From: Nitrosopumilus sp.
Lineage (GTDB): Archaea; Thermoproteota; Nitrososphaeria; Nitrososphaerales; Nitrosopumilaceae
DNA length: 64,000 nt
Assembly (NCBI GenBank): GCA_965214775.1
Contig: OZ243974.1
Coordinates: 2,769,657-2,833,656, forward strand
Direction: 5' to 3'
Under the pieces are notes generated by a model. It had not been told where the DNA came from and made no database searches. It was given only the letters and a program-made list of their open reading frames with translations. The stretch's first letter is position 1; the number at the start of each line of letters is the position of its first letter. Positions 1 to 64,000 of the stretch are shown here, piece by piece. The position numbers and the translations under genes were made by a program.

Positions 1-519
1 GTGCCTGATGTACAGCTTGCACCGGTTTCCGGCATCGCCGCCTCTTACGTCGTCCTCCCAGAACAGGGGTCTGTCCTCGTCGTCCATGACTTCTTCCGTA
101 AAGCGCTCCAGTATGATCTCAAATGACTCCTTTGTGCATCCCGTGACGTTGCGAAGGCGCACCGGATCGCCGATTATGCCGTCTGCAACCTCGATTGCGT
201 GCATCCGCAGAGGCGTCCCGCCGCGCACGACTCTTTTTGTCTTGTTTTCTTCGGACTGCCACAGCGAGTCCTCAAACGCAAGCTGCTTCCTCATACGCTC
301 GTTTTGCTTGGACATCTGTTTGTTTTGCTTGGATACCTGCTCGTGTTGCTCGACTAGCATCTCGTGTTGCGCTTGTAACGCTTGAAATGCTTGGAGAGTC
401 TTGTCATTTGAGCCCATACAGTCAGGGAATCATACAGATCTTTAGGGTTGTTGGTGTGCAAATAATGATCTATTGTGTCGTATTTTTAGATCAGATGGGC
501 CGATTACGCATAAAGTCTA
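1..519 (-). mobile_element. 5' part of an ISL2/IS5-like (DDE_Tnp_4) element cut by the window edge; transposase N-terminus at 1-417
   Basis: Near-identical to 2861-3379; ends in the same terminal repeat CGATTACGCATAAAGTCTA (501-519). Confidence 0.9.
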
Positions 520-746
520 CTATGTATGCACTACGACACGAAGGCAGATGCACAGGCTTTTACGTGTCAATCAAGCCAAAGCGCATCCACCTCAACAGGG
601 TTTATCCGAAAAAGTATTTCCGTAGTCAGCAGCTTCAATTCTAAATCCTTGCAGAAAGGGATTGATCTTATCATGACTGAATTCAGTGTTGAACTGGACC
701 CCGTATTTTCGAACCACTTTTTGGGCATTTTTGAGTAGCTCTGACA

Positions 747-1013
747 TCATTTGCCTGCCTCCCTTTGGTGCCGTACGATGAACTCCATCGGAGTGAGATA
801 TCCAAGCGAGGAGTGTATTCTATCGTGATTATAGTCCCTAAATGCCTCCTTTATGACGTCTGAGGCGTCCTGGAAGGAGTCAAACTCATGGGGCCACAGG
901 TATTCCCTCTTGATGCTTCCGTGAAACGACTCTATGTGGCCGTTTTGCTCTGGCGTCCTGTATGCTATGAGCTCGTGCCTGATTCCCAGCTGTTTTAGGG
1001 ACTCCCTGAACAT
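747..1013 (-). pseudogene. IS3-family transposase C-terminal fragment
   Basis: PEQNGHIESFHGSIKREYL and YNHDRIHSSLGYLTP integrase-core motifs; N-terminus missing. Confidence 0.8.
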
Positions 1014-1021
1014 ACGCGATG

Positions 1022-1590
1022 TGTATTATATGAAAATTATGTCGCACCATCACCGGTATCCTCCTCCATCCATTTCGGGTTGCTTTTCCTGATCGCATCT
1101 GTGGCCTTCCTGTCGCAAAATGCCCGCAGAGGCGTCTCGTAGTTGTCTATATCCAGCGACCAGTGCAGTCTGTCCTCGTTGTAATAGCCGATATATGCAG
1201 ACAGGCTCTCGTGGTTCCATATCTCCTCCTCGATGCTCCTGTGGAAGCGCTCCAGCCTGCCGTTGGTCTGCGGGTGATACGGCCTGGAGCTTGTCAGCTC
1301 GATTCCGCAGTCGAGCAGCTCCTCCTCCTCAAAGGCAGTGGGCCTCCACACGCCCTTGGGCGGATTCTTCTTTTTCTTTGGATCCGAGCGCGCCCCGACA
1401 AAGCACTTGCCGTTGTCTGAGAGGATTGTGGCAGGCGCGCCGAACCGGGCCACGGCCTGCCGCAGGACCGCCATGACGTTCTCCGAGGTGGCCTCCCAGA
1501 ACAGGCCCGCACCGGTCACGCACCTGAACGAGTCGTCCAGAAACGTGACCAGGCTGGGCCCTGCAAAGCGCGGATCCTTCATGGTATGCC
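1022..1590 (-). pseudogene. IS481-family remnant (C-terminal half of transposase, ORF 1037-1582, plus right end)
   Basis: ILSDNG and PQTNGRLERFHRS motifs; close paralog of 28018-29037; right end TGTATTATATGAAAATT. Confidence 0.88.
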
Positions 1591-1842
1591 ATAATCAATT
1601 CATAAAAAAACGAACAATTTTGACAACTGCTTTTGATCCAAACATTAAGATCATGCAAACCATCGCACATGCATGGGAAAACAGGCAGAATTTGTGGCAT
1701 CCAGGGACAAATTCCTGGCAAGCAAAGTACTCACGTCTTCGCAAGGCGTACTAGACCCGACAGTATGGAACACGACAGTTATTACTGCAGTAGTTAATTC
1801 GTGTATGTGGGGTTTGACATGCTGCCACACAAGACTCTACAA

Positions 1843-3379
1843 TAGACTTTATGCGTAATCGACCGTGATTAAAAATTCCGTAGGCTTTTCCAAACGCAAA
1901 TGCGCTGATCGGATCAAATTACCGCATGCATCTCGTGTCATGACGCACGTAAAAGCCAGTTGCGCCAAAAGAACGTGCGCAACCATGCAGCACGGCAGTG
2001 TGCCCCGTTGACAAGTCAGAAAGAATGGCGGTCCGTACCGCCGTATGTCATGTGTCTGGCAGCAGATGCAGCTGCTGCAGCAGCTGGCCATAGTATTTTT
2101 TCCTTTTCAACATCGTCTTGAGGTTCTCAAGACCCGTGATTATCTGCATGAAATAATTGAGATCCTTGGCAGTTCCGCCAAACGGCATGGTAAGAATGCC
2201 ATATCTTTTGAGCCGCCCTATGTGGTGCTCCACCCTGACGCGAACCCTGCTTATCTGCTTGCGGCGCCTCTTTTGCGTTGCAGTAAGATCCCCGTCCCTG
2301 GGCTTCTTTGGGGGCTGCCTGTGTATGGCGCCCGGAAGCATCTTTTGAATGCCCTCAAATCCCAGGTCGCTGTAAATCACAAACGCCTCTTCCGGATCGT
2401 CTGCGTTTTTTGCATTCCTCATTGATCCGGTGTGCCTTCCAAAGTCCGGGCCGCCCCCTGCGTTCATCACGCCCTTGTCGTTGACGCTTCCGTCCACAGT
2501 CTTGCCGCAGTGCAGTATGAGGCCGTCCAGGTTCGAGGTAATTATCGTGTTGAACATGTGCCGCTTTTTTCTTCCCGAGTATCTGGTCTTTCTTGCGGTC
2601 CTGTCCCCGGGCCTGTCTACCGGAGTCAGGGTGCCGTCAATCAGGAGCGTCTTTTTTGGGATCAGCACCTCCTCCAGCTTGCCTGCCGGGGTCTTGCAGA
2701 TGATGCTTGCTAGCTTTTCGGAGGCAGGCAGGAGCCGGCGCAGTAACACGGCACCGTACCGGAGGTACCTGGACATTGTGGACTGGTCGACGTCAAACGT
2801 TGCGGCCAGATGATGCTGCGTTGCCTTGGTCCTTATGCTCATGAGTACTGCAAGCAGCGCGTGCCTGATGTACAGCTTGCACCGGTTTCCGGCATCGCCG
2901 CCTCTTACGTCGTCCTCCCAGAACAGGGGCCTGTCCTCGTCGTCCATGACTTCTTCCGTAAAGCGCTCCAGTATGATCGTAAATGACTCCTTTGTGCATC
3001 CCGTGACGTTGCGAAGGCGCACCGGATCGCCGATTATGCCGTCTGCAACCTCGATTGCGTGCATCCGCAGAGGCGTCCCGCCGCGCACGACTCTTTTTGT
3101 CTTGTTTTCTTCGGACTGCCACAGTGAGTCCTCAAACGCAAGCTGCTTCCTCATACGCTCGTTTTGCTTGGACATCTGTTTGTTTTGCTTGGATACCTGC
3201 TCGTGTTGCTCGACTAGCATCTCGTGTTGCGCTTGTAACGCTTGAAATGCTTGGAGAGTCTTGTCATTTGAGCCCATACAGTTAGGGAATCATACAGATC
3301 TTTAGGGTTGTTGGTGTGCAAATAATGATCTATTGTGTCGTATTTTTAGATCAGATGGGCCGATTACGCATAAAGTCTA
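1843..3379 (-). mobile_element. Complete ISL2/IS5-like element
   Basis: Perfect 19-bp inverted repeats TAGACTTTATGCGTAATCG (1843-1861) and CGATTACGCATAAAGTCTA (3361-3379) around one transposase. Confidence 0.9.
2048..3277 (-). CDS. DDE_Tnp_4 (ISL2/PIF-Harbinger-like) transposase with N-terminal coiled coil
   Basis: IDGTLTPVDRP, YSGRKKRH, DLGFEG and RVRVEHHIGRLK motifs; HTH QHHLAATFDVDQSTMSR. Confidence 0.88.
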   Translation of the reverse strand: MGSNDKTLQAFQALQAQHEMLVEQHEQVSKQNKQMSKQNERMRKQLAFEDSLWQSEENKTKRVVRGGTPLRMHAIEVADGIIGDPVRLRNVTGCTKESFTIILERFTEEVMDDEDRPLFWEDDVRGGDAGNRCKLYIRHALLAVLMSIRTKATQHHLAATFDVDQSTMSRYLRYGAVLLRRLLPASEKLASIICKTPAGKLEEVLIPKKTLLIDGTLTPVDRPGDRTARKTRYSGRKKRHMFNTIITSNLDGLILHCGKTVDGSVNDKGVMNAGGGPDFGRHTGSMRNAKNADDPEEAFVIYSDLGFEGIQKMLPGAIHRQPPKKPRDGDLTATQKRRRKQISRVRVRVEHHIGRLKRYGILTMPFGGTAKDLNYFMQIITGLENLKTMLKRKKYYGQLLQQLHLLPDT

Positions 3380-4384
3380 ATATGGAACACGACAGTTATT
3401 ACTGCAGTCAGCCCATCAAATATCGGAACATCTTTACCGGTAGGATCTCTCCGCTGGCAAACAGATTCCGCACGGACTGCTCCATCTCATCAAGCGTATC
3501 AAACACCTTGGCAGACAGCCTCCGCTTTATCTCCCTCCACTGTATCTCTACAGGATTGAGCTCCGGCGTGGACGGCGGCAGGTACTCCAGCATTAACTCG
3601 CCCTTGTACTTTTCCAGCGTCTTTTTTACGCCGACAGACTTGTGGTATGACGCATTATCTAGGAATATCAACACCTTTCCGTATTTTTCGTGCAGATTTT
3701 CCAAAAAGTCGCAAAAGCTGTCGGTGTTGGTCTTGTCATAGAACATATGGTAGAATATACCGACTGCCAGCACGCCGAAGATGTACCGGCGCTGCCGTGA
3801 CAGCGTCAAGGGCGCCGTGATGCTCATGCCGCGCCTGAACCACCCATGTTTGGGGCTATTTGAGGTCTTTTGTATGGATGACTCGTCTTCTGTCATTACC
3901 GTATACCCTTGTGCCTCCTTTTCCCGTATCAGCTCCTGGGATGCCTCCTCGAACTCGTTCTGCTTGCGTTTTGAGGCGGACTTTGGGTTCTTTGGCCTTG
4001 ATTTCTTCCAGGAGAACCCAAGCTCGTGTGCCAGCAGCCGCGTGCCGCTCTTGCTGTATTCTATGCCGAACTTCTTTTTGATGTGCCGCCTTATCAGGCC
4101 CGAGTCCCACAAACTGCTCTCAAAGCCGCACTCCTCTGATCCTGACTTGAGATCCGCCTCAAGCTGTTTCAGCTGCGACTCACTCAGCTTGTGCTTGCGT
4201 CCCCTGCCTGGCCGCTCATGCCTTGCGCGTATTCCCTCGTCCTGCGCGCGGATGAGCCACCTGGATATGGTGGAATGTGCCCGGTCGAGGTTCTTTGCTA
4301 TCTGTTCTGTATCGAGGTCGTCCTTGCGCTGCATGTATGCCAGCAACCTGTCGCGCTTTCTCTTGTCTGTCTCCTTTTTGTACG

Positions 4385-6626
4385 TAGTATCCTCGGCTAC
4401 CAATTGATCACAAAAAGGACAATTTTTTTCAACCAAAGGATCTAAGAGCTATTAGTCCCATATATACACATGAAAGGAAAGAAGGAATTACCGACGGGAA
4501 CAGCGTTCCTGTACGGGATAGCAAGCAAGGACGAGCTTTTTAGGATGCACAAGTCCGAGAAGGACGCCAAGGCGGCAATCCGGCTCCTTGCATACCACAT
4601 GAGAAAGTGCGGCGCGAGCATATATGATATTGCCGAGAAGCTGAGCAGGCCGTATGGAACCGTACGATACTGGCTGGTGCGTGCGCACAAGCATGGCCTG
4701 GAGGGCAGGTTTGACATAAAGCATGGCGCCCCGTGCAGGCTCGACAAGAAACAGCTTGAACGGCTGCGCGCAGACCTGATCAAGGGCCCGGACAACTGCG
4801 GCTTTAAGGCCACAACATGGACAGGGCCGCTGGTCATTGCCCACGTCAAAAAGAAGTTCGGCATCACGTATGCAGAAACGAGCATGTACGACCTGCTGCA
4901 CAGAATCGGCTTCTCATGCAGAAAGCCCAGGCCAAAACACCCAAAATCAGCCTCAGAATCCGAGAAAAAGGAGTTCAAAAAAAAGCTAGGCAGAGCGCAA
5001 AGTACTATTCAAAAAAGGGGTACACGGTAATGATAGGCGACGAGTCCATGTTCATACTGGGATGGAACGTCAAGAACAGCTGGTACCCCGTAGGAGAGCC
5101 GGTCTATACGCCCGTCAGCCTGTCCAGGAAGGTTCTATGTCATAGGGGCCCTCTCAAGAAACAGGTTTGACTATAGCAATGATCAGAAGTCTTTGAGCCA
5201 AAACGGGATCATTCGAAAAGTATATGGATCGCCTAACCGGCGCAATGACATGGCAAAAGAAACAGACAAAAGCCTGTCAGAGGCCATGCGCAAAGAAAAG
5301 GATGTCAAAGTCTACAAGAAGATCATGGCGCTGATGTTTGTGCTAGAAGACGACGTGGGCGTGCCTGAGACTGCAAGAAGGGTCCGGTGCAGTGAGAATT
5401 CCGTGCGCAACTGGCTGGCGAGGTTTTCGGAGGACGGCATAGACGGTCTCCGGGATCTTCCCCGTTCCGGATGCAGGCCAAAGGTGGACAGAGAAAGTAT
5501 TGCCGCCATAATGGACCTGTCCACTGCATGCAAAAGTACCGATGTTATGACGGTACGCGATGACATAAGGGATGCCACCGGGACAGAATACAGCACAGGA
5601 CATGTCCGAAAACTGATGCGCCAGCACGGCCTGTCGCGCCGCAAGGTGCAAAACGTGCATGTCAACCATGCCACCCCAAGCTCCGTATACTCGTGGCAAC
5701 GGTATCTTGAAAACGTGCGGATTCCGTGCCTGAAAAGAGAGGGTTTTACGCTGGTGTCATCTGATGAGGCGTTCTTCGTGCAGGGCGCATACGACAGATA
5801 CGTGTGGGGTCCGGTCGGCACCAGAAGCGTGGCATCGTATTCGGGGGACCACACAAAGGTGGCCGTGTTTGGAAGCATCGCAGAAGACGGCAGAAGGCTG
5901 TTCAGGACGTTTACGGGATCGTTTAGGTCAGTGCAGTTCATACAATGTCTGGAGGCGTTGCGCGCCAAGTTTGGCAAGGTTGCCGTCTTTTGCGACAGGT
6001 GGAGTGTGCACAGATCTATTGACGTCGCAGAATATCTGGCAGGTCATCCCGACATCAGGCTGATAATGATCCCGAAGGGATCGCCGTACCTCAATATCGT
6101 GGAAGAATGCTGGAACCTAGGCAAGCCTGTCGTTTTCAGGGGGATAGTGTACAGGAAAATCAGCGAGCTACGGCATGCCATATCCGAGTACTACAGGACG
6201 GTGTCGTTTGCCCACCTTTGCATGTACAAGTACATTTACAGATCGCCGGTCAAAGCCCTCAATTACTTGTGACCGTTGCTATATCGCTTTTACGAAAAGG
6301 CCAACACGGGAACGTTCTACAAGTTTCTCAGGACACTGCGCCGCAAGTACGGCAAGGTGTTGTTGTTTGTCGACAACGCATCGTACCACAAGTCAGCAGA
6401 ACTCAATGGAATGATGGCCAAGTGGAACGGGGACGTGGTGCTAAAGTACCTGCCGCCGTACGCGCCGGAGCTTAACAACTCGGAGGGGCAGTGGCGCGGG
6501 TTCAAAAAGGCGACTTCAAACTGCCTTTACAAGACCGTCAAGGAGATGCAGAGATCACTGCGCAGTATGACGCGCAGGGGCGAGATAAAGGTGGTAAAGA
6601 TGAACAAATGGCTGACGTAGATACTA
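4385..6626 (+). mobile_element. IS630-family element B copy 1 (frameshifted and interrupted by element C)
   Basis: Matches intact copy 31136-32270; ends TAGTATC/GATACTA; A8 instead of A9 run near 4977 and a 2-bp deletion near 5130. Confidence 0.92.
5174..6281 (+). mobile_element. IS630-family element C, intact, TA target duplication; transposase 5250-6272
   Basis: TA[TAGCAA...TTGCTA]TA inside element B (empty site GACTATCG seen at about 31923); SDEA, CDRWSVH and SPYLNIVE motifs. Confidence 0.9.
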
Positions 6627-7310
6627 CGTCTTGTGCAGGTAGGAGCGACTCGTATTTGGCAGGAATTTGCCCCCTGTGAGATGATCCGAAATTAGAAACC
6701 ATACGAATTTTTCAAGTAATTTCACAGATAACTTGTATTTTGTTGACATTTTGAGCCGTTCTATGCAAATTAGTTCACAAATAATCCGAATCTGCTAATT
6801 TCGAATCAACTCTCTGATGCCACAAACTCCTTTCTCTGTCTGTCCATGCATATGTCGTCATTACGACACTCCCCATCCCTCGAATAGTTAGGCCACAAAC
6901 TCCTTTCTCTGTCTGTCCATGCATATCAGTACTTCCTAGGTGTACTTTTACAGGCACGGTAATTACGTAATTTGGAGAAGATCTTATGCGTAAACGAAGT
7001 TAGCGGCTATGGCGTGCCGGGTCTGCAAAAACACATCTAGGAAGTACTGATATGCGTATTCCTTGCCTGATCTAAATCTTTGGATCAAAAATAGTTGTCA
7101 AAATCGTCCATTTTTTTATGTGTTGACTATGGTGGAGGCGGCCTGAGGCGAATTAGGCGGCAATCTCCCTCCCCCTCCCCCCTCGGGGGTCACCTGCCAT
7201 ATTCACCTCCTTGCAATACATAGGACGCCTGCCAGTACAGAACATACCTCAACAAACTCTGCAACAGAAAAAATGGAAAGGCAGATTAGGCAAGGTGCGC
7301 AAAAAACAGC

Positions 7311-8642
7311 ATGAATTTACTTTCCATAGGTGGCTCGGATCCATCAACGGGTGCCGGAATCCAGAGCGATGTCAAGTTATTTGCAAACATGGATGCAAAC
7401 TGCTTTACGGTCATTACTGCAATTACAGGTCAGAACACTTCAAGTTTCGGACTGGTCGAACCAGTATCAATAAAAATCCTTAAAAATCAACTTGATTTAG
7501 TCCTTTCAGATTTTCAAATCGACGTAATTAAAATCGGAATGCTCTACAATTCCAAAACCATCAGATTCCTTTTCAAAGAATTAAAAAAACTGAAAATCCC
7601 AATAGTTCTAGATCCCGTGATAAGGTCCACGACAGGAGCAATGCTGATAGAAAAATCAGCATTAAATGACTTTAGGAGATACATGGTTCCAATCTCAACT
7701 GTCATTACACCTAACAAGTTTGAGGCCCAAATCATTGCAAACTCCAGAGTTTTGCCGTCCAACAAAATCGAAAAGATTGCAAAAAAGATTCAGGGTATGG
7801 GTGCAAAAAACGTCATAGTTACGGGAATTCAGAAGAGCGGCAACAAAATAGAGGACCTAATTCTTGAAAAAAATACAAGATACACAATCTCAAGCAAAAA
7901 GATCTTTAGGGAGAATCACGGGAGCGGATGCACGTATTCGGCAATAGTTGCATATTCTCTTGCAAACAAGAAGAGCATCAAAGAGTCGGCAAAGTTTGCA
8001 AAAGAGTTCACGCTACAATCAATAAAAAACGCAAAAAAGATCGGAGGCGGGATCCCCGTCACATCACCATTACCATCATCATCATCATCATCATCACATG
8101 TCCCAACAAAAGACCCGCTTCAAAGCGAGCTGTCATCTGAGATTCAAAAGTTTACAGAGATCAGAGGCGTTTATCAGTTGATTCCAGAATGTCAGACAAA
8201 TTTTGTAGTCTCAAAGACAAGACCAAGATCAACAAAAGACGTCCTGGGAGTTTCCGGAAGAATAGTAAAGGCCGGAACAATGGCCGTCGTTGCAGGGGAT
8301 TTAACGTACGGCGGATCAAAACACGTGGCAACAGCCCTGCTGGCAGTCAACAAAAGATTTCCCCGCACAAGATCGGCAGTCAACATAAGGTATCAAGAAA
8401 AAACCCTCAAAAAAATTTCAAAAATAGGGTTCCTTGTCGGAAATTACGACAGAAAGTCAGAGCCAAAGAGCGTAAGGGCCAGGGGTTCGTCAATCAGATG
8501 GGGCATAAACTCTGCAATAAGAGAATCAGAGAAAAGTCCAGACGTAATCTTTCACAGGGGCGGTTTTGGCAAGGAGCCAATGATGATTGTCTTTGGAGAC
8601 AGTCCAAAAAAAGTCACAGAGAAGATCATGAAAATCGTATGA
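7311..8642 (+). CDS. thiDN: Bifunctional HMP/HMP-P kinase (ThiD) fused to thiamine-phosphate synthase ThiN
   Basis: GSDPSTGAGIQSD, ITPNKFEA and HGSGCT in ThiD; LIPECQTN, GGSKHVA and GGFGKEPM in ThiN; poly-Ser linker. Confidence 0.93.
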   Translation: MNLLSIGGSDPSTGAGIQSDVKLFANMDANCFTVITAITGQNTSSFGLVEPVSIKILKNQLDLVLSDFQIDVIKIGMLYNSKTIRFLFKELKKLKIPIVLDPVIRSTTGAMLIEKSALNDFRRYMVPISTVITPNKFEAQIIANSRVLPSNKIEKIAKKIQGMGAKNVIVTGIQKSGNKIEDLILEKNTRYTISSKKIFRENHGSGCTYSAIVAYSLANKKSIKESAKFAKEFTLQSIKNAKKIGGGIPVTSPLPSSSSSSSHVPTKDPLQSELSSEIQKFTEIRGVYQLIPECQTNFVVSKTRPRSTKDVLGVSGRIVKAGTMAVVAGDLTYGGSKHVATALLAVNKRFPRTRSAVNIRYQEKTLKKISKIGFLVGNYDRKSEPKSVRARGSSIRWGINSAIRESEKSPDVIFHRGGFGKEPMMIVFGDSPKKVTEKIMKIV

Positions 8643-8696
8643 GTCCTTCAGGACAGACATCCTTGAACATAAATACACAGCGCACAAGAAAATAGC

Positions 8697-9398
8697 ATGA
8701 AGGCAGTAATTCTAGCAGGTGGACTGGGCACAAGGCTGCAGCCATATACAACGTTTTTGCCAAAACCAATGCTGCCTTTGGGGGAAAAGCCGATTTTAGA
8801 GCACCTGATCGACTGGAACAAAAAAAACGGGGTAAGATCAATCGTGCTTTGTGTCAGTTATCTTAGAAGAACCATAGAGGATTATTTTGAGGACGGAAAA
8901 CGGTTTGGAGTGGACATAAGATACGCAGTTTCAGACAGGCCGCTTGCCACTGCAGGCCAGCTAAAAACCGCCGAGGAGTTTTTGAAAGAGACCTTTGTCT
9001 GCATGTACGGAGATTCAATCTTTGATTTTAGCCTGAGAGGCATGATAAAAGATCACGTAAAGAATGGATCGTTTATCACCATGAGTTTACACCAATACAA
9101 AACCAATCTTCCTTACGGGGTGATTGAAACTGCAAAAAACGGCAGGGTTGCAAGCTGGAACGAAAAGCCAGAAATCAAGGCCAATATCAACATGGGATGT
9201 TACGTAATGGAGGCAGGAGTCCTCAGATACATTCCAAAAAACAGGCCGTACGGAATGGATAGCGTGATAAAAAAGGCAATTGGCAGCAGAAAAGCAGTAA
9301 ATGCGTTTGTTACAAAAAGGGGATTTGTGGATATAGGAGACAAGGCATCTTACAAAAAGGCATACCAGGAATACATACAAAAGCTAGGCAAGATCTGA
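8697..9398 (+). CDS. Sugar-1-phosphate nucleotidyltransferase
   Basis: MKAVILAGGLGTRLQPYT...PKPMLP signature; EKP motif. Confidence 0.92.
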   Translation: MKAVILAGGLGTRLQPYTTFLPKPMLPLGEKPILEHLIDWNKKNGVRSIVLCVSYLRRTIEDYFEDGKRFGVDIRYAVSDRPLATAGQLKTAEEFLKETFVCMYGDSIFDFSLRGMIKDHVKNGSFITMSLHQYKTNLPYGVIETAKNGRVASWNEKPEIKANINMGCYVMEAGVLRYIPKNRPYGMDSVIKKAIGSRKAVNAFVTKRGFVDIGDKASYKKAYQEYIQKLGKI

Positions 9399-9401
9399 CC
9401 C

Positions 9402-9839
9402 ATGACAGAGCCAATTATCCGTGAATTGAAAAAAGGGGATTTGTGGAACGGGTTTTTGACATCCCTTGACTCGCTGAGGCAGGCAAGCAGAATCGACAGG
9501 TCAAGGGCCGATCAGGTTTTTGAAAAAATCAGTTCAAACGAAGACCATGTCATTGCAGTTGCAGAGGTTCAGGGAAGGATTGTCGGTTCAGCAACGCTGC
9601 TGATAGAGCAAAAGTTCATCCACGACGGGGGTCTTGCAGGACACATAGAAGACGTTGTGGTCGACAAAAGGTTTCAAGGACAGAAAATCGGAGGAAAGAT
9701 CATAGAATTTTTGCTTGAAAGATCAAAAAACCGGGGCTGTTACAAAACAGTCCTGGACTGTACAGATGACGTAAGGCCGTTTTATGAGAAATTGGGGTTC
9801 AAAGCGACTGCAAGCGAGATGCGGTTTGATCACGCCTAG
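9402..9839 (+). CDS. GNAT acetyltransferase, glucosamine-6-phosphate N-acetyltransferase (GNA1)-like
   Basis: EQKFIH, GHIEDVVVD..FQGQKIG, GCYKTVLDC, FYEKLGF. Confidence 0.88.
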   Translation: MTEPIIRELKKGDLWNGFLTSLDSLRQASRIDRSRADQVFEKISSNEDHVIAVAEVQGRIVGSATLLIEQKFIHDGGLAGHIEDVVVDKRFQGQKIGGKIIEFLLERSKNRGCYKTVLDCTDDVRPFYEKLGFKATASEMRFDHA

Positions 9840-10276
9840 AAATATTCTTTCCTTGGGCGCCTCTTCTTGTGTTTGAGCAGGTACACGCCAAATCCCACAA
9901 CTGGTGCAGACAGCCCCATGAAGAGGAGCGGAACATAGATGACGGCATCAGTCACGTATGACCCTGGAATTTTTGGAAGAACCAAATAGCATGCGATCAT
10001 TCCGGCAAGCAGGATGACTCCGCCGCCAATGATTAATCCGCCGATTTGTTTGGAGCCGTATTGTCGTGACATGATAAATGCAACAGCTGCCAGTATGCCT
10101 GCAGGGGCAACGCCGATGGAGATGAATTGGAGTATTTTAGGATCAGCTGCAAACCCCTGAGCAAACTCAAAATCGTCAGGAACGTCAACCATGAAATTGT
10201 AAATCGAGAACATTTCCCCGGCAAACATTGCAAACAACCCAACACTTGCAATTGCAAGCCATTTTTCCAGAGCCAT
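9836..10276 (-). CDS. Hypothetical membrane protein (about 4 TM segments)
   Basis: Four hydrophobic stretches and a basic C-tail; lies within the core gene block. Confidence 0.8.
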   Translation of the reverse strand: MALEKWLAIASVGLFAMFAGEMFSIYNFMVDVPDDFEFAQGFAADPKILQFISIGVAPAGILAAVAFIMSRQYGSKQIGGLIIGGGVILLAGMIACYLVLPKIPGSYVTDAVIYVPLLFMGLSAPVVGFGVYLLKHKKRRPRKEYF

Positions 10277-10324
10277 GATTCAAAGAAGACCGGTTGATAA
10301 ATAAACCATTCAAAAGGTCACACA

Positions 10325-10414
10325 GTAAGTTTACCCCATCTCGAGGAATGCGACGTGGCAGGCACGATCATGAATGTCCCGGCCAACCTTGTCGCCTGAG
10401 GGGTAAACTCGTAC
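10325..10414 (-). mobile_element. About 90-bp IS66-derived MITE with 9-bp duplication GGTCACACA
   Basis: Ends GTAAGTTTACCCC / GGGTAAACTCGTAC resemble the IS66 ends at 47331 and 63620; duplication at 10316-10324 and 10415-10423; related to 51189-51387. Confidence 0.85.
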
Positions 10415-10416
10415 GG

Positions 10417-11436
10417 TCACACAATGCCTACAAGAGTCGCAAGCTCTTTTCTGCATGCCGTGCCGAGCTTTTCTGCGGCCTGCTCTGGGGAGACATCGTT
10501 GAGATATATGCCATATCCGCGTTCAAGACCAGACCACGTCTTTGTAATTGGATAAATTTCAATGTGCCAGTGAATCTGACGGCTGTTTTTCTTCTCAGGT
10601 GATAAATGGAATACGAGGTTGTATGATACGTTTTTGATGGTTTTGGACAACCCGCCCAGAGTCGCCCTCAGAATCAGCGACAGATCATTGATCTCCTTTT
10701 GGGTGATTTTAGAGAAGAGGGTTGTGTGTTTTTTGGGCGCAACCCAGAACTCGTACGGATACGAGGGAGACCAAGGACAAAAGGCGATAAAGCCCTCTGT
10801 TTGCAGGATCTGCCTGGGGCCGCCCATTTCTTCGTTGACTGTTTGGCACATGGGACACACGCCTTTTTCGTTTAGGATCTTGTGGGATGCCTCTGCCTCC
10901 TCCACAATTAACGGTGGAATCGTAGAGAATGTCAGAACGTTGAGATGCGGGTGGGAATTCGTAGTGCCAGACAGCTGGCCCTGATCAGCATAAATTGAGA
11001 CATAGGTGACTCCCTTTTGGGTATACAGCCAGCGCAGTCTGTCCTGGACGACAACCAGAATGTTTGACCACTGCTCAACGTCGATTGTTGCAAAGGTATC
11101 CTTTTGATTCGGGGATGCGACGACGACATAGTGATAGCCGTATGAAGGCTCGCTGTAAAACGGCTTGTCACTGTAGGAATTTTCCGCCTCGAGGGAGACG
11201 ATGGGGTTCTTGCTTTCAAAGACCCTGATTGACCAGCCTTCAACACACCCGTCTTCGCTGTCCTGCAGCCTCTGCAGCATTCCGTCTTTTGCAACAAGGG
11301 ACAGCACAGAAGGGTTGGTCATCGACTCGTTTCCAGGCGAATACGGGGATTTTTTAGGGTTGTTGGTTGCCTTGTCAGTTTTTTTGGAGACGATCATAAA
11401 ACGTTCAGAAACATAGTCCTTGCGAATGTCTCCCAT
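10417..11436 (-). CDS. galT: Galactose-1-phosphate uridylyltransferase family protein
   Basis: SPGNESMT, GYHYVVV, SHPHLN (HPH motif), CPMC, HWHIEIYP, GLERGYG. Confidence 0.85.
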   Translation of the reverse strand: MGDIRKDYVSERFMIVSKKTDKATNNPKKSPYSPGNESMTNPSVLSLVAKDGMLQRLQDSEDGCVEGWSIRVFESKNPIVSLEAENSYSDKPFYSEPSYGYHYVVVASPNQKDTFATIDVEQWSNILVVVQDRLRWLYTQKGVTYVSIYADQGQLSGTTNSHPHLNVLTFSTIPPLIVEEAEASHKILNEKGVCPMCQTVNEEMGGPRQILQTEGFIAFCPWSPSYPYEFWVAPKKHTTLFSKITQKEINDLSLILRATLGGLSKTIKNVSYNLVFHLSPEKKNSRQIHWHIEIYPITKTWSGLERGYGIYLNDVSPEQAAEKLGTACRKELATLVGIV

Positions 11437-11633
11437 AATTGTAATCTGAGGCAGCTGTATGTTAAAACGTTTACTAAGATCTCAGAGAAAACAAAGGACA
11501 GGGTTTTGAACTCAAGAAGTTGCAAGAACCATCAAAGACAATTCTTTTTTTTCTTCTTTTGTTTTTCTCAGAAAGAGGGTTTGCTGATCGCAGTCTTGTA
11601 AGACTTAAAGTAGAGAATCAGATCCCTGAAAAC

Positions 11634-12923
11634 ATGAATAATTCTGACATACGCATGATTTACGTGCTGCTAGACGGGGTCGGGGACCTTCCACATCCGG
11701 ATCTGGGCGGAAAGACGCCATTACAGGCTGCAAACACGCCGGTTTTAGACAGAATTGCAGGCAACGGGGCCATCGGCGAGGTGATCTCTGTGGGAAGGGG
11801 AATCGCACCAGAATCAGACATTGCAGTCTTTAACATGCTAGGATACAAGTTCAACCATGCAGACTATGCGGGCCGCGGAGTAATCGAGGCAATTGGAATA
11901 GGCCTGGATTTCAAAGACGGAGACCTGGCATTAAGAGGAAACTTTTCCACGCTAGATGATCAAGGCATCATAGTTGACAGGCGTGCCGGAAGACACATTA
12001 AAAAAGAGGATGCGGCATATGCTGCAAGGGAGATCGAAGAGAAGATAAGATTTTCAAACCCGGGTACGGAGGTTGCAGTTGCGCCAACAATTGCGCACAG
12101 GGTCACAGTCAGAATCAGAAGCAGATCCCAAAGACTGTCATCAAAGATCACAAACACCGATCCGGCATACGCCAATATCGGAGGGATGGGGGTGGCAAAA
12201 GCAGTCGGGGACTTTTTAAGAGTTGAAAGATGTCTGCCCTTGGAGGAGGCAGAAGACTCCAAACTCACAGCAGACCTCGTAAACGAGTTCTCAGATCAGT
12301 CCGTCAGAATTTTAAGAGAGAGTCAGATCAATCAAAGACGGGCAGAGCAAAACAAAAAACTCCTCAGCTGTATCCTCCTAAGGGATGCAGGCAACAGATA
12401 CCCAGACGTGGTTCCGATTAATGAGAAATATTCGATGAGGTTTTCATGTATCGTGGATATGCCCGTAGAGCTGGGAATATCAAAAGTCCTGAAGATGAGG
12501 GCCTTTGAGGCAGGGGGACTGACAGACTATGAGGAGAAAGCAAGAGTTGCAGCAGAGGCAATGGAGACGCAAAACGCAATTTATGTTCATCTCAAGGGAC
12601 CAGACGAGTTTGGTCATGACGGGGATGCGGTTGGAAAAACGAGAAACATCGAGGAGATTGATCAGAGGTTTTTCAAAACGCTTGTCGAAAACATCGATAC
12701 TGGCAGGGTGGCAATCGTAGTTTCTGCGGACCATTCAACGCCGTGCATCATCAAGGGACACAGCGATGATCCAGTCCCTGTCTTGGTTTCAGGGGACTTT
12801 ATTAAAAAGGACGGAACCACCAGAATGACAGAGCAGCAGGCAAAGAGGGGAAGCATCGGTTTGCTTGAAGGCTCCCAGGTGGTTGAAAAGTCTCTGGAGT
12901 TAATCAAATCTCAAACAGAGTAA
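11634..12923 (+). CDS. apgM: 2,3-bisphosphoglycerate-independent phosphoglycerate mutase, archaeal type
   Basis: LDGVGD, KTPLQAANTP, PESD, GRGVIEA, HLKGPDEFGHDG, ADHSTP; start moved to ATG 11634. Confidence 0.93.
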   Translation: MNNSDIRMIYVLLDGVGDLPHPDLGGKTPLQAANTPVLDRIAGNGAIGEVISVGRGIAPESDIAVFNMLGYKFNHADYAGRGVIEAIGIGLDFKDGDLALRGNFSTLDDQGIIVDRRAGRHIKKEDAAYAAREIEEKIRFSNPGTEVAVAPTIAHRVTVRIRSRSQRLSSKITNTDPAYANIGGMGVAKAVGDFLRVERCLPLEEAEDSKLTADLVNEFSDQSVRILRESQINQRRAEQNKKLLSCILLRDAGNRYPDVVPINEKYSMRFSCIVDMPVELGISKVLKMRAFEAGGLTDYEEKARVAAEAMETQNAIYVHLKGPDEFGHDGDAVGKTRNIEEIDQRFFKTLVENIDTGRVAIVVSADHSTPCIIKGHSDDPVPVLVSGDFIKKDGTTRMTEQQAKRGSIGLLEGSQVVEKSLELIKSQTE

Positions 12924-13464
12924 GCCGGTTTGCCTGCTGCATTTCAGCTGCCTTTGCCCTCATCCTGTCAACATCAATGGAATGGTATGTGGAAGGAGAG
13001 GTTCCCAGTTTATCTAAGGATCTGCCAAGCATTCCTATGGCTATCGTCAGATCATTTTTTTGGCCGTGTGCAAATGCTACTGCCAGCAAGATAATTCCCT
13101 GGACCAGTTCTTTTTCACGTCCAAAGCATTGCTTCCAGACGCCTTCAAAGGCCTCATGGCTTTCCCAGAACCGCTCATTGTTGAAATAAAATATGCCGTC
13201 TTGGATTCCCTGTTCTTTGTCAATCTCTTCAAGTACAACATGACGGACGTCGTAAAGGGGCCCAATGGATGCAAGTCTTTCTATCAAGGAGTCCAACTTG
13301 TCAGGATCTACAGAAACGTCAAGTTCGACGAATCTTCTAGCTATCCTGCAGACTCGAATCGAGGCGTTCATGTCTCCGGCCAGATCGCGGGCCCTGTACA
13401 CGACCTCCCTAGAGTTCTCAGGTGACAGTTTTTCATTTTTGAGATGAAGCATATAGCGTTCCAT
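12904..13464 (-). CDS. DUF309-domain protein
   Basis: GIFYFNNERFWESHEAFEGVW...VQGIILLAVAFAH. Confidence 0.85.
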   Translation of the reverse strand: MERYMLHLKNEKLSPENSREVVYRARDLAGDMNASIRVCRIARRFVELDVSVDPDKLDSLIERLASIGPLYDVRHVVLEEIDKEQGIQDGIFYFNNERFWESHEAFEGVWKQCFGREKELVQGIILLAVAFAHGQKNDLTIAIGMLGRSLDKLGTSPSTYHSIDVDRMRAKAAEMQQANRLTLFEI

Positions 13465-13576
13465 GACAGGGTTTCAAAGCAATTTCTTAAATTTCTTGTC
13501 TTCAGTGCATTCTTCCCAAAAGTATCACGTCAATATCCTGACTGGCGTCCAAACGGGGCCGCCGGCAGATCGTATG

Positions 13577-13646
13577 CCGCTGCTGCCGCTGTTGTTGTTG
13601 TTGCTGTTGTTGCTGCTGCTGTTGTTGTTGTTACTACTACTGCTGC
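13577..13646. repeat. Compound trinucleotide microsatellite (GCT/GTT/ACT)n, intergenic
   Basis: Directly visible run of about 23 triplets between DUF309 and rps24e. Confidence 0.9.
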
Positions 13647-13718
13647 AAGCCGGTACTTTTGAAAAGACGACTGCATCCAATCAAGGTTTATATGAAATGT
13701 CTGGAGGATTTTGGATAC

Positions 13719-14141
13719 ATGTCCATAATTGAGACCGTTGCAGACGTTGACAATACGTTTCTATCAAGAAGAGAGATTACATGTAATTTTGCCGGACTGG
13801 CAGGCAAGCTCAAGAGAACAGAGGCAGCAGACATGATTGCCAGAGAGTTCAAGCTTGACGGCAAGGCAATCATCATCCCAATGAGGCTAAAGACCCATGT
13901 TGGAAGACCGGTTGTTACCGGAACCTTTTATGTATATGAAGACGAGGGGCTGGCAAAAAAACACGTGAATCCGACAATTTTCTCAAGACTGGAAAAAAGC
14001 AAGGCAAAAGATGCCAAACCAGAATCCACAGAAGACAAGAGCGGCTCTGCCGAAGGGGTCACAGAAAAGAAAGGAGGAGGAGAGGAGGAGAAGGAGAAAG
14101 AAGGTGAGAAGGAAGACAAGAAGGAGGAGAAGTCCGAATAA
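13719..14141 (+). CDS. rps24e: 30S ribosomal protein S24e with charged C-terminal extension
   Basis: NTFLSRREI, LKTHVGRPVVTGTFYVYED; directly followed by rps27ae. Confidence 0.88.
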   Translation: MSIIETVADVDNTFLSRREITCNFAGLAGKLKRTEAADMIAREFKLDGKAIIIPMRLKTHVGRPVVTGTFYVYEDEGLAKKHVNPTIFSRLEKSKAKDAKPESTEDKSGSAEGVTEKKGGGEEEKEKEGEKEDKKEEKSE

Positions 14142-14314
14142 TGGCCGGCAAGAAGGGCTCCAGTCCAAGAATTCACACGTATTTTAAAATAGACGGAGAC
14201 AAAATTTCACGGCTTAAGAAAATTTGTGCCAGGTGTGGAAAGGGAGTCTACATGTCAGAACACAAAGACAGACGCGCATGCGGCAAATGTACCGACACGG
14301 AATTCATTCAATAA
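14141..14314 (+). CDS. rps27ae: 30S ribosomal protein S27ae (57 aa, absent from the ORF track)
   Basis: My translation: MAGKKGSSPRIHTYFKIDGDKISRLKKICARCGKGVYMSEHKDRRACGKCTDTEFIQ; two CxxC pairs; TAATG coupling. Confidence 0.92.
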   Translation: MAGKKGSSPRIHTYFKIDGDKISRLKKICARCGKGVYMSEHKDRRACGKCTDTEFIQ

Positions 14315-14332
14315 GTCAGTCTTCAAAGTCAG

Positions 14333-14409
14333 CAGACTTTATGCGTAATTACTTGAATGAGATGAATCTGTTTGCAACAATCCTAGTTTTGAACCGATTA
14401 CGCAGTCTA
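14333..14409. mobile_element. About 77-bp MITE with ISL2-like ends; second copy at 53980-54058
   Basis: AGACTTTATGCGTAAT...CCGATTACGCAGTCTA matches the termini of 1843-3379. Confidence 0.75.
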
Positions 14410-14519
14410 GTGCCCGTAGATGCATCTGATCATCAAATGCTTCAAGAACTTTTGCCAGTCAGCACGGTTCATTGCGCAGGCCGGTATTGCCTTATCGAAA
14501 CCGCAGGCAGAGGCAGTTC

Positions 14520-14772
14520 ATATATGCAGTTTTGATTTTATATTGGTTATGTCGTTTTCAATCCTCTCGAACCTAGAGTCAAGGCTCTTGTATTGTCTGA
14601 TGAATTTTTTGTTTCTGTCCAAACCCCACAGTTTCTAATCACTGTGCAGCTCTTCAAGCAGTTCATCAAAGGTCACGATTTTTCGATCTTCAGGATGTGC
14701 ATAAAAATCTTTGATGTCCTTGATTTCTTCATCAGATAACGGAGGGGATTCTATCTGTTCTGTATCAGACAT
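14520..14772 (-). pseudogene. Small acidic antitoxin-like ORF (14772-14635, 45 aa) followed by a truncated RelE/ParE-like toxin remnant
   Basis: MSDTEQIESPPLSDEEIKDIKDFY...IVTFDELLEEL, then WGLDRNKKFIRQYKSLD ending early in a stop. Confidence 0.5.
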
Positions 14773-14862
14773 GTTTCTTGTGTTACTCCATCATAAAAAA
14801 AGGATTAGGGTCAAGGGGGGTTGTCCAAAAAATTTCCTCAAAATGACCGCCAAGCTTATAGA

Positions 14863-15349
14863 CGCTATATGAAATCTTATCAGTATCCTGTGATATACAA
14901 TTACTGTTGGGCCTGAGAGTCGATATGATCTTACCATGTACAAGGGTGTCTTATAGACTGACTCGCAACAGCAGGCGGAAAGCAATGTACCGCGCAGACG
15001 GTGAATGGGAGATTCCGCTCGGATCAGGCATTTTGATCAAAAAGGAGGTGATAACATGATCAACGTAGGAATAGACGTACACAAAAAGACATGCGTTGCA
15101 GCAGTAAAGGACGACTCTGGCAAGCTGCTAGAGCGATCCAAGTTTGAGAACAGCGTTTCTACAACAACGAATTTTGCAACAGACCTCAAGGCACAATACC
15201 CTGGACAGCTGTCAATCATGACAGTATGCGAGTCTACTGTCACGCAGAGAAAGTATAAGAGGATGCATCGCTTAGCAACATTGTCCTGATTCGGAACACT
15301 GAGCTGGCAAGGGTCCACGGTAGGATTTGGCACGATTTCATATGGGAGA
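14863..15349 (+). mobile_element. 487-bp internally deleted IS110-family element; ORF 15056-15289 is RuvC N-terminus fused to the extreme C-terminus
   Basis: MINVGIDVHKKTCVAAVKD...VCEST (IS110 DEDD start); AGGAGGTG RBS; AGA at both junctions; subterminal IR ATATGAAATC/GATTTCATAT; near-identical copy 61634-62120. Confidence 0.88.
14905..15030 (+). ncRNA. Predicted bridge-RNA-like guide (target-binding and donor-binding internal loops)
   Basis: Stems GAGTCG/TGACTC with TACC/GGTG enclose ATATGATCT and TCTTATAGA; stems GCGGAA/TTCCGC with TACCG/CGGTG enclose AGCAATG and AATGGGAGA; closing GCCTGA/TCAGGC; loops match flanks and element end. Confidence 0.75.
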
Positions 15350-16740
15350 TCATGGGCGTAATACGCCGAAAACAATTTTGATCAGCCGATCCTGGCTATT
15401 TCAATGAGTAACGACAGAAAGAACACAGAATACTACCGACTCTACGAGCAAAAGCGCAGGCAGGAGAGCCCCCGCAAGAAGAAGGCAAGGAAGAACCTGG
15501 GAAAGATCGTGCGCAGGGTGGCCAAGAAGATGGCAGACAAAACGGGAATCGATGCCAAACTTGCATGGTCTGCCATACGCATTGCGATCCTCAGGATCGA
15601 GAACCACCTGTCCTACAGGATCATGGCCACGCATCTGGAGACAAATCCGGACGATCTCAGGAGGTGCGGCCTAGACCACACACTCTCCAAGTCCACCATA
15701 CACAACAGGGTGAAGATGCTCTGGGAAATGGGCAAGGACTTTATGGACGAGGTCGTGCTGGCCATGTCAGACGGCAAGCGCATAGCGGACCTGCACGGCG
15801 ACTCGACGGGGTTTGGCCTCCGCAAGTACAAGAGCTGGCATCATGCCAAGTACGGGGAGATGACAGGACACGACTTTGCAAAGCTGCATAGTAGGCGCAG
15901 TAGGAGGCAGGATACTGTCATTTGAGGCCACACCTGGCACATCGGCCGACTCGCCGGAGTTTGCCCGCATGTTTTCCCGCATTCCAAAGGGAGGATACGG
16001 CATAGTGGCGCTGGATTCGGCATACGATTCGTACAAAAACTGCGAGTTGATTGCAAAAAGCGGCCGCGGACCTGCCATAAAGCCGGCAAAGGGAAACGAA
16101 AAGCCTTGGCAGGTTCAGCGCCCGGGCCAGGATGCTGCAGTGGCTGCGCGACAGGCAGACGAATTCTGGCGCGCCTACCACAAGAGGAGCCAGGCAGAGT
16201 CCCTGTTCTCGGCAATGAAGGAAAGGACTGGATCCGTCCTGCGCTCAAAGCTGGACGGAACCATTACAGTCGAGCTGTTCGCTTGCGTGTTGTGCTACAA
16301 CCTTACGGTATAATTTTTATCATAATTCCGTACTGTTGTTGGACTGCAGCAGCACTACCGTAAGGTATGGCCCGCATGGATATTTACGTTGCCTTTTGCG
16401 CATGTCCGGCCGAAAATGTCCCGTTCTGCATCTGAATTTACATACATACGGGGGCAGACTGGCAGATTATGGCAGCCTCTTGGAAATTTTTTGGACAACC
16501 CCGGATTGCACAGTCTTTCCAAAAGTAACCCAAAAAACGGCTCCAAATTCGAAACAATCTAAGATGAGTCACATGCAGATCCATATACTGCCGTCTGCAC
16601 CATCCCTAATTTGGAATCATCTTGAATACTTCATCTGTAGTGACGACTGAAAGTTTTCGAGCACCTATGGCATGAAATATGCAGGAAGACGCTTTTTGAT
16701 GATCAAAGACTTTCAGCCACCACTATAGGAACTACTGGCA

Positions 16741-17319
16741 TTATGGAATTGTAATTTTTAGAGGTTCGATTTCATCCAATCCACGTAGTCCTAAAAACCC
16801 TTTGTCAAAAGTATACAATTCGTCACATTGAGAGTCATGTGCTATGATGGCGTGTAAAATATCTGCAAACATGACTTGTTTATAGTTGATGCCAACATGA
16901 TCTGCACTGCACTGTTCATATTTTTTATGAAATCGTTGAGACCCTATGCTTTTTTCCATTAGTTCCAATCCACGAGCAAGGACATCGTCTAGTCTGGCAC
17001 TTCCTCCTTTTTCTAGTTTGACGTTTGGCAGCCTCATTATGGTACTAGTTGTGGATTGATAAATCTTGCTGGCCTTGTCCTTTACATAGGCGTCTTGTTT
17101 TTTTTCTGGAATTCTGATCATCTCTTCTTTATTTTTACTAACAAGCATGCGAATCACTCCCATCAATTCGGTTAGAGCAAGAATGGAAATCACTCCTGCA
17201 TATCTGCCCTGTGAGATTCCGTCAATTACCAATTTTGCACGACGGTGCTGATCGGGTTCCTTTTTTGACCCTATCGTATAAGCAATTATGATGTTGGTGT
17301 CTAGGTAGATTTTATCCAT
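16741..17319 (-). CDS. PIN-domain (VapC-like) nuclease
   Basis: IYLDTNIII, SILALTEL, ADILHAIIA, LYTFDKGF acidic PIN motifs. Confidence 0.88.
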   Translation of the reverse strand: MDKIYLDTNIIIAYTIGSKKEPDQHRRAKLVIDGISQGRYAGVISILALTELMGVIRMLVSKNKEEMIRIPEKKQDAYVKDKASKIYQSTTSTIMRLPNVKLEKGGSARLDDVLARGLELMEKSIGSQRFHKKYEQCSADHVGINYKQVMFADILHAIIAHDSQCDELYTFDKGFLGLRGLDEIEPLKITIP

Positions 17320-17777
17320 TACGTGTCCCTCATAGTTCTAACCGCATCTACGGCATCGACGGCCTGGTCTCCGATCTGGTCTCCGATAATGCCAGAGAGC
17401 TGTTTGAATGCGTTGGAGTCAAGTTTTGGAATTTCCTTGAGTCCTATGAGCCTACAGAGCATTTCGCGGGTATCTCTGTCATTGAATTTGAATTCGCTGA
17501 CATGTTCTGTTGACTCGATGATTGAGAGATCCGGTGGGCTCGTGTCGTTATCATATGGTATGACGTCCTTGGAGGGGCTTGCACCGTCATCGTATTGTAT
17601 GATGTGGTTTGATAGTGTGATGAAGAAAGGCGCCAGGAAGTAGATCGGCCGTTCCGGCGGTTTGTCGATCTCATCCAAGTCCTTGGCGCTCATCAGGCTG
17701 CCGAGGTGTTGTTTACTTCCAGAACCGCTCATGTGTGTCATAGCATCCACATCTGTATCATGCGGGGTGCTGAACAA
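17319..17777 (-). CDS. Putative antitoxin-like protein with acidic low-complexity N-terminus
   Basis: Translationally coupled to the PIN gene; C-terminus LSGIIG...DAVDAVRTMRD resembles VapB tails. Confidence 0.5.
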   Translation of the reverse strand: MFSTPHDTDVDAMTHMSGSGSKQHLGSLMSAKDLDEIDKPPERPIYFLAPFFITLSNHIIQYDDGASPSKDVIPYDNDTSPPDLSIIESTEHVSEFKFNDRDTREMLCRLIGLKEIPKLDSNAFKQLSGIIGDQIGDQAVDAVDAVRTMRDT

Positions 17778-18192
17778 GGTTTGCAGTCCGCATTCCTACA
17801 AGCTCCCTTGTCTCCTTGATTCTGTTGTAGGCATTGAGAAAGTCAACGGCGGATGCGTCGTCCCGTAAAAATATAGACAGCGAAAAGCCGAAAAATCGCT
17901 TGCTGTCATTTGTTATTATCTTGTGCCTGATGTCCAGAGCCACCAGCGTATGCTCCAATTCATACACGATTCCACTTTTGGCCGACTCGTCCATCTGAAA
18001 GAATTTTTCTGTTATTTTGTCATTGAAGGGATGTGTGGCCTGCAGCTCGACCAGATCTGATTTGCCAAGCGCCACTATGCTGTCCTTTTTTACAAGCCGG
18101 GCATATCGGTAGGATGGAGGGTATTCCTTCATTCTTATGTGTTGAATATTTGCATTGTCCATCAACTTGCAAATGTCGGACTCTTCCAACAA
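17758..18192 (-). CDS. Hypothetical protein, possibly DUF2299/T3SS-chaperone-like fold
   Basis: 144 aa alpha/beta pattern with C-terminal helix DFLNAYNRIKETRELV; overlaps the next gene; fold is my inference. Confidence 0.5.
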   Translation of the reverse strand: MLEESDICKLMDNANIQHIRMKEYPPSYRYARLVKKDSIVALGKSDLVELQATHPFNDKITEKFFQMDESAKSGIVYELEHTLVALDIRHKIITNDSKRFFGFSLSIFLRDDASAVDFLNAYNRIKETRELVGMRTANLVQHPA

Positions 18193-18280
18193 GATATGTC
18201 GCGTGCGATATTATAAAAGCATATACAACTGAGGGGGGTTGTCCAAAAAATTTCCTCAAAATGACCGCCAAGCTTATAGA

Positions 18281-19038
18281 CGCTATATGAAATCTTATCA
18301 GTATCCTGTAATATACAATTATCGTTGGGCCTGAGAGTCGATGTGATCTTACCATGTACAAGGGTGTTTTATAGACTGACTCGTAACAGCAGGCGGAAAG
18401 CAATATACCGCGTAGACGGTGAATGGGAGATTCCGCCCGGATCAGGCATTTTGATCAAAAAGGAGGTGATAACATGATCAACTCGGCCACAGCAGTACGA
18501 AACGACTCAAGACTTGGTTCTATATATGAAAGGATAAGAAAGAGACGAGGATGGCAAAAGGCAAAGATTGTAGTTGCAAGGCACATGCTGGAGATAATCT
18601 GGCACATGCTGACCACCGGGGAGGAGTACCGCACTCAGAGCAAGACTCTCACGCAGAGAAAGTATAAGAGAATGCATCGCATAGCAACATTGTCCTGATT
18701 CGGAACATCACGCTGGCAAGGGTCCACGGTAGGATTAGGTACGATTTCATATGGGAGACTGACTCGTAACAGCAGGCGGAAAGCAATATACCGCGTAGAC
18801 GGTGAATGGGAGATTCCGCCCGGATCAGGCATTTTGATCAAAAAGGAGGTGATAACATGATCAACTCGGCCACAGCAGTACGAAACGACTCAAGACTTGG
18901 TTCTATATATGAAAGGATAAGAAAGAGACGAGGATGGCAAAAGGCAAAGATTGTAGTTGCAAGGCACATGCTGGAGATAATCTGGCACATGCTGACCACC
19001 GGGGAGGAGTACCGCACTCAGAGCAAGACTCTCACGCA
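18281..19038 (+). mobile_element. IS110 mini-element keeping only the C-terminal recombinase part (18281-18758, ORF 18474-18698) plus a partial tandem copy (18759-19038)
   Basis: Same left and right ends as 14863-15349; YERIRKRRGWQKAKIVVARHMLEIIWHML is the typical IS110 C-terminus. Confidence 0.85.
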
Positions 19039-20079
19039 TGTTTCATATGAAAATTAGTTCCGCCCCTCATTAGTATCCTTCTCCATCCATTTGGGGTCGC
19101 TTTTCCTGATCGCTTCTGTGGCCTCCCGGCTCCGGAACGCCATTCTGGGAGTCTCTGCACGCTTGATGTCAAGCGACCAGTGCGTCCTGTGCTCGTTGTA
19201 GAACTCGATGAACTCGTCTACCTTCTCAAAGTGCGTCAGCTCCTTCTCAAGCGTTCTGAACCACCTCTCCAACTTGCCGTTGGTCTGGGGGTGATGCGGA
19301 CGCGAGTTGAGCAGGACGATGCTGTGCTCTAGCAGCTCGTTCTCAAACAGCGTGGGCGTCCAGCTGCCCCTTGGGGTACCGCGCCTGGCTGACGTAAAGC
19401 AGCTGCCGTTGTCTGAGAGTATCTGGGCTGGCGTCCCGAACTCTTTGATGGCCTTGCGCAGCACCAGGACTGCGTTCTCCGAGGTCGCGCGCTCAAAGAC
19501 GCCAAATCCGGTTATGCACCGCGAGGAATCGTCAAGATATGCCACCAGATTGAGTTTTTCTAGGCGTGAATCCTTCATTTCGTGCCAGTCCACGTGCCAC
19601 ATTGCATTGGAGTACTTGCGCTCATAGCGCAGCCACTTGAGCTGTCTGGGTCTGGCAGGCGAGCCGTCCGTTATTCCCTCGGCCTTCATGATCCTGTATA
19701 CTGCATGGTAGCTTATCTGCCTGCCTGCGGCCCTCATGCGCAATGCCAGCCTCTCCACACCCGACGGCATCCGCGCATATGCGTCAAGGACCGCCTCCAC
19801 ATCCACGGGATCCGTGTCCATGCAGGGCCTTCCTGCCCCGCTCCGTGGCAGGACTGTGCCGGAGCTGCGGAATCTGGCCCATATCTTCCTGACATACCTG
19901 TCGCTGATGCCCAGCTCCCGGGCTATCTGCTTTGCAGGCACGCCCTTTTTCCTCTGCTTTTCTATGTACCGGAGCGACTTTTCCTCCAATTTTTTCCTCA
20001 CGTTTTTTGATCGGTACAGCCTAAAATAATCCTTCAAAGTACGCCTGATCTTAGGCGGAACTAATTTTCGTATGATAGA
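19039..20079 (-). mobile_element. IS481-family element; transposase 19054-20037
   Basis: 1041 bp, near-identical to 60243-61283; WHVDW, ILSDNG and PQTNGKLERW; no target duplication here. Confidence 0.92.
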
Positions 20080-20875
20080 ATGCTCTGGGAAATGGGCAAG
20101 GACTTTATGGACGAGGTCGTGCTGGCCATGTCAGACGGCAAGCGCATAGCGGACCTGCACGGCGACTCGACGGGGTTTGGCCTCCGCAAGTACAAGAGCT
20201 GGCATCATGCCAAGTACGGGGAGATGACAGGACACGACTTTGCAAAGCTGCATAGTAGGCGCAGTAGGAGGCAGGATACTGTCATTTGAGGCCACACCTG
20301 GCACATCGGCCGACTCGCCGGAGTTTGCCCGCATGTTTTCCCGCATTCCAAAGGGAGGATACGGCATAGTGGCGCTGGATTCGGCATACGATTCGTACAA
20401 AAACTGCGAGTTGATTGCAAAAAGCGGCCGCGGACCTGCCATAAAGCCGGCAAAGGGAAACGAAAAGCCTTGGCAGGTTCAGCGCCCGGGCTAGGATGCT
20501 GCAGTGGATGCGTGACAGGCAGACGAATTCTGGCGCGCCTACCACAAGAGGAGCCAGGCAGAGGCCCTGCTCTCGGCAATGAAGGAAAGGACTGGATCCG
20601 TCCTGCGCTCAAAGCTGGACGGAACCATTACAGTCGAGCTGTTCGCTCGCGTGTTGTGCTACAACCTTACGGTATAATTTTTAACATAATTCCGTACTGT
20701 TGTTGGACTGCAGCAGCACTACCGTAAGGTATGGCCCGCATGGATATTTACGTTGCCTTTTGCGCATGTCCGGCCGAAAATGTCCCGTTCTGCATCTGAA
20801 TTTGCATACATACGGGGGCAGACTGGCAGATTATGGCAGCCTCTTGGAAATTTTTTGGACAACCCCGGGTCAAGG

Positions 20876-21017
20876 CAGTAGTTGAAAATGTACTTTTGTT
20901 CACCAGAACAGCTGTCTCACGCGGTTCTGGCATGCGGAATCCCATGCGTGCAGAGCCGTGGATGGACGGAGGCGCCATCACGCAGGTGCCATGCAAAGTG
21001 TACATTTTCAACTACTG
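20876..21017. mobile_element. 142-bp MITE
   Basis: Perfect 18-bp inverted repeats CAGTAGTTGAAAATGTAC / GTACATTTTCAACTACTG; the same end recurs at about 51095. Confidence 0.8.
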
Positions 21018-21035
21018 TTGAACCGATTACGCAGT

Positions 21036-21743
21036 CTAGTATAGTTTTTTCTTGCGAAACTTGGAGCTCTTTTCTTCCAATTGGCTAATTTTAGCTAGAA
21101 AGTTCGGGTCAATCTTTATTTTTGACAGTGATTCGGCAGATAATTTTACAGTATTGCTGTCCAGTGCAACGTTGGTTTTTGGAAGGTTTTTGTCAGACCA
21201 GAGCTTCATAGCCTTGTCTTCTAGCCTGTAGTCTCTAAAACCTGCCGGGAATCGTTTTGTTATGTGATCTAACAGGGTCCGGTCTTTGAAGACAACTTTT
21301 GGCTCAAACAACCGCGTCTCATCGCCATACACGTTTTCAAACAGGTTTCCCGAGACCTCGTCGGAGAGCAGCTCCATCTTTGAGATCTTGCGAATCAGCT
21401 CCAGAAAGTGCAGAAACTCGTGTGCCAGGATTGCGTGAATGGTACCCTTGAGCCCGTAGGCGACCAAGGGTGCGGAGATTTGAATTACCACCTGAAAACG
21501 CTCCTCAAACATTACCGGGATGGTTCTTGCAAACAGAATTCCAAACTCGTAGGAATTTGCAGTCGAAGAGGACAGAACCAGCGACGGCTCGACATATGCT
21601 GCAGGGTACCTGATTCCAGAAGCCTTTTCGATGCGGTTGATTCCAGAAACGGCGATTGGAAATCTCCTTGCAGTCAGATCACAGACATCCCGTGGTATGA
21701 CTCCCTTGTGACATGCGTCTTTTAGGCGGACAAGAGGATCCAA
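21036..21743 (-). CDS. Hypothetical protein with HExxH motif
   Basis: ILAHEFLHFLE; 235-aa ORF in a core block. Confidence 0.75.
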   Translation of the reverse strand: MDPLVRLKDACHKGVIPRDVCDLTARRFPIAVSGINRIEKASGIRYPAAYVEPSLVLSSSTANSYEFGILFARTIPVMFEERFQVVIQISAPLVAYGLKGTIHAILAHEFLHFLELIRKISKMELLSDEVSGNLFENVYGDETRLFEPKVVFKDRTLLDHITKRFPAGFRDYRLEDKAMKLWSDKNLPKTNVALDSNTVKLSAESLSKIKIDPNFLAKISQLEEKSSKFRKKKLY

Positions 21744-21908
21744 TACCTCCCCTCAGGGCGTTGAATGTAAAAAGGTTGATTTGTTCAGGAACGCGGTTTT
21801 CCGGCCTTGGCTTTTTTAACCCTTCTAGTTTTGGCCCTTTGATCAGCATGTCTTAGGTGCTTGCCTTTTTTTCTTATCGGCATGCGGTAAGGGGGCGGCC
21901 AGTGATAG

Positions 21909-23075
21909 TTAATTGTTGCCATCGGTTATTTTGACGTCAAGAAAATCAAACGTATCTGCCAGGCAGCTTGTGCCAAGAATCGAGGAGACGCTGGGAACGA
22001 CATCATCGCCGCTTACAAACCGCTTGATCGGCAGTCCGCCTTCAGCATTGATCTCCAATGCAAACTTTTGATCTGAGAGTCTTTCATATGAGACCAGGCT
22101 GATCTTTTTTTCTGCACGGCTGCCGGATTTTTGATAAACTGCCACGGCTGCAGAAGGCAAGAAAAGGGCTCTGATTTTTTCAAGCTGGGACGGCGTGACT
22201 TTTGAATCAGCAGAGATGCGGATGTTGATCCTCGAGGAGAACCTGATTGGCTGTGGCGGCAGCCTGTCTTCAACCCTCAAATCCGTCACAGATACACAGC
22301 TGCTGCCGTCTTTTTTGGACATAGTGCGAATCTTTCGTTTCAGAGGGTTTTGAAGCCTTACAAAAAAAGGCCTGCCGGTGCCCAAGACGAGGCTGGATTT
22401 GTCCTCGCCGCCAACCCAGGTGAATTTGGCAGTCGTGCAGCCTATCTCCCGGAATAGCAGTTCAGATATCACGCCTTCAACGCTCTCAGATCCGGTTATC
22501 CCGTGAAAGTCACACATTCTGCAGCCCTTTGCCAAACAATTAGGACAGGGTTTCTGCTTTTGGGGGAGATTGCGATCGTTTTTTGTGTATCTTCCCGAGA
22601 GAAGGATTGGCTTGGAGCGAAGCTGGCACGATTCGTCTCTGGTATTCACAGTAAAGGTGACATCAGAATCCAGGGGGTCAAGGATTTTTTTTGTTTTCTT
22701 GGAGTATAGTTTTGCCAGCTGTCTTGTAACGTCGGTTTTTACGCTGTCAGTTCCCCTTAGCCTGTATTTGGAGCGTATGGCATCGTCATGATCAACCATG
22801 GTGGGTTTCAGGATTGCACCCACGCTAAAGGATTCAAAGGAGAACCCTGATGAAGAGTCAACCATCATCCTGACATAGTAGTCCATGTTATCAAACAGGT
22901 CCTTGCAGACATGGCACTTTGAGGTCTTTTGTCCTTTGTTTAGTTTCCTTCCCAGGAGCTTGTGGGATGACAGACGGAGTTTTTTTGCAAAAAAACGGCC
23001 CAGACACTGATCACACAGAACGTGCTCTTTTAAGATCCGGTCTGCAACAGGGGCAATCAGGGCGTATTCAGACAT
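21909..23075 (-). CDS. pus10: tRNA pseudouridine synthase Pus10
   Basis: LCDQCLGR, GRYTK..RNLPQ, SVEG, GGED, LGTGRPF, GGLPIKRFVSGD, PSVS. Confidence 0.88.
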   Translation of the reverse strand: MSEYALIAPVADRILKEHVLCDQCLGRFFAKKLRLSSHKLLGRKLNKGQKTSKCHVCKDLFDNMDYYVRMMVDSSSGFSFESFSVGAILKPTMVDHDDAIRSKYRLRGTDSVKTDVTRQLAKLYSKKTKKILDPLDSDVTFTVNTRDESCQLRSKPILLSGRYTKNDRNLPQKQKPCPNCLAKGCRMCDFHGITGSESVEGVISELLFREIGCTTAKFTWVGGEDKSSLVLGTGRPFFVRLQNPLKRKIRTMSKKDGSSCVSVTDLRVEDRLPPQPIRFSSRINIRISADSKVTPSQLEKIRALFLPSAAVAVYQKSGSRAEKKISLVSYERLSDQKFALEINAEGGLPIKRFVSGDDVVPSVSSILGTSCLADTFDFLDVKITDGNN

Positions 23076-23091
23076 GTCAGATGCGGGGATG

Positions 23092-24417
23092 TTAGCCCAG
23101 TCCCATCCGCCTGAGTGTTCCCTGCATCTGCCGTCCCTTTGAGGCCTTCATCATGTTCTTGGAATTTTTATAGTTTTTTATCAGTTCTTTGACTTCCCCC
23201 TCTGGCCAGCCAGAGCCCCTTGCTATCCGTTTTATTCTAGACGGGTTCAGCAGGCCGGGATCTGCCTTTTCATCCCCGGTCATGCTCTGAATGATGTATC
23301 GCCACTTTGAGACCCTGTCCTCTATTTGATCGACCTGATCATCTTTTACCAACCCAGACAGGCCAGGCACGCTCTCCAAAAGCCCCTTAAACGAGCCAAC
23401 TTTTGTAACCTCCTCTAGCTGGTAAAAGAAATCATCCATGTTCATTTTTCCGCTGGAGATTCTCTTCATTCTAACGTCGTTTCCCTCGCTCTCCAGGCGC
23501 TTGGCCAGATCAAGGACTGCCTGGATGTCCCCCATCCCAAGCAGTCTGCCGACAAACCGCGTCGGGGAAAACTTTTCCAAATCGTCAATTCTCTCACCGG
23601 TTCCAATGTACATTATCTGCGCGCCCGTGGCAGCAGATGCTGCTAGTGCACCGCCGCCTTTTGCAGAACTGTCAAGCTTGGTAACAATCACGCCGCCCAC
23701 GGGAATTGTTTTGTGGAACGCCTCTGCCTGACTGTAGCACTGCTGGCCAATGGTTCCATCAATTACCAGTAGCGCCAGATCGGGATCCGCTGCTTTTCTG
23801 ATTTGGGCCATTTCGTCTAAAAGATCCTGCTCCTCTTTGTGCCTGCCGGCCGTGTCTATCAGAATTACGTCAAGAGGCTGACTTTCAAAGTGCCTCAAGC
23901 CGTTTTTTACAATGCCAGGAGAGTCCCTGCTTTTTTCCTCGCCATAAACCTCGACGTTGGATTTTTCGCACATCGTCTTTAGCTGAACAAGGGCGCCGGG
24001 CCGGTACGTATCGGCTCCAATAACGCCCACCTTGTACCCCTGACGGGTCAGAAATTTTGCCAGTTTGGAGGAGGCAGTAGTCTTTCCGCTCCCCTGGATT
24101 CCCAGCAAGACAATCTTGTTTTGTCTGTCTGGCTTGAAATCAAACCCTGATTCGTTTCCAAGAAGTTTTGAGAGTTCGTCATACAGGATCTTTACAATGT
24201 GATCCTTTCTTGATAGTCCTGGAGGGGGCGTCTCATTGAGGGCCCTTTCTTCAAGGCTTTCAGTTATCTTTAGAATCAGCCCGACGTCGACATCAGAGTG
24301 CATCAATGCCCTTTGGACGTCCTTGGACAGTTCCTTGATCAGCTCCTCGTCTATGCCTGAGGATTTGATGATTTTTTTGATTGCAGCGCCAAGGCTGTCT
24401 TTTAGGCCATCAAGCAT
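23092..24417 (-). CDS. srp54: Signal recognition particle 54-kDa protein
   Basis: [29 protein letters not shown]; M domain IIQSMT and [11 protein letters not shown]. Confidence 0.96.
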
Positions 24418-25102
24418 GGTAATCATCAAGTCCCGCCTCCACTATTTCAAACCTTCCCCTGTAGCCATCCCAGTATTTTTCAAACTTTGTTACCAGTATG
24501 GCAGAAGAAAACATCGGACAGTCCACCACAAACGTTTCTGCCTCGCCGCCTTCAAAGTCAAGATTGAACTTGTACCTGTCAGAGAGGGCACTTAGTATAG
24601 GCAGATCCGAGGAGGTCACTTTTCTGCCCAGCCATGCGTCATCCAGACCTTCGGAGGCAACAGACGTCACGATAAACGAAAAGCCGGCTCCAAGCAGGTC
24701 ACTCATGTGTTTTTGTGCATCAGTGTTCCAGAGGGGTGCAACAGATTTCAGATCTAGTTTTTGACAGACGGACTCGAATCTTTCTTTTTGGAAATTGCTT
24801 TTGATTCCCCCGTGAACAATCCCTTCAATGTTGAATTTTTCCTTGGCGGCAATCAGGAGCTTTTCTATATGGAGCAGTTCGTCTTCAGTGGCATTGGAAT
24901 CTGATTCGACGGTTAGTTGGGGGACGTTCATGGATTCGGCCTGAAGCCTAGTCCAGATCATGTTTGGATGGTGCAGAAGATGACTTTCGGCAGAGTTTGG
25001 AAACACTGTCAGCAAAACGACCACGTCGTGGCCCTGCTTTTGCGCCAAGTGGGTTGCAAACGCACTGTCCTTTCCGCCGGAGAACAAGGATGCAAGTTTC
25101 AT
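24410..25102 (-). CDS. dph6: Diphthine--ammonia ligase
   Basis: LFSGGKDS PP-loop, PLW, EGGEAETFVVDCPMF; start moved to 25102. Confidence 0.9.
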   Translation of the reverse strand: MKLASLFSGGKDSAFATHLAQKQGHDVVVLLTVFPNSAESHLLHHPNMIWTRLQAESMNVPQLTVESDSNATEDELLHIEKLLIAAKEKFNIEGIVHGGIKSNFQKERFESVCQKLDLKSVAPLWNTDAQKHMSDLLGAGFSFIVTSVASEGLDDAWLGRKVTSSDLPILSALSDRYKFNLDFEGGEAETFVVDCPMFSSAILVTKFEKYWDGYRGRFEIVEAGLDDYHA

Positions 25103-25486
25103 GTCTTTGGTTGGATTCCGTTTTACAAATTTTAGGGTTGTTATTTGACAGGATGCCTCAACACTCATAATCGTCATCATAAATCAGACGGCTTTTCCGG
25201 CAATCATCAGCATCCGTACTGGTTTCCAACGCGCATGATTTTAGTTGTATGGTCGCAGAGCATCTCCTGCAGGCACGAATTTCTGTCTTCATGCAAGGTA
25301 TTGAAAATTGGAATGACTACTCCCTTACCTTCCAGCGATATCAACTCTGTCAGGGTTTGAAGCAATCACAGATTCGTAGGAAGGTTTGTAATTTAAAGTA
25401 AAAGACTGTCAAAAACAAAGGCATCTGATCGTGCTCTGGAAGATGTCTCTGACTTTTTTAGGCACGAACTCCTTGAACTGCCCTTT

Positions 25487-26647
25487 TTGGTGGCAAGATT
25501 CATGCTTGAGCTTCCAGTGCGAGTTGTTACAAATATAATGCCACAAAATACGTTGATCGTGCCGGTCATGCCAAGCCACGTATCATCAAAACGCCGCCTT
25601 TTACGTAGGATGGAAAACATGGCAAAGGGTTTGCTGTTTGCCGATTACCGATTGTACAACTATCAGATTGCGTGTCCGGTCTGCGGCCGTTTAAGGGACG
25701 TTCAAAGAACTGATTTTTGGTGGTCTCTCAAGTACCCAAAGGTATCTGCGTTTTTGATGCCATACCGGCTGAATAACGTCACGTCGTTTCTCCGCACCCT
25801 GCCGGACTTTCTGATAATAGGCATTGCCAAGTCAGGAACCACATCACTGTACGGCCTGATAAGCGCGCATCCGAACGTGGTTCCGGCACGGGTCAAGGAG
25901 GTGCACTATTTTACCGATTCACGGCATTATGAGATGGGTACGCTGTGGTACCGCGCCAAGTTTCCAAGCGTATTGTACAAACGCTGGCTTGCCCTACGGC
26001 GGCACGGCCAAAAAATACTGTCCGGCGAGGCATCCTCCACCTATTTGTTCCACCCGATGGTACCTGGCAGGGCCAAGGCACTGCTTCCCGATGTCAAGCT
26101 GATCGTGATACTGCGCAACCCCGTCGACCGTGCCTACTCTGAATATCACATGCAGATCAGGGATCGATACGAGTCGCTGACATTTGAGGATGCAATAGAG
26201 GCAGAAAAAGACAGGATCTCATACGAGATGGAAAGAGTCAGATCTGATCCGCAATTTTATTGGAGCAACCTGCACCATTATTCCTATCTGCAAAAGGGAC
26301 ATTATGCAGAACAGCTGACTCGCTGGTTCAGATACTACGACAAAGACCGGTTTCTCATCCTGACCATGGAGGAACTAGAGGCAGATCAGCGGGGCGTACT
26401 TGACCGGGTCTTTGAGTTCCTGGGACTTGAGCCGTTTGATGTAAGCGGCCTTGACTCCTTGCCGAGTCATTCGTGGACAAAGCAATTCATACGCAAGCCG
26501 TCCGATGAGACTGATCGTGGGTTGTTAAACGCATACAGTTACGGCGCGATGAAGCCCAAGACGCGTGCAATGTTGCTGGATTATTTCAAGCCCCACAACA
26601 AACGGCTGTCTGAACTCTTGCAGCGTGACTTTGACTGGGACAGATGA
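25487..26647 (+). CDS. PAPS-dependent sulfotransferase (heparan-sulfate 3-O/N-sulfotransferase-like); true start may be downstream
   Basis: PDFLIIGIAKSGTTSLY (5'-PSB), KEVHYF, LRNPVDRAYSEY (3'-PB), LLDYFKPHNKRL. Confidence 0.88.
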   Translation: MVARFMLELPVRVVTNIMPQNTLIVPVMPSHVSSKRRLLRRMENMAKGLLFADYRLYNYQIACPVCGRLRDVQRTDFWWSLKYPKVSAFLMPYRLNNVTSFLRTLPDFLIIGIAKSGTTSLYGLISAHPNVVPARVKEVHYFTDSRHYEMGTLWYRAKFPSVLYKRWLALRRHGQKILSGEASSTYLFHPMVPGRAKALLPDVKLIVILRNPVDRAYSEYHMQIRDRYESLTFEDAIEAEKDRISYEMERVRSDPQFYWSNLHHYSYLQKGHYAEQLTRWFRYYDKDRFLILTMEELEADQRGVLDRVFEFLGLEPFDVSGLDSLPSHSWTKQFIRKPSDETDRGLLNAYSYGAMKPKTRAMLLDYFKPHNKRLSELLQRDFDWDR

Positions 26648-26832
26648 TTTGCACGGTATCCGTTCATCTGTCCGTACCATACATTGGCTCATTTTTACGG
26701 CCTTTCTTGTTCCTGAGAGGCATGGAGGAGGCGGTTCAAGATTAGAAATTGCAGATGCTCGGATTTTTCTGTACGTTTGCTAAGCGATTTTACATGCAGG
26801 CAACTTGTAACTTGCAGGCATTTTGATTAGAC

Positions 26833-27448
26833 CTATATCCATGTGTCGGGTTTATAAGAATTCCACGCGCAACGGTGTTGTGAGGCATAGCATTGGCTGG
26901 GGGTCTCTTCCTGACAATCCCAAAATGAAGGTCGGACATTTATCTATACGAGGATCTCCCTCAGCACCATTCTTCATCCATTTGTCAGAACCATTCTGCA
27001 GTTACTAAACGAGGATCTCCCTCAACTAGGTCAACGCAGATTAAAGTTCTAACTGTAATGATGATGATATTCATTTCACACACATATATCTCCTATGCCT
27101 TGATTGAAGGTCATCCACTTCTTTAGCATCCAGTATGATATGCGCAGCAGCTTGGATGCTGCAACCACTGCGGACTTGGACCTTTCCCCTCTTCTTTACA
27201 AACATCTTCTTTATCTCGCTTTCCTTGTTGCTTATTTTTGTGTTCCTCAGAACCTTCCTGTTCTTGTCCATCACCGCGACCTGGATGGACTCCTTGTGCA
27301 CGTCCAGGCCGACATACTGCTGCTGCTGTTGCCGTTGCACCGCCTTTGATTTCACACATATCCTCTTTTTTGGGGCAATCTGTTTGTTTGCATCGCAATT
27401 TATTTTGGCATCATCTGAATTTCGTTTTTGAGACACACATGGTTACTA
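26833..27448 (-). mobile_element. Deleted IS110/IS1111-like element: RuvC N-terminal fragment (27071-27436) plus structured downstream non-coding region
   Basis: YVGLDVHKESIQVAVMD; subterminal IR CCATGTGT/ACACATGG; CTA at both junctions. Confidence 0.65.
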
Positions 27449-27457
27449 GGCCAAAAA

Positions 27458-27721
27458 CTAGTACTGATCGCTAGGATTTCTTTTATGTGGTGTATTCATA
27501 TAAACAGAATGAAAGAATTCAAATCTCAGTTTTACTGGTTCAAAAATAGCTTCAAGCACGTCGCGTAAGAATCCCTGATCTGTTTTTGGGATCCAAACTT
27601 CTTCCTGTGTTATTGTGTGGATGCAAAAAATGGTAGTAGCACCATCCGGATTACGTACATTAAACCCCAACATTTTGAGTGCATCTATAGTATCATCAGT
27701 GTTATACCTTTGACCACTCAA
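27458..27721 (-). CDS. HicA-like small protein
   Basis: DTIDALKMLGF...VWIP pattern, directly downstream of a HicB-like gene. Confidence 0.55.
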   Translation of the reverse strand: MSGQRYNTDDTIDALKMLGFNVRNPDGATTIFCIHTITQEEVWIPKTDQGFLRDVLEAIFEPVKLRFEFFHSVYMNTPHKRNPSDQY

Positions 27722-27729
27722 GTAATCTT

Positions 27730-27936
27730 TTAGAGGATAACTTCCTTAGGTGTATTGAAGATTTCGTCTTCCTTCTCTGGAAATATTTTCAAATAATCTT
27801 TTACAGATTTCACTAAATTGTCACCTGCCTCCTCTTTGGTACTTCCAAATGCGGTGACTTTATCGTTGGCCATACAACGCGCAACATATCCTTCCTTTAC
27901 TTTCTTGAGATCATATGTAATTATTTTTCCACCCAT
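27730..27936 (-). CDS. HicB-like antitoxin (N-terminal domain only)
   Basis: EGYVARC...VTAFGSTKEEAGDNLVKSVKDYL. Confidence 0.75.
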   Translation of the reverse strand: MGGKIITYDLKKVKEGYVARCMANDKVTAFGSTKEEAGDNLVKSVKDYLKIFPEKEDEIFNTPKEVIL

Positions 27937-27987
27937 GCGAATTCTTCCAATGCTGACAATTTAAACCTTAAAGAATTTGCTTATAAG

Positions 27988-29052
27988 TCTATTGTACGAA
28001 AATTAGGTCGCACTAATTTGAGGAGGATTGCAAAGGATTACTTTAGGCTTTACCGATCAAGAAAACCGATGGTTGTAAGGCTCGAGGCAAAGCAGATCAG
28101 ATACGCAGTGACGCAATGTGCAGGGGGACGAAAGCCCTCGGAGGTGGCCCCGGAGATAGGCGTCACGACAAGGCACGTCCAGCGGATGTATGCCCGGTTC
28201 AGGAAGACAGGCGACACGCACCACGTGCCGCTCAAGCCGGGAAGGAAAAAGAGCGCCCCGGTTCCCGACGGGGACATGCGCGCAGTCCTGGAGGAGTACA
28301 AACACAGTGCAGCAGGGGTGGTTCATACGGCCAAGAGGCTGCGAAGGCAACTCGATATAAGCTACTACGAGGTATACAGGATAATGAAAGAAAACGGGCT
28401 GGTGACGCCATCGGCTGCAAAATCAATGCCCAGAAAATACGTCCGCTTTGAGCGCAAATACTCCAATGCCATGTGGCACGTGGACTGGCATACCATGAAG
28501 GATCCGCGCTTTGCAGGGCTCAATTTGGTCACGTTCCTAGACGACTCGTCCAGGTGCGTGACTGGTGCGGGCCTGTTCAGGGAGGCCACCTCAGAAAACG
28601 TCGTGGCGGTCCTGCGGCAGGCCGTGGCCCAGTTCGGCGCGCCTGCCACCATACTCTCAGACAACGGCAAGTGCTTTGTCGGGGCGCGCTCGGATCCGAA
28701 GAAGAAGAAGAGTCCGCCCAAGGGCGGATGGAGGCCCACTGCCTTTGAGGAGGAGCTGCTCAACTGCGAAATCGGGCTGATAAACTCCAGGCCGTATCAC
28801 CCGCAGACCAATGGCAAACTGGAGAGATTCCACAGGAGCATCGAGGAGGAGATATGGAACCACAAGAGTCTGTCTGCATACATCGACTACTATAACGAGG
28901 ACAGGCTGCACTGGTCGCTTGACATCGACAACTACGAGACGCCGCTGCGGGCATTCTCCGACAGGGAGGCCACAGAAGCGATCAGGAAAAACAACCCAAG
29001 ATGGATGGAGGAGGACATTGGTGATGGTGCGACATAATTTTCATATAATACA
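27988..29052 (+). mobile_element. IS481-family element, intact; transposase 28018-29037; 15-bp target duplication
   Basis: GAATTTGCTTATAAG at 27973-27987 and 29053-29067; DDE core WHVDW/SDNG/KLERF. Confidence 0.92.
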
Positions 29053-29223
29053 GAATTTGCTTATAAGAGCGGAGATATGTGGTCGCCTGCCCCTCCTACC
29101 AATCAGGCACAAATTGGTATGTGCAACTATATGGTCTTCGTGCCTATACTGATGATCATTGAAAATTTCACCTGATTACACGCCTTGTGAAGGTTTATGG
29201 ATCTCCATCCATGGCCATCCTGA

Positions 29224-29771
29224 CATGAACAAGACGAAAACCCTCACGGATGCCATGCGTGTCGAAAAGGATCTCAAGATTCACACCAGAATCCTGGCGG
29301 TGCGCTCCGTGCTGCTTGGCAACACCATCGCACAGACCGCAGAGATTGCCAACGTGACACATCGTACCGTACAGATGTGGATCAAGAGATTCGATCTTGA
29401 CGGCGTTGACGGCCTCCGTGACTCCCCTGACAGGGGCAAAAAGCCAAAGGTTCCGGTCGGCAGGATAAAAAAGATCGCCACAAAGTTGCGCAGGATGGGA
29501 AAGATCACCCCGAAGAAGCTGTGCAACTGGGTGCGCCGCAGGCTGCATGTCACATACAGCGTGGGAAGCATCAGAAGAATCCTGCGCACGATGGGATTCT
29601 CGCTAAAGACGTCAACCACCAGGCTGGCAGATGCTGCCGACGCAAAGGCTGTAAGACGGTGGCAAGGGGCGACAAGAACCGCGATTGCGCTTGCAAAAAG
29701 GCGCGGATTTAGGATAACCGTACAGGACGAGTCGATATTCGTCAGTACGGGAAGGGACGGTAGAAAGTTCT
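29224..29771 (+). pseudogene. IS630-family transposase N-terminal half, truncated by IS66
   Basis: HTH plus DGVDGLRDSPDRG and VQDESIF; breaks at the IS66 terminus 29772. Confidence 0.8.
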
Positions 29772-32700
29772 GTACAACTTCAGGTCCTTTTTATACTGAC
29801 AGTCAAACATTTTTGGGCAGCATCTTATGATCAGATGCCCCTGCGAACATGGCTGAACATCAGACATTTGTGATCAGATATTGCAGGTTTGGAATTTACG
29901 GGAGTGACATAATATCGGCATCTTGGTCAAAGAATTTCGATGGAAATCTTTTTTGATCTTGCCTGTCTGATGTAACATATGGACTCCAAAGCCGTGCTTG
30001 CACACTGTACGGATCCTGGAAAGGCACTTGTCATGATCATGGAGCAGGATGAGAAGATCTCCGGGCTGGAAAAAGAACTCTCTATTGTCAAGAAGGAGAA
30101 TGCTGATGTCAAGAAGGAGAACTCTAAGCTCCGGGCAAGGCTTGCCCTGTACGAGAGTCCCAACATGCCCACGTCCACGCCGTCATTATACAATGATGCC
30201 AGAAGAAAGTTCAGGGAGAAAAGGGGCGAGGATCCCGGCGGCAGTCCCGGCGATGCTGCTCGGGGCAAGAAACGCGGCCCTCCGTGCGGACACCATGGTA
30301 CATCGCACGGCAACCGGCCATCCATGACATTAAGGTACGATCTTGGCTCCAAAATATGCCCAAAGTGCAACATCCAGTTACGGATGCTCAAGCCGATCCA
30401 CAAGCTTGTCAACGACCTAGATGACTCCATGCGCATGCTCACTGCCAATGCCATCATCCAAAACGCGGTGTGTCCACAGTGCAATACCGTGCATGTCGCA
30501 GCTACCCCGTTTCTAAGCGGCACGTCACTTGGGCCCGTCTCACTCTCTCTAATCATGATGTTCTTTGAGAAGGGAAACACAGACGAGGACATTGCAGAGT
30601 ACTTTCAGTATATGTTTGGATTCAAGATGGCCCCAAATACCGTGACTGCCGCCCGGCACGCAGTGGCAGAGGCGATTCAACAAAACATGATACAACGCAT
30701 ACAGTCATTCATTGCGGGCAGGCCGTGGATACAGATGGACGAGACCGGCTTTAAGCGCGGCGACGGACACATGGGATACGTCTGGGTGCTCAACTGCGAG
30801 GGGGCGTGTTTTGTGGTCTTTGCAGATTCCCGGTCCTCCGAGGTACTGCACACGCACTTTGGATGGCTGGATCCCAAGACTCCCATAGTCGTAGACGGGC
30901 TGGCCCAGTACAAGCTGTTCTTTGTGACAATCCAGAGGTGCTGGAGGCACCTTCTGGCATATGCAGAAAAGCTTGCAGTAAAGATGCCCGAAGGCGATAA
31001 CGAGAAAAGGTATGACTTGCTGCTGGAATTTTACAGGAAGATAGATAAAATCAAGACGCTTGCGCCGCTTACATGCATGGAGCTTTCCAGGGAAGTATAC
31101 AAAATAATCAACCCGTATGAGGACGTTCACGTGCGTAGTATCCTCGGCTACCAATTGATCACAAAAAGGACAATTTTTTTCAACCAAAGGATCTAAGAGC
31201 TATTAGTCCCATATATACACATGAAAGGAAAGAAGGAATTACCGACGGGAACAGCGTTCCTGTACGGGATAGCAAGCAAGGACGAGCTTTTTAGGATGCA
31301 CAAGTCCGAGAAGGACGCCAAGGCGGCAATCCGGCTCCTTGCATACCACATGAGAAAGTGCGGCGCGAGCATATATGATATTGCCGAGAAGCTGAGCAGG
31401 CCGTATGGAACCGTACGATACTGGCTGGTGCGTGCGCACAAGCATGGCCTGGAGGGCAGGTTTGACATAAAGCATGGCGCCCCGTGCAGGCTCGACAAGA
31501 AACAGCTTGAACGGCTGCGCGCAGACCTGATCAAGGGCCCGGACAACTGCGGCTTTAAGGCCACAACATGGACAGGGCCGCTGGTCATTGCCCACGTCAA
31601 AAAGAAGTTCGGCATCACGTATGCAGAAACGAGCATGTACGACCTGCTGCACAGAATCGGCTTCTCATGCAGAAAGCCCAGGCCAAAACACCCAAAATCA
31701 GCCTCAGAATCCGAGAAAAAGGAGTTCAAAAAAAAAGCTAGGCAGAGCGCAAAGTACTATTCAAAAAAGGGGTACACGGTAATGATAGGCGACGAGTCCA
31801 TGTTCATACTGGGATGGAACGTCAAGAACAGCTGGTACCCCGTAGGAGAGCCGGTCTATACGCCCGTCAGCCTGTCTAGGAAGCGGTTCTATGTCATAGG
31901 GGCCCTCTCAAGAAACAGGTTTGACTATCGCTTTTACGAAAAGGCCAACACGGGAACATTCTACAAGTTTCTCAGGACACTGCGCCGCAAGTACGGCAAG
32001 GTGTTGTTGTTTGTCGACAACGCATCGTACCACAAGTCAGCAGAACTCAATAGAAAGATGGCCAAGTGGAACGGGGACGTGGTGCTAAAGTACCTGCCGC
32101 CGTACGCGCCGGAGCTTAACAACTCGGAGGGGCAGTGGCGCGGGTTCAAAAAGGCGACTTCAAACTGCCTTTACAAGACCGTCAAGGAGATGCAGAGATC
32201 ACTGCGCAGTATGACGCGCAGGGGCGAGATAAAGGTGGTAAAGATGAACAAATGGCTGACGTAGATACTACGTACACACCTGCTAAACGCCATACATGAC
32301 ATGTTTACGTGTCTGGCGCATCGGGGAATGCCGCTGCACAACAACGATACGGAGCGGTGCATACGCGACGGGATCATACCACAACGCAATGCTCGCCACA
32401 AGATCGTAACTGACGGCGGAAGAAAGACGGCTTCTGCACTGCTGACGTTCTCGATGACATGTCGCAAGCAGAATATACATCCTGCCGGCGGACTTTTGAA
32501 ATACCTGCGGAATCCGGGCTGGGATATCTTTGCAGAAGCAGGAGATGATGATGATAATGCGCGCCTGCTGTCCTCGCTTGTCAATACGGACGGTACAAGA
32601 TACAGCGTCTTTGAGTGTCCCGGGCCGCCGCCGGTGTGGCCGCCTGTAGTCGATGATGACGCAGGCAGCAGAGGAGGAGCGGTACGCCGGAACCGGACGG

Positions 32701-33020
32701 CCGTCGTACCAGTAGTAGCAGCTCCGATAGTAACAACATGATCCGTCTGGCGCCTACGGGACGGCGTAACCCGTAGCTTCATATCCAAAGATCTGACCGT
32801 GTAGGCAAGTCTGCCAGTCAACAACGCCTGACAAATCTGACAATGCTGGTTTCCTGCAGGTGCCGTCTGCCAATAATCTGTTGTCTGCGCGCTGCCGGTC
32901 TTGCATATACAAGGGACGTGTGGTGATGATGTAGCGGGTCTGTCACAGCAGATGCGGAAGGATCAAAAAGTTCCGGGCAAAAAGTTCCCTAGTCAGTATA
33001 AAAAGGACCTGAAGTTGTAC
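29772..33020 (+). mobile_element. Single-ORF IS66-family element interrupted by IS630-B; transposase 29979-31135 plus 32273-32741
   Basis: 29-bp perfect inverted repeats GTACAACTTCAGGTCCTTTTTATACTGAC; leucine zipper, CxxC pairs, MDETG, VDG, QRCWRHL, NNDTERCIR. Confidence 0.9.
31136..32270 (+). mobile_element. IS630-family element B copy 2, intact; transposase 31221-32264
   Basis: GDES, VDNASYH and APELNNSE; flanked by CG on both sides. Confidence 0.93.
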
Positions 33021-33460
33021 AATTTTCATATGAAACATAATCCTTAATTGATTTTTAGCCCTTCTTTCTGTCTGGTTTCGTGATTCCTTTTCTTACAAGC
33101 CTGTTGTGCCGCATCTTGCGATTCGTCTCAAAGGATAACTCGGGAGCTGCCAGATCGGTTCTGGTATTCGGGCGCTTGTTTTCCTACAAGCAGCCAGCAC
33201 AGCCTTCCAAGATCCCGGCGATTTGCTCAGAATCATGCTTTAGCAGCGATTCAAAGTCTCCTGCATGCCCTCGACAAATCCCTGCAATTTTACAAGCTTT
33301 GAGCTTTGGAATTTTGCATCCGTGTGCCTCTTTTGAGGCATCTGCGGTTGGCGGCTTGGCAAACCCTCTAAAACGCCTGTCACGTTACGATGGCGCCTTC
33401 TTTTGCCACCAGACCTGAACGCCTCTGAGAACCAAAATGCACGACGTTTTGCAGAATATT

Positions 33461-33877
33461 TCAGGTGCTGCTTTTGATGCGCATGATCTTGGTTTTATCC
33501 ATGACGACCCAGTATTCGACATTTTGGCCGTTCTCCAACCTGTCTTTTACCTCGTCATCAATCATGGACACATCGATGGTCTCAAAGGTTTCAGAATCCA
33601 TCACTTGGACCGTATCACCATTAATTGAGATGATCTGGCCGACCTTTTTGTTGATCATGGGCACGTGAATCTGCATGCTGACCGGCCCCACATGAGGCCT
33701 CTTTTGGCCATCAAAGATTCCCTCGGCAACAATTCTTGCCTTTGCCGCCCCGTGTTTTCCGGGTTTTGACGTATCATATTCTACAATCCTGCACGGTTCG
33801 CCACTTGGCTGATCAGAATGCGGCAGCAAAATGTATGACCCGATTTTTAGCGAACCAAGGTCAGAGGGTTTGCTCAT
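33461..33877 (-). CDS. eif5a: Translation factor aIF5A
   Basis: Hypusine loop SKPGKHGAAKAR; VQVMDSETFET. Confidence 0.96.
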   Translation of the reverse strand: MSKPSDLGSLKIGSYILLPHSDQPSGEPCRIVEYDTSKPGKHGAAKARIVAEGIFDGQKRPHVGPVSMQIHVPMINKKVGQIISINGDTVQVMDSETFETIDVSMIDDEVKDRLENGQNVEYWVVMDKTKIMRIKSST

Positions 33878-33911
33878 GAAAAGGCAGGTTTTTGTCGAAT
33901 ATTTAACTTTT

Positions 33912-34523
33912 CTACTTTAGCTGATCAAGAAGAGACAGGCTTATCAGATTTGTCATTGTCAGTCCCTTTCTGTTTGCATCCCTTCGGGTTTGCTCACAGT
34001 ATTTTTTCACGCTTTGATGGCTCTTTTTGCTGGCCACCTCGATTACGACGATATTATTTGAATAGGGAAAAGTGAATCTTGAAGGAGTAGTACAGTACGT
34101 CTTCATGTTTCCCAGGCCGGCCTTTTCGATTTTTTCCCTTTTCAGCAAAAGATTTGCAATTTCCTGTAAATCCTCGCCTTCCTTGTCATACTCCAAATAG
34201 TAAACAGAGACAAAGTTGATTTCTCCCAATATTTCACGTTCAAAAAGATCGTCTTTGATATTGAATACAAAGGAGAGTTTTTCCTGATTGTGAGATTCCA
34301 AATCAGCATAAATTTTCGAACTGTCCTTAAATTTTGCCAAGAGATAATGGTTGGTTGAATCTGAAAAAAAAGGCCTGCTGTCATCAGAGAATGTTCCGGT
34401 CACAAAATATAACGATTCAATATTTCTTGACTTTGTCCAGGAATCTTTCAATTCCACTGATTCATGTGTGTGAAGGTATGGCGCGCACACATACCCAGAA
34501 TAGGACATTTCCAGTTCAGACAC
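33912..34523 (-). CDS. Hypothetical protein
   Basis: 203-aa ORF in the core block, divergent from the tRNA; no recognised motif. Confidence 0.75.
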   Translation of the reverse strand: MSELEMSYSGYVCAPYLHTHESVELKDSWTKSRNIESLYFVTGTFSDDSRPFFSDSTNHYLLAKFKDSSKIYADLESHNQEKLSFVFNIKDDLFEREILGEINFVSVYYLEYDKEGEDLQEIANLLLKREKIEKAGLGNMKTYCTTPSRFTFPYSNNIVVIEVASKKSHQSVKKYCEQTRRDANRKGLTMTNLISLSLLDQLK

Positions 34524-34632
34524 AAGTCAACCTCAGCGCTGGTGAGTATTTATGCCTATTCAGAATTCTACGATCATGAGATCGGCTTGCCTACAATGGT
34601 TTTTTAATAGCAGGGATCTTCGTTTTTCTTGT

Positions 34633-34759
34633 CCCGTGGTAGCTCAGCCTGGTAGAGCTTCCGGCTGTAGTTGTTGGCTTTAGATGGCTTACAGAACAAC
34701 AGCATATCAGGCATACAGAAACCGGGTTGTCGGTGGTTCAACTCCGCCCCGCGGGACCA
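34633..34759 (+). tRNA. tRNA-Tyr(GTA) with a 50-nt intron (34671-34720) at position 37/38 and encoded CCA
   Basis: Acceptor CCCGTGG/CCGCGGG, D arm AGCTC..GAGCT, anticodon GTA 34667-34669, T loop GGTTCAACTCC; BHB central helix CUGU/ACAG. Confidence 0.92.
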
Positions 34760-34797
34760 TCAATCAAGTTTAAACCCTCAGCCTGCATACCATAAGT

Positions 34798-36144
34798 ATG
34801 AAGCCACCTGCAAAGGCAGTCACAAAGAACAGGGTTGCCAAAAATCTTGATGAAAAATTGGACATCCACGGATATGACAAGATCCTACAAAGAGTATGGA
34901 GGCAGATCAAAGACGACCTGCCCGAGTACGTGGAGATGTACCAGAAATACGAAGACTTGCTGGTCACCCAGTCAAAGTCAAAGTCGTCGAAGATCAACAA
35001 CATGAGAAACCTGTTATCACTGGGAAGAATCCTGAAGTCCAAAGGGTATGGCTGGCAGACAATCACCAGAGAACAGGTGGTGGATGTTCAGGCCTACATC
35101 ATGAGGACATGGGCAGATGCAGACGGAAAGGAGACATGGCATACGTCAGATCACAAGAAATTTCTGATGCTGTTTGTGAGATGGCTGAAGACCGGCAAGA
35201 GAGAATACGACAAGAAGATACCAGAACCGGAGGAGATTCTTGACATCACGATCAAAAGAGTGGGACAGAAACTCACAAGAAACGAGCTGCTAAAGCAGGG
35301 CGAGATCAGCGAGCTTCTTGAGGCGTGCGGGGACAACCTAAGGGACAAGGCCTTGATCTCAGTTCATGCCGAGGCCGGGGACAGGGCAGGTGAAACACTG
35401 AACATCCGTATCGGGCATGTGACGTTTTTGAACAACGGCGGCGCCGTGATTCGCGTAAATGGTAAGACGGGAAAGAGGGATGTCCACCTGGTAAAATCCG
35501 TTCCGGAATTATCGGCATGGATCAACTCGCATCCAAGAAAAAAGGACAGGTTTGCGCCGTTGTGGCTGGACAGGTACGGTAGTTTTCTCAGCTATCCGGG
35601 GGCCAGGGCCGTTTTCAAGAGGCGTGTGAAGATGGCCATACGAAGCGCCGAGAATGTGGGAAAGGCCAGCACCCTGAGCGACAAGCGCGTGTTCATGACG
35701 CTATTCAGGCATACTGAAATCACAAACAACGCCAAATGGATGTCGTCCCAGCTGTCAAAGAAGAGGCACGGATGGACCCCGGATTCGGACGTGATTGCAA
35801 ACTATGAGCATCTGATAGATGACGACGTGCAGAATGCGACGTTTAGTCACTACGGGCTGGAGGTCGAAAAATCAAGGGAGGACGAGGAATGCATGCCAAA
35901 GGTCTGCAACGTCTGCAAGAAGCACAACTCCTCGACGTCGATACTTTGCGAGCAGTGCGGCAGGGCTCTGACGCTGAAGGACGCAATCGAGATCGAGGAA
36001 AAGACGGCAGTGGAAAAGGAGCAGACCGACGACGAGGTCAAGAGACTCGAGCAGGTGACTGCCAACCAGGGCAAGAGGATGAAGATAATGGAGGAGAAGC
36101 TGGACGCCCTGACTGAAATCCTAAAGCAGCAGGGCAGTCACTGA
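34798..36144 (+). CDS. Tyrosine recombinase/integrase with C-terminal zinc ribbon and coiled coil
   Basis: RDKALI...GDRAGE, GKTGKR, LFRHT, HGW, NYEHL; CNVC...CEQCG; starts 39 bp after the tRNA. Confidence 0.9.
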   Translation: MKPPAKAVTKNRVAKNLDEKLDIHGYDKILQRVWRQIKDDLPEYVEMYQKYEDLLVTQSKSKSSKINNMRNLLSLGRILKSKGYGWQTITREQVVDVQAYIMRTWADADGKETWHTSDHKKFLMLFVRWLKTGKREYDKKIPEPEEILDITIKRVGQKLTRNELLKQGEISELLEACGDNLRDKALISVHAEAGDRAGETLNIRIGHVTFLNNGGAVIRVNGKTGKRDVHLVKSVPELSAWINSHPRKKDRFAPLWLDRYGSFLSYPGARAVFKRRVKMAIRSAENVGKASTLSDKRVFMTLFRHTEITNNAKWMSSQLSKKRHGWTPDSDVIANYEHLIDDDVQNATFSHYGLEVEKSREDEECMPKVCNVCKKHNSSTSILCEQCGRALTLKDAIEIEEKTAVEKEQTDDEVKRLEQVTANQGKRMKIMEEKLDALTEILKQQGSH

Positions 36145-36706
36145 CGTGTCACATATGCGACCATTCCCAAGATGTTTGCGGTCAAGAAATACGGTAGAGA
36201 ATCAGTTGAGAGATGATTCGGAATTAGAAACCAATCCAAGTAATCTCTTTCTTTTCCTCGATATTAGAAAATCAGTTGAGAGATGATTCGGAATTAGAAA
36301 CTACAAATATCTGGATTTTGCTACACATTTGCCAAGGAATTTCACAGGCAACTTGCTATTTGATGAGAGTTTATCACCTAGGTGATACTGCCGCTCAGGG
36401 TTTTCATGATCATGCCCACCGTGCTGTATTCTCTTGGCGGGGTAAATTCGTACGACTGACTGCAAACAGACAGTTAAGTTAGTTACTTTATGAGTAATGT
36501 GCAATGAATGGACGTTTACTGTTGCTAGTCATGCCGTTACTTGTGGCTGCAATAATAATGCCAATTACCACCACAGTACATGGTTTTTGGTGGATGTTTG
36601 AGGATGTAGAACTGGAGGGATTGTCAACGAAAATGAGCTGTGTCTTTTTAATAGATTGGTTTTAAATTCGACGTGGTCGTGGCGTTTTGGCGGCGTCAAC
36701 ATGCAG

Positions 36707-36824
36707 TAATAGGGTAGCCCCTGCCTAGGCAGCAATCAGGCATGAATCTGCTTGCAGTTGCGGTTTTCATGCCTGAACAGCGGGGGATGTGTGACTTTAA
36801 CTCTAGGCAGGGGCTAACCTATTA
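36707..36824. mobile_element. 118-bp MITE-like element
   Basis: 22-bp inverted repeat with one mismatch, TAATAGG(G/T)TAGCCCCTGCCTAG. Confidence 0.65.
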
Positions 36825-36834
36825 TCATTGGACA

Positions 36835-39084
36835 CTATCTGCCGTCCCAGTCGCCTGCAACAGCTAGATCACCTGCCATCCCGTACCCGAATGTCTGCTC
36901 GGGTATGCCGTCAAACCCGTTGTTGACGTACCATATGCCGTTGCGGAATATGGCAGGAGTGTCGATGCCGTCACCGTCCCAGTCGCCTGCAACAGCTAGA
37001 TCACCTGCCATCCCGTACCCGAATGTCTGCTCGGGTATGCCGTCAAACCCGTTGTTGACGTACCATATGCCGTTGCGGAATATGGCAGGAGTGTCGATGC
37101 CGTCACCGTCCCAGTCGCCTGCAACAGCTAGATCACCTGCCATCCCGTACCCGAATGTCTGCTCGGGTATGCCGTCAAACCCGTTGTTGACGTACCATAT
37201 GCCGTTGCGGAATATGGCAGGAGTGTCGATGCCGTCACCGTCCCAGTCGCCTGCAACAGCTAGATCACCTGCCATCCCGTACCCGAATGTCTGCTCGGGT
37301 ATGCCGTCAAACCCGTTGTTGACGTACCATATGCCGTTGCGGAATATGGCAGGAGTGTCGATGCCGTCACCGTCCCAGTCGCCTGCAACAGCTAGATCAC
37401 CTGCCATCCCGTACCCGAATGTCTGCTCGGGTATGCCGTCAAACCCGTTGTTGACGTACCATATGCCGTTGCGGAATATGGCAGGAGTGGATGTACCGAG
37501 GCCGGAAATGCTCAGGGAATCAACCATCACGTCCTCTGAGGACGAGGATGTTTTTACCGCCAGCCTCACCTTGAAATTGCTCGAATGCAGATGATCTGCC
37601 AGGTCAAACATGTGCTTGGTCCACGTATCATCATCGTCCCGGTTCCCCTGCCAGTCATACGCGTTGATCCAGCTTGTCCCGCCGTTGGTCGAAACGTCCA
37701 CCTCGAGGTACTCCCCGCCATCAAGGTCGTCATCTACATACCTGTAAAGTGTCATGGCAGCCGAGTCGTATCCCGTAAGATCCAACCCGTCGGAGAGGAC
37801 CAGCCTGCATTCAGAGTCGCAGTCGTCCGCCTTGGCCACCGTGTTGGTCGCCGCATTGTGGCCCGGCGGGTGGCCGCCCTCGTCGGGAGATCCCGTACTC
37901 CAGCCGGTTTCGCCCTCCTCGGTCCACACGTCAAGGTCGTCAAAGGACTCGAAGAGGGACGTAGGCGCCTCCAGGCTTCCCGTGACAGGCTTCAGGTTCA
38001 GCTCGGACCGGACATGCTCCCAGGGCGAGTATACGGGAAAGACGTATTTGCAGTCTGGTGAATGGATCGTCGGCGGAAAGTCAGAGAAACATGATTTTCC
38101 CACATGGATGCCGTGAAGCAGCACGCCGTCCCCGGAACCGATGGAGTAGACAGGTGCCCCGCTGTCACCTTTTGCTGACCTGTATCCAGCCGTGTTTTGA
38201 TCGGTAAGCGTCCCGTATGTTGGACTATATATCGTAACCCCGGTTGAGGTCACCCCGCCGGAAGTGGTCGTGTAGTTTTTGTCCCCGATGGTCTTGTTTA
38301 TTATCCCTGCCATGCGCACAATGTCATGAACCTCAGATGTTCTTGTCCCTACAACGTTGAACGGATCGCCGTCAGGGTTGAAGATCTTTTGCTCCAACGC
38401 AATGTTGTCAAGCGTACGGACAAACGCAGAGTCGCTAGACCGGGCATTGGTTGGATTAGTGATCACATTTCCCACACCAATATGGTTCAAGTGATTCTCA
38501 TTTGGCTGGAATATGCCAACATTAAGGCGGGTACCAGCTACATGACCTGACATGACAAATCCCAAATCCCCATTGTTGTTAACTACAGGAATTGTGATTG
38601 GACCAACCGGCAAATCAAGAACAGTGATTGGCACATTGCGGCTGATCTCTATACCACCGATCAGCGGATCGCACCTGTCATTGACTGCATCACATGACTC
38701 CTCTACAAAGTGGCCTGAGACTAGTCGTACCGGAATGGCAGAACCGTTTGTAATTTGTCGTATCTTTTCCATGTATTGCTCTGCCGTCCCGGTGGCATTT
38801 CGATCCAGGCCGATCACCAGCTCGTTGGATGTCCTATTTACAAACGACATGAACACCGGCAGTTCGTCTGCTATGTCGGGCTGTTGTCGTTGCGGTGATG
38901 AATGGGTCAGGATTGCGTCGCTTTGCGCTTGCATGTACCGCGTGATTTTGGCGTGTGCGTCGGCCAAGTCGTCTGTTTGAGACTCTTCGGCATGTATTGA
39001 GGCCGCCACGGCGGACAGAAACACAATCAATGCAAGGAGGGGCGCAATTTTGAGCATGTCTAAAACCCACAACCCAAATAACAC
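36835..39084 (-). CDS. Secreted S1 (chymotrypsin-like) serine protease with beta-sandwich region and five FG-GAP-like C-terminal repeats
   Basis: Signal peptide; triad motifs MSGHV, SDSAF, GDSGAPV; GDWDGDGID repeats. Confidence 0.85.
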   Translation of the reverse strand: MLFGLWVLDMLKIAPLLALIVFLSAVAASIHAEESQTDDLADAHAKITRYMQAQSDAILTHSSPQRQQPDIADELPVFMSFVNRTSNELVIGLDRNATGTAEQYMEKIRQITNGSAIPVRLVSGHFVEESCDAVNDRCDPLIGGIEISRNVPITVLDLPVGPITIPVVNNNGDLGFVMSGHVAGTRLNVGIFQPNENHLNHIGVGNVITNPTNARSSDSAFVRTLDNIALEQKIFNPDGDPFNVVGTRTSEVHDIVRMAGIINKTIGDKNYTTTSGGVTSTGVTIYSPTYGTLTDQNTAGYRSAKGDSGAPVYSIGSGDGVLLHGIHVGKSCFSDFPPTIHSPDCKYVFPVYSPWEHVRSELNLKPVTGSLEAPTSLFESFDDLDVWTEEGETGWSTGSPDEGGHPPGHNAATNTVAKADDCDSECRLVLSDGLDLTGYDSAAMTLYRYVDDDLDGGEYLEVDVSTNGGTSWINAYDWQGNRDDDDTWTKHMFDLADHLHSSNFKVRLAVKTSSSSEDVMVDSLSISGLGTSTPAIFRNGIWYVNNGFDGIPEQTFGYGMAGDLAVAGDWDGDGIDTPAIFRNGIWYVNNGFDGIPEQTFGYGMAGDLAVAGDWDGDGIDTPAIFRNGIWYVNNGFDGIPEQTFGYGMAGDLAVAGDWDGDGIDTPAIFRNGIWYVNNGFDGIPEQTFGYGMAGDLAVAGDWDGDGIDTPAIFRNGIWYVNNGFDGIPEQTFGYGMAGDLAVAGDWDGR
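36842..37489 (-). repeat. Five tandem 132-bp (44-aa) coding repeats that appear identical
   Basis: Period 132 (36842, 36974, ...); unit TPAIFRNGIWYVNNGFDGIPEQTFGYGMAGDLAVAGDWDGDGID. Confidence 0.93.
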
Positions 39085-39365
39085 ACATCCTCACAAGTAC
39101 CCTTAAAGCAATTAAGTTCCGGACCAGAATAGCAGGAAGCACTGCCGCCCCACTCACGGCATAAATCAAAATTATGCATATGACAATGATCATACTCCTC
39201 GCTCCACTTGGCACCGTATGCCTCGCACAATGCAGACGGCGCAGTGGGGTCTATGTCTGTACCGGCCGGCTCTGGCCCGGCAGACGACATTGCAAGTGTA
39301 ACGCCTACTGCCAATATCACTATGGCCGCACTCCAGAGTGCCGCAAGCCTGTCTATTGCCGCCAT
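39060..39365 (-). CDS. Small secreted or anchored Cys-rich protein
   Basis: Hydrophobic N-terminus; 8 Cys with two C-xx-x-GG/GA-like units; overlaps the protease start. Confidence 0.6.
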   Translation of the reverse strand: MAAIDRLAALWSAAIVILAVGVTLAMSSAGPEPAGTDIDPTAPSALCEAYGAKWSEEYDHCHMHNFDLCREWGGSASCYSGPELNCFKGTCEDVCYLGCGF

Positions 39366-39946
39366 GCCTCGCCCTCCTACGCGTGCGCCTCAGACAGCGC
39401 TTCGCCAAGTCTCCAGACGTCGTCCATTGGCATCATCATCATCATGTGTGGATTCTTTTCTTCAATTGTAAAGCTACTATCGCCAAACCTGATTTTTTCT
39501 CCTCCGTCTGCTGTTCCCACTGCATCGTCAATGTCACATTGACAGGGATGATTGCCAGAATTATCCGTGCCAAGGCGTGCAAGATCCAGTCTGACCATTC
39601 AGCATTCTGTACCATATTCCATATTTTAGTACTCTGTTTTGCACAAACCGTCGACGGCCATATACCATGCACCATAACTTGATTTATTTCAAATCCAAGG
39701 TCGTTTTCGGGATTACTTCTAGGAAGACTGTTCCAAATGCAGGCATCATGAAACAGGATGCAATATCAATAAGGATGATGCTTGTCAAATGACAGTTTTT
39801 AGGATCGTGGCCGGCTACTTTTCGAGGCCCAGCAGCGCGTCCTTTTTCATTTCAAAGTCGGATCTTGAGATTATTCCACGCAACATCAGGTCGTGATATT
39901 TCTCGATCTCCCTTATTGCCCTGTCGTGGTTTGGCTCTCGCATCTT

Positions 39947-40432
39947 CTATGAGAGCCATGTCGCCTTGTCTGCTGCAGACGCGCCGTAGCCCCTCATCTT
40001 CCCGGACGGCACCCTCCCTGCAGCCCTTTTGCCGAGATTCCCAAAGCCCGCCGCCACCCTCCGGCCTGCATCGGCCACCTCTTCCTCAACGTTTCTCTGC
40101 GCAGGATCCCTGCGCTTCCATTCCCTCTTTGACCTGCATCCAAAGTTCTCAAGGTTGTACTTGGTAGTCCACCTGAACATGCAGTATATCATGGCAAACA
40201 CGGGGCCGACGGGCACAGCCCAGTCCCACAGCAGCGTCAGCACCACGGATGCGGCGCGTACCGTGCCGTCTGCGATGGCATCAGTAGTATCTGGAGCGCC
40301 GCTCTGCATTGCCGTACCTACGAGATCCTCGATTTGTGGGTTTGGGACATCATACCCCACCAGATCCCACCAGGTCGTGGAACCGTCAAGCGTGTAGAGC
40401 ATCTCGTCTGCCGAGAAGGCCAGCACGAGCAC
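39947..40432 (-). pseudogene. Membrane protein fragment truncated by the adjacent IS
   Basis: TM-like segment LLWDWAVPVGPVFAMIYCMF; ORF abuts the IS end at 40434. Confidence 0.45.
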
Positions 40433-40433
40433 C

Positions 40434-41572
40434 GGGGTTGTTTCCTAATTCGGCAATCTAGTCTAATTTTTTAGATTCTACACTATATTGATCAGAACGG
40501 GCGTGGTTCTCTAATGACGGAACATAAGAGACGCAATGGGTACTGGAAGTATTACCATGCTGCCCACACCCAAGAAATGGTGTTTCTCCTATCCAATATA
40601 GTTTCCTTGATCGTGGAGAACCCGTGTCCCGTGAAGGTTGGTTCCGGACCGGGTCGGCCAATAGTCCACAGCCGTGACAAGCTGGCATGCCTGTGCATAT
40701 TGATGGTGTGTCTGGATATGACATACCGTGACACGCAGTGCATTGCGCACTTTCTAAGGCTGCCTCGCTGGAACGACGAGCCGGTGCCAGACCACGTCAC
40801 CCTGTGCAAATTCATGCCAAAGATTCCAAACAAGTGGCTTGAGGAGATGATATCAGAAACTGCACGCATATGCCTTGCAGGGTTTGACCTGTCTGCACTC
40901 AAGTTTGCGGCCGACAGCACCGGCGTCGTTACTGACAGATACGACAAGAAGAAGAAGAGAAAGGATCTCAAGCCAAAGAAGGTGACGGGCAAAAAGGCCG
41001 ATTCTAGGCACGAATCTGGCGCAAAAAAGGCCGAAAGAAAGAGAAAGGCCAAGCCCTACAAACAATATCTAAAGTGGCACGTGGCATCCGTGCTGGGCCT
41101 GCAGGTAATCCTGGCATGCCGGATTACCTCAGACAGAATGGCAGACACTACCATCCTAAGATCACTCTTGCAGAGAATTGGAAAGATCGGACTCGGATTC
41201 TCTGGCATCTTCAACGCCGACAGGGGATACGACTCGGATGAGAACATAAGGATCCTCAAGGAATCCGGAATGAAACCGAACATCAAGCTGAGAGATAATG
41301 CAGTCCGTACCAAAATGAAACACAGGAAGGAAGCTTCCGAGGCGTTTGATCCGGAATCCTACACGATGCGCGCTACGATAGAGGGAATCTTTGGCGCAGA
41401 GGAGGCAGAGAACCACAGGCTGATGTGCAGGTTCAGAAAGGCATCCACCCGCAGAAGGTTTGGCCTGTGCAAGGCCATAGGATGGAACCTTGAGGTGCTA
41501 AACAGGATGGAGTGTGCTGCAAGGATTGGCGTGCCGGTGGAGGCAGCCTGAGGTGAATTAGGCGACAACCCC
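40434..41572 (+). mobile_element. IS5-family element; transposase 40514-41551
   Basis: Inverted repeats GGGGTTGTTTCCTAATTC / GAATTAGGCGACAACCCC; PDHVTL, ADSTG, ADRGYDS, YTMRATIEGIFG; end remnants at about 7131-7168 and 54222-54242. Confidence 0.88.
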
Positions 41573-41666
41573 CCTGTACACTCCATATTTTCTTACTCAT
41601 ATTTGTGATTCGACCTCCTGATTCAAAAAGTGTGCGAAAAAAAGTGTTCCTATTCTAGCAGGGTCC

Positions 41667-41833
41667 TCACCAATGCGATATCTCGCTTGCTGCAGGGCAG
41701 CCTTTGTGCCTGGCCCACAGCTTCTGGACCCACCATACCGTCACGTCCATGGTTCCGGCTATCTGGGCGTTGGTAAGCTCTCCCTTTTTCTTTTCCTGCA
41801 CTATCCATTGTACCTGGTTTTTCTCTAGCTTCA
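41667..41833 (-). pseudogene. IS481-like transposase N-terminal HTH fragment
   Basis: MKLEKNQVQWIV...NAQIAGTMDVTVWWVQKLWAR resembles the N-termini of the IS481 proteins in this window. Confidence 0.6.
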
Positions 41834-42075
41834 TGCCGTTTGGGTGCTCAAGACTCACGTATTTACGGATCTTTCGTCGCCAGACCCACACACCTGTACT
41901 TCCAGTGTGGGTCAGGCTTGCACATCTGGTCCTGACCGACTTTACACACTCGGAGAAGGGGTGAACTACTTTTTGGACTATACAAAACACACCATACAAC
42001 AAACATGAAAAATAATAAAAAGATAGACTGATTTAAGAAAACAAAGGTTGAATCTTAAATTAAAAAACTGATTGC

Positions 42076-42282
42076 CTATTCTGATTTTTTGACTTTTTGG
42101 GCTGCAGGTCCTTTCTTGCCTTCGCCTACTTCAAACTCGACTTTATCGCCTTCGTTGATAAATCCATCAACATCTGATTTGTGAACAAACAGATCATCTC
42201 CAGATTCCCTTTCGATAAAACCAAAGCCCTTAGTACGGTTAAACCACTTTACGGTGCCTTGTTCCATTTGTTTTTGAACCAA
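42076..42282 (-). CDS. cspA: Cold-shock protein
   Basis: GTVKWFN..KGFGFI...DLFVH RNP1/RNP2. Confidence 0.95.
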
Positions 42283-42342
42283 TAACTGGCTATATTAAGT
42301 AAGTCATAAGCAGTATGCCGCCACCCATCAAAAGATCACAAT

Positions 42343-42654
42343 TCAAAAATCCTTAGGGATGTGATTGTTCTCTTTGAGCCATCCAACCTGTGGAAGAGTA
42401 AACCTCCAAACAATATCGCCTTGTTCTGACTCGTTAAAATCCCAGGGCGCGATAATTACAATGTCATTGTCCCTAATCCAGACCCTTCGTTTTAATTTTC
42501 CTCGAATTCTTCCCCTTCTTGTGACGTTGTCAGTGCATTTGATCAGAACATTCTCCCCTCCAAGCATCTTCAAGACCCTGCCAAACATCTCTCCTTCCTC
42601 AGGCAGACGGATTTCTTTCAGATCACTTTCGCTTTTTACCTGGCGCTTGCCCAT
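42343..42654 (-). CDS. eif1a: Translation initiation factor aIF1A
   Basis: RIRGKLKRRVWIRDNDIVIIAPWDF; start moved to MGKRQVK. Confidence 0.93.
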   Translation of the reverse strand: MGKRQVKSESDLKEIRLPEEGEMFGRVLKMLGGENVLIKCTDNVTRRGRIRGKLKRRVWIRDNDIVIIAPWDFNESEQGDIVWRFTLPQVGWLKENNHIPKDF

Positions 42655-42742
42655 ACCACAGTAGGTTCTCACCATAACCATATAACTGATGGGTTTTGAC
42701 TGATTTGGCCTGAAAGAACATTCAATCCGCAAGAAATTTTAC

Positions 42743-43348
42743 ATGTCATTCCAAAAACAACGCATGAAATTCCAATGTGTAGATGAGTGTGCACAATGCT
42801 GCATTGAGAGAGGGTATTTTCCATCAAAGGAGTTTGGAAAAATCGGCGTATTGATTCTGCCAGAAGAAAAAGAGAGGATAGAGAAAAGATCAGCGGCAAT
42901 GGCCGGCAATCGGATCAAAATCCTTCCAAGAATCGGTGTTTCTGAAGAGAAAAACCGCGGGCCGACAAGAATTTTGGCATATCAGTTAATGGGAGTAGAG
43001 GACAACGGCAACACATGTCCGTTTTTAGATACAGGCGGGGATGAAAAATCACCCCATGGGGGCTTCCCATGCAAAATTTACAAAGACAGGCCTTTAGCTT
43101 GCGCTGCATATCCCTTAATCGAATCAAACCCAATCAACATGGATGCAAAGTGCAGGTTCTGCAAAGAGAACAAAAATGCAGATGAAAATTTGAATGAGGA
43201 GATAGAATCATTGCTAAAAATCAAAGAAAAAATGGCGACAGATGCCAGGTATGTCTGGAGGTATGCAACAGGGATTGGTGAACCAGATGACAGGCCCGTC
43301 ATCAAAACAGGATGGATCTTAGATGATGATGATGATGATGATGAGTAA
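42743..43348 (+). CDS. YkgJ-family (CxxCxxCC) cysteine-cluster protein with poly-Asp tail
   Basis: CVDECAQCC, CPFLD, CKIYKDRPLACAAYP. Confidence 0.85.
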   Translation: MSFQKQRMKFQCVDECAQCCIERGYFPSKEFGKIGVLILPEEKERIEKRSAAMAGNRIKILPRIGVSEEKNRGPTRILAYQLMGVEDNGNTCPFLDTGGDEKSPHGGFPCKIYKDRPLACAAYPLIESNPINMDAKCRFCKENKNADENLNEEIESLLKIKEKMATDARYVWRYATGIGEPDDRPVIKTGWILDDDDDDDE

Positions 43349-43920
43349 GTGGAGGAGGAAGAGGAAGAGAAAAAAGTTTGAGGCATGAAAAAACAGCTAC
43401 TGGCAGGCAGTCAGAAATTCAAAGTATGAAAACGTGAGAGAGTCAGTTCCCGCATATGGTGGTGCCTGCTCATGGCAGTGCAGACGGCAACAACAATACG
43501 AGACATATCTGTAGTAGCAGTAGCAATGGCAGCAACAGCAGCAACAGCAGTAGTAATAGTCAGTCTGATTTGAGTTGTTTTGAGATCGGAACCATTCTGC
43601 GCGGCGCTTGGAATCGTTGGGACTGGTTCAGTCTTTCCAAAAGTTCCCAGAAAAACGGTTCCAAATTTGACATGATTCAGATTATGATGCCTGCAGATCC
43701 GCATGCAGTCGTCTGCACTGCCACGAGTCGGGTTACATCTGTGAGGACTACTGATTGCAAGTACTGATAAGCCGCTTACGCGTTAAAAGAATACAGACAG
43801 GCAATTTCGCATGCATCCTTGGATTCTATCATAAATTGCCGATTGTTGTCTTGTAAAAAATTTTGCAGCCGTCATTATCATCGTCATCGTTGTAAAACCA
43901 GCTGCCGATTCCACCAGACA

Positions 43921-45018
43921 CTATGGGTTGATTACTGCCCTGCCAATAATTTTCCTGTCCTTTAGATCCTGCAAAGCGGTATTTGCCTCATCCAAAGAAT
44001 ATCTTTTTGAGATTACTGGGTTGATGATGCCCTTTCTGGCAAGTCCCAACAGTTCTTCCATGTCATTGTAATTTCCGGTATAGGCACCCTGTATGACAAT
44101 TGACTTTAAAGGGACGGTTACAAGGGACAGCTCAATAGAGCCCCCAAACAGCCCAACCAGAACCAGATTGCCCCTTTTTCTCAAGACGGCCAGACCGGTC
44201 TTTACAGTCGGCGGGGCGTTTACAAAGTCAACTACGCTATCGGCGCCCTTGCCATTGCAGATTGAAAGGATTTTTTGGACGGTTTCCGGATCCCTTGAAT
44301 TGATGGTAAAATGTGCACCCATCTCTTTTGCGGTTTCCAGTTTTTTATCATCCAGATCAACACAGATAATTTTCGCATCGGTGATTTCCCTGCCAATCTG
44401 TATGCCCATCAGGCCCAGCCCGCCGGCGCCAACAATTACAATAAACTCCGGAGAGTTCTGGTTTGCTTTCTTAATTGCAGTATAGGCAGTCAGTCCAGAA
44501 CATGCCAAGGATGTCGCAGCGTCAGGATCGACTCCGTCAAGCTTTGCCAGATATTTAGAATCAGGTATCAGCGTATGATCGGCGTACCCTCCGTTTTGGA
44601 AGAGTCCCATTGATTTTGGGGCATCGCACAGGTTTTCATTTCCCGCCTTGCATGCAGGACAGTCCCCGCATCCCATCCATGGAAAGACAAGAACGTCATC
44701 GCCTACCGATACGTCAGAGACATCCTTGCCGATTTCGTGGACGGTCCCGACAATTTCATGACCGGGGGTGACAGGATATTTTACCCCCCTGTCTGTAACC
44801 TTTAAAAACTGTCCATCCCCAAGATCGTACCCCCCTTCCCACAGGTGCAGATCACTGTGGCACACACCCTCGGACTTTACCTTGATGAGGACCTGGGTGC
44901 CTACCGGCTTGGGATTTTCAGATTCAGTTACGACAAGGGGCTCGTTAGGGCCCGGAATTCTAGCCGATTTCACAGATTTGATTTTCCTGCTAACAATATA
45001 AGAGTTGACTGAAAACAA
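43921..45018 (-). CDS. Zinc-dependent alcohol dehydrogenase (MDR family)
   Basis: GVCHSDLH, GHEIVG, CGDCPAC..C, GAGGLG. Confidence 0.93.
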   Translation of the reverse strand: MFSVNSYIVSRKIKSVKSARIPGPNEPLVVTESENPKPVGTQVLIKVKSEGVCHSDLHLWEGGYDLGDGQFLKVTDRGVKYPVTPGHEIVGTVHEIGKDVSDVSVGDDVLVFPWMGCGDCPACKAGNENLCDAPKSMGLFQNGGYADHTLIPDSKYLAKLDGVDPDAATSLACSGLTAYTAIKKANQNSPEFIVIVGAGGLGLMGIQIGREITDAKIICVDLDDKKLETAKEMGAHFTINSRDPETVQKILSICNGKGADSVVDFVNAPPTVKTGLAVLRKRGNLVLVGLFGGSIELSLVTVPLKSIVIQGAYTGNYNDMEELLGLARKGIINPVISKRYSLDEANTALQDLKDRKIIGRAVINP

Positions 45019-45067
45019 GAAAAAAATAGATCCGTTAGATATTATTGAATTAAATCAGAGTCATCTT

Positions 45068-45778
45068 ATGAGCGATTCGCCTCCTCCTCCTCCTAGCAGC
45101 AGCGATGATTCTCCTAGCAGCATCTCGCAAGAACCGGTTAGCGTTCTGTTTAGTCCCGCCGCATCAGTTGCAAAGAAGGACGTTTGGGAGATCGACCTCA
45201 TTCATATTTTGAACCTGTTAATCAAAATTCTAGAAAAATCAGGCAAGAAAGACCTCAAAGTGGCAGGAATGGCCGCACTGTCATCATCCCTAATATACAG
45301 AATGAAAGTTGAGAGCATCTTTGCCCTGCAAAGGGCAGCCATGCAGAAAAAACCGATGCATCAACGGACAGATGTCGATATTCAGTTAATCGACATCCCA
45401 TACAGGCACGAGTCCACATACCCGGTTTCTTTAGATGACCTGCTAGGATTGTTGCAGAATCTTATAGGAACGATTGCAAACCCGCAATCAAGAAGAGGTG
45501 GGGAACGGGTAAAAATTGAGCCGGTTGAGGCGCCAAATTTTCAAGAATATTTCATCTCTCTTGAAAACATCATTGGAAGGTACGAGGAGCTTGTAATGAA
45601 GAAGATTGCAGTAGAAGGTTCTGGCATTCTACAGGAAATAATTGCAGATCTGGACGAGATCGATTCAATTCGATGCTTTTTTGCAGTGCTGTTTTTGGCA
45701 AGAGATCAAAAAGTCGACCTGGAACAGATAAATGACGATATCAGAATTACCGCCATAAAAGAAGAGTTAACAAACTGA
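45068..45778 (+). CDS. scpA: Segregation and condensation protein A (kleisin)
   Basis: DVWEIDL, SSLIYRMKVE, FFAVLFLARDQKVDLEQ; upstream of scpB; start uncertain. Confidence 0.85.
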   Translation: MSDSPPPPPSSSDDSPSSISQEPVSVLFSPAASVAKKDVWEIDLIHILNLLIKILEKSGKKDLKVAGMAALSSSLIYRMKVESIFALQRAAMQKKPMHQRTDVDIQLIDIPYRHESTYPVSLDDLLGLLQNLIGTIANPQSRRGGERVKIEPVEAPNFQEYFISLENIIGRYEELVMKKIAVEGSGILQEIIADLDEIDSIRCFFAVLFLARDQKVDLEQINDDIRITAIKEELTN

Positions 45779-45831
45779 TCAAAAATGGCCAAGGAGACCC
45801 TTTTTAACTGATATGCAGGTGGTGATGACTT

Positions 45832-46407
45832 GTGGCAAAAGTTGAGAACATGGATGAGGCAATGGCAAGGATAGAATCGGCATTGTACTCTGCAGGCAGG
45901 CCGCTCAGAATCGAGGAGATAATCCGAGCCTCGGGTACAGAATCAAGGACAAAGACACTGGACTTGATCAGCATCTTGATCAAGAGGACAAAGTCGGCAT
46001 TCAGGGGGCTAGAGGTGGCGATTCTGCCAGACGGCTCGTATGTTTTTCAGATAAAGCCAGAATACAGTGCAACTGTGAAAAGATATGCCTCAAAGCCAGT
46101 CCTGCCCAATGCGACATTAAAGACGCTGTCATATATAGCGTACATGCAGCCGATCTCATCAAAGCAGCTTGTGGAGACAAGGGGGTCGGGAGTTTATGCA
46201 CATCTCAAAGAACTAAGACAGTTGGACTTTATCTCGCATCAGAATGTTGGAAGACTGAAAATTTACAGCACCACGGACAAATTCCAGAAATACTTTGGAA
46301 TCCAAGGGGATGTCGAGGATCTCAAGCAGAGGCTGTTCTCAAAGGTCAGAAAGACAGCCGGCGGAACAAGGCAGTCAGGGCCCCCGGCGCAGTTGGTACA
46401 AAGCTAG
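45832..46407 (+). CDS. scpB: Segregation and condensation protein B
   Basis: IESALYSAGRPL, TLSYIAYMQPIS, YSTTDKFQKYFG. Confidence 0.93.
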   Translation: MAKVENMDEAMARIESALYSAGRPLRIEEIIRASGTESRTKTLDLISILIKRTKSAFRGLEVAILPDGSYVFQIKPEYSATVKRYASKPVLPNATLKTLSYIAYMQPISSKQLVETRGSGVYAHLKELRQLDFISHQNVGRLKIYSTTDKFQKYFGIQGDVEDLKQRLFSKVRKTAGGTRQSGPPAQLVQS

Positions 46408-46475
46408 CAGGATTTTGGTCTAGAGCCGGATGCGGCCGCGTTTTGTATAAATTAGAGTGGTTTGGAGAGGGTCTT

Positions 46476-46859
46476 GTGAGAAAGTCAGTAGAGAACTTGG
46501 CAACAAGCAAGACAACGGGGGGAAGAAGACACCCGCTTAGAATAAGAAGAAAGTATGAGACTGACAGGTATCCAAACGAGGCAGTCAGCGGGGCGCAGGT
46601 CACTGTAACTAGAAGGGTCAGAGGAAACAACAGTAAGACGGCTCTCAAGGCAATTGATTTTGTCAACCTTGCAACAGGAGATGCAAAAGTGAAAAAGTCA
46701 AAGATTCTGAAGGTTTTAGAAAATTCAACAAACAACGACTACCAAAGGAGAGGCATTATTACAAAGGGTGCAATTCTTGAAACGCAGGAAGGTAGATGCA
46801 AGGTTGTTTCAAAACCCGGACAGGACGGAGTCGCCAACGCAGTCTTGCTAAAGGAATAA
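46476..46859 (+). CDS. rps8e: 30S ribosomal protein S8e
   Basis: KTTGGR, RKYE, RVRGNNSK, IITKGAI, VSKPGQDGVANAVL. Confidence 0.95.
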   Translation: MRKSVENLATSKTTGGRRHPLRIRRKYETDRYPNEAVSGAQVTVTRRVRGNNSKTALKAIDFVNLATGDAKVKKSKILKVLENSTNNDYQRRGIITKGAILETQEGRCKVVSKPGQDGVANAVLLKE

Positions 46860-47330
46860 GACAAATGTCAGCGGGCCGGTTTGCGGCTTGGAATTTTAAC
46901 GACTATACATCCAGAAAATCAAGACGGTAAGGCAGAGAACTACTGTAGCAACGAGCACAAGTCTTTGAGTCAAAACAGGATCATTCGAAGGGTATAACGA
47001 TCACACAATCGGCGCAGTATGCATGGCAAAAGAAACAGACAAAAGCCTGTCAGAGACCATGCGCAAAGAAAAGGATGTCAGAGTCTACAAGAAGATCATG
47101 GCGTTGATGTTTGTGCCAGAAGACGACGTAGGCGTGCCCGAGACTGCAAGAAGGGTGATCCGGTGCAGTGAGAATTCCGTGCGCAGCCGGCTGGCAAGGT
47201 TTTCGGAGGACGGCATGGACTGCCTCCGGGATCTTCCCCGTTCCGGATGCAGACCAAAGGTGGACAGGAAAAGTATTGCCGCCATAATGGACCTGTCTAC
47301 TGCATGCAAAAGTACCGATGTCATGACGGT

Positions 47331-48925
47331 GTAAGAGTTTACCCCTCCTCCGCATAATTTAGATTGAGCATAAGGCCAATTTTTGATCACCATCTGGATC
47401 CATATGCGTCTAGACCACACCTGTATTCATGCCTGATTCAGAGACCAAGATATTGCACGACGAGCTGGCCCGCACCATAGCCGAATAGGCAGGAAGGACA
47501 GAACCATCGCAGGCAAGGACAGAACCATCGCAGGCAAGGATCTGACAATAGTTGGGCTTACCGAACAGCTGGCCGAGGTCACGGCAGAAAAGACGATGCT
47601 GACAGTAGAAAACCAGCAGCTCAAGCAGCACATCAAATATTACGAGAACCCGCACACCCCGTCCTCGCAGAACTCGATTCCGACCAGGCAGAAAAAAAAG
47701 ACTGCTGCTGCAAAGGCATCAGGCAGCGTACCGGCATCTGCAAAGGCAAAGCCGGGCCGCAGGCCCGGACACGAGGGAGTATCACACAAGAGAAAGCCGA
47801 CTGAGTTTGTAAAGCACTGCCCCAAAAAGTGCGACAAGTGCGGCAGCGCCAACATGAAGAAGCCAAAAAGGATGTTCTCAAAGACCGTGACTGAGATCCC
47901 CAAGAGGCCCAAACCGGTCACGACACAGCAGCACACCGCATACAAACGCGAATGCGCCGACTGCGGCCACGTGTGTATGGAGGATGACAGGAACTGGAAC
48001 GTGCAGGGAACCGAGTTTGGACCAAACATTACGGGAATGATAACTTCAATGCACATGGCACCTGCCTCCATACAGGCCACGGCCACACTGCTCAGAAATC
48101 CTGGACATGGACGTCTCAGAGGCAGGCGTGCTGCAGTGCCTGAGGGCCTGCACCAAGGCAATAAAGCCCAGCGTAGAGGGCATCAAGCAGGCCATCCGGG
48201 ATTCTGATTATCTGCACATTGACGAGACTGCCATGCCATACAACGGCAGGACGGCCCGCATATGGGTAATAGTAGGCAAGAACAAGGACGGCTCCACGAC
48301 CGGCGTCCACACGCTGGCCGCACCCAGCAGGAGCAGGGTCGTAGTGGATACGAACTTTCCGTATTATGATAAACCAGTTACAGTTGACGGGTACGGCGTA
48401 TATGTCGTATTCAAGATCAGGCAGTGGTGCTGGGCACACATACTCCGGGAGGCCAAGGACGCCGGCAAGACTTCCCGGCAGGCCCACGCGCTGTATGATG
48501 CCCTCAAGAAAAAATTTCTTTTTGCCAAGGGGCTGGGGCCACCACCACCGGAGGAGAAGTAGAAGGAGGACGATACCAGACAGCAACAACACGACATGCT
48601 GGTAGTCGAGACACGCGCGCTGGCCGTAGCATTCAGAGAGGCAGGTTGCGCGAGATTTGCCACAAAGCTTGAGAATGCCTCAGAATACCTGTACACGTTC
48701 GTGCTGTATCCGGGCATGGAGCCCACCAACAACCTGGCCGAGCGCATGCTGAGGCCGTCCGTAATTGCGCGCAAGATATTCCAGGGACTCCGTACCATGG
48801 AGGGCATGGAGATGTTCACCGTACTGATGACATGCACGATGAACTGGCGCGCCCAGGGGTGTAACGTGAGTGAGATGGTCGCCAAGACCCTGACTGGAAA
48901 CGTCGCCTGAGGGGTAAACTCATAC
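47331..48925 (+). mobile_element. Single-ORF IS66-family element with frameshifted transposase
   Basis: GTAAGAGTTTACCCC / GGGGTAAACTCATAC ends; paralog of intact 62148-63605, broken into three ORFs. Confidence 0.9.
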
Positions 48926-49053
48926 CATATCTCTTACCTCACAACGCAGTTGCACGTAGAATCCCCAAACATGACACATGGATAACAGCTCGGGAGGCAT
49001 TATCCAATTTTCATACTAAACCTATAAATATATTCATCACAATAATTGGACAA

Positions 49054-49836
49054 ATGTTATATACTAAAATCAGACACGCAGAAAAAATTCGAAAATTGTA
49101 CAGGCTACAAGGTACAATGGCGTACGGGCAACACAAGGAAGCAGGTTCCAGACTCGGTTTTAAGAAATACAGCAGGTGCTATTACGAATTAATAAAAAAA
49201 CTGCATGAAGAAAAGGTGTTAGATGAAAGAGGCGTTTTCATCGATAATATAATCAATCTGTGGCTAGCAGAATTATCTATGGTTTTATCAAAAAGGGAAG
49301 CAGAAGTTTTAGGCAGCAGGATACCATTTTTGATATATCTGAATTTATTCCTAAACCTAACTAAAAAAAACCCAAGGGACATACATGATGAACTGAAACT
49401 GCCGCGTAGCTCAACATATTATGCAATTGAGAGGCTAGAGTCTCAGAATTTGGTTGAAAGAGCAAATTCCAAAGTCACAATATCAAAAAAACATGGGTTT
49501 TTTAGCTGGCTTACAAAATATGTTGAATTATGCCTGTCACATGCAGACGTTACAAAGGAAGTTTTTGTCCTATTTGATGTGGTACCAGCATATGTAGATG
49601 GCCCTCAGGCATTTTACACAGTAAATTATGAACCGGGAAGGCCTATGGAGGCCTCAGACATGATAATTAGAACCAATGAGCCATTCATAAGATTTTGGAG
49701 ATATGTCATAGATAATGTAAGGTATTTTTTTGATTATCCCAAACGAATCAAAGTGTTGCCAATTGAAACAAAAAACGAAATTGTCTGGATAGGCAAAATG
49801 CCATACAATAAAAATGCAATAGAGGCATCCAGATGA
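49054..49836 (+). CDS. Winged-HTH protein, probable type IV TA antitoxin (AbiEi-like position)
   Basis: PRDIHDELKLPRSSTYYAIERLE HTH; ATGA overlap with the nucleotidyltransferase gene. Confidence 0.65.
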   Translation: MLYTKIRHAEKIRKLYRLQGTMAYGQHKEAGSRLGFKKYSRCYYELIKKLHEEKVLDERGVFIDNIINLWLAELSMVLSKREAEVLGSRIPFLIYLNLFLNLTKKNPRDIHDELKLPRSSTYYAIERLESQNLVERANSKVTISKKHGFFSWLTKYVELCLSHADVTKEVFVLFDVVPAYVDGPQAFYTVNYEPGRPMEASDMIIRTNEPFIRFWRYVIDNVRYFFDYPKRIKVLPIETKNEIVWIGKMPYNKNAIEASR

Positions 49837-50727
49837 CAATATTTTATGTTTTCAATGATAAGGAAATAGATCTCAGTAAGCCACAAAAACATGTCAAGGA
49901 TGAGTTTGTTGATAGTTTTGACAGGCCGGAATTAAGTGCATTTTTGAGATCTGAGTTATGTACATTAGATGTGCTTTTAGCCGTTACACAAATGAATGAC
50001 GGTTATTACAAGAAAAGATTGGTGTTAAAGGGGGGACATTCGGTCAGAAATTTAGTACCTTTAAAAGATCACAGATTTTCATTTGATGCGGATTTTAACA
50101 CAAACTCAGTGAGGGGGATCACCTATGGAGATGTTTCAAACATAAAACAAGATCTCTATAGGTTTGGACAGAGTAGAGGATGCACTATCAGGACAAAGAT
50201 AACACAAGACAGTGTAATGCTGTATTTTTGAGGTAGGATATCACAAATTTCTAAACAGAAGGTTGAACATAGTTGAACGACCAAAAATCGAAGTTTGCAA
50301 ACAATGCAGAACGCACGAAAGACCAATCCTAAGCCAAATGAATACCATGATTGATCTGGAATTATTAGGAATGGAACCGCCTGAACTGCTCCATCTTGAT
50401 TTAGAGGAGCAACTAGCTAACAAACTTTTTGTGATTGGCTCAAGGGGCAGGCAGAGAAACCACTTTGATGCATATGATATATACAGAATATGTAAAAATA
50501 ACAAAATTGATTGGAATAAGGAAAAAAGAATTTTTTCAAATATCATAAAAAGAACTGGCAAGTCACTATCAGAATATTCATCAGAGTGCATATCGCAATT
50601 GGATGCAATAAAAAGAAACGACGGTAAAAGGGCAAGCTTTCAAAACATCGTATTTGACAACAACTCGTTTGAATTTGATAAACTAGTTGACGATGTGAAA
50701 TTACTGTACCAGTTTAAAGGCTGGTAG
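49833..50727 (+). pseudogene. AbiEii/AbiGii-like nucleotidyltransferase toxin split by a 1-nt frameshift near 50225
   Basis: LVLKGG, RFSFDADF, EEQLANKL, RNHFDAYDIY; deleting one T in TATTTTTGAGG gives YFEVGYHKFLNRRLNIVERPK. Confidence 0.8.
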
Positions 50728-50881
50728 CTTGCTCGCATTATTATAAATTTGCAAATAACCCGTAGACGGAAATGTAACCTCCCGAAAGCCATCCTGATCC
50801 TACGGCAGGCCGGCAAACCCGTATTCTGCAAGGTTTCTGGCCGCCATGATAAGCATGTCTGCGACCAGCAGCAGCGTAAAA

Positions 50882-50974
50882 GTACGAGGTCACCTGCCAT
50901 CATCAGTTAGGCATGAATTAGCATGAATGATTGTGATCCTTGTGCCTAGCTAGCAAGGGGACGTGACCACATAC
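50882..50974. mobile_element. 93-bp MITE with GTA...TAC ends; inverted copy at 54088-54180
   Basis: GTA(C/T)GAGGTCAC / GTGACC(A/T)CATAC ends and shared internal sequence. Confidence 0.75.
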
Positions 50975-51188
50975 GTCTTCTCAGAAGTAACCCAAAATGA
51001 CGTATTCTGACAGAAACGAATCATCTATCGACCTTGTGCGTATTTGCCAAAAATGACATGAAATCTGCCTGATTTTTCTGATTTGCACCGATTACAGTAG
51101 TTGAAAATGTACCCCACAAATCCCGCTAGCCGGGATCGTGCCGCCGTCCTGCTCCTGCCCGACATGCATCCTGCACACAAAAGGCCAT

Positions 51189-51387
51189 GTACGAGTTTAC
51201 CCCTTGGGCGTCACTGCTGTCTGGAACCTTCATGATCACGCCTGCCACGCCGTATCTCAGGTGAGGGGTAAACTCCTACCGTCGTATTTTCGGGAGGTAC
51301 GAGTTTACCCCTTGGGCGTCACTGCTGTCTGGAACCTTCATGATCACGCCTGCCACGCCGTATCTCAGGTGAGGGGTAAACTCGTAC
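51189..51387 (+). mobile_element. Two adjacent 91-bp IS66-derived MITEs (51189-51279, 51297-51387)
   Basis: Near-identical units GTACGAGTTTACCCC...GGGGTAAACTC(C/G)TAC; the second is flanked by TTTCGGGAG duplication. Confidence 0.85.
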
Positions 51388-52257
51388 TTTCGGGAGGGGG
51401 CAAACTCTTACATGACGGTGGTGCGCGATGACACAGGGGATGTCACCCGGACAGAATACGGCATAGAACATATCCAAAGACTGATGCGCCAGCACGGCCT
51501 GTCGCACAGCAAGGTGCAAAACGTGCATGTCAACCATGCCACCCCGAGCTCGGTATTTGTGGCAGCGATACCTTGAAGACGTGCAGATTCCGTGCCTGAA
51601 AAACGACGGTTTTACGCAGGTGTCCTCTGATGAGGCGTTCTTCGTGCAGGGCTCATACGACAGATACGTATGAGATCCGGTCGACACCAGAAGCGTGGCA
51701 TCGTATTCGGGGGATCACACAAAGGTGGCCGTGTTTGGAAGCATCGTAAAAGACGGCAGGAAGCTGTTCAGGACGTTTACGGGATCCTTTACGTCGGTGC
51801 AGTTTATAGAATGTCTGGAGGCGCTGCGTGCCAAGTTTGGCAAGGTTGCCGTCTTTTGCTACAGGTGGAGCGTGCACAGGGCTGCTGATGTCGCAGAATA
51901 CCTGGCGGGCCATCCCGATGTCAGGCTGATAATGATCCCGCGGGGATCGCCATACCTCATGTCGTGGAAGAATGCTGGAACCCTAGCAGGCATGCCATTT
52001 TCAGGGGGATGATGTGCAGAAAGGTCAGCGAGCTGCGGCATGCCATATCTGAGCATTACAGGACGGTATCGTTTGCCCACCTTTACATGTACAAGTACAT
52101 CTACAGATCGCCGGTCAAAGCCCTCAATTACTTGTGACCGTTGCTGTAGAATTCAATTCCTTCTCAATTTTGTTCTGGTATCATTTTTCATGTGTATATG
52201 ATGTCAGCCACAATTAATCGCCTCATGTTTATATGAGGATATCATGTTTCGTGATAT

Positions 52258-53028
52258 ATGTCCCAAAGTAAATCACCGGAAGGATTTTCATTGCAATTTG
52301 GATCCAGATCCCCCGAACAATCTAGCACAGATCTTTTTCTAAAAACTGCCACCACTCCAACTTATCCATTTTTGCGCATTAAATTAAAAAAAAGTGCTTC
52401 CGTAGATGATACAAATTTAGAAGTATCGGTTAGCTCAAAATTATATGAGTACACAAGAGCAACATTACTAACAGACGAAATATTGCTTTATCCTTCAAAT
52501 GCCCAGTTTAATCATTGGACTTATGATATGGTAATCGGAATTAAAACCCTAATTAACTTGAAGCTTTTTGAACCCTTTGATGCCTGGGTTTCTCAATCAA
52601 GAAAATGTATGTCTGCTTTATTAAACAATCAAAAATTTGAACCTGAATTCAAATTAGAAAACGCAAAAAAAAAATCTGAAGAATTATTAAAATCACTAAA
52701 TATTTTTGATGAAGTAAATAAACAAGAACTGATTTTCAATTCAGCACAAGAGGCTCTTAAAGAAAAATCAATGGATTCAAGTACACTAATTTACAGATTA
52801 GCCATGGCTGTGTATCACTCTAAACGTGGTAGTGATTCCTCACTCATTAATGCGGTAGATGATACAAGTGAGACTTACCTTACTTTTGTTAAAAGTAAAA
52901 TCTTTGATGAAAATAAAGAACACTTTTCTGAAATGATGGATCTGCCAAGTAATTCAAGAGTGCAGGTTATGAAAGTTTTAATTTCATTTATTATTGCAAC
53001 TTATGCATATTACAAGGTGATTGATTGA
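52258..53028 (+). CDS. Hypothetical protein (AT-rich cassette, gene 1)
   Basis: 256-aa ORF; stop overlaps the next start. Confidence 0.7.
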   Translation: MSQSKSPEGFSLQFGSRSPEQSSTDLFLKTATTPTYPFLRIKLKKSASVDDTNLEVSVSSKLYEYTRATLLTDEILLYPSNAQFNHWTYDMVIGIKTLINLKLFEPFDAWVSQSRKCMSALLNNQKFEPEFKLENAKKKSEELLKSLNIFDEVNKQELIFNSAQEALKEKSMDSSTLIYRLAMAVYHSKRGSDSSLINAVDDTSETYLTFVKSKIFDENKEHFSEMMDLPSNSRVQVMKVLISFIIATYAYYKVID

Positions 53029-53597
53029 CTGAAGAACAAATTTCTCAAACAGTAGAAAAGATAAAACACCTTATCAACACTGGCGAGAGTGATGCTGGAA
53101 CATCACCAGATGCTGCTTTCGATGGAGCATATGGAATTGGGTTTCCGCTTAGAATGTTTTTCCCAAAAACAGAGACTGTGAGAACAGGTGAGGCAGAAAT
53201 AAAGTCTATTGTGAATAAAACCCTAAGCGAGAATATGCCCATGTTTGAAAAAGTGATTTCCTCAATGATTGATCACAAATTGAGTAATTTAGGACTTAAT
53301 CCGACATTATCAATTAACCTGACTGAAATTACTCCCAATGAAGAAAATGAAATTATTTTGGCCCTTTCACCTCTAGCTTTTATCAAAAATGTCTCTTATT
53401 CTAAACATGATTCAACAATAAAACTAGTTGTTGTACATACTGGATCTGACAATCTACAAGCTTTTGAGTCTATTGAAGACACGATAATTGCGTTGGAGGA
53501 GAAATTACCTGCTTACTCTATTGAACCATGGATCTTACACGAATCTGAATTACAAGATTCATTCTTATCTCAAACAAAACCACTTATTCAAAAATAA
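53025..53597 (+). CDS. Hypothetical protein, possible degenerate MNT-like or antitoxin partner
   Basis: C-terminal alpha/beta region IKLVVVH...SIEPWIL immediately upstream of a HEPN-like gene; function inferred. Confidence 0.55.
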   Translation: MTEEQISQTVEKIKHLINTGESDAGTSPDAAFDGAYGIGFPLRMFFPKTETVRTGEAEIKSIVNKTLSENMPMFEKVISSMIDHKLSNLGLNPTLSINLTEITPNEENEIILALSPLAFIKNVSYSKHDSTIKLVVVHTGSDNLQAFESIEDTIIALEEKLPAYSIEPWILHESELQDSFLSQTKPLIQK

Positions 53598-53601
53598 CAT
53601 C

Positions 53602-53943
53602 ATGTCTGCTTTTCAAAATTCACAGAGTTCCCACAATAAACAAACTAGTGATTTTCTAAATAGCGCGACTCCTAAATATCGTGATTGGGAAATTATAACC
53701 TTGTTTTATTCAGCTCTTCATAGAATTGACAAATATTTCTTAGATAATGGAATTCGAAAGCCCGGCAATCACAAAGAAAGAAAAACATTAGTTAGGCGAC
53801 ATTTGCCCGTAATTTATAGTTCATATCATAAACTTTCTTCACTGGGTCACAGAGCTAGATATGTCGTCGGAATCAATATTCCTCAAAATGAATTGGGGCA
53901 AGCCCAAAATCATTATTCAGTGATAGACACAAATATTCCATAA
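53602..53943 (+). CDS. HEPN-domain protein
   Basis: HNKQTSDFL, DWEIITLFYSALHRID, NHKER, HRARY; start at MSAFQ. Confidence 0.75.
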   Translation: MSAFQNSQSSHNKQTSDFLNSATPKYRDWEIITLFYSALHRIDKYFLDNGIRKPGNHKERKTLVRRHLPVIYSSYHKLSSLGHRARYVVGINIPQNELGQAQNHYSVIDTNIP

Positions 53944-54323
53944 CTTTACAAGATTTCACACTCGTTGTAATATCTACACTAGACTTTATGCGTAATCGAC
54001 CTAAATGAGACGAATTTGTTCGTAATAATTCTAGATCTAAACCGATTACGTGTAGTATATGAAAAGTCGATCCGCTAGTCATCTGCGGTATGAGGTCACA
54101 TCCCCTTGCTAGCTAGGCGCGAAAATCATAATTGTACATGCCAATTCATGCCTGATTGATAGGGGCAGGTGACCTCATACTCCAGAATCGTGATTGTGAG
54201 ATGTGATTTTGTGGGTAATTTGGAGGTTGTCGCCTAATTCACTTATCTGTTGTATGATTTCTAATTTCAGATCATCTCTCTACGGAGGCGGCATAGCAAG
54301 GGGTGCCTTGGGTTATCGTGGCT

Positions 54324-57300
54324 TTAGATCCGCAGTCGCCTTGTGGCTACAATGACGGCGGCCGCAGGGGCTGCCACATACATGCCGATATTAAGTGCAA
54401 TGACTGAGGCTCCCAGCGCCAGTACGGATGACTCGGATCCCTCCTCTGCAAGCGACATTATCGACAGCGTCGAGATCATCGGGGATATGGCAATCCTTAC
54501 GGCCTCGCGAAATACCGGGCTCTGGCGCTCCAGGTCGGCTATCGCAGGTGAGAACGAGTAGTATACAGAGTTGAATCCGGCAACAAACGAGGAGCCCGAG
54601 TCAGTAGAGAGCAACGTACCGTCGCGTATCTCCCTGAGTGCCTGCACCTGCGGCGCCATCTCTGTTCCGTATGCTGCAGTCGCTATCAGACACGAGCCGC
54701 CTAACTCCGAACCTGCCTGCTGCTCGGGCTCGGGCTGTGCCGGCGTATGGGGCTCCTCTAGCATCTCCGGTTCGGGCTCGGGCTGCACCACGGTTTCGGG
54801 CTCGTCTGGTACCGGCGGCTCGGTTTCGGGCTCGGGCTGCACCACGGTTTCGGGCTCGTCTGGTACCGGCGGCTCGGTTTCGGGCTCAACTATTGCATCA
54901 CGCGGCTGGCCGGCTGCTCCTTGGTCGATATCTGCAGACAGGGACATCGGAGTGTCATACGTGCGCTCGCCCACACATGCGTCCACGTTTACCGACTCAT
55001 AGTCAGAGGTCAGACTCTCCCCAGAATGCAGGATTGCGCTGACGCCGATGTATGTCTCGTTCTGGTGCATGGATGCCGTAAACACCAGTCCCTCTTCTGT
55101 CTGGCCTGCCGCCGTAGTCGCGTCTGTACCAGTCAAGGTGGTGCGCACCGAGACCGAGAGATCATCGGAGACGGGTCCGGCGGTAACCGTTACGAGTCCG
55201 GCGGTGCAGTCCCACGATATGGAGGCTATGTATGCCAGATCCGCGTCGGCTGAGGTTGAGATGATGCCGATGCGGCCGCCTCCGCCTCCGCCTCCGCCTC
55301 CGCCGCCTCCGCTGTTGGTGCGGCCGGCAGAAGGCTGTGATCCGGTGCTGCTACCGCCGTCATCGTCACGGGTCTGGACCCGCTCGGCGAGTACAATCGG
55401 GTTGTCCGGCGAGTCGTCTATCTGGTTGCCCAGCAGATCAGATACGGCGCCGGCTGCAATATCGAGCTGCGGCGTGCCCATCGGGGTTATCTGCCGTATC
55501 TGGGACTCTACAAGCGTGAGGGAAAGGGTCTCAACATCAGCGGATGCAAAGTCAAAGCCGGCGCCTGTCAGCGGGACTGTGTCTGCCTGGTTTATGTCAC
55601 TGACATACAGCAGGGACAGGCTGGTAGCAGAGACGTCTACGGTCTCGCTGAAGGTTATGGTCATGGCACCCGTGTCCTCGTTGAGGGTCGCCGATTCAAA
55701 GGTCGGAGAAGCAGTGTCGCGCACATACACTATCCTGATTGCCGTTGCCGTGTTGCCGTCATCGTCGGTGGCAGCATATGTCACGCGATAATCCCCGAGC
55801 ACGTTGACGTTGACCTGTGATGTATCCGTTGTGACTTCAGAACCGTCGTCGGTCGTGGCACCCGGATCTGCGTACGGGGTGCCCAGCTCATGGATCAACG
55901 GGTTGTCTCCCACAAGTGATATGACAGGCGGTATGCTGGATGCGGCCTCATCCAGCCTCACCACCTGCAGACCGTCATCGTATTCGGAGGCCACTGCGGC
56001 GTAGGTGCTGCTGCCCATCGTGAATATGTCCACGTCGCGCGGGCCGTCAAGCAGCAGGGAGGTCGTGTCTGCAAGGCTGCCGGCATCTACCGGGCCGGCA
56101 GGATCGGTGACGTCGATAATCTGGAGGCCGTCGTCGGCAAAGGAGGCAGCTGCCACGTAGGTGCTGCTGCCCATCGTAAATGCATCTATACCGTTGACGT
56201 TGCCAAGCAATAGTGAGTTCGTGTCTGCAAGGCTGCCGGCGGCGGCAGGGCTGGCAGGGTTTGTGACATCGACAATCTGGAGGCCATTGTCTGTCTGTGA
56301 GGATATCGCCACGTAGGTGTTGCTGCCTATCACAAAGCTGGTCACGCCTTGAGGGCCGTCAAGCCGCAGGGTGTTGTTATCCCCCAGGCTGCCGGCGGCG
56401 GCAGGGCTGGCAGGGTTTGTGACATCGACAATCTGGAGGCCGTCGTCGGCAAAGGAGGCCACTGCGGCGTAGATACTCGAATTTATCTCAAAGATGGCCA
56501 CTGCGTTGGCGCCGTCAAGCTCCCTGGAGCCATCATCATCCAGACTGCCGGCAGCGGCAGGGCTGGCAGGGTTTGTGACATCGATAATCTGGAGGCCGTC
56601 GTCAATGCTGGAGGCCACTGCGGCGTAGGTGTTGCCGTTTATTGTAAAGATGTCCACGCTGCGGGCGCCGTCAAGCAAAAATCCTTCTATCGGAATGTCC
56701 CCCACCTCATCTATGGTGTCTTCCAGATTCCCGACTGCCACAAGACTGGAAGGGTTTGTGACATCGATAATCTGGAGGCCGTCATCTGTGCGGGAGGCCA
56801 CTGCGGCGTAGGTGTTAGCCCCTATAGCAAATATGTCCACGCTGCGGGCGCCGTCAAGCAGCAGGGTGTTGTTATCCCCCAGGCTGTCGGCAGCTGTCGG
56901 ATTGGATGGATCTGTGATGTTGATAATCTGGAGGCCGGCGTCGCGGGATGCGGCGACTGCAGCGTATGTGTTCTGCCCGATCGCAAAGACGGCCACGCCT
57001 TGGGCGCCGTCAAGTTCTCTGGAGCCGGTATCATTCAGATTCCCGACGGGGGTAAGCGTGATTTCAGAGGTGTCCATGTCGGCCACGACTATGTCAAAGG
57101 TTTGCGAGTTGGTGCCGCCGCGGCTGTCATCTACGGTTATGGTGACTGTGTGGGTCTGTCCTGCATCGGCCTGGACAGGCGTCCAGATGAGGAGGCCACC
57201 AGAGGTGGAAAATACGGCAGCTGCCGGCAGCGTGCCGCGCGATATGGAATACGTGTGCGTGTCAGTCGGATCATCGTCAGTTACCGTAGGCGTTATGACC

Positions 57301-59978
57301 AGCTGTATGCCCGGCGTCGCGTTCTGGTCGCCTATTGTACCCATTACGGGGGCGTTGTTGTCGCGCGTTACGGTTACCGTTACGGTTCCCTGCGCCGTGT
57401 CTGTTCCATCAGATACCGTATATCCGAACGTGTCCGTACCGTCATAGTCTGTATCGGGCGTATAAGTTATCGTATTATCATCATGAGTGGCAGTCCCGTT
57501 TGGCGGGTTATCTACTGCCGATATCACCGGTGTGTCCGATGTGTCTGGATCCGATATGGCAGGCGTTATGGTAACGGGTGTATCCTCTGCGGTGGTTGCC
57601 GTCTCGGCTGGTGCCACCGGCGGAGCGTTTGGCGTCTCTGTCACCGCTATGTCAAAGGTTTGCGAGTCGGTGCCGCCGCGGCCGTCATTTACGGTTATGG
57701 TGACTGTGTGGGTCTGTCCTGCGTCTGCCTGGACAGGCGTCCAGGTGAGGAGGCCACCAGAGGTGGAAAATACGGCAGCTGCCGGCAGCGTGCCGCGCGA
57801 TATGGAATACGTGTGCGTGTCAGTCGGATCATCGTCAGTTACCGTAGGCGTTATGGTCAGCTGTGTGTCTGGCGTCGCGTTCTGGTCGCCTATTGTACCC
57901 ATTACGGGGGCGTTGTTGTCGCGCGTTACGGTTACCGTTACGGTTCCCTGCGCCGTGTCTGTTCCATCAGATACCGTATATCCGAACGTGTCCGTACCGT
58001 CATAGTCTGTATCGGGCGTATAAGTTATCGTATTATCATCATGAGTGGCAGTCCCGTTTGGCGGGTTATCTACTGCCGATATTACAGGAGTGTCCGATGT
58101 ATCGGGATCCGATATATTCGGAGTTATGGTAACGGGCGTGTCCTCTGCAGTCGTGGCCGTCTCGTCTGGCGCCACCGGCGGGGCGTTGGGTGCATCTGCC
58201 ACTGCTATGTCAAATGCCTCAGAAGCGGTGCCTCCGCGGCCGTCATTTACGGTTATGGTGACCGTGTGGGTCTGCCCGGCATCGGCCTGTACGGGCGTCC
58301 AGACGAGACTGCCGTCAGATGGAGTGAATGCGGCAGCTGCCGGCAGCGTGCCGCGCGATATCGAGTACGTGTGCGTGTCAGTCGGATCGGCGTCAGTTAC
58401 GGTAGGCGTTATGGTTAGTTGAACATCCAGAGTGGCCGTCTGGTCTCCTATGGTACCCAAGACGGGGTCGTTGTTGTCGCGCGTTACGGTTACCGTTACC
58501 GTGCCCTGCGCCGTGTCGGTGCCGTCAGTTACCGTATATCCGAAGGTGTCCGTACCATCATAGTCCTGATCAGGCGTGTAGGTTATGGTAATATCGTCAT
58601 GTGTGACATTCCCGTTTGGCGGATCATCGACTACCGATATCACCGGGGTGTCCGACGTGTCGGAATCCGATATGGCAGGTGTTATGGTCACGGGTGTGTC
58701 CTCCAGAGTTGTGGCCGTCTCGTCTGGCGCCACCGGCGGGGCGTTTGGAGTCTCCACGTCCAGCCGCACTATCTGGAGGCCGTTATCGAAGAATGCGGCC
58801 ACTGCGGCGTAGGTACTACTGCCTATTGTAAAGACTTCGACGCCTATTGAGCCGCGAAGACGAGTGGAGCCCTCGTCTCCTATATTCCCGGCAGCTGTCG
58901 GACTGTCGGGATCGGTGACGTTGACAATCTGGAGGCCGTGGTCATCGTGGGAGGCGACTGCCGCGTAGGTACTACTGCCGATCGTGAAGACGTTCACGGC
59001 GGCGGCGCCGTCAAGTTTTCTGGAACCGCCATCTCCTACATTCCCGGCGGCGACCAGATTGTCGGGATCGGTGACGTTGACAATCTGGAGGCCGTTCTCC
59101 CCGTTAGAGGCGACTGCCGCGTAGGTGCCCTGTCCGATCGTGAAGACGTCCACGCCCTGGGCGCCACCAAGCTTCAAGGTGCTGTTATCTCCCAGGTTTC
59201 CTGCGGCGGTGGGGCTGTCGGGATCGGTGACGTTGACAATCTGGAGGCCGTGGTCATTGCCGGAGGCCACTGCCGCGTAGGTGCCCTGTCCGATCGTGAA
59301 GACGTCCACGCCCTGGGCGCCATCAAGCTTCAAGGTGCTGTTATCTCCCAGGTTTCCTGCGGCGGTGGGGCTGTCGGGATCGGTGACGTTGATAATCTGG
59401 AGGCCTTTGTCATTGAAGGCGGCCACTGCCGCGTAGGTGCCCTGTCCGATCGTGAAGACGTCCACGCCCTGGGCGCCATCAAGCAGTCTAGAGACATCAT
59501 CTCCCAGATTCCCGGCAGTGGTGGGTCTGTCAGGATCGGTGACGTTGACAATCTGGAGGCCTTTGTCATTGAAGGCGGCCACTGCCGCGTAGGTGCCCTG
59601 TCCGATCGTGAAGACGTCCACGCCTCTGGTGCTATCAAGCAGTCTAGAGACATCATCTCCCAGATTCCCGGCAGTGGTGGGTCTGTCAGGATCGGTGACG
59701 TTGACAATCTGGAGGCCGCCATCACTGCGGGAGGCGACTGCCGCGTAGGTGCCCTGTCCGATCGTGAAGACGTCCACGGCAAAGGCGCCACCAAGCAGCT
59801 TGGAGCCCCCATCTCCCACACTGCCTACCGCAGTAACGCTGACGGGTTGGCTTTGCTGCGCATGTGCATCATGCAGACCGCCGGCAGCCGTCAGGCCCAA
59901 GACGGCAACCGCAACAAACACCGAGTACATGGAGGCAGCATCTACAAGAGCCCGACGGGACGGGTTTCCCCGTGTCAA
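54324..59978 (-). CDS. 1884-aa surface protein: LVIVD-like beta-propeller repeats, cadherin/Ig-like repeats, DUF5011-like domain, Gly and PEPE linkers, CFI-box-CTERM anchor
   Basis: Signal peptide; repeated TYAAVAS..D.GLQIV.VTDP; NAPPVA...DTFGYTVSDG modules; GGSCLIATAAYG...LREIRD with C-terminal TM. Confidence 0.88.
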   Translation of the reverse strand: MTRGNPSRRALVDAASMYSVFVAVAVLGLTAAGGLHDAHAQQSQPVSVTAVGSVGDGGSKLLGGAFAVDVFTIGQGTYAAVASRSDGGLQIVNVTDPDRPTTAGNLGDDVSRLLDSTRGVDVFTIGQGTYAAVAAFNDKGLQIVNVTDPDRPTTAGNLGDDVSRLLDGAQGVDVFTIGQGTYAAVAAFNDKGLQIINVTDPDSPTAAGNLGDNSTLKLDGAQGVDVFTIGQGTYAAVASGNDHGLQIVNVTDPDSPTAAGNLGDNSTLKLGGAQGVDVFTIGQGTYAAVASNGENGLQIVNVTDPDNLVAAGNVGDGGSRKLDGAAAVNVFTIGSSTYAAVASHDDHGLQIVNVTDPDSPTAAGNIGDEGSTRLRGSIGVEVFTIGSSTYAAVAAFFDNGLQIVRLDVETPNAPPVAPDETATTLEDTPVTITPAISDSDTSDTPVISVVDDPPNGNVTHDDITITYTPDQDYDGTDTFGYTVTDGTDTAQGTVTVTVTRDNNDPVLGTIGDQTATLDVQLTITPTVTDADPTDTHTYSISRGTLPAAAAFTPSDGSLVWTPVQADAGQTHTVTITVNDGRGGTASEAFDIAVADAPNAPPVAPDETATTAEDTPVTITPNISDPDTSDTPVISAVDNPPNGTATHDDNTITYTPDTDYDGTDTFGYTVSDGTDTAQGTVTVTVTRDNNAPVMGTIGDQNATPDTQLTITPTVTDDDPTDTHTYSISRGTLPAAAVFSTSGGLLTWTPVQADAGQTHTVTITVNDGRGGTDSQTFDIAVTETPNAPPVAPAETATTAEDTPVTITPAISDPDTSDTPVISAVDNPPNGTATHDDNTITYTPDTDYDGTDTFGYTVSDGTDTAQGTVTVTVTRDNNAPVMGTIGDQNATPGIQLVITPTVTDDDPTDTHTYSISRGTLPAAAVFSTSGGLLIWTPVQADAGQTHTVTITVDDSRGGTNSQTFDIVVADMDTSEITLTPVGNLNDTGSRELDGAQGVAVFAIGQNTYAAVAASRDAGLQIINITDPSNPTAADSLGDNNTLLLDGARSVDIFAIGANTYAAVASRTDDGLQIIDVTNPSSLVAVGNLEDTIDEVGDIPIEGFLLDGARSVDIFTINGNTYAAVASSIDDGLQIIDVTNPASPAAAGSLDDDGSRELDGANAVAIFEINSSIYAAVASFADDGLQIVDVTNPASPAAAGSLGDNNTLRLDGPQGVTSFVIGSNTYVAISSQTDNGLQIVDVTNPASPAAAGSLADTNSLLLGNVNGIDAFTMGSSTYVAAASFADDGLQIIDVTDPAGPVDAGSLADTTSLLLDGPRDVDIFTMGSSTYAAVASEYDDGLQVVRLDEAASSIPPVISLVGDNPLIHELGTPYADPGATTDDGSEVTTDTSQVNVNVLGDYRVTYAATDDDGNTATAIRIVYVRDTASPTFESATLNEDTGAMTITFSETVDVSATSLSLLYVSDINQADTVPLTGAGFDFASADVETLSLTLVESQIRQITPMGTPQLDIAAGAVSDLLGNQIDDSPDNPIVLAERVQTRDDDGGSSTGSQPSAGRTNSGGGGGGGGGGGGRIGIISTSADADLAYIASISWDCTAGLVTVTAGPVSDDLSVSVRTTLTGTDATTAAGQTEEGLVFTASMHQNETYIGVSAILHSGESLTSDYESVNVDACVGERTYDTPMSLSADIDQGAAGQPRDAIVEPETEPPVPDEPETVVQPEPETEPPVPDEPETVVQPEPEPEMLEEPHTPAQPEPEQQAGSELGGSCLIATAAYGTEMAPQVQALREIRDGTLLSTDSGSSFVAGFNSVYYSFSPAIADLERQSPVFREAVRIAISPMISTLSIMSLAEEGSESSVLALGASVIALNIGMYVAAPAAAVIVATRRLRI

Positions 59979-60242
59979 AGCTACAGCAGGTCACCCCCCC
60001 CCCCACAAACGATCAGGGCGACATTGGCAGGGGTGTCCTGCCCCATAACGGCATGCAAGGTAACAGGTCGGGCTCTGGAAGTTCAGGCGTGAGTTTTGCC
60101 ATCTTGGGGAGGCCTTCCATTCAGATTTGCGCCTGAAATCAGAAGCAGCATCCAGAGTCAGACCCTTTACATGCAAATCATTCATTCTGATGTCATGATT
60201 AAATCAGGTGCGGTTATTAAAAGTAGTGAAATTTGTAGTTTG

Positions 60243-61283
60243 TGTTTCATATGAAAATTAGTTCCGCCCCTCATTAGTATCCTTCTCCATCCATTTGGGG
60301 TCGCTTTTCCTGATCGCTTCTGTGGCCTCCCGGCTCCGGAACGCCATTCTGGGAGTCTCTGCACGCTTGATGTCAAGCGACCAGTGCGTCCTGTGCTCGT
60401 TGTAGAACTCGATGAACTCGTCTACCTTCTCAAAGTGCGTCAGCTCCTTCTCAAGCGTTCTGAACCACCTCTCCAACTTGCCGTTGGTCTGGGGGTGATG
60501 CGGACGCGAGTTGAGCAGGACGATGCTGTGCTCTAGCAGCTCGTTCTCAAACAGCGTGGGCGTCCAGCTGCCCCTTGGGGTACCGCGCCTGGCTGACGTA
60601 AAGCAGCTGCCGTTGTCCGAGAGTACCTGGGCCGGCGTCCCGAACTCTTTGATGGCCTTGCGCAGCACCAGGACTGCGTTCTCCGAGGTCGCGCGCTCAA
60701 AGACGCCAAATCCGGTTATGCACCGCGAGGAATCATCAAGATATGCCACCAGATTGAGTTTTTCTAGGCGTGAATCCTTCATTTCGTGCCAGTCCACGTG
60801 CCACATTGCATTGGAGTACTTGCGCTCATAGCGCAGCCACTTGAGCTGTCTGGGTCTGGCAGGCGAGCCGTCCGTTATTCCCTCGGCCTTCATGATCCTG
60901 TATACTGCATGGTAGCTTATCTGCCTGCCTGCGGCCCTCATGCGCAATGCCAGCCTCTCCACACCCGACGGCATCCGCGCATATGCGTCAAGGACCGCCT
61001 CCACATCCACGGGATCCGTGTCCATGCAGGGCCTTCCTGCCCCGCTCCGTGGCAGGACTGTGCCGGAGCTGCGGAATCTGGCCCATATCTTCCTGACATA
61101 CCTGTCGCTGATGCCCAGCTCCCGGGCTATCTGCTTTGCAGGCACGCCCTTTTTCCTCTGCTTTTCTATGTACCGGAGCGACTTTTCCTCCAATTTTTTC
61201 CTCACGTTTTTTGATCGGTACAGCCTAAAATAATCCTTCAAAGTACGCCTGATCTTAGGCGGAACTAATTTTCGTATGATAGA
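60243..61283 (-). mobile_element. IS481-family element, intact; transposase 60258-61241; 14-bp target duplication
   Basis: AAATTTGTAGTTTG at 60229-60242 and 61284-61297. Confidence 0.93.
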
Positions 61284-61356
61284 AAATTTGTAGTTTGTTG
61301 CATAACTCCGACTAGAGCCAAGTCAGTCCGCCCGGATCACAACCGGCTCCAAGTTC

Positions 61357-61584
61357 CTACACGGCAGCCACCGCCTCTGCGATCCACTTGTTGTACAGCC
61401 ATATCCTCAGATTTACTTCCTGCACTATATTGGACCACTTGAGGGCCATTACGCACTCGCCGAACATGCGCTTTATGGATGATATTACGATCTCGACGAT
61501 CCATCTGCTGCCAAAGCCGACCGTGCTCTTCCAGTACCGCAGGTTCTCCTGTCTTTCCTCCTTTGAGAGATCACCCACAGGCAC
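61357..61584 (-). pseudogene. IS5-family transposase C-terminal fragment
   Basis: WKSTVGFGSRWIVEIVISSIKRMFG; truncated at the IS66 end. Confidence 0.75.
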
Positions 61585-63620
61585 GTAAGAGTTTACCCCT
61601 TACCTATTTGGTGAATTCTTTCTGACCACCCGATCTCCCATATGAAATCGTACCTAATCCTACCGTGGACCCTTGCCAGCTCAGTGTTCCGAATCAGGAC
61701 GATGTTGCTAAGCGATGCATCCTCTTATACTTTCTCTGCGTGACAGTGGACTCGCATACTGCCATGATTGACAGCTGTCCAGGGTATTGTGCCTTGAGGT
61801 CTGTTGCAAAATTCGTTGTTGTAGAAACGCTGTTCTCAAACTTGGATCGCTCTAGCAGCTTGCCAGAGTCGTCCTTTACTGCTGCAACGCATGTCTTTTT
61901 GTGTACGTCTATTCCTACGTTGATCATGTTATCACCTCCTTTTTGATCAAAATGCCTGATCCGGGCGGAATCTCCCATTCACCGTCTGCGCGGTACATTG
62001 CTTTCCGCCTGCTGTTGCGAGTCAGTCTATAAGACACCCTTGTACATGGTAAGATCATATCGACTCTCAGGCCCAACAGTAATTGTATATCACAGGATAC
62101 TGATAAGATTTCATATAGCGTCTATAAGATAGTACCTAGGAAAATGCATGTCATCAGGCTCGGAGGTCAAGATACTGCGCGACGAGATTGCACGTCTCAT
62201 AGCCGAGTGCCGAAAGAATGAGAAAACCATCGCCGATCTGCAGCAGGTAGTAGTCAAAGATGCCACAGAGAAGGCCGAGCTTGCAACACAGGTCGTGCTG
62301 CTGACGGCAGAAAACCAGCAGCTCAAACAGCACATCAAATATTACGAGAACCCGCACACCCCCTCCTCGCAGAACTCGATTCCTACCAGACAGAAAAAGA
62401 CTGCTGCTGCAAAGGCATCAGGCAACGTACCGGCATCTGCAAAGGCAAAGCCGGGCCGCAGGCAGGGACACAAGGGAGTATCACACAAGAGAAAGCCGAC
62501 TGAGTTTGTAAAGCACTGCCCCAAAAAGTGCGACAAGTGCAACAGCACCAACATGAAGAAACCCGAAAAGTTGTTCTCAAAGACCGTGACTGAGATCCCC
62601 AAGAAGCCCAAACCGGTCACGACAGAGCACACCGCATACAAACGCGAATGCGCCGACTGCGGCCACGTGTGTATCGAGGATGACAGGGACTGGAACGTGC
62701 CTGAAACCGAGTTTGGACCAAACATTACGGGGATGATAACCTCAATGCACATGGCACCTGCCTCCATACAGGCAACGGCCACAATGTGCTCTGAGATCCT
62801 AGACATGGATGTCTCAGAGGCAGGCGTGTTGCAGTGCCTGAGGGCCTGCACCAAGGCAATAAAGCCCAGCGTAAAGGGTATCAAGCAGGCCATCAAGGAT
62901 TCTGATTATCTGCACATTGACGAGACTGCCATGCCATACAACGGCAGGACGGCCCGCATATGGGTAATAGTGGGCAAGAACAAGGACGGCTCCACGACCG
63001 GCGTCCACACGCTGGCCGCACCCAGCAGGGCCAGGGTCGTAGTGGATACGAACTTTCCGTATTATGATAAACCAGTTACAGTTGATGGGTACGGCGTATA
63101 TGTCGTATTCAAGATCAGGCAGTGGTGCTGGGCACACATACTCCGGGAGGCCAGGGACGCCGGCAAGACTTCCCGGCAGGCCCACGCGCTATATGATGCC
63201 CTCAAGAAAAAATTTCTTTTTGCCAAGGGGCTGGGGCCACCACCACCACCGGAGGAGAAGAAGAACGGCGTCAGGCAGCAACAACACGACATGCTGGTAG
63301 TCGAGACACGCGCGCTGGCCGTAGCATTCAGGGAGGCAGGTTGCAAAAAATTTGCCACAAAGCTTGAGAATGCCTCAGAATACCTGTACACGTTCGTGCT
63401 GTATCCGGGCATGGAGCCCACCAACAACCTGGCCGAGCGCATGCTGAGGCCGTCCGTAATTGCGCGCAAGATATTCCAGGGACTCCGTACCATGGAGGGC
63501 ATGGAGATGTTCACCGTACTGATGACATGCACGATGAACTGGCGCGCCCAGGGTTGCAACGTGAGTGAGATGGTCGCCAAGACCCTGACTGGAAACGTCG
63601 CCTGAGGGGTAAACTCTTAC
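61585..63620 (+). mobile_element. Single-ORF IS66-family element with intact transposase 62148-63605 and an IS110 mini in its left end
   Basis: Perfect GTAAGAGTTTACCCC / GGGGTAAACTCTTAC; HIDET, VDG, CWAHILR, PTNNLAERMLR. Confidence 0.92.
61634..62120 (-). mobile_element. 487-bp IS110 mini-element with predicted bridge-RNA region (about 61953-62078)
   Basis: Near-identical reverse complement of 14863-15349; TCT at both junctions. Confidence 0.88.
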
Positions 63621-64000
63621 CATCTGCGTTCCTCTCCATCCATTTTGGGTTCTTCCTCCTGATCGCTTCCGTTGCCTCCTTGCTTCTAAACGCCAGAAGC
63701 GGCGTCTCACAGTTGGCAATGTCAAGCGAAAAGTGGGGGCCTTCTCTCGTTGTAATAGTCCACGTACTGCCTCAGGCCGTCATAATGCCCTATCTCCTCC
63801 TCGATGGTGCGATGGAGCCTCTCCAGCTTGCCGTTGGTCTGCGGGTGGCAGGGCCCGGTGTTTATCAGGATGATGTCCCGTGTAAGCAGCTCCTCCTCAA
63901 AGAGCGTGGGCTGCCACGTCCCCCCGCCGCCGATGCGGCCTTTGGAGGCTGCTGCCTTTTTTCTGCCGTTCTGTCCTACAAAGCACGAGCCATTGTCAGA
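63621..64000 (-). pseudogene. IS481-family transposase C-terminal fragment running off the window
   Basis: SDNGSCF, FEEELL, HPQTNGKLERLHRTIEEE, NPKWMER on the minus strand. Confidence 0.8.

What the first reader, a model, noticed from the sequence alone, without database searches (positions are those of the whole stretch)
14860..15349. Archaeal IS110 mini-elements that keep a readable bridge-RNA guide but have lost the recombinase
Seen: three 478-487-bp elements share an about 190-bp left non-coding end folding into two stem-internal loop-stem units. Loop 1 strands are ATATGATCT (14923-14931) and TCTTATAGA (14949-14957). The reconstructed empty targets are AAGCTTAT-AGA-TCATGGG (copy 1) and TATCTTAT-AGA-TCGGGTG (copy 3). 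One strand equals the left target half plus core (8 and 9 nt match); the other is the reverse complement of core plus right half (7 and 5 nt). Loop 2 carries ATGGGAGA (15005-15012), identical to the element's right terminus; its other strand matches the left end only weakly (AGC). Established: IS621/IS110 bridge RNAs use such target- and donor-binding loops around a short core (CT in IS621; TCT on the bottom strand here). Inference: non-autonomous, guide-carrying RNA-guided mini-elements mobilised in trans, since an identical deletion is found at two unrelated sites. I am not aware of this being described in Thaumarchaeota.
Basis: partly seen in the sequence, partly recalled or inferred. Interest (0 to 1): 0.88.

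Follow-up and report, generated by a model that had tools for sequence, protein, structure and literature searches.

The report
Recombinase-less IS110 minis keeping bridge RNA
A 487-bp stump of an RNA-guided jumping gene in an archaeal genome has lost its enzyme but kept its guide RNA and both ends, and it sits at sites that its own guide matches, so it probably spreads by borrowing the enzyme from intact relatives.

Summary
Window 14860-15349 is an internally deleted copy ("type A") of an IS110-family insertion sequence. The same genome holds 3 intact copies of it (359-aa DEDD+Ser recombinase).

The mini keeps both termini, a 10-bp subterminal inverted repeat and a complete bridge-RNA-like left end. 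That left end has two stem-internal loop-stem modules, supported by compensatory changes.

Across 36 copies in this genome and relatives, the loop-1 3' strand tracks the left flank (152 of 180 positions; 0 of 100,000 shuffles as high). The loop-2 strands track the element's own ends.

The core is the dinucleotide AG (CT on the other strand), not AGA. Uninterrupted paralogues of the host repeats show that insertion was precise.

The same 846-bp deletion lies at two unrelated target types. These fit the mini's guide in 10 of 13 positions, against 3-6 of 13 for the guides of the intact copies.

A second deletion type (B; window 18278-18758) shows the same pattern. So does a second, unrelated IS110 lineage with at least 8 minis.

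Most likely these are non-autonomous, guide-carrying elements mobilised in trans. No transcript or circle junction could be tested. No description was found in the papers searched; the closest is MITEPpu9.

The parts
14816..14859 (+). Left terminal ~44 bp of the host repeat 'ISx' (DDE_Tnp_1 transposase element). The last 8 nt, AAGCTTAT (14852-14859), are the left target half.
   Evidence: Uninterrupted ISx copies read straight through this point. The ISx ORF hits Pfam DDE_Tnp_1.
14860..14861 (+). Left copy of the AG core dinucleotide.
   Evidence: AG occurs once in the empty sites and at both junctions of occupied ones.
14862..15346 (+). Type-A mini element proper (485 bp): left end, recombinase remnant and right end.
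   Evidence: Three copies 98.4-99.6% identical. Aligns to full-length coordinates 1-379 and 1226-1339.
14867..14876 (+). Left subterminal inverted repeat ATATGAAATC.
   Evidence: Reverse complement of 15334-15343; read directly from the sequence.
14917..14964 (+). Target-binding module: outer stem 14917-14922/14959-14964 and inner hairpin stem 14932-14935/14945-14948.
   Evidence: RNAalifold and pair counts: helices 96.7% and 97.5% paired, 6 pairs with changes on both sides.
14923..14931 (+). Loop-1 5' strand ATATGATCT: reverse complement of the AG core plus the right target half.
   Evidence: Fits ISx in 5 of 7 positions (+1 G.U) and ISy in 4 of 7 (+2 G.U). In this genome this strand occurs only on the 3 type-A minis.
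14949..14958 (+). Loop-1 3' strand TCTTAT-AG-AC: left target half + core + 2 nt equal to the first 2 nt of the element (handshake-like).
   Evidence: Flank covariation. The last 2 nt match left-end nt 1-2 at 24 of 26 positions, reached by 23 of 100,000 shuffles.
14974..15018 (+). Donor-binding module: outer stem about 14975-14979/15014-15018 and inner stem 14988-14992/14999-15003.
   Evidence: Inner stem 97.9% paired with 3 compensatory pairs. The outer stem was misaligned by one column in half of the rows (60% paired) and pairs only by eye.
14980..14987 (+). Loop-2 5' strand AAGCAATG, partly complementary to left-end nt 2-6.
   Evidence: 47 of 65 positions over 13 distinct left ends, against 28.8 for shuffles; 0 of 100,000 as high.
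15004..15013 (+). Loop-2 3' strand AATGGGAG-AT: the right terminus plus core, then 2 nt equal to the first 2 nt of the right target half.
   Evidence: ATGGGAG is identical to 15342-15348 and conserved across relatives.
15056..15289 (+). In-frame remnant ORF (77 aa): recombinase residues 1-61 fused to the last ~16. The deletion junction lies at 15238|15239.
   Evidence: Alignment to the full-length copy. Pfam DEDD_Tnp_IS110 gives 26 bits, below the 29-bit cut-off, covering only profile positions 1-48.
15334..15343 (+). Right subterminal inverted repeat GATTTCATAT.
   Evidence: Read directly from the sequence.
15347..15348 (+). Right copy of the AG core.
15349..16503 (+). Remainder of host repeat ISx. 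The first 7 nt, ATCATGG, are the right target half.
   Evidence: A 1154-bp repeat with copies elsewhere in the genome.
18278..18758 (+). Type-B mini (481 bp) in another ISx copy at the same target. It is followed from 18756 by a second type-B copy that begins inside its own loop-1 3' strand.
   Evidence: Covariance-model hits at 18318-18444 (131.5 bits) and 18706-18827 (61.6 bits).
61634..62123 (-). Second type-A copy, inserted near the end of an IS66-family element (transposase ORF 62148-63605).
   Evidence: It differs from the out-of-window type-A copy at only 2 of 490 positions.
26836..27446 (-). Diverged mini of a second, unrelated IS110 lineage. This is a side observation, not part of the finding's family.

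Best explanation
The element is a non-autonomous, internally deleted derivative of an IS110-family (bridge-RNA-guided) insertion sequence.

Shown:
- It keeps the two recombination termini, the subterminal inverted repeats and the whole left-end guide RNA gene. That gene has a target-binding module and a donor-binding module.
- It has lost 846 bp of the recombinase gene, including three of the five catalytic residues.
- Its insertions are precise, with the AG core present on both sides.
- The same deletion lies at unrelated sites.
- Those sites fit its own guide and do not fit the guides of the intact copies.

Inferred mechanism:
1. A recombinase made by one of the 3 intact copies binds a family bridge RNA. 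The donor-binding loop is the same in minis and intact copies.
2. This complex recognises the mini's ends and excises or copies the mini as a circle, joining right end, core and left end.
3. [quoted passage not shown]
4. For type A the fitting RNA is the one encoded by the mini itself. It directs insertion into the terminal regions of two other insertion sequences (ISx, ISy).

So the mini supplies the address and the intact relatives supply the enzyme.
For: Parent. Three intact 359-aa ORFs carry Pfam DEDD_Tnp_IS110 (6e-28) and Transposase_20 (5e-23). D, E, D, D and S align with IS621 transposase 8wt6_A.

Guide RNA.
- 15 RNAalifold pairs, 9 of them with compensatory changes.
- On the model-based alignment, 89.4% of cells pair and 12 of 19 pairs change on both sides. 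0 of 500 shuffles reached this, and the slid controls gave 30-50% paired.
- The minis score 129-131 bits against the model, as high as or higher than the intact copies (123-127 bits).

All guide segments covary with DNA.
- Left flank.
- Left terminus, and the handshake-like 2 nt.
- The right terminus is identical to the loop-2 3' strand.
- Right flanks by eye: 4-6 of 7 in 6 own elements; 4-6 contiguous positions in 4 of the 9 elements read in relatives.

Precise insertion. Uninterrupted paralogous sites: 3 for ISx (plus one diverged), 5 for ISy.

Movement after the deletion.
- The junction is identical in 3 type-A copies at 2 unrelated target types.
- The ISy copy and one ISx copy differ at 2 of 490 positions, whereas the two ISx copies differ at 8.
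- Type B has one junction in 3 copies at 3 different targets. B2 carries a different guide (CAAAC-AG / ATTAAAT) and sits in CAAAC-AG-ATTGAGT.

Guide fit. Among the 28 motif hits scanned (27 family guide copies and one chance hit), the type-A guides fit ISx and ISy best (10 of 13, tied at ISy with one truncated relic). The guides on the intact copies fit 3 of 13 (ISx) and 5-6 of 13 (ISy).

Published mechanism. Bridge RNA supplied in trans works for IS621 (PMC11208160, passages). Excision needs only donor-arm recognition (bioRxiv 10.64898/2026.08.31.748434, abstract).

Independent replicate. A second IS110 lineage has 9 minis (one of them 23 bp longer and more diverged) that all carry a guide hexamer: GATGTA in 8 and GATGTT in 1. 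None of its 5 intact copies has it; they carry AACCTA. 6 minis lie at CAACAT.. sites, and 3 intact copies lie at AGGTTA sites.
Against: - No RNA run holds the stretch, and no circle junction was seen. Only assembled contigs were available, so transcription and excision remain untested.
- The single-sequence fold is not unusually stable (z = 0.25). Rfam gave no hit.
- The intact copies are only about 90-92% identical to type A over the shared left part. Compatibility of their recombinase with the mini's RNA is inferred from identical donor-loop strands and termini.
- A truncated relic (genome 1252183) carries a nearly equal guide (9-10 of 13). The guide could therefore have come from it or from a lost full-length parent.
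- Two copies (own 2169386; G080 L049) carry a loop-1 3' strand that does not fit their own left flank. Copy 1690581 fits poorly (2 of 5). A carried guide is thus not always the guide that was used.
- Right-half matches are short: 3-5 contiguous Watson-Crick pairs.
- Two of the three type-A copies sit at the same position in copies of one host repeat and could in principle have been copied together with it.
Confidence: 0.8

Rival explanations
1. The minis are non-autonomous and were mobilised in trans, but their own guide played no part. A full-length parent with the same target-binding loop, since lost or truncated, supplied both the enzyme and the RNA. The guide gene on the mini is merely a passenger that happens to lie next to the left terminus.
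For: - The closest relatives of type A are truncated relics. Genome 1252183 is 94% identical and keeps residues 1-136.
- Its guide fits ISx and ISy almost as well (9-10 of 13).
- Any internal deletion that spares the ends of an IS110-group element keeps the left-end RNA gene automatically.
- Two copies carry guides that do not fit their own sites.
Against: - No recombinase-encoding copy with this guide exists now, yet two type-A copies differ at only 2 of 490 positions.
- In the second lineage, several minis are 100% identical, all carry a mini-specific guide, and none of the 5 intact copies has it. That would require a very recent loss of every full-length parent.
Confidence: 0.2
2. The copies never moved as minis. 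Identical deletions arose repeatedly in place, or spread among pre-existing full-length insertions by gene conversion, or were copied passively with their host repeats.
For: - The type-B deletion lies between 9-bp near-identical direct repeats (ATGATCAAC / ATGGTCAAC), which could delete recurrently.
- Two type-A copies and one type-B copy sit at the same position in copies of one host repeat.
- The region is full of nested rearrangements.
Against: - The type-A junction has at most 1-2 nt of microhomology and is identical at two unrelated targets.
- The type-A copy in ISy is closer to one ISx copy (2 differences) than the two ISx copies are to each other (8 differences).
- Type-B copies share substitutions that set them apart from the intact copies.
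- The second lineage has minis at 4 or more unrelated site types.
Confidence: 0.07
3. The minis persist because they regulate the family. Their RNA would act as a decoy that titrates the recombinase, or their in-frame remnant peptides would act as inhibitors. Mobility would be secondary. This is not exclusive of the best explanation.
For: All three mini types are in-frame fusions. Type A is residues 1-61 plus the last ~16. Type B is MIN plus residues 285-359. The second-lineage mini is an N-terminal part fused to a C-terminal tail. Guide copies (31 model hits) far outnumber intact recombinase genes (3).
Against: - Three in-frame events have a chance probability of roughly 1 in 27, which is only suggestive.
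- No conservation of these ORFs beyond the near-identical copies was examined.
- Nothing shows that the peptides are made.
- The match between sites and guides is explained by mobility, not by regulation.
Confidence: 0.1

Closest known systems
IS621 / IS110-group bridge-RNA systems (Durrant et al. 2024, PMC11208160; Hiraizumi et al. 2024, PMC11208158; passages read)
   Same: - A DEDD + Ser recombinase in the parent.
- The guide RNA is encoded in the left non-coding end, upstream of and co-directional with the recombinase gene.
- Two internal loops: one pairs with the two target halves, the other with the two element ends. Each pairing includes a 2-nt core (CT = AG on the other strand).
- In the RNA frame, the 5' loop strand ends in CT and the 3' strand carries AG followed by 2 handshake-like nucleotides that match the non-cognate DNA.
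- Precise insertion.
   Different: - Archaeal host.
- A 10-bp subterminal inverted repeat. Durrant et al. report 2-3 bp for the IS110 group and 7-17 bp for IS1111.
- In the recombinase's orientation the core reads AG, and the 3' loop strands have the sense of left flank / right end. By my recollection of IS621 this is the mirror arrangement; it was not verified here.
- The element under study has no recombinase at all.
MITEPpu9, the MITE-like derivative of ISPpu9 in Pseudomonas putida (PMC12288879; passages read)
   Same: A small IS110-family derivative that carries the family's end sequences and has several copies. The authors propose that it transposes with the transposase provided in trans. 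ISPpu9 is flanked by AG dinucleotides.
   Different: According to the passages read, MITEPpu9 carries the Ssr9 small RNA gene. The bridge RNA lies in the 5' UTR of tnp, so it is not described as carrying its own guide. It is bacterial and targets REP sequences. The supplementary figures could not be read.
Compact IS110 elements of about 800 bp that lack the 5' untranslated region (bioRxiv 10.64898/2026.08.14.744561; passages read)
   Same: Natural separation of the two components of the system, implying that bridge RNA acts in trans.
   Different: It is the reciprocal split: those elements keep the recombinase and lack the RNA, whereas here the RNA is kept and the recombinase is lost. The same preprint reports that elements with truncated recombinases showed no activity in its assay.
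IS1111-group elements with seekRNA / bridge RNA in the right end (Siddiquee et al. 2024, PMC11187229, search listing only; Durrant et al.)
   Same: The second lineage noticed here (1375-1379 bp) has its guide-like hairpins in the ~238-nt right non-coding end and has 8-9-bp subterminal inverted repeats. Both lineages insert at the termini of other mobile elements, as IS1111 members do.
   Different: The finding's own family has the guide in the left end. The minis of both lineages lack the recombinase.

Membership tests
IS110 family, bridge-RNA-guided insertion sequences | Recombinase with a RuvC-like DEDD domain and a Tnp domain with catalytic serine | tested here: met
   Met for the full-length parent: Pfam PF01548 97.9 bits and PF02371 81.7 bits; D, E, D, D and S align with IS621 transposase. 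The mini itself keeps only residues 1-61 plus the C-terminal tail, so it is a derivative and not an autonomous member.
IS110 family, bridge-RNA-guided insertion sequences | Non-coding end encoding an RNA with two stem-internal loop-stem modules | tested here: met
   RNAalifold: 15 pairs, 9 compensatory. Pair counts on 31 distinct rows: three helices 96.7-97.9% paired and 12 pairs changed on both sides. The fourth helix (outer donor stem) is only 60% paired in that alignment because of a one-column register problem. No Rfam family matched; I did not establish whether Rfam holds a bridge-RNA family.
IS110 family, bridge-RNA-guided insertion sequences | Target-binding loop strands that match the left and right target halves around a short core | tested here: met
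   Left half: 152 of 180 positions; 0 of 100,000 shuffles as high. Right half was read by eye and not permutation-tested. Among the 6 own elements it was 4-6 of 7. Among the 9 elements read in relatives, 4 had 4-6 contiguous matches, 2 were partial (G061 second copy, G083b) and 3 were weak or missed (G100a, G083a, G052). The core AG is duplicated.
IS110 family, bridge-RNA-guided insertion sequences | Donor-binding loop strands that match the element's two ends | tested here: met
   The 3' strand ATGGGAG equals the right terminus plus core. The 5' strand versus left-end nt 2-6 gave 47 of 65; 0 of 100,000 shuffles as high. In the finding's own copy only 3 of 5 positions pair.
IS110 family, bridge-RNA-guided insertion sequences | Circular intermediate with a right end-core-left end junction | not testable with these tools
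   Only assembled contigs of public runs were available, and no such joint was listed. Contigs drop rare forms, so this says nothing either way.
IS110 family, bridge-RNA-guided insertion sequences | The guide RNA is transcribed | not testable with these tools
   No listed holder of the stretch is on record as RNA.
Non-autonomous (MITE-like) derivative of an insertion sequence | No functional transposase, but both ends retained | tested here: met
   846 bp deleted (full-length coordinates 380-1225), with termini and subterminal repeats intact.
Non-autonomous (MITE-like) derivative of an insertion sequence | Several copies with the same internal structure at unrelated sites | tested here: met
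   Type A: 3 copies at 2 target types. Type B: 3 complete copies at 3 targets, plus one copy carrying another IS and one partial copy.
Non-autonomous (MITE-like) derivative of an insertion sequence | An autonomous partner with matching ends in the same genome | tested here: met
   3 intact copies with identical termini and the same donor-loop strands; one of them has a single G-to-A change in the 3' strand.
Non-autonomous (MITE-like) derivative of an insertion sequence | Mobilisation observed | not testable with these tools
   Inferred from the copy pattern only.

The most novel reading that the evidence does not exclude
These are guide-carrying satellites of bridge recombinases: selfish mini-elements that have shed the enzyme but keep and independently evolve their own address. 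Their RNA loads onto the recombinase of intact relatives and redirects insertion to sites that no autonomous copy targets, so target specificity diversifies in the non-autonomous lineage. Two unrelated IS110 lineages in one archaeal genome, one with the guide in the left end and one with it in the right end, have each produced such satellites. That would make this a recurrent natural mode of trans-acting bridge RNA, with minis outnumbering and out-diversifying their helpers.
Probability: 0.45. Interest if true: 0.8.

Novelty: new variant of a known kind. Interest (0 to 1): 0.62.

Why it matters
Bridge-RNA recombination has so far been described as a one-element package, with the enzyme and its guide encoded together. 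If minis that carry only the guide and the ends spread by borrowing the enzyme, three things follow.

1. Bridge RNAs act in trans in nature, and in an archaeon.
2. Target specificity can evolve in the parasite of the parasite. Here the mini-specific guides fit sites that none of the autonomous copies' guides fit.
3. Counts of IS110 activity based on recombinase genes miss most of the guide repertoire. Here there are 31 guide-model hits against 3 intact genes in this family.

The copies also give a natural series of guide/target pairs, several retargeted loops on one scaffold. The system could be tested directly by reconstitution. For annotation, these roughly 0.5-kb repeats explain many insertions at the ends of other insertion sequences in this genome.

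Tried and rejected
- Phage-record search with the element: no match.
- Rfam over 14700-15500 at E up to 10: only a chance 8-bit hit to a viral element.
- Single-sequence RNA fold: z = 0.25, no signal on its own.
- Public runs: no RNA holder listed. Contigs of 4 runs (X1, X5, X6, X7) laid on 14500-15700 gave short pieces broken at the repeats. They showed empty-ISx-type and type-B-type joints that also exist as paralogues in this genome. No go-back joint of a circle appeared, and there was no information on expression.
- Right ends of the more distant 'G' subfamily: the only long copy (genome 403763) is cut by another repeat, so its right flank could not be used.
- G080 (a genome of another genus in the family) has an internally deleted relative in two places, but I found no recognisable right terminus. 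I did not count it as a mini.
- I looked for a half-site that would explain the tandem full + partial copy at genome 2749474-2751230 and found none.
- I could not explain why the 3 intact copies share 14 nt of left flank.
- The outer stem of the donor module could not be scored properly, because the two length variants are offset by one column in both alignments.
- Rows dropped before the flank test:
  - own copies whose left terminus could not be located (369480, 1269545, 2343105), plus one false motif hit (2473594);
  - relatives L050 and L051 (left terminus not identifiable);
  - L037 (nested in another copy's guide DNA, which would give a trivially perfect match);
  - L038 (register unclear, TG at the left junction).
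The supplementary tables of PMC11208160 (predicted bridge RNAs of ISfinder elements) and the supplementary figures of PMC12288879 might hold related archaeal elements or details of MITEPpu9 that I could not see.
Full report
WHAT IS THERE.
The window is the last 64 kb of a 2.83-Mb single-contig genome. Its rRNAs are best matched by Rfam's archaeal SSU and LSU models. The phylum was not tested.

A blastn search of the element against its own genome gave three kinds of relatives.
- Three full copies of the 490-bp stretch: window 14860-15349 +, window 61634-62123 -, and genome 2726222-2726711 outside the window.
- A second kind of short copy of 481-487 bp: genome 181545 +, 808417 -, and window 18278-18758.
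- Copies of about 1339 bp.

The 1339-bp form encodes a 359-aa protein that is intact in three places (genome 2030483, 2746841, 2751031-). It carries Pfam DEDD_Tnp_IS110 and Transposase_20. It aligns with IS621 transposase (PDB 8wt6_A) so that the GID aspartate, the CE(S/A)T glutamate, the D..D pair and the serine of the Tnp domain coincide.

THE TWO DELETIONS.
Aligned to a full-length copy, type A lacks coordinates 380-1225. All three copies share the same junction, which has at most 1-2 nt of microhomology. Type B lacks 209-1060. Its junction lies between the near-identical direct repeats ATGATCAAC and ATGGTCAAC, and it is again the same in the three complete copies.

Both deletions are in frame. 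Type A leaves residues 1-61 plus the last ~16 (77 aa; Pfam 26 bits, below the 29-bit cut-off). Type B leaves MIN plus residues 285-359. Neither can be a recombinase: type A lacks the D..D pair and the serine, and type B lacks everything but the tail.

ENDS, CORE AND EMPTY SITES.
All copies begin ACGCTATATG and end CATATGGG, with AG on both sides. A 10-bp inverted repeat (ATATGAAATC / GATTTCATAT) lies 5 and 3 nt inside the two termini.

The mini at 14860 lies about 44 bp inside the end of a 1.15-kb repeat that encodes a DDE_Tnp_1 transposase (ISx). The copy at 61634-62123 lies near the end of an IS66-family element (ISy). Uninterrupted paralogues of both repeats read straight through...AAGCTTAT AG ATCATGGGCG, and in element orientation ...TATCTTAT AG ATCGGGTGG.

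Insertion was therefore precise, with one AG in the empty site and one on each side of the insert. The third base belongs to the right target half and changes with the target: it is T in the intact copies' sites.

THE LEFT END IS A BRIDGE RNA BY EVERY TEST AVAILABLE.

(a) Fold. I aligned 23 left ends: 9 variants from this genome and 14 from 12 other genomes of the family, found in 16 of 100 genomes searched. RNAalifold predicts the outer and inner stems of module 1 and the inner stem of module 2. 9 of the 15 pairs show compensatory changes.

A covariance model built on that alignment finds 31 places in the own genome. On the model-based alignment of 31 distinct rows, 89.4% of cells pair and 12 of 19 pairs change on both sides. 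No shuffle out of 500 reaches this, and sliding the partner gives 30-50% paired. That alignment is fitted to the model and so leans towards it. The outer stem of module 2 is mis-registered (60% paired). The single-sequence fold alone is unremarkable (z = 0.25).

(b) Left target half. The 3' strand of loop 1 reads [left flank]-AG in copy after copy, although the flank changes:
- own genome: TTAT, TTTAT, CAAAC, TCAGT, GTATG, GTAAG, TTAC;
- other genomes: CAAAC, CCGGC, GTAAT, TGAAC, TTACC, TTC(C/T)TG, TAAGT, CCGT, TGGG.

Over 36 rows, 152 of 180 positions agree. With one row per distinct flank it is 84 of 100, against 35 for shuffles, and 0 of 100,000 shuffles are as high. The dropped rows are listed under Tried and rejected.

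(c) Right target half. The 5' strand of loop 1 ends in CT and is the reverse complement of AG plus the right flank. These matches were read by eye and not permutation-tested.
- Own elements: type A at ISx 5 of 7 (+1 G.U); type A at ISy 4 of 7 (+2 G.U); B1 4 of 7; B2 5 of 7 (+2 G.U); intact copies 6 of 7 and 5 of 7.
- Relatives: 4-6 contiguous matches in 4 of the 9 elements read; 2 partial (G061 second copy, G083b); 3 weak or missed (G100a, G083a, G052).

(d) Donor side. The 3' strand of loop 2 contains ATGGGAG, which is the right terminus plus the core. The 5' strand is complementary to left-end nt 2-6: 47 of 65 positions over 13 distinct left ends, against 28.8 for shuffles, with 0 of 100,000 as high.

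(e) Handshake-like positions. The two nucleotides after AG in the loop-1 3' strand equal the first two nucleotides of the element: AC in most, AT, AA and CC in relatives. This holds at 24 of 26 positions, reached by 23 of 100,000 shuffles. It corresponds to the handshake guides that Hiraizumi et al. describe next to the core-binding positions.

(f) Geometry. [quoted passage not shown] In the RNA's own frame the present loops have that form: 5' strand N7-CT, 3' strand N6-AG.

In the orientation of the recombinase gene the core here reads AG, as reported for ISPpu9. Whether this is mirrored relative to IS621 rests on my recollection of IS621 and was not tested.

DID THE MINIS MOVE, AND WITH WHOSE GUIDE?

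Shown:
- The same type-A junction is present at two unrelated targets.
- The ISy copy differs from the out-of-window ISx copy at 2 of 490 positions, while the two ISx copies differ at 8. Passive copying with the host repeat therefore does not explain the pattern.
- Type B lies at three different targets. One type-B copy (genome 808417-) has a different guide (CAAAC-AG / ATTAAAT) and lies in CAAAC-AG-ATTGAGT.

I scored all 28 motif hits in the genome (27 family guide copies and one chance hit) against the two type-A targets. The type-A guides are best (10 of 13). One truncated relic follows (9-10) and then the type-B guides (8-9). The guides on the recombinase-encoding copies score 3 of 13 (ISx) and 5-6 of 13 (ISy). 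The loop-1 5' strand of type A occurs only on the three minis.

The donor-loop strands and termini are the same in minis and intact copies. Published work shows that a bridge RNA works in trans. A preprint abstract reports that excision needs only donor-arm recognition.

Inferred: the enzyme came from the intact copies and the address from a recombinase-less copy, most simply the mini itself.

Against this: nothing on transcription or circles could be obtained. The intact copies are only 90-92% identical to type A in the shared left part. A lost full-length parent cannot be excluded. Two copies (own 2169386; G080 L049) carry a loop-1 3' strand that does not fit their own left flank. So carried and used guides can differ, which is in itself what trans action predicts.

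AN INDEPENDENT REPLICATE IN THE SAME GENOME.
A Pfam scan of the genome led to a second IS110 lineage, about 33% identical in protein. It has 5 intact copies of 1375-1379 bp. It also has 9 minis: 8 of 582 bp, several of them 100% identical, and one that is 23 bp longer and more diverged.

Its guide-like hairpins lie in the right non-coding end, as in IS1111-group elements. All 9 minis carry a guide hexamer: GATGTA in 8 and GATGTT in 1. All 5 intact copies carry AACCTA at that place.
- 6 of these minis lie at CAACAT... sites (CAACATC in 5).
- 3 intact copies lie at A(T/C)AGGTTA... sites.
- The remaining 2 minis and 2 intact copies sit immediately after the 3' guide strands of another copy.

Eight uninterrupted termini of the repeat that three of these minis occupy show the empty site ...G-TA-CAAC(A/T)TCAGG. 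The three guide positions that differ between minis and intact copies correspond to the three flank positions that differ. Here a recent burst of minis used an address that no enzyme-encoding copy carries. This makes the own-guide reading more likely for the finding's family as well.

FOOTPRINTS ON GUIDE-CODING DNA.
The DNA that encodes the 3' loop strands imitates a left target half (or a donor end) plus core, and it is used as a site.
- At window 18756 the right end of a type-B copy plus AG is joined to position 96 of another copy, immediately after its loop-1 3' strand.
- In G061 a full copy follows positions 1-99 of another copy.
- At genome 1348609 a left-end stub stops right after TTCAGTAG and continues with TTCCGATT, which is the right half that its own guide predicts.
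This fits the half-match recombination described in the preprint abstract.

COMPARISON WITH WHAT IS KNOWN, AND NOVELTY.
The parent is an ordinary new member of the IS110 family. Archaeal IS110 recombinases are known: 662 in one survey (passages). IS110-like transposases were noted in soil ammonia-oxidising archaea in 2012 (passages).

The closest published thing to the mini is MITEPpu9. By the passages read it carries another small RNA, not the bridge RNA. A 2026 preprint reports the reciprocal split, recombinase without the 5' UTR.

Searches of the held library returned no paper that describes recombinase-less IS110 derivatives keeping their own bridge RNA, or such elements in archaea. Supplements were closed.

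I therefore rate it a new variant of a known kind. That an internal deletion keeps the neighbouring guide gene is unsurprising. What is of interest is that the mini lineages carry their own, different and site-matched addresses.

VERDICT.
- Confidence that these are non-autonomous, guide-carrying derivatives that transposed after the deletion with an enzyme supplied in trans: about 0.8.
- That the guide used was their own: about 0.55-0.6.
- Interest: 0.62.

Noticed in passing
genome 915045, 1166531, 1211389-, 1787517, 2398115-, 2410137-, 2666232, 922773; diverged copy at window 26836-27446 (-): A second, unrelated IS110 lineage has 5 intact copies of 1375-1379 bp, with guide-like hairpins in the right non-coding end. 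It has 9 minis: 8 of 582 bp and one diverged copy 23 bp longer. All minis carry a guide hexamer (GATGTA in 8, GATGTT in 1) that none of the intact copies has (AACCTA). Six of these minis lie at CAACAT.. sites (CAACATC in five) and three intact copies at AGGTTA sites. Empty sites are visible at 8 uninterrupted termini of another repeat.
   Followed up: partly
window 18756-18865; L037 1041-1138; genome 1348576-1348672 (-): The DNA encoding the loop-1 3' strand is itself used as a recombination site. A right end + AG is joined to position 96 of another copy. A full copy is nested after positions 1-99 of another copy in a different genome. A left-end stub ends at its own guide and continues with the right target half that this guide predicts.
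   Followed up: partly
genome 2030270, 2746628, 2751244 (-): The three intact copies share 14 nt of left flank (GTAACCATATCAGT). Its first 10 nt equal the left terminus of the second IS110 lineage. This flank is absent from 16 uninterrupted copies of their target, which is the left terminus of another repeat reading ..CAGTA(G/C) TTCC... This is unexplained.
   Followed up: partly
genome 2169386 (+); L049 (G080): Two copies combine a right-half guide of the intact-copy type with a left-half guide of the mini type, and they sit in the intact copies' kind of left flank. Either the guide was exchanged after insertion, or insertion was directed by another copy's RNA.
   Followed up: no
window 15056-15289, 18474-18698; genome 1787677-1787949: All three mini types are in-frame fusions of recombinase N- and/or C-terminal pieces (77, 74-78 and 90 aa). 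Chance alone would give this about 1 time in 27. Whether the peptides matter is unknown.
   Followed up: no
full-length coordinate ~1227: window 15239; genome 2635682 (-); genome 1123746 (-): The right edge of the type-A deletion, the start of a solo right-end fragment, and the insertion point of an rve-integrase IS in a type-B copy all fall within a few bases of each other, at ..TCACGCAGAG.
   Followed up: partly
genome 1122588-1124124 (-); window 18756-20080: A type-B mini carrying a ~1044-bp rve-type IS at about the same place (recombinase residue ~350) occurs twice, once complete with both ends at a different target. The 1.5-kb composite may itself have been copied. The window copy was not compared base by base.
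   Followed up: partly
L049 1537-1744 and the twin locus in G080 (C2:1917107-1917670): A genome of another genus in the family holds a 94%-identical left end, followed by a diverged, internally deleted recombinase remnant, at two places. No recognisable right terminus was found.
   Followed up: partly
window 14000-20500 and 60000-64000: The window is a nest of insertion sequences inserted into one another: DDE_Tnp_1 (ISx), IS66-family (485-aa ORF at 62148-63605), and rve-integrase elements (327-aa ORFs at 19054-20037 and 60258-61241). Both IS110 lineages choose the termini of other repeats as targets.
   Followed up: partly
tallies: DNA related to the full-length element was found in 16 of 100 other genomes of the family. 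In the own genus it was found in only 1 of 5, and weakly. The closest left end (94%) is in another genus, which hints at transfer between genera.
   Followed up: no
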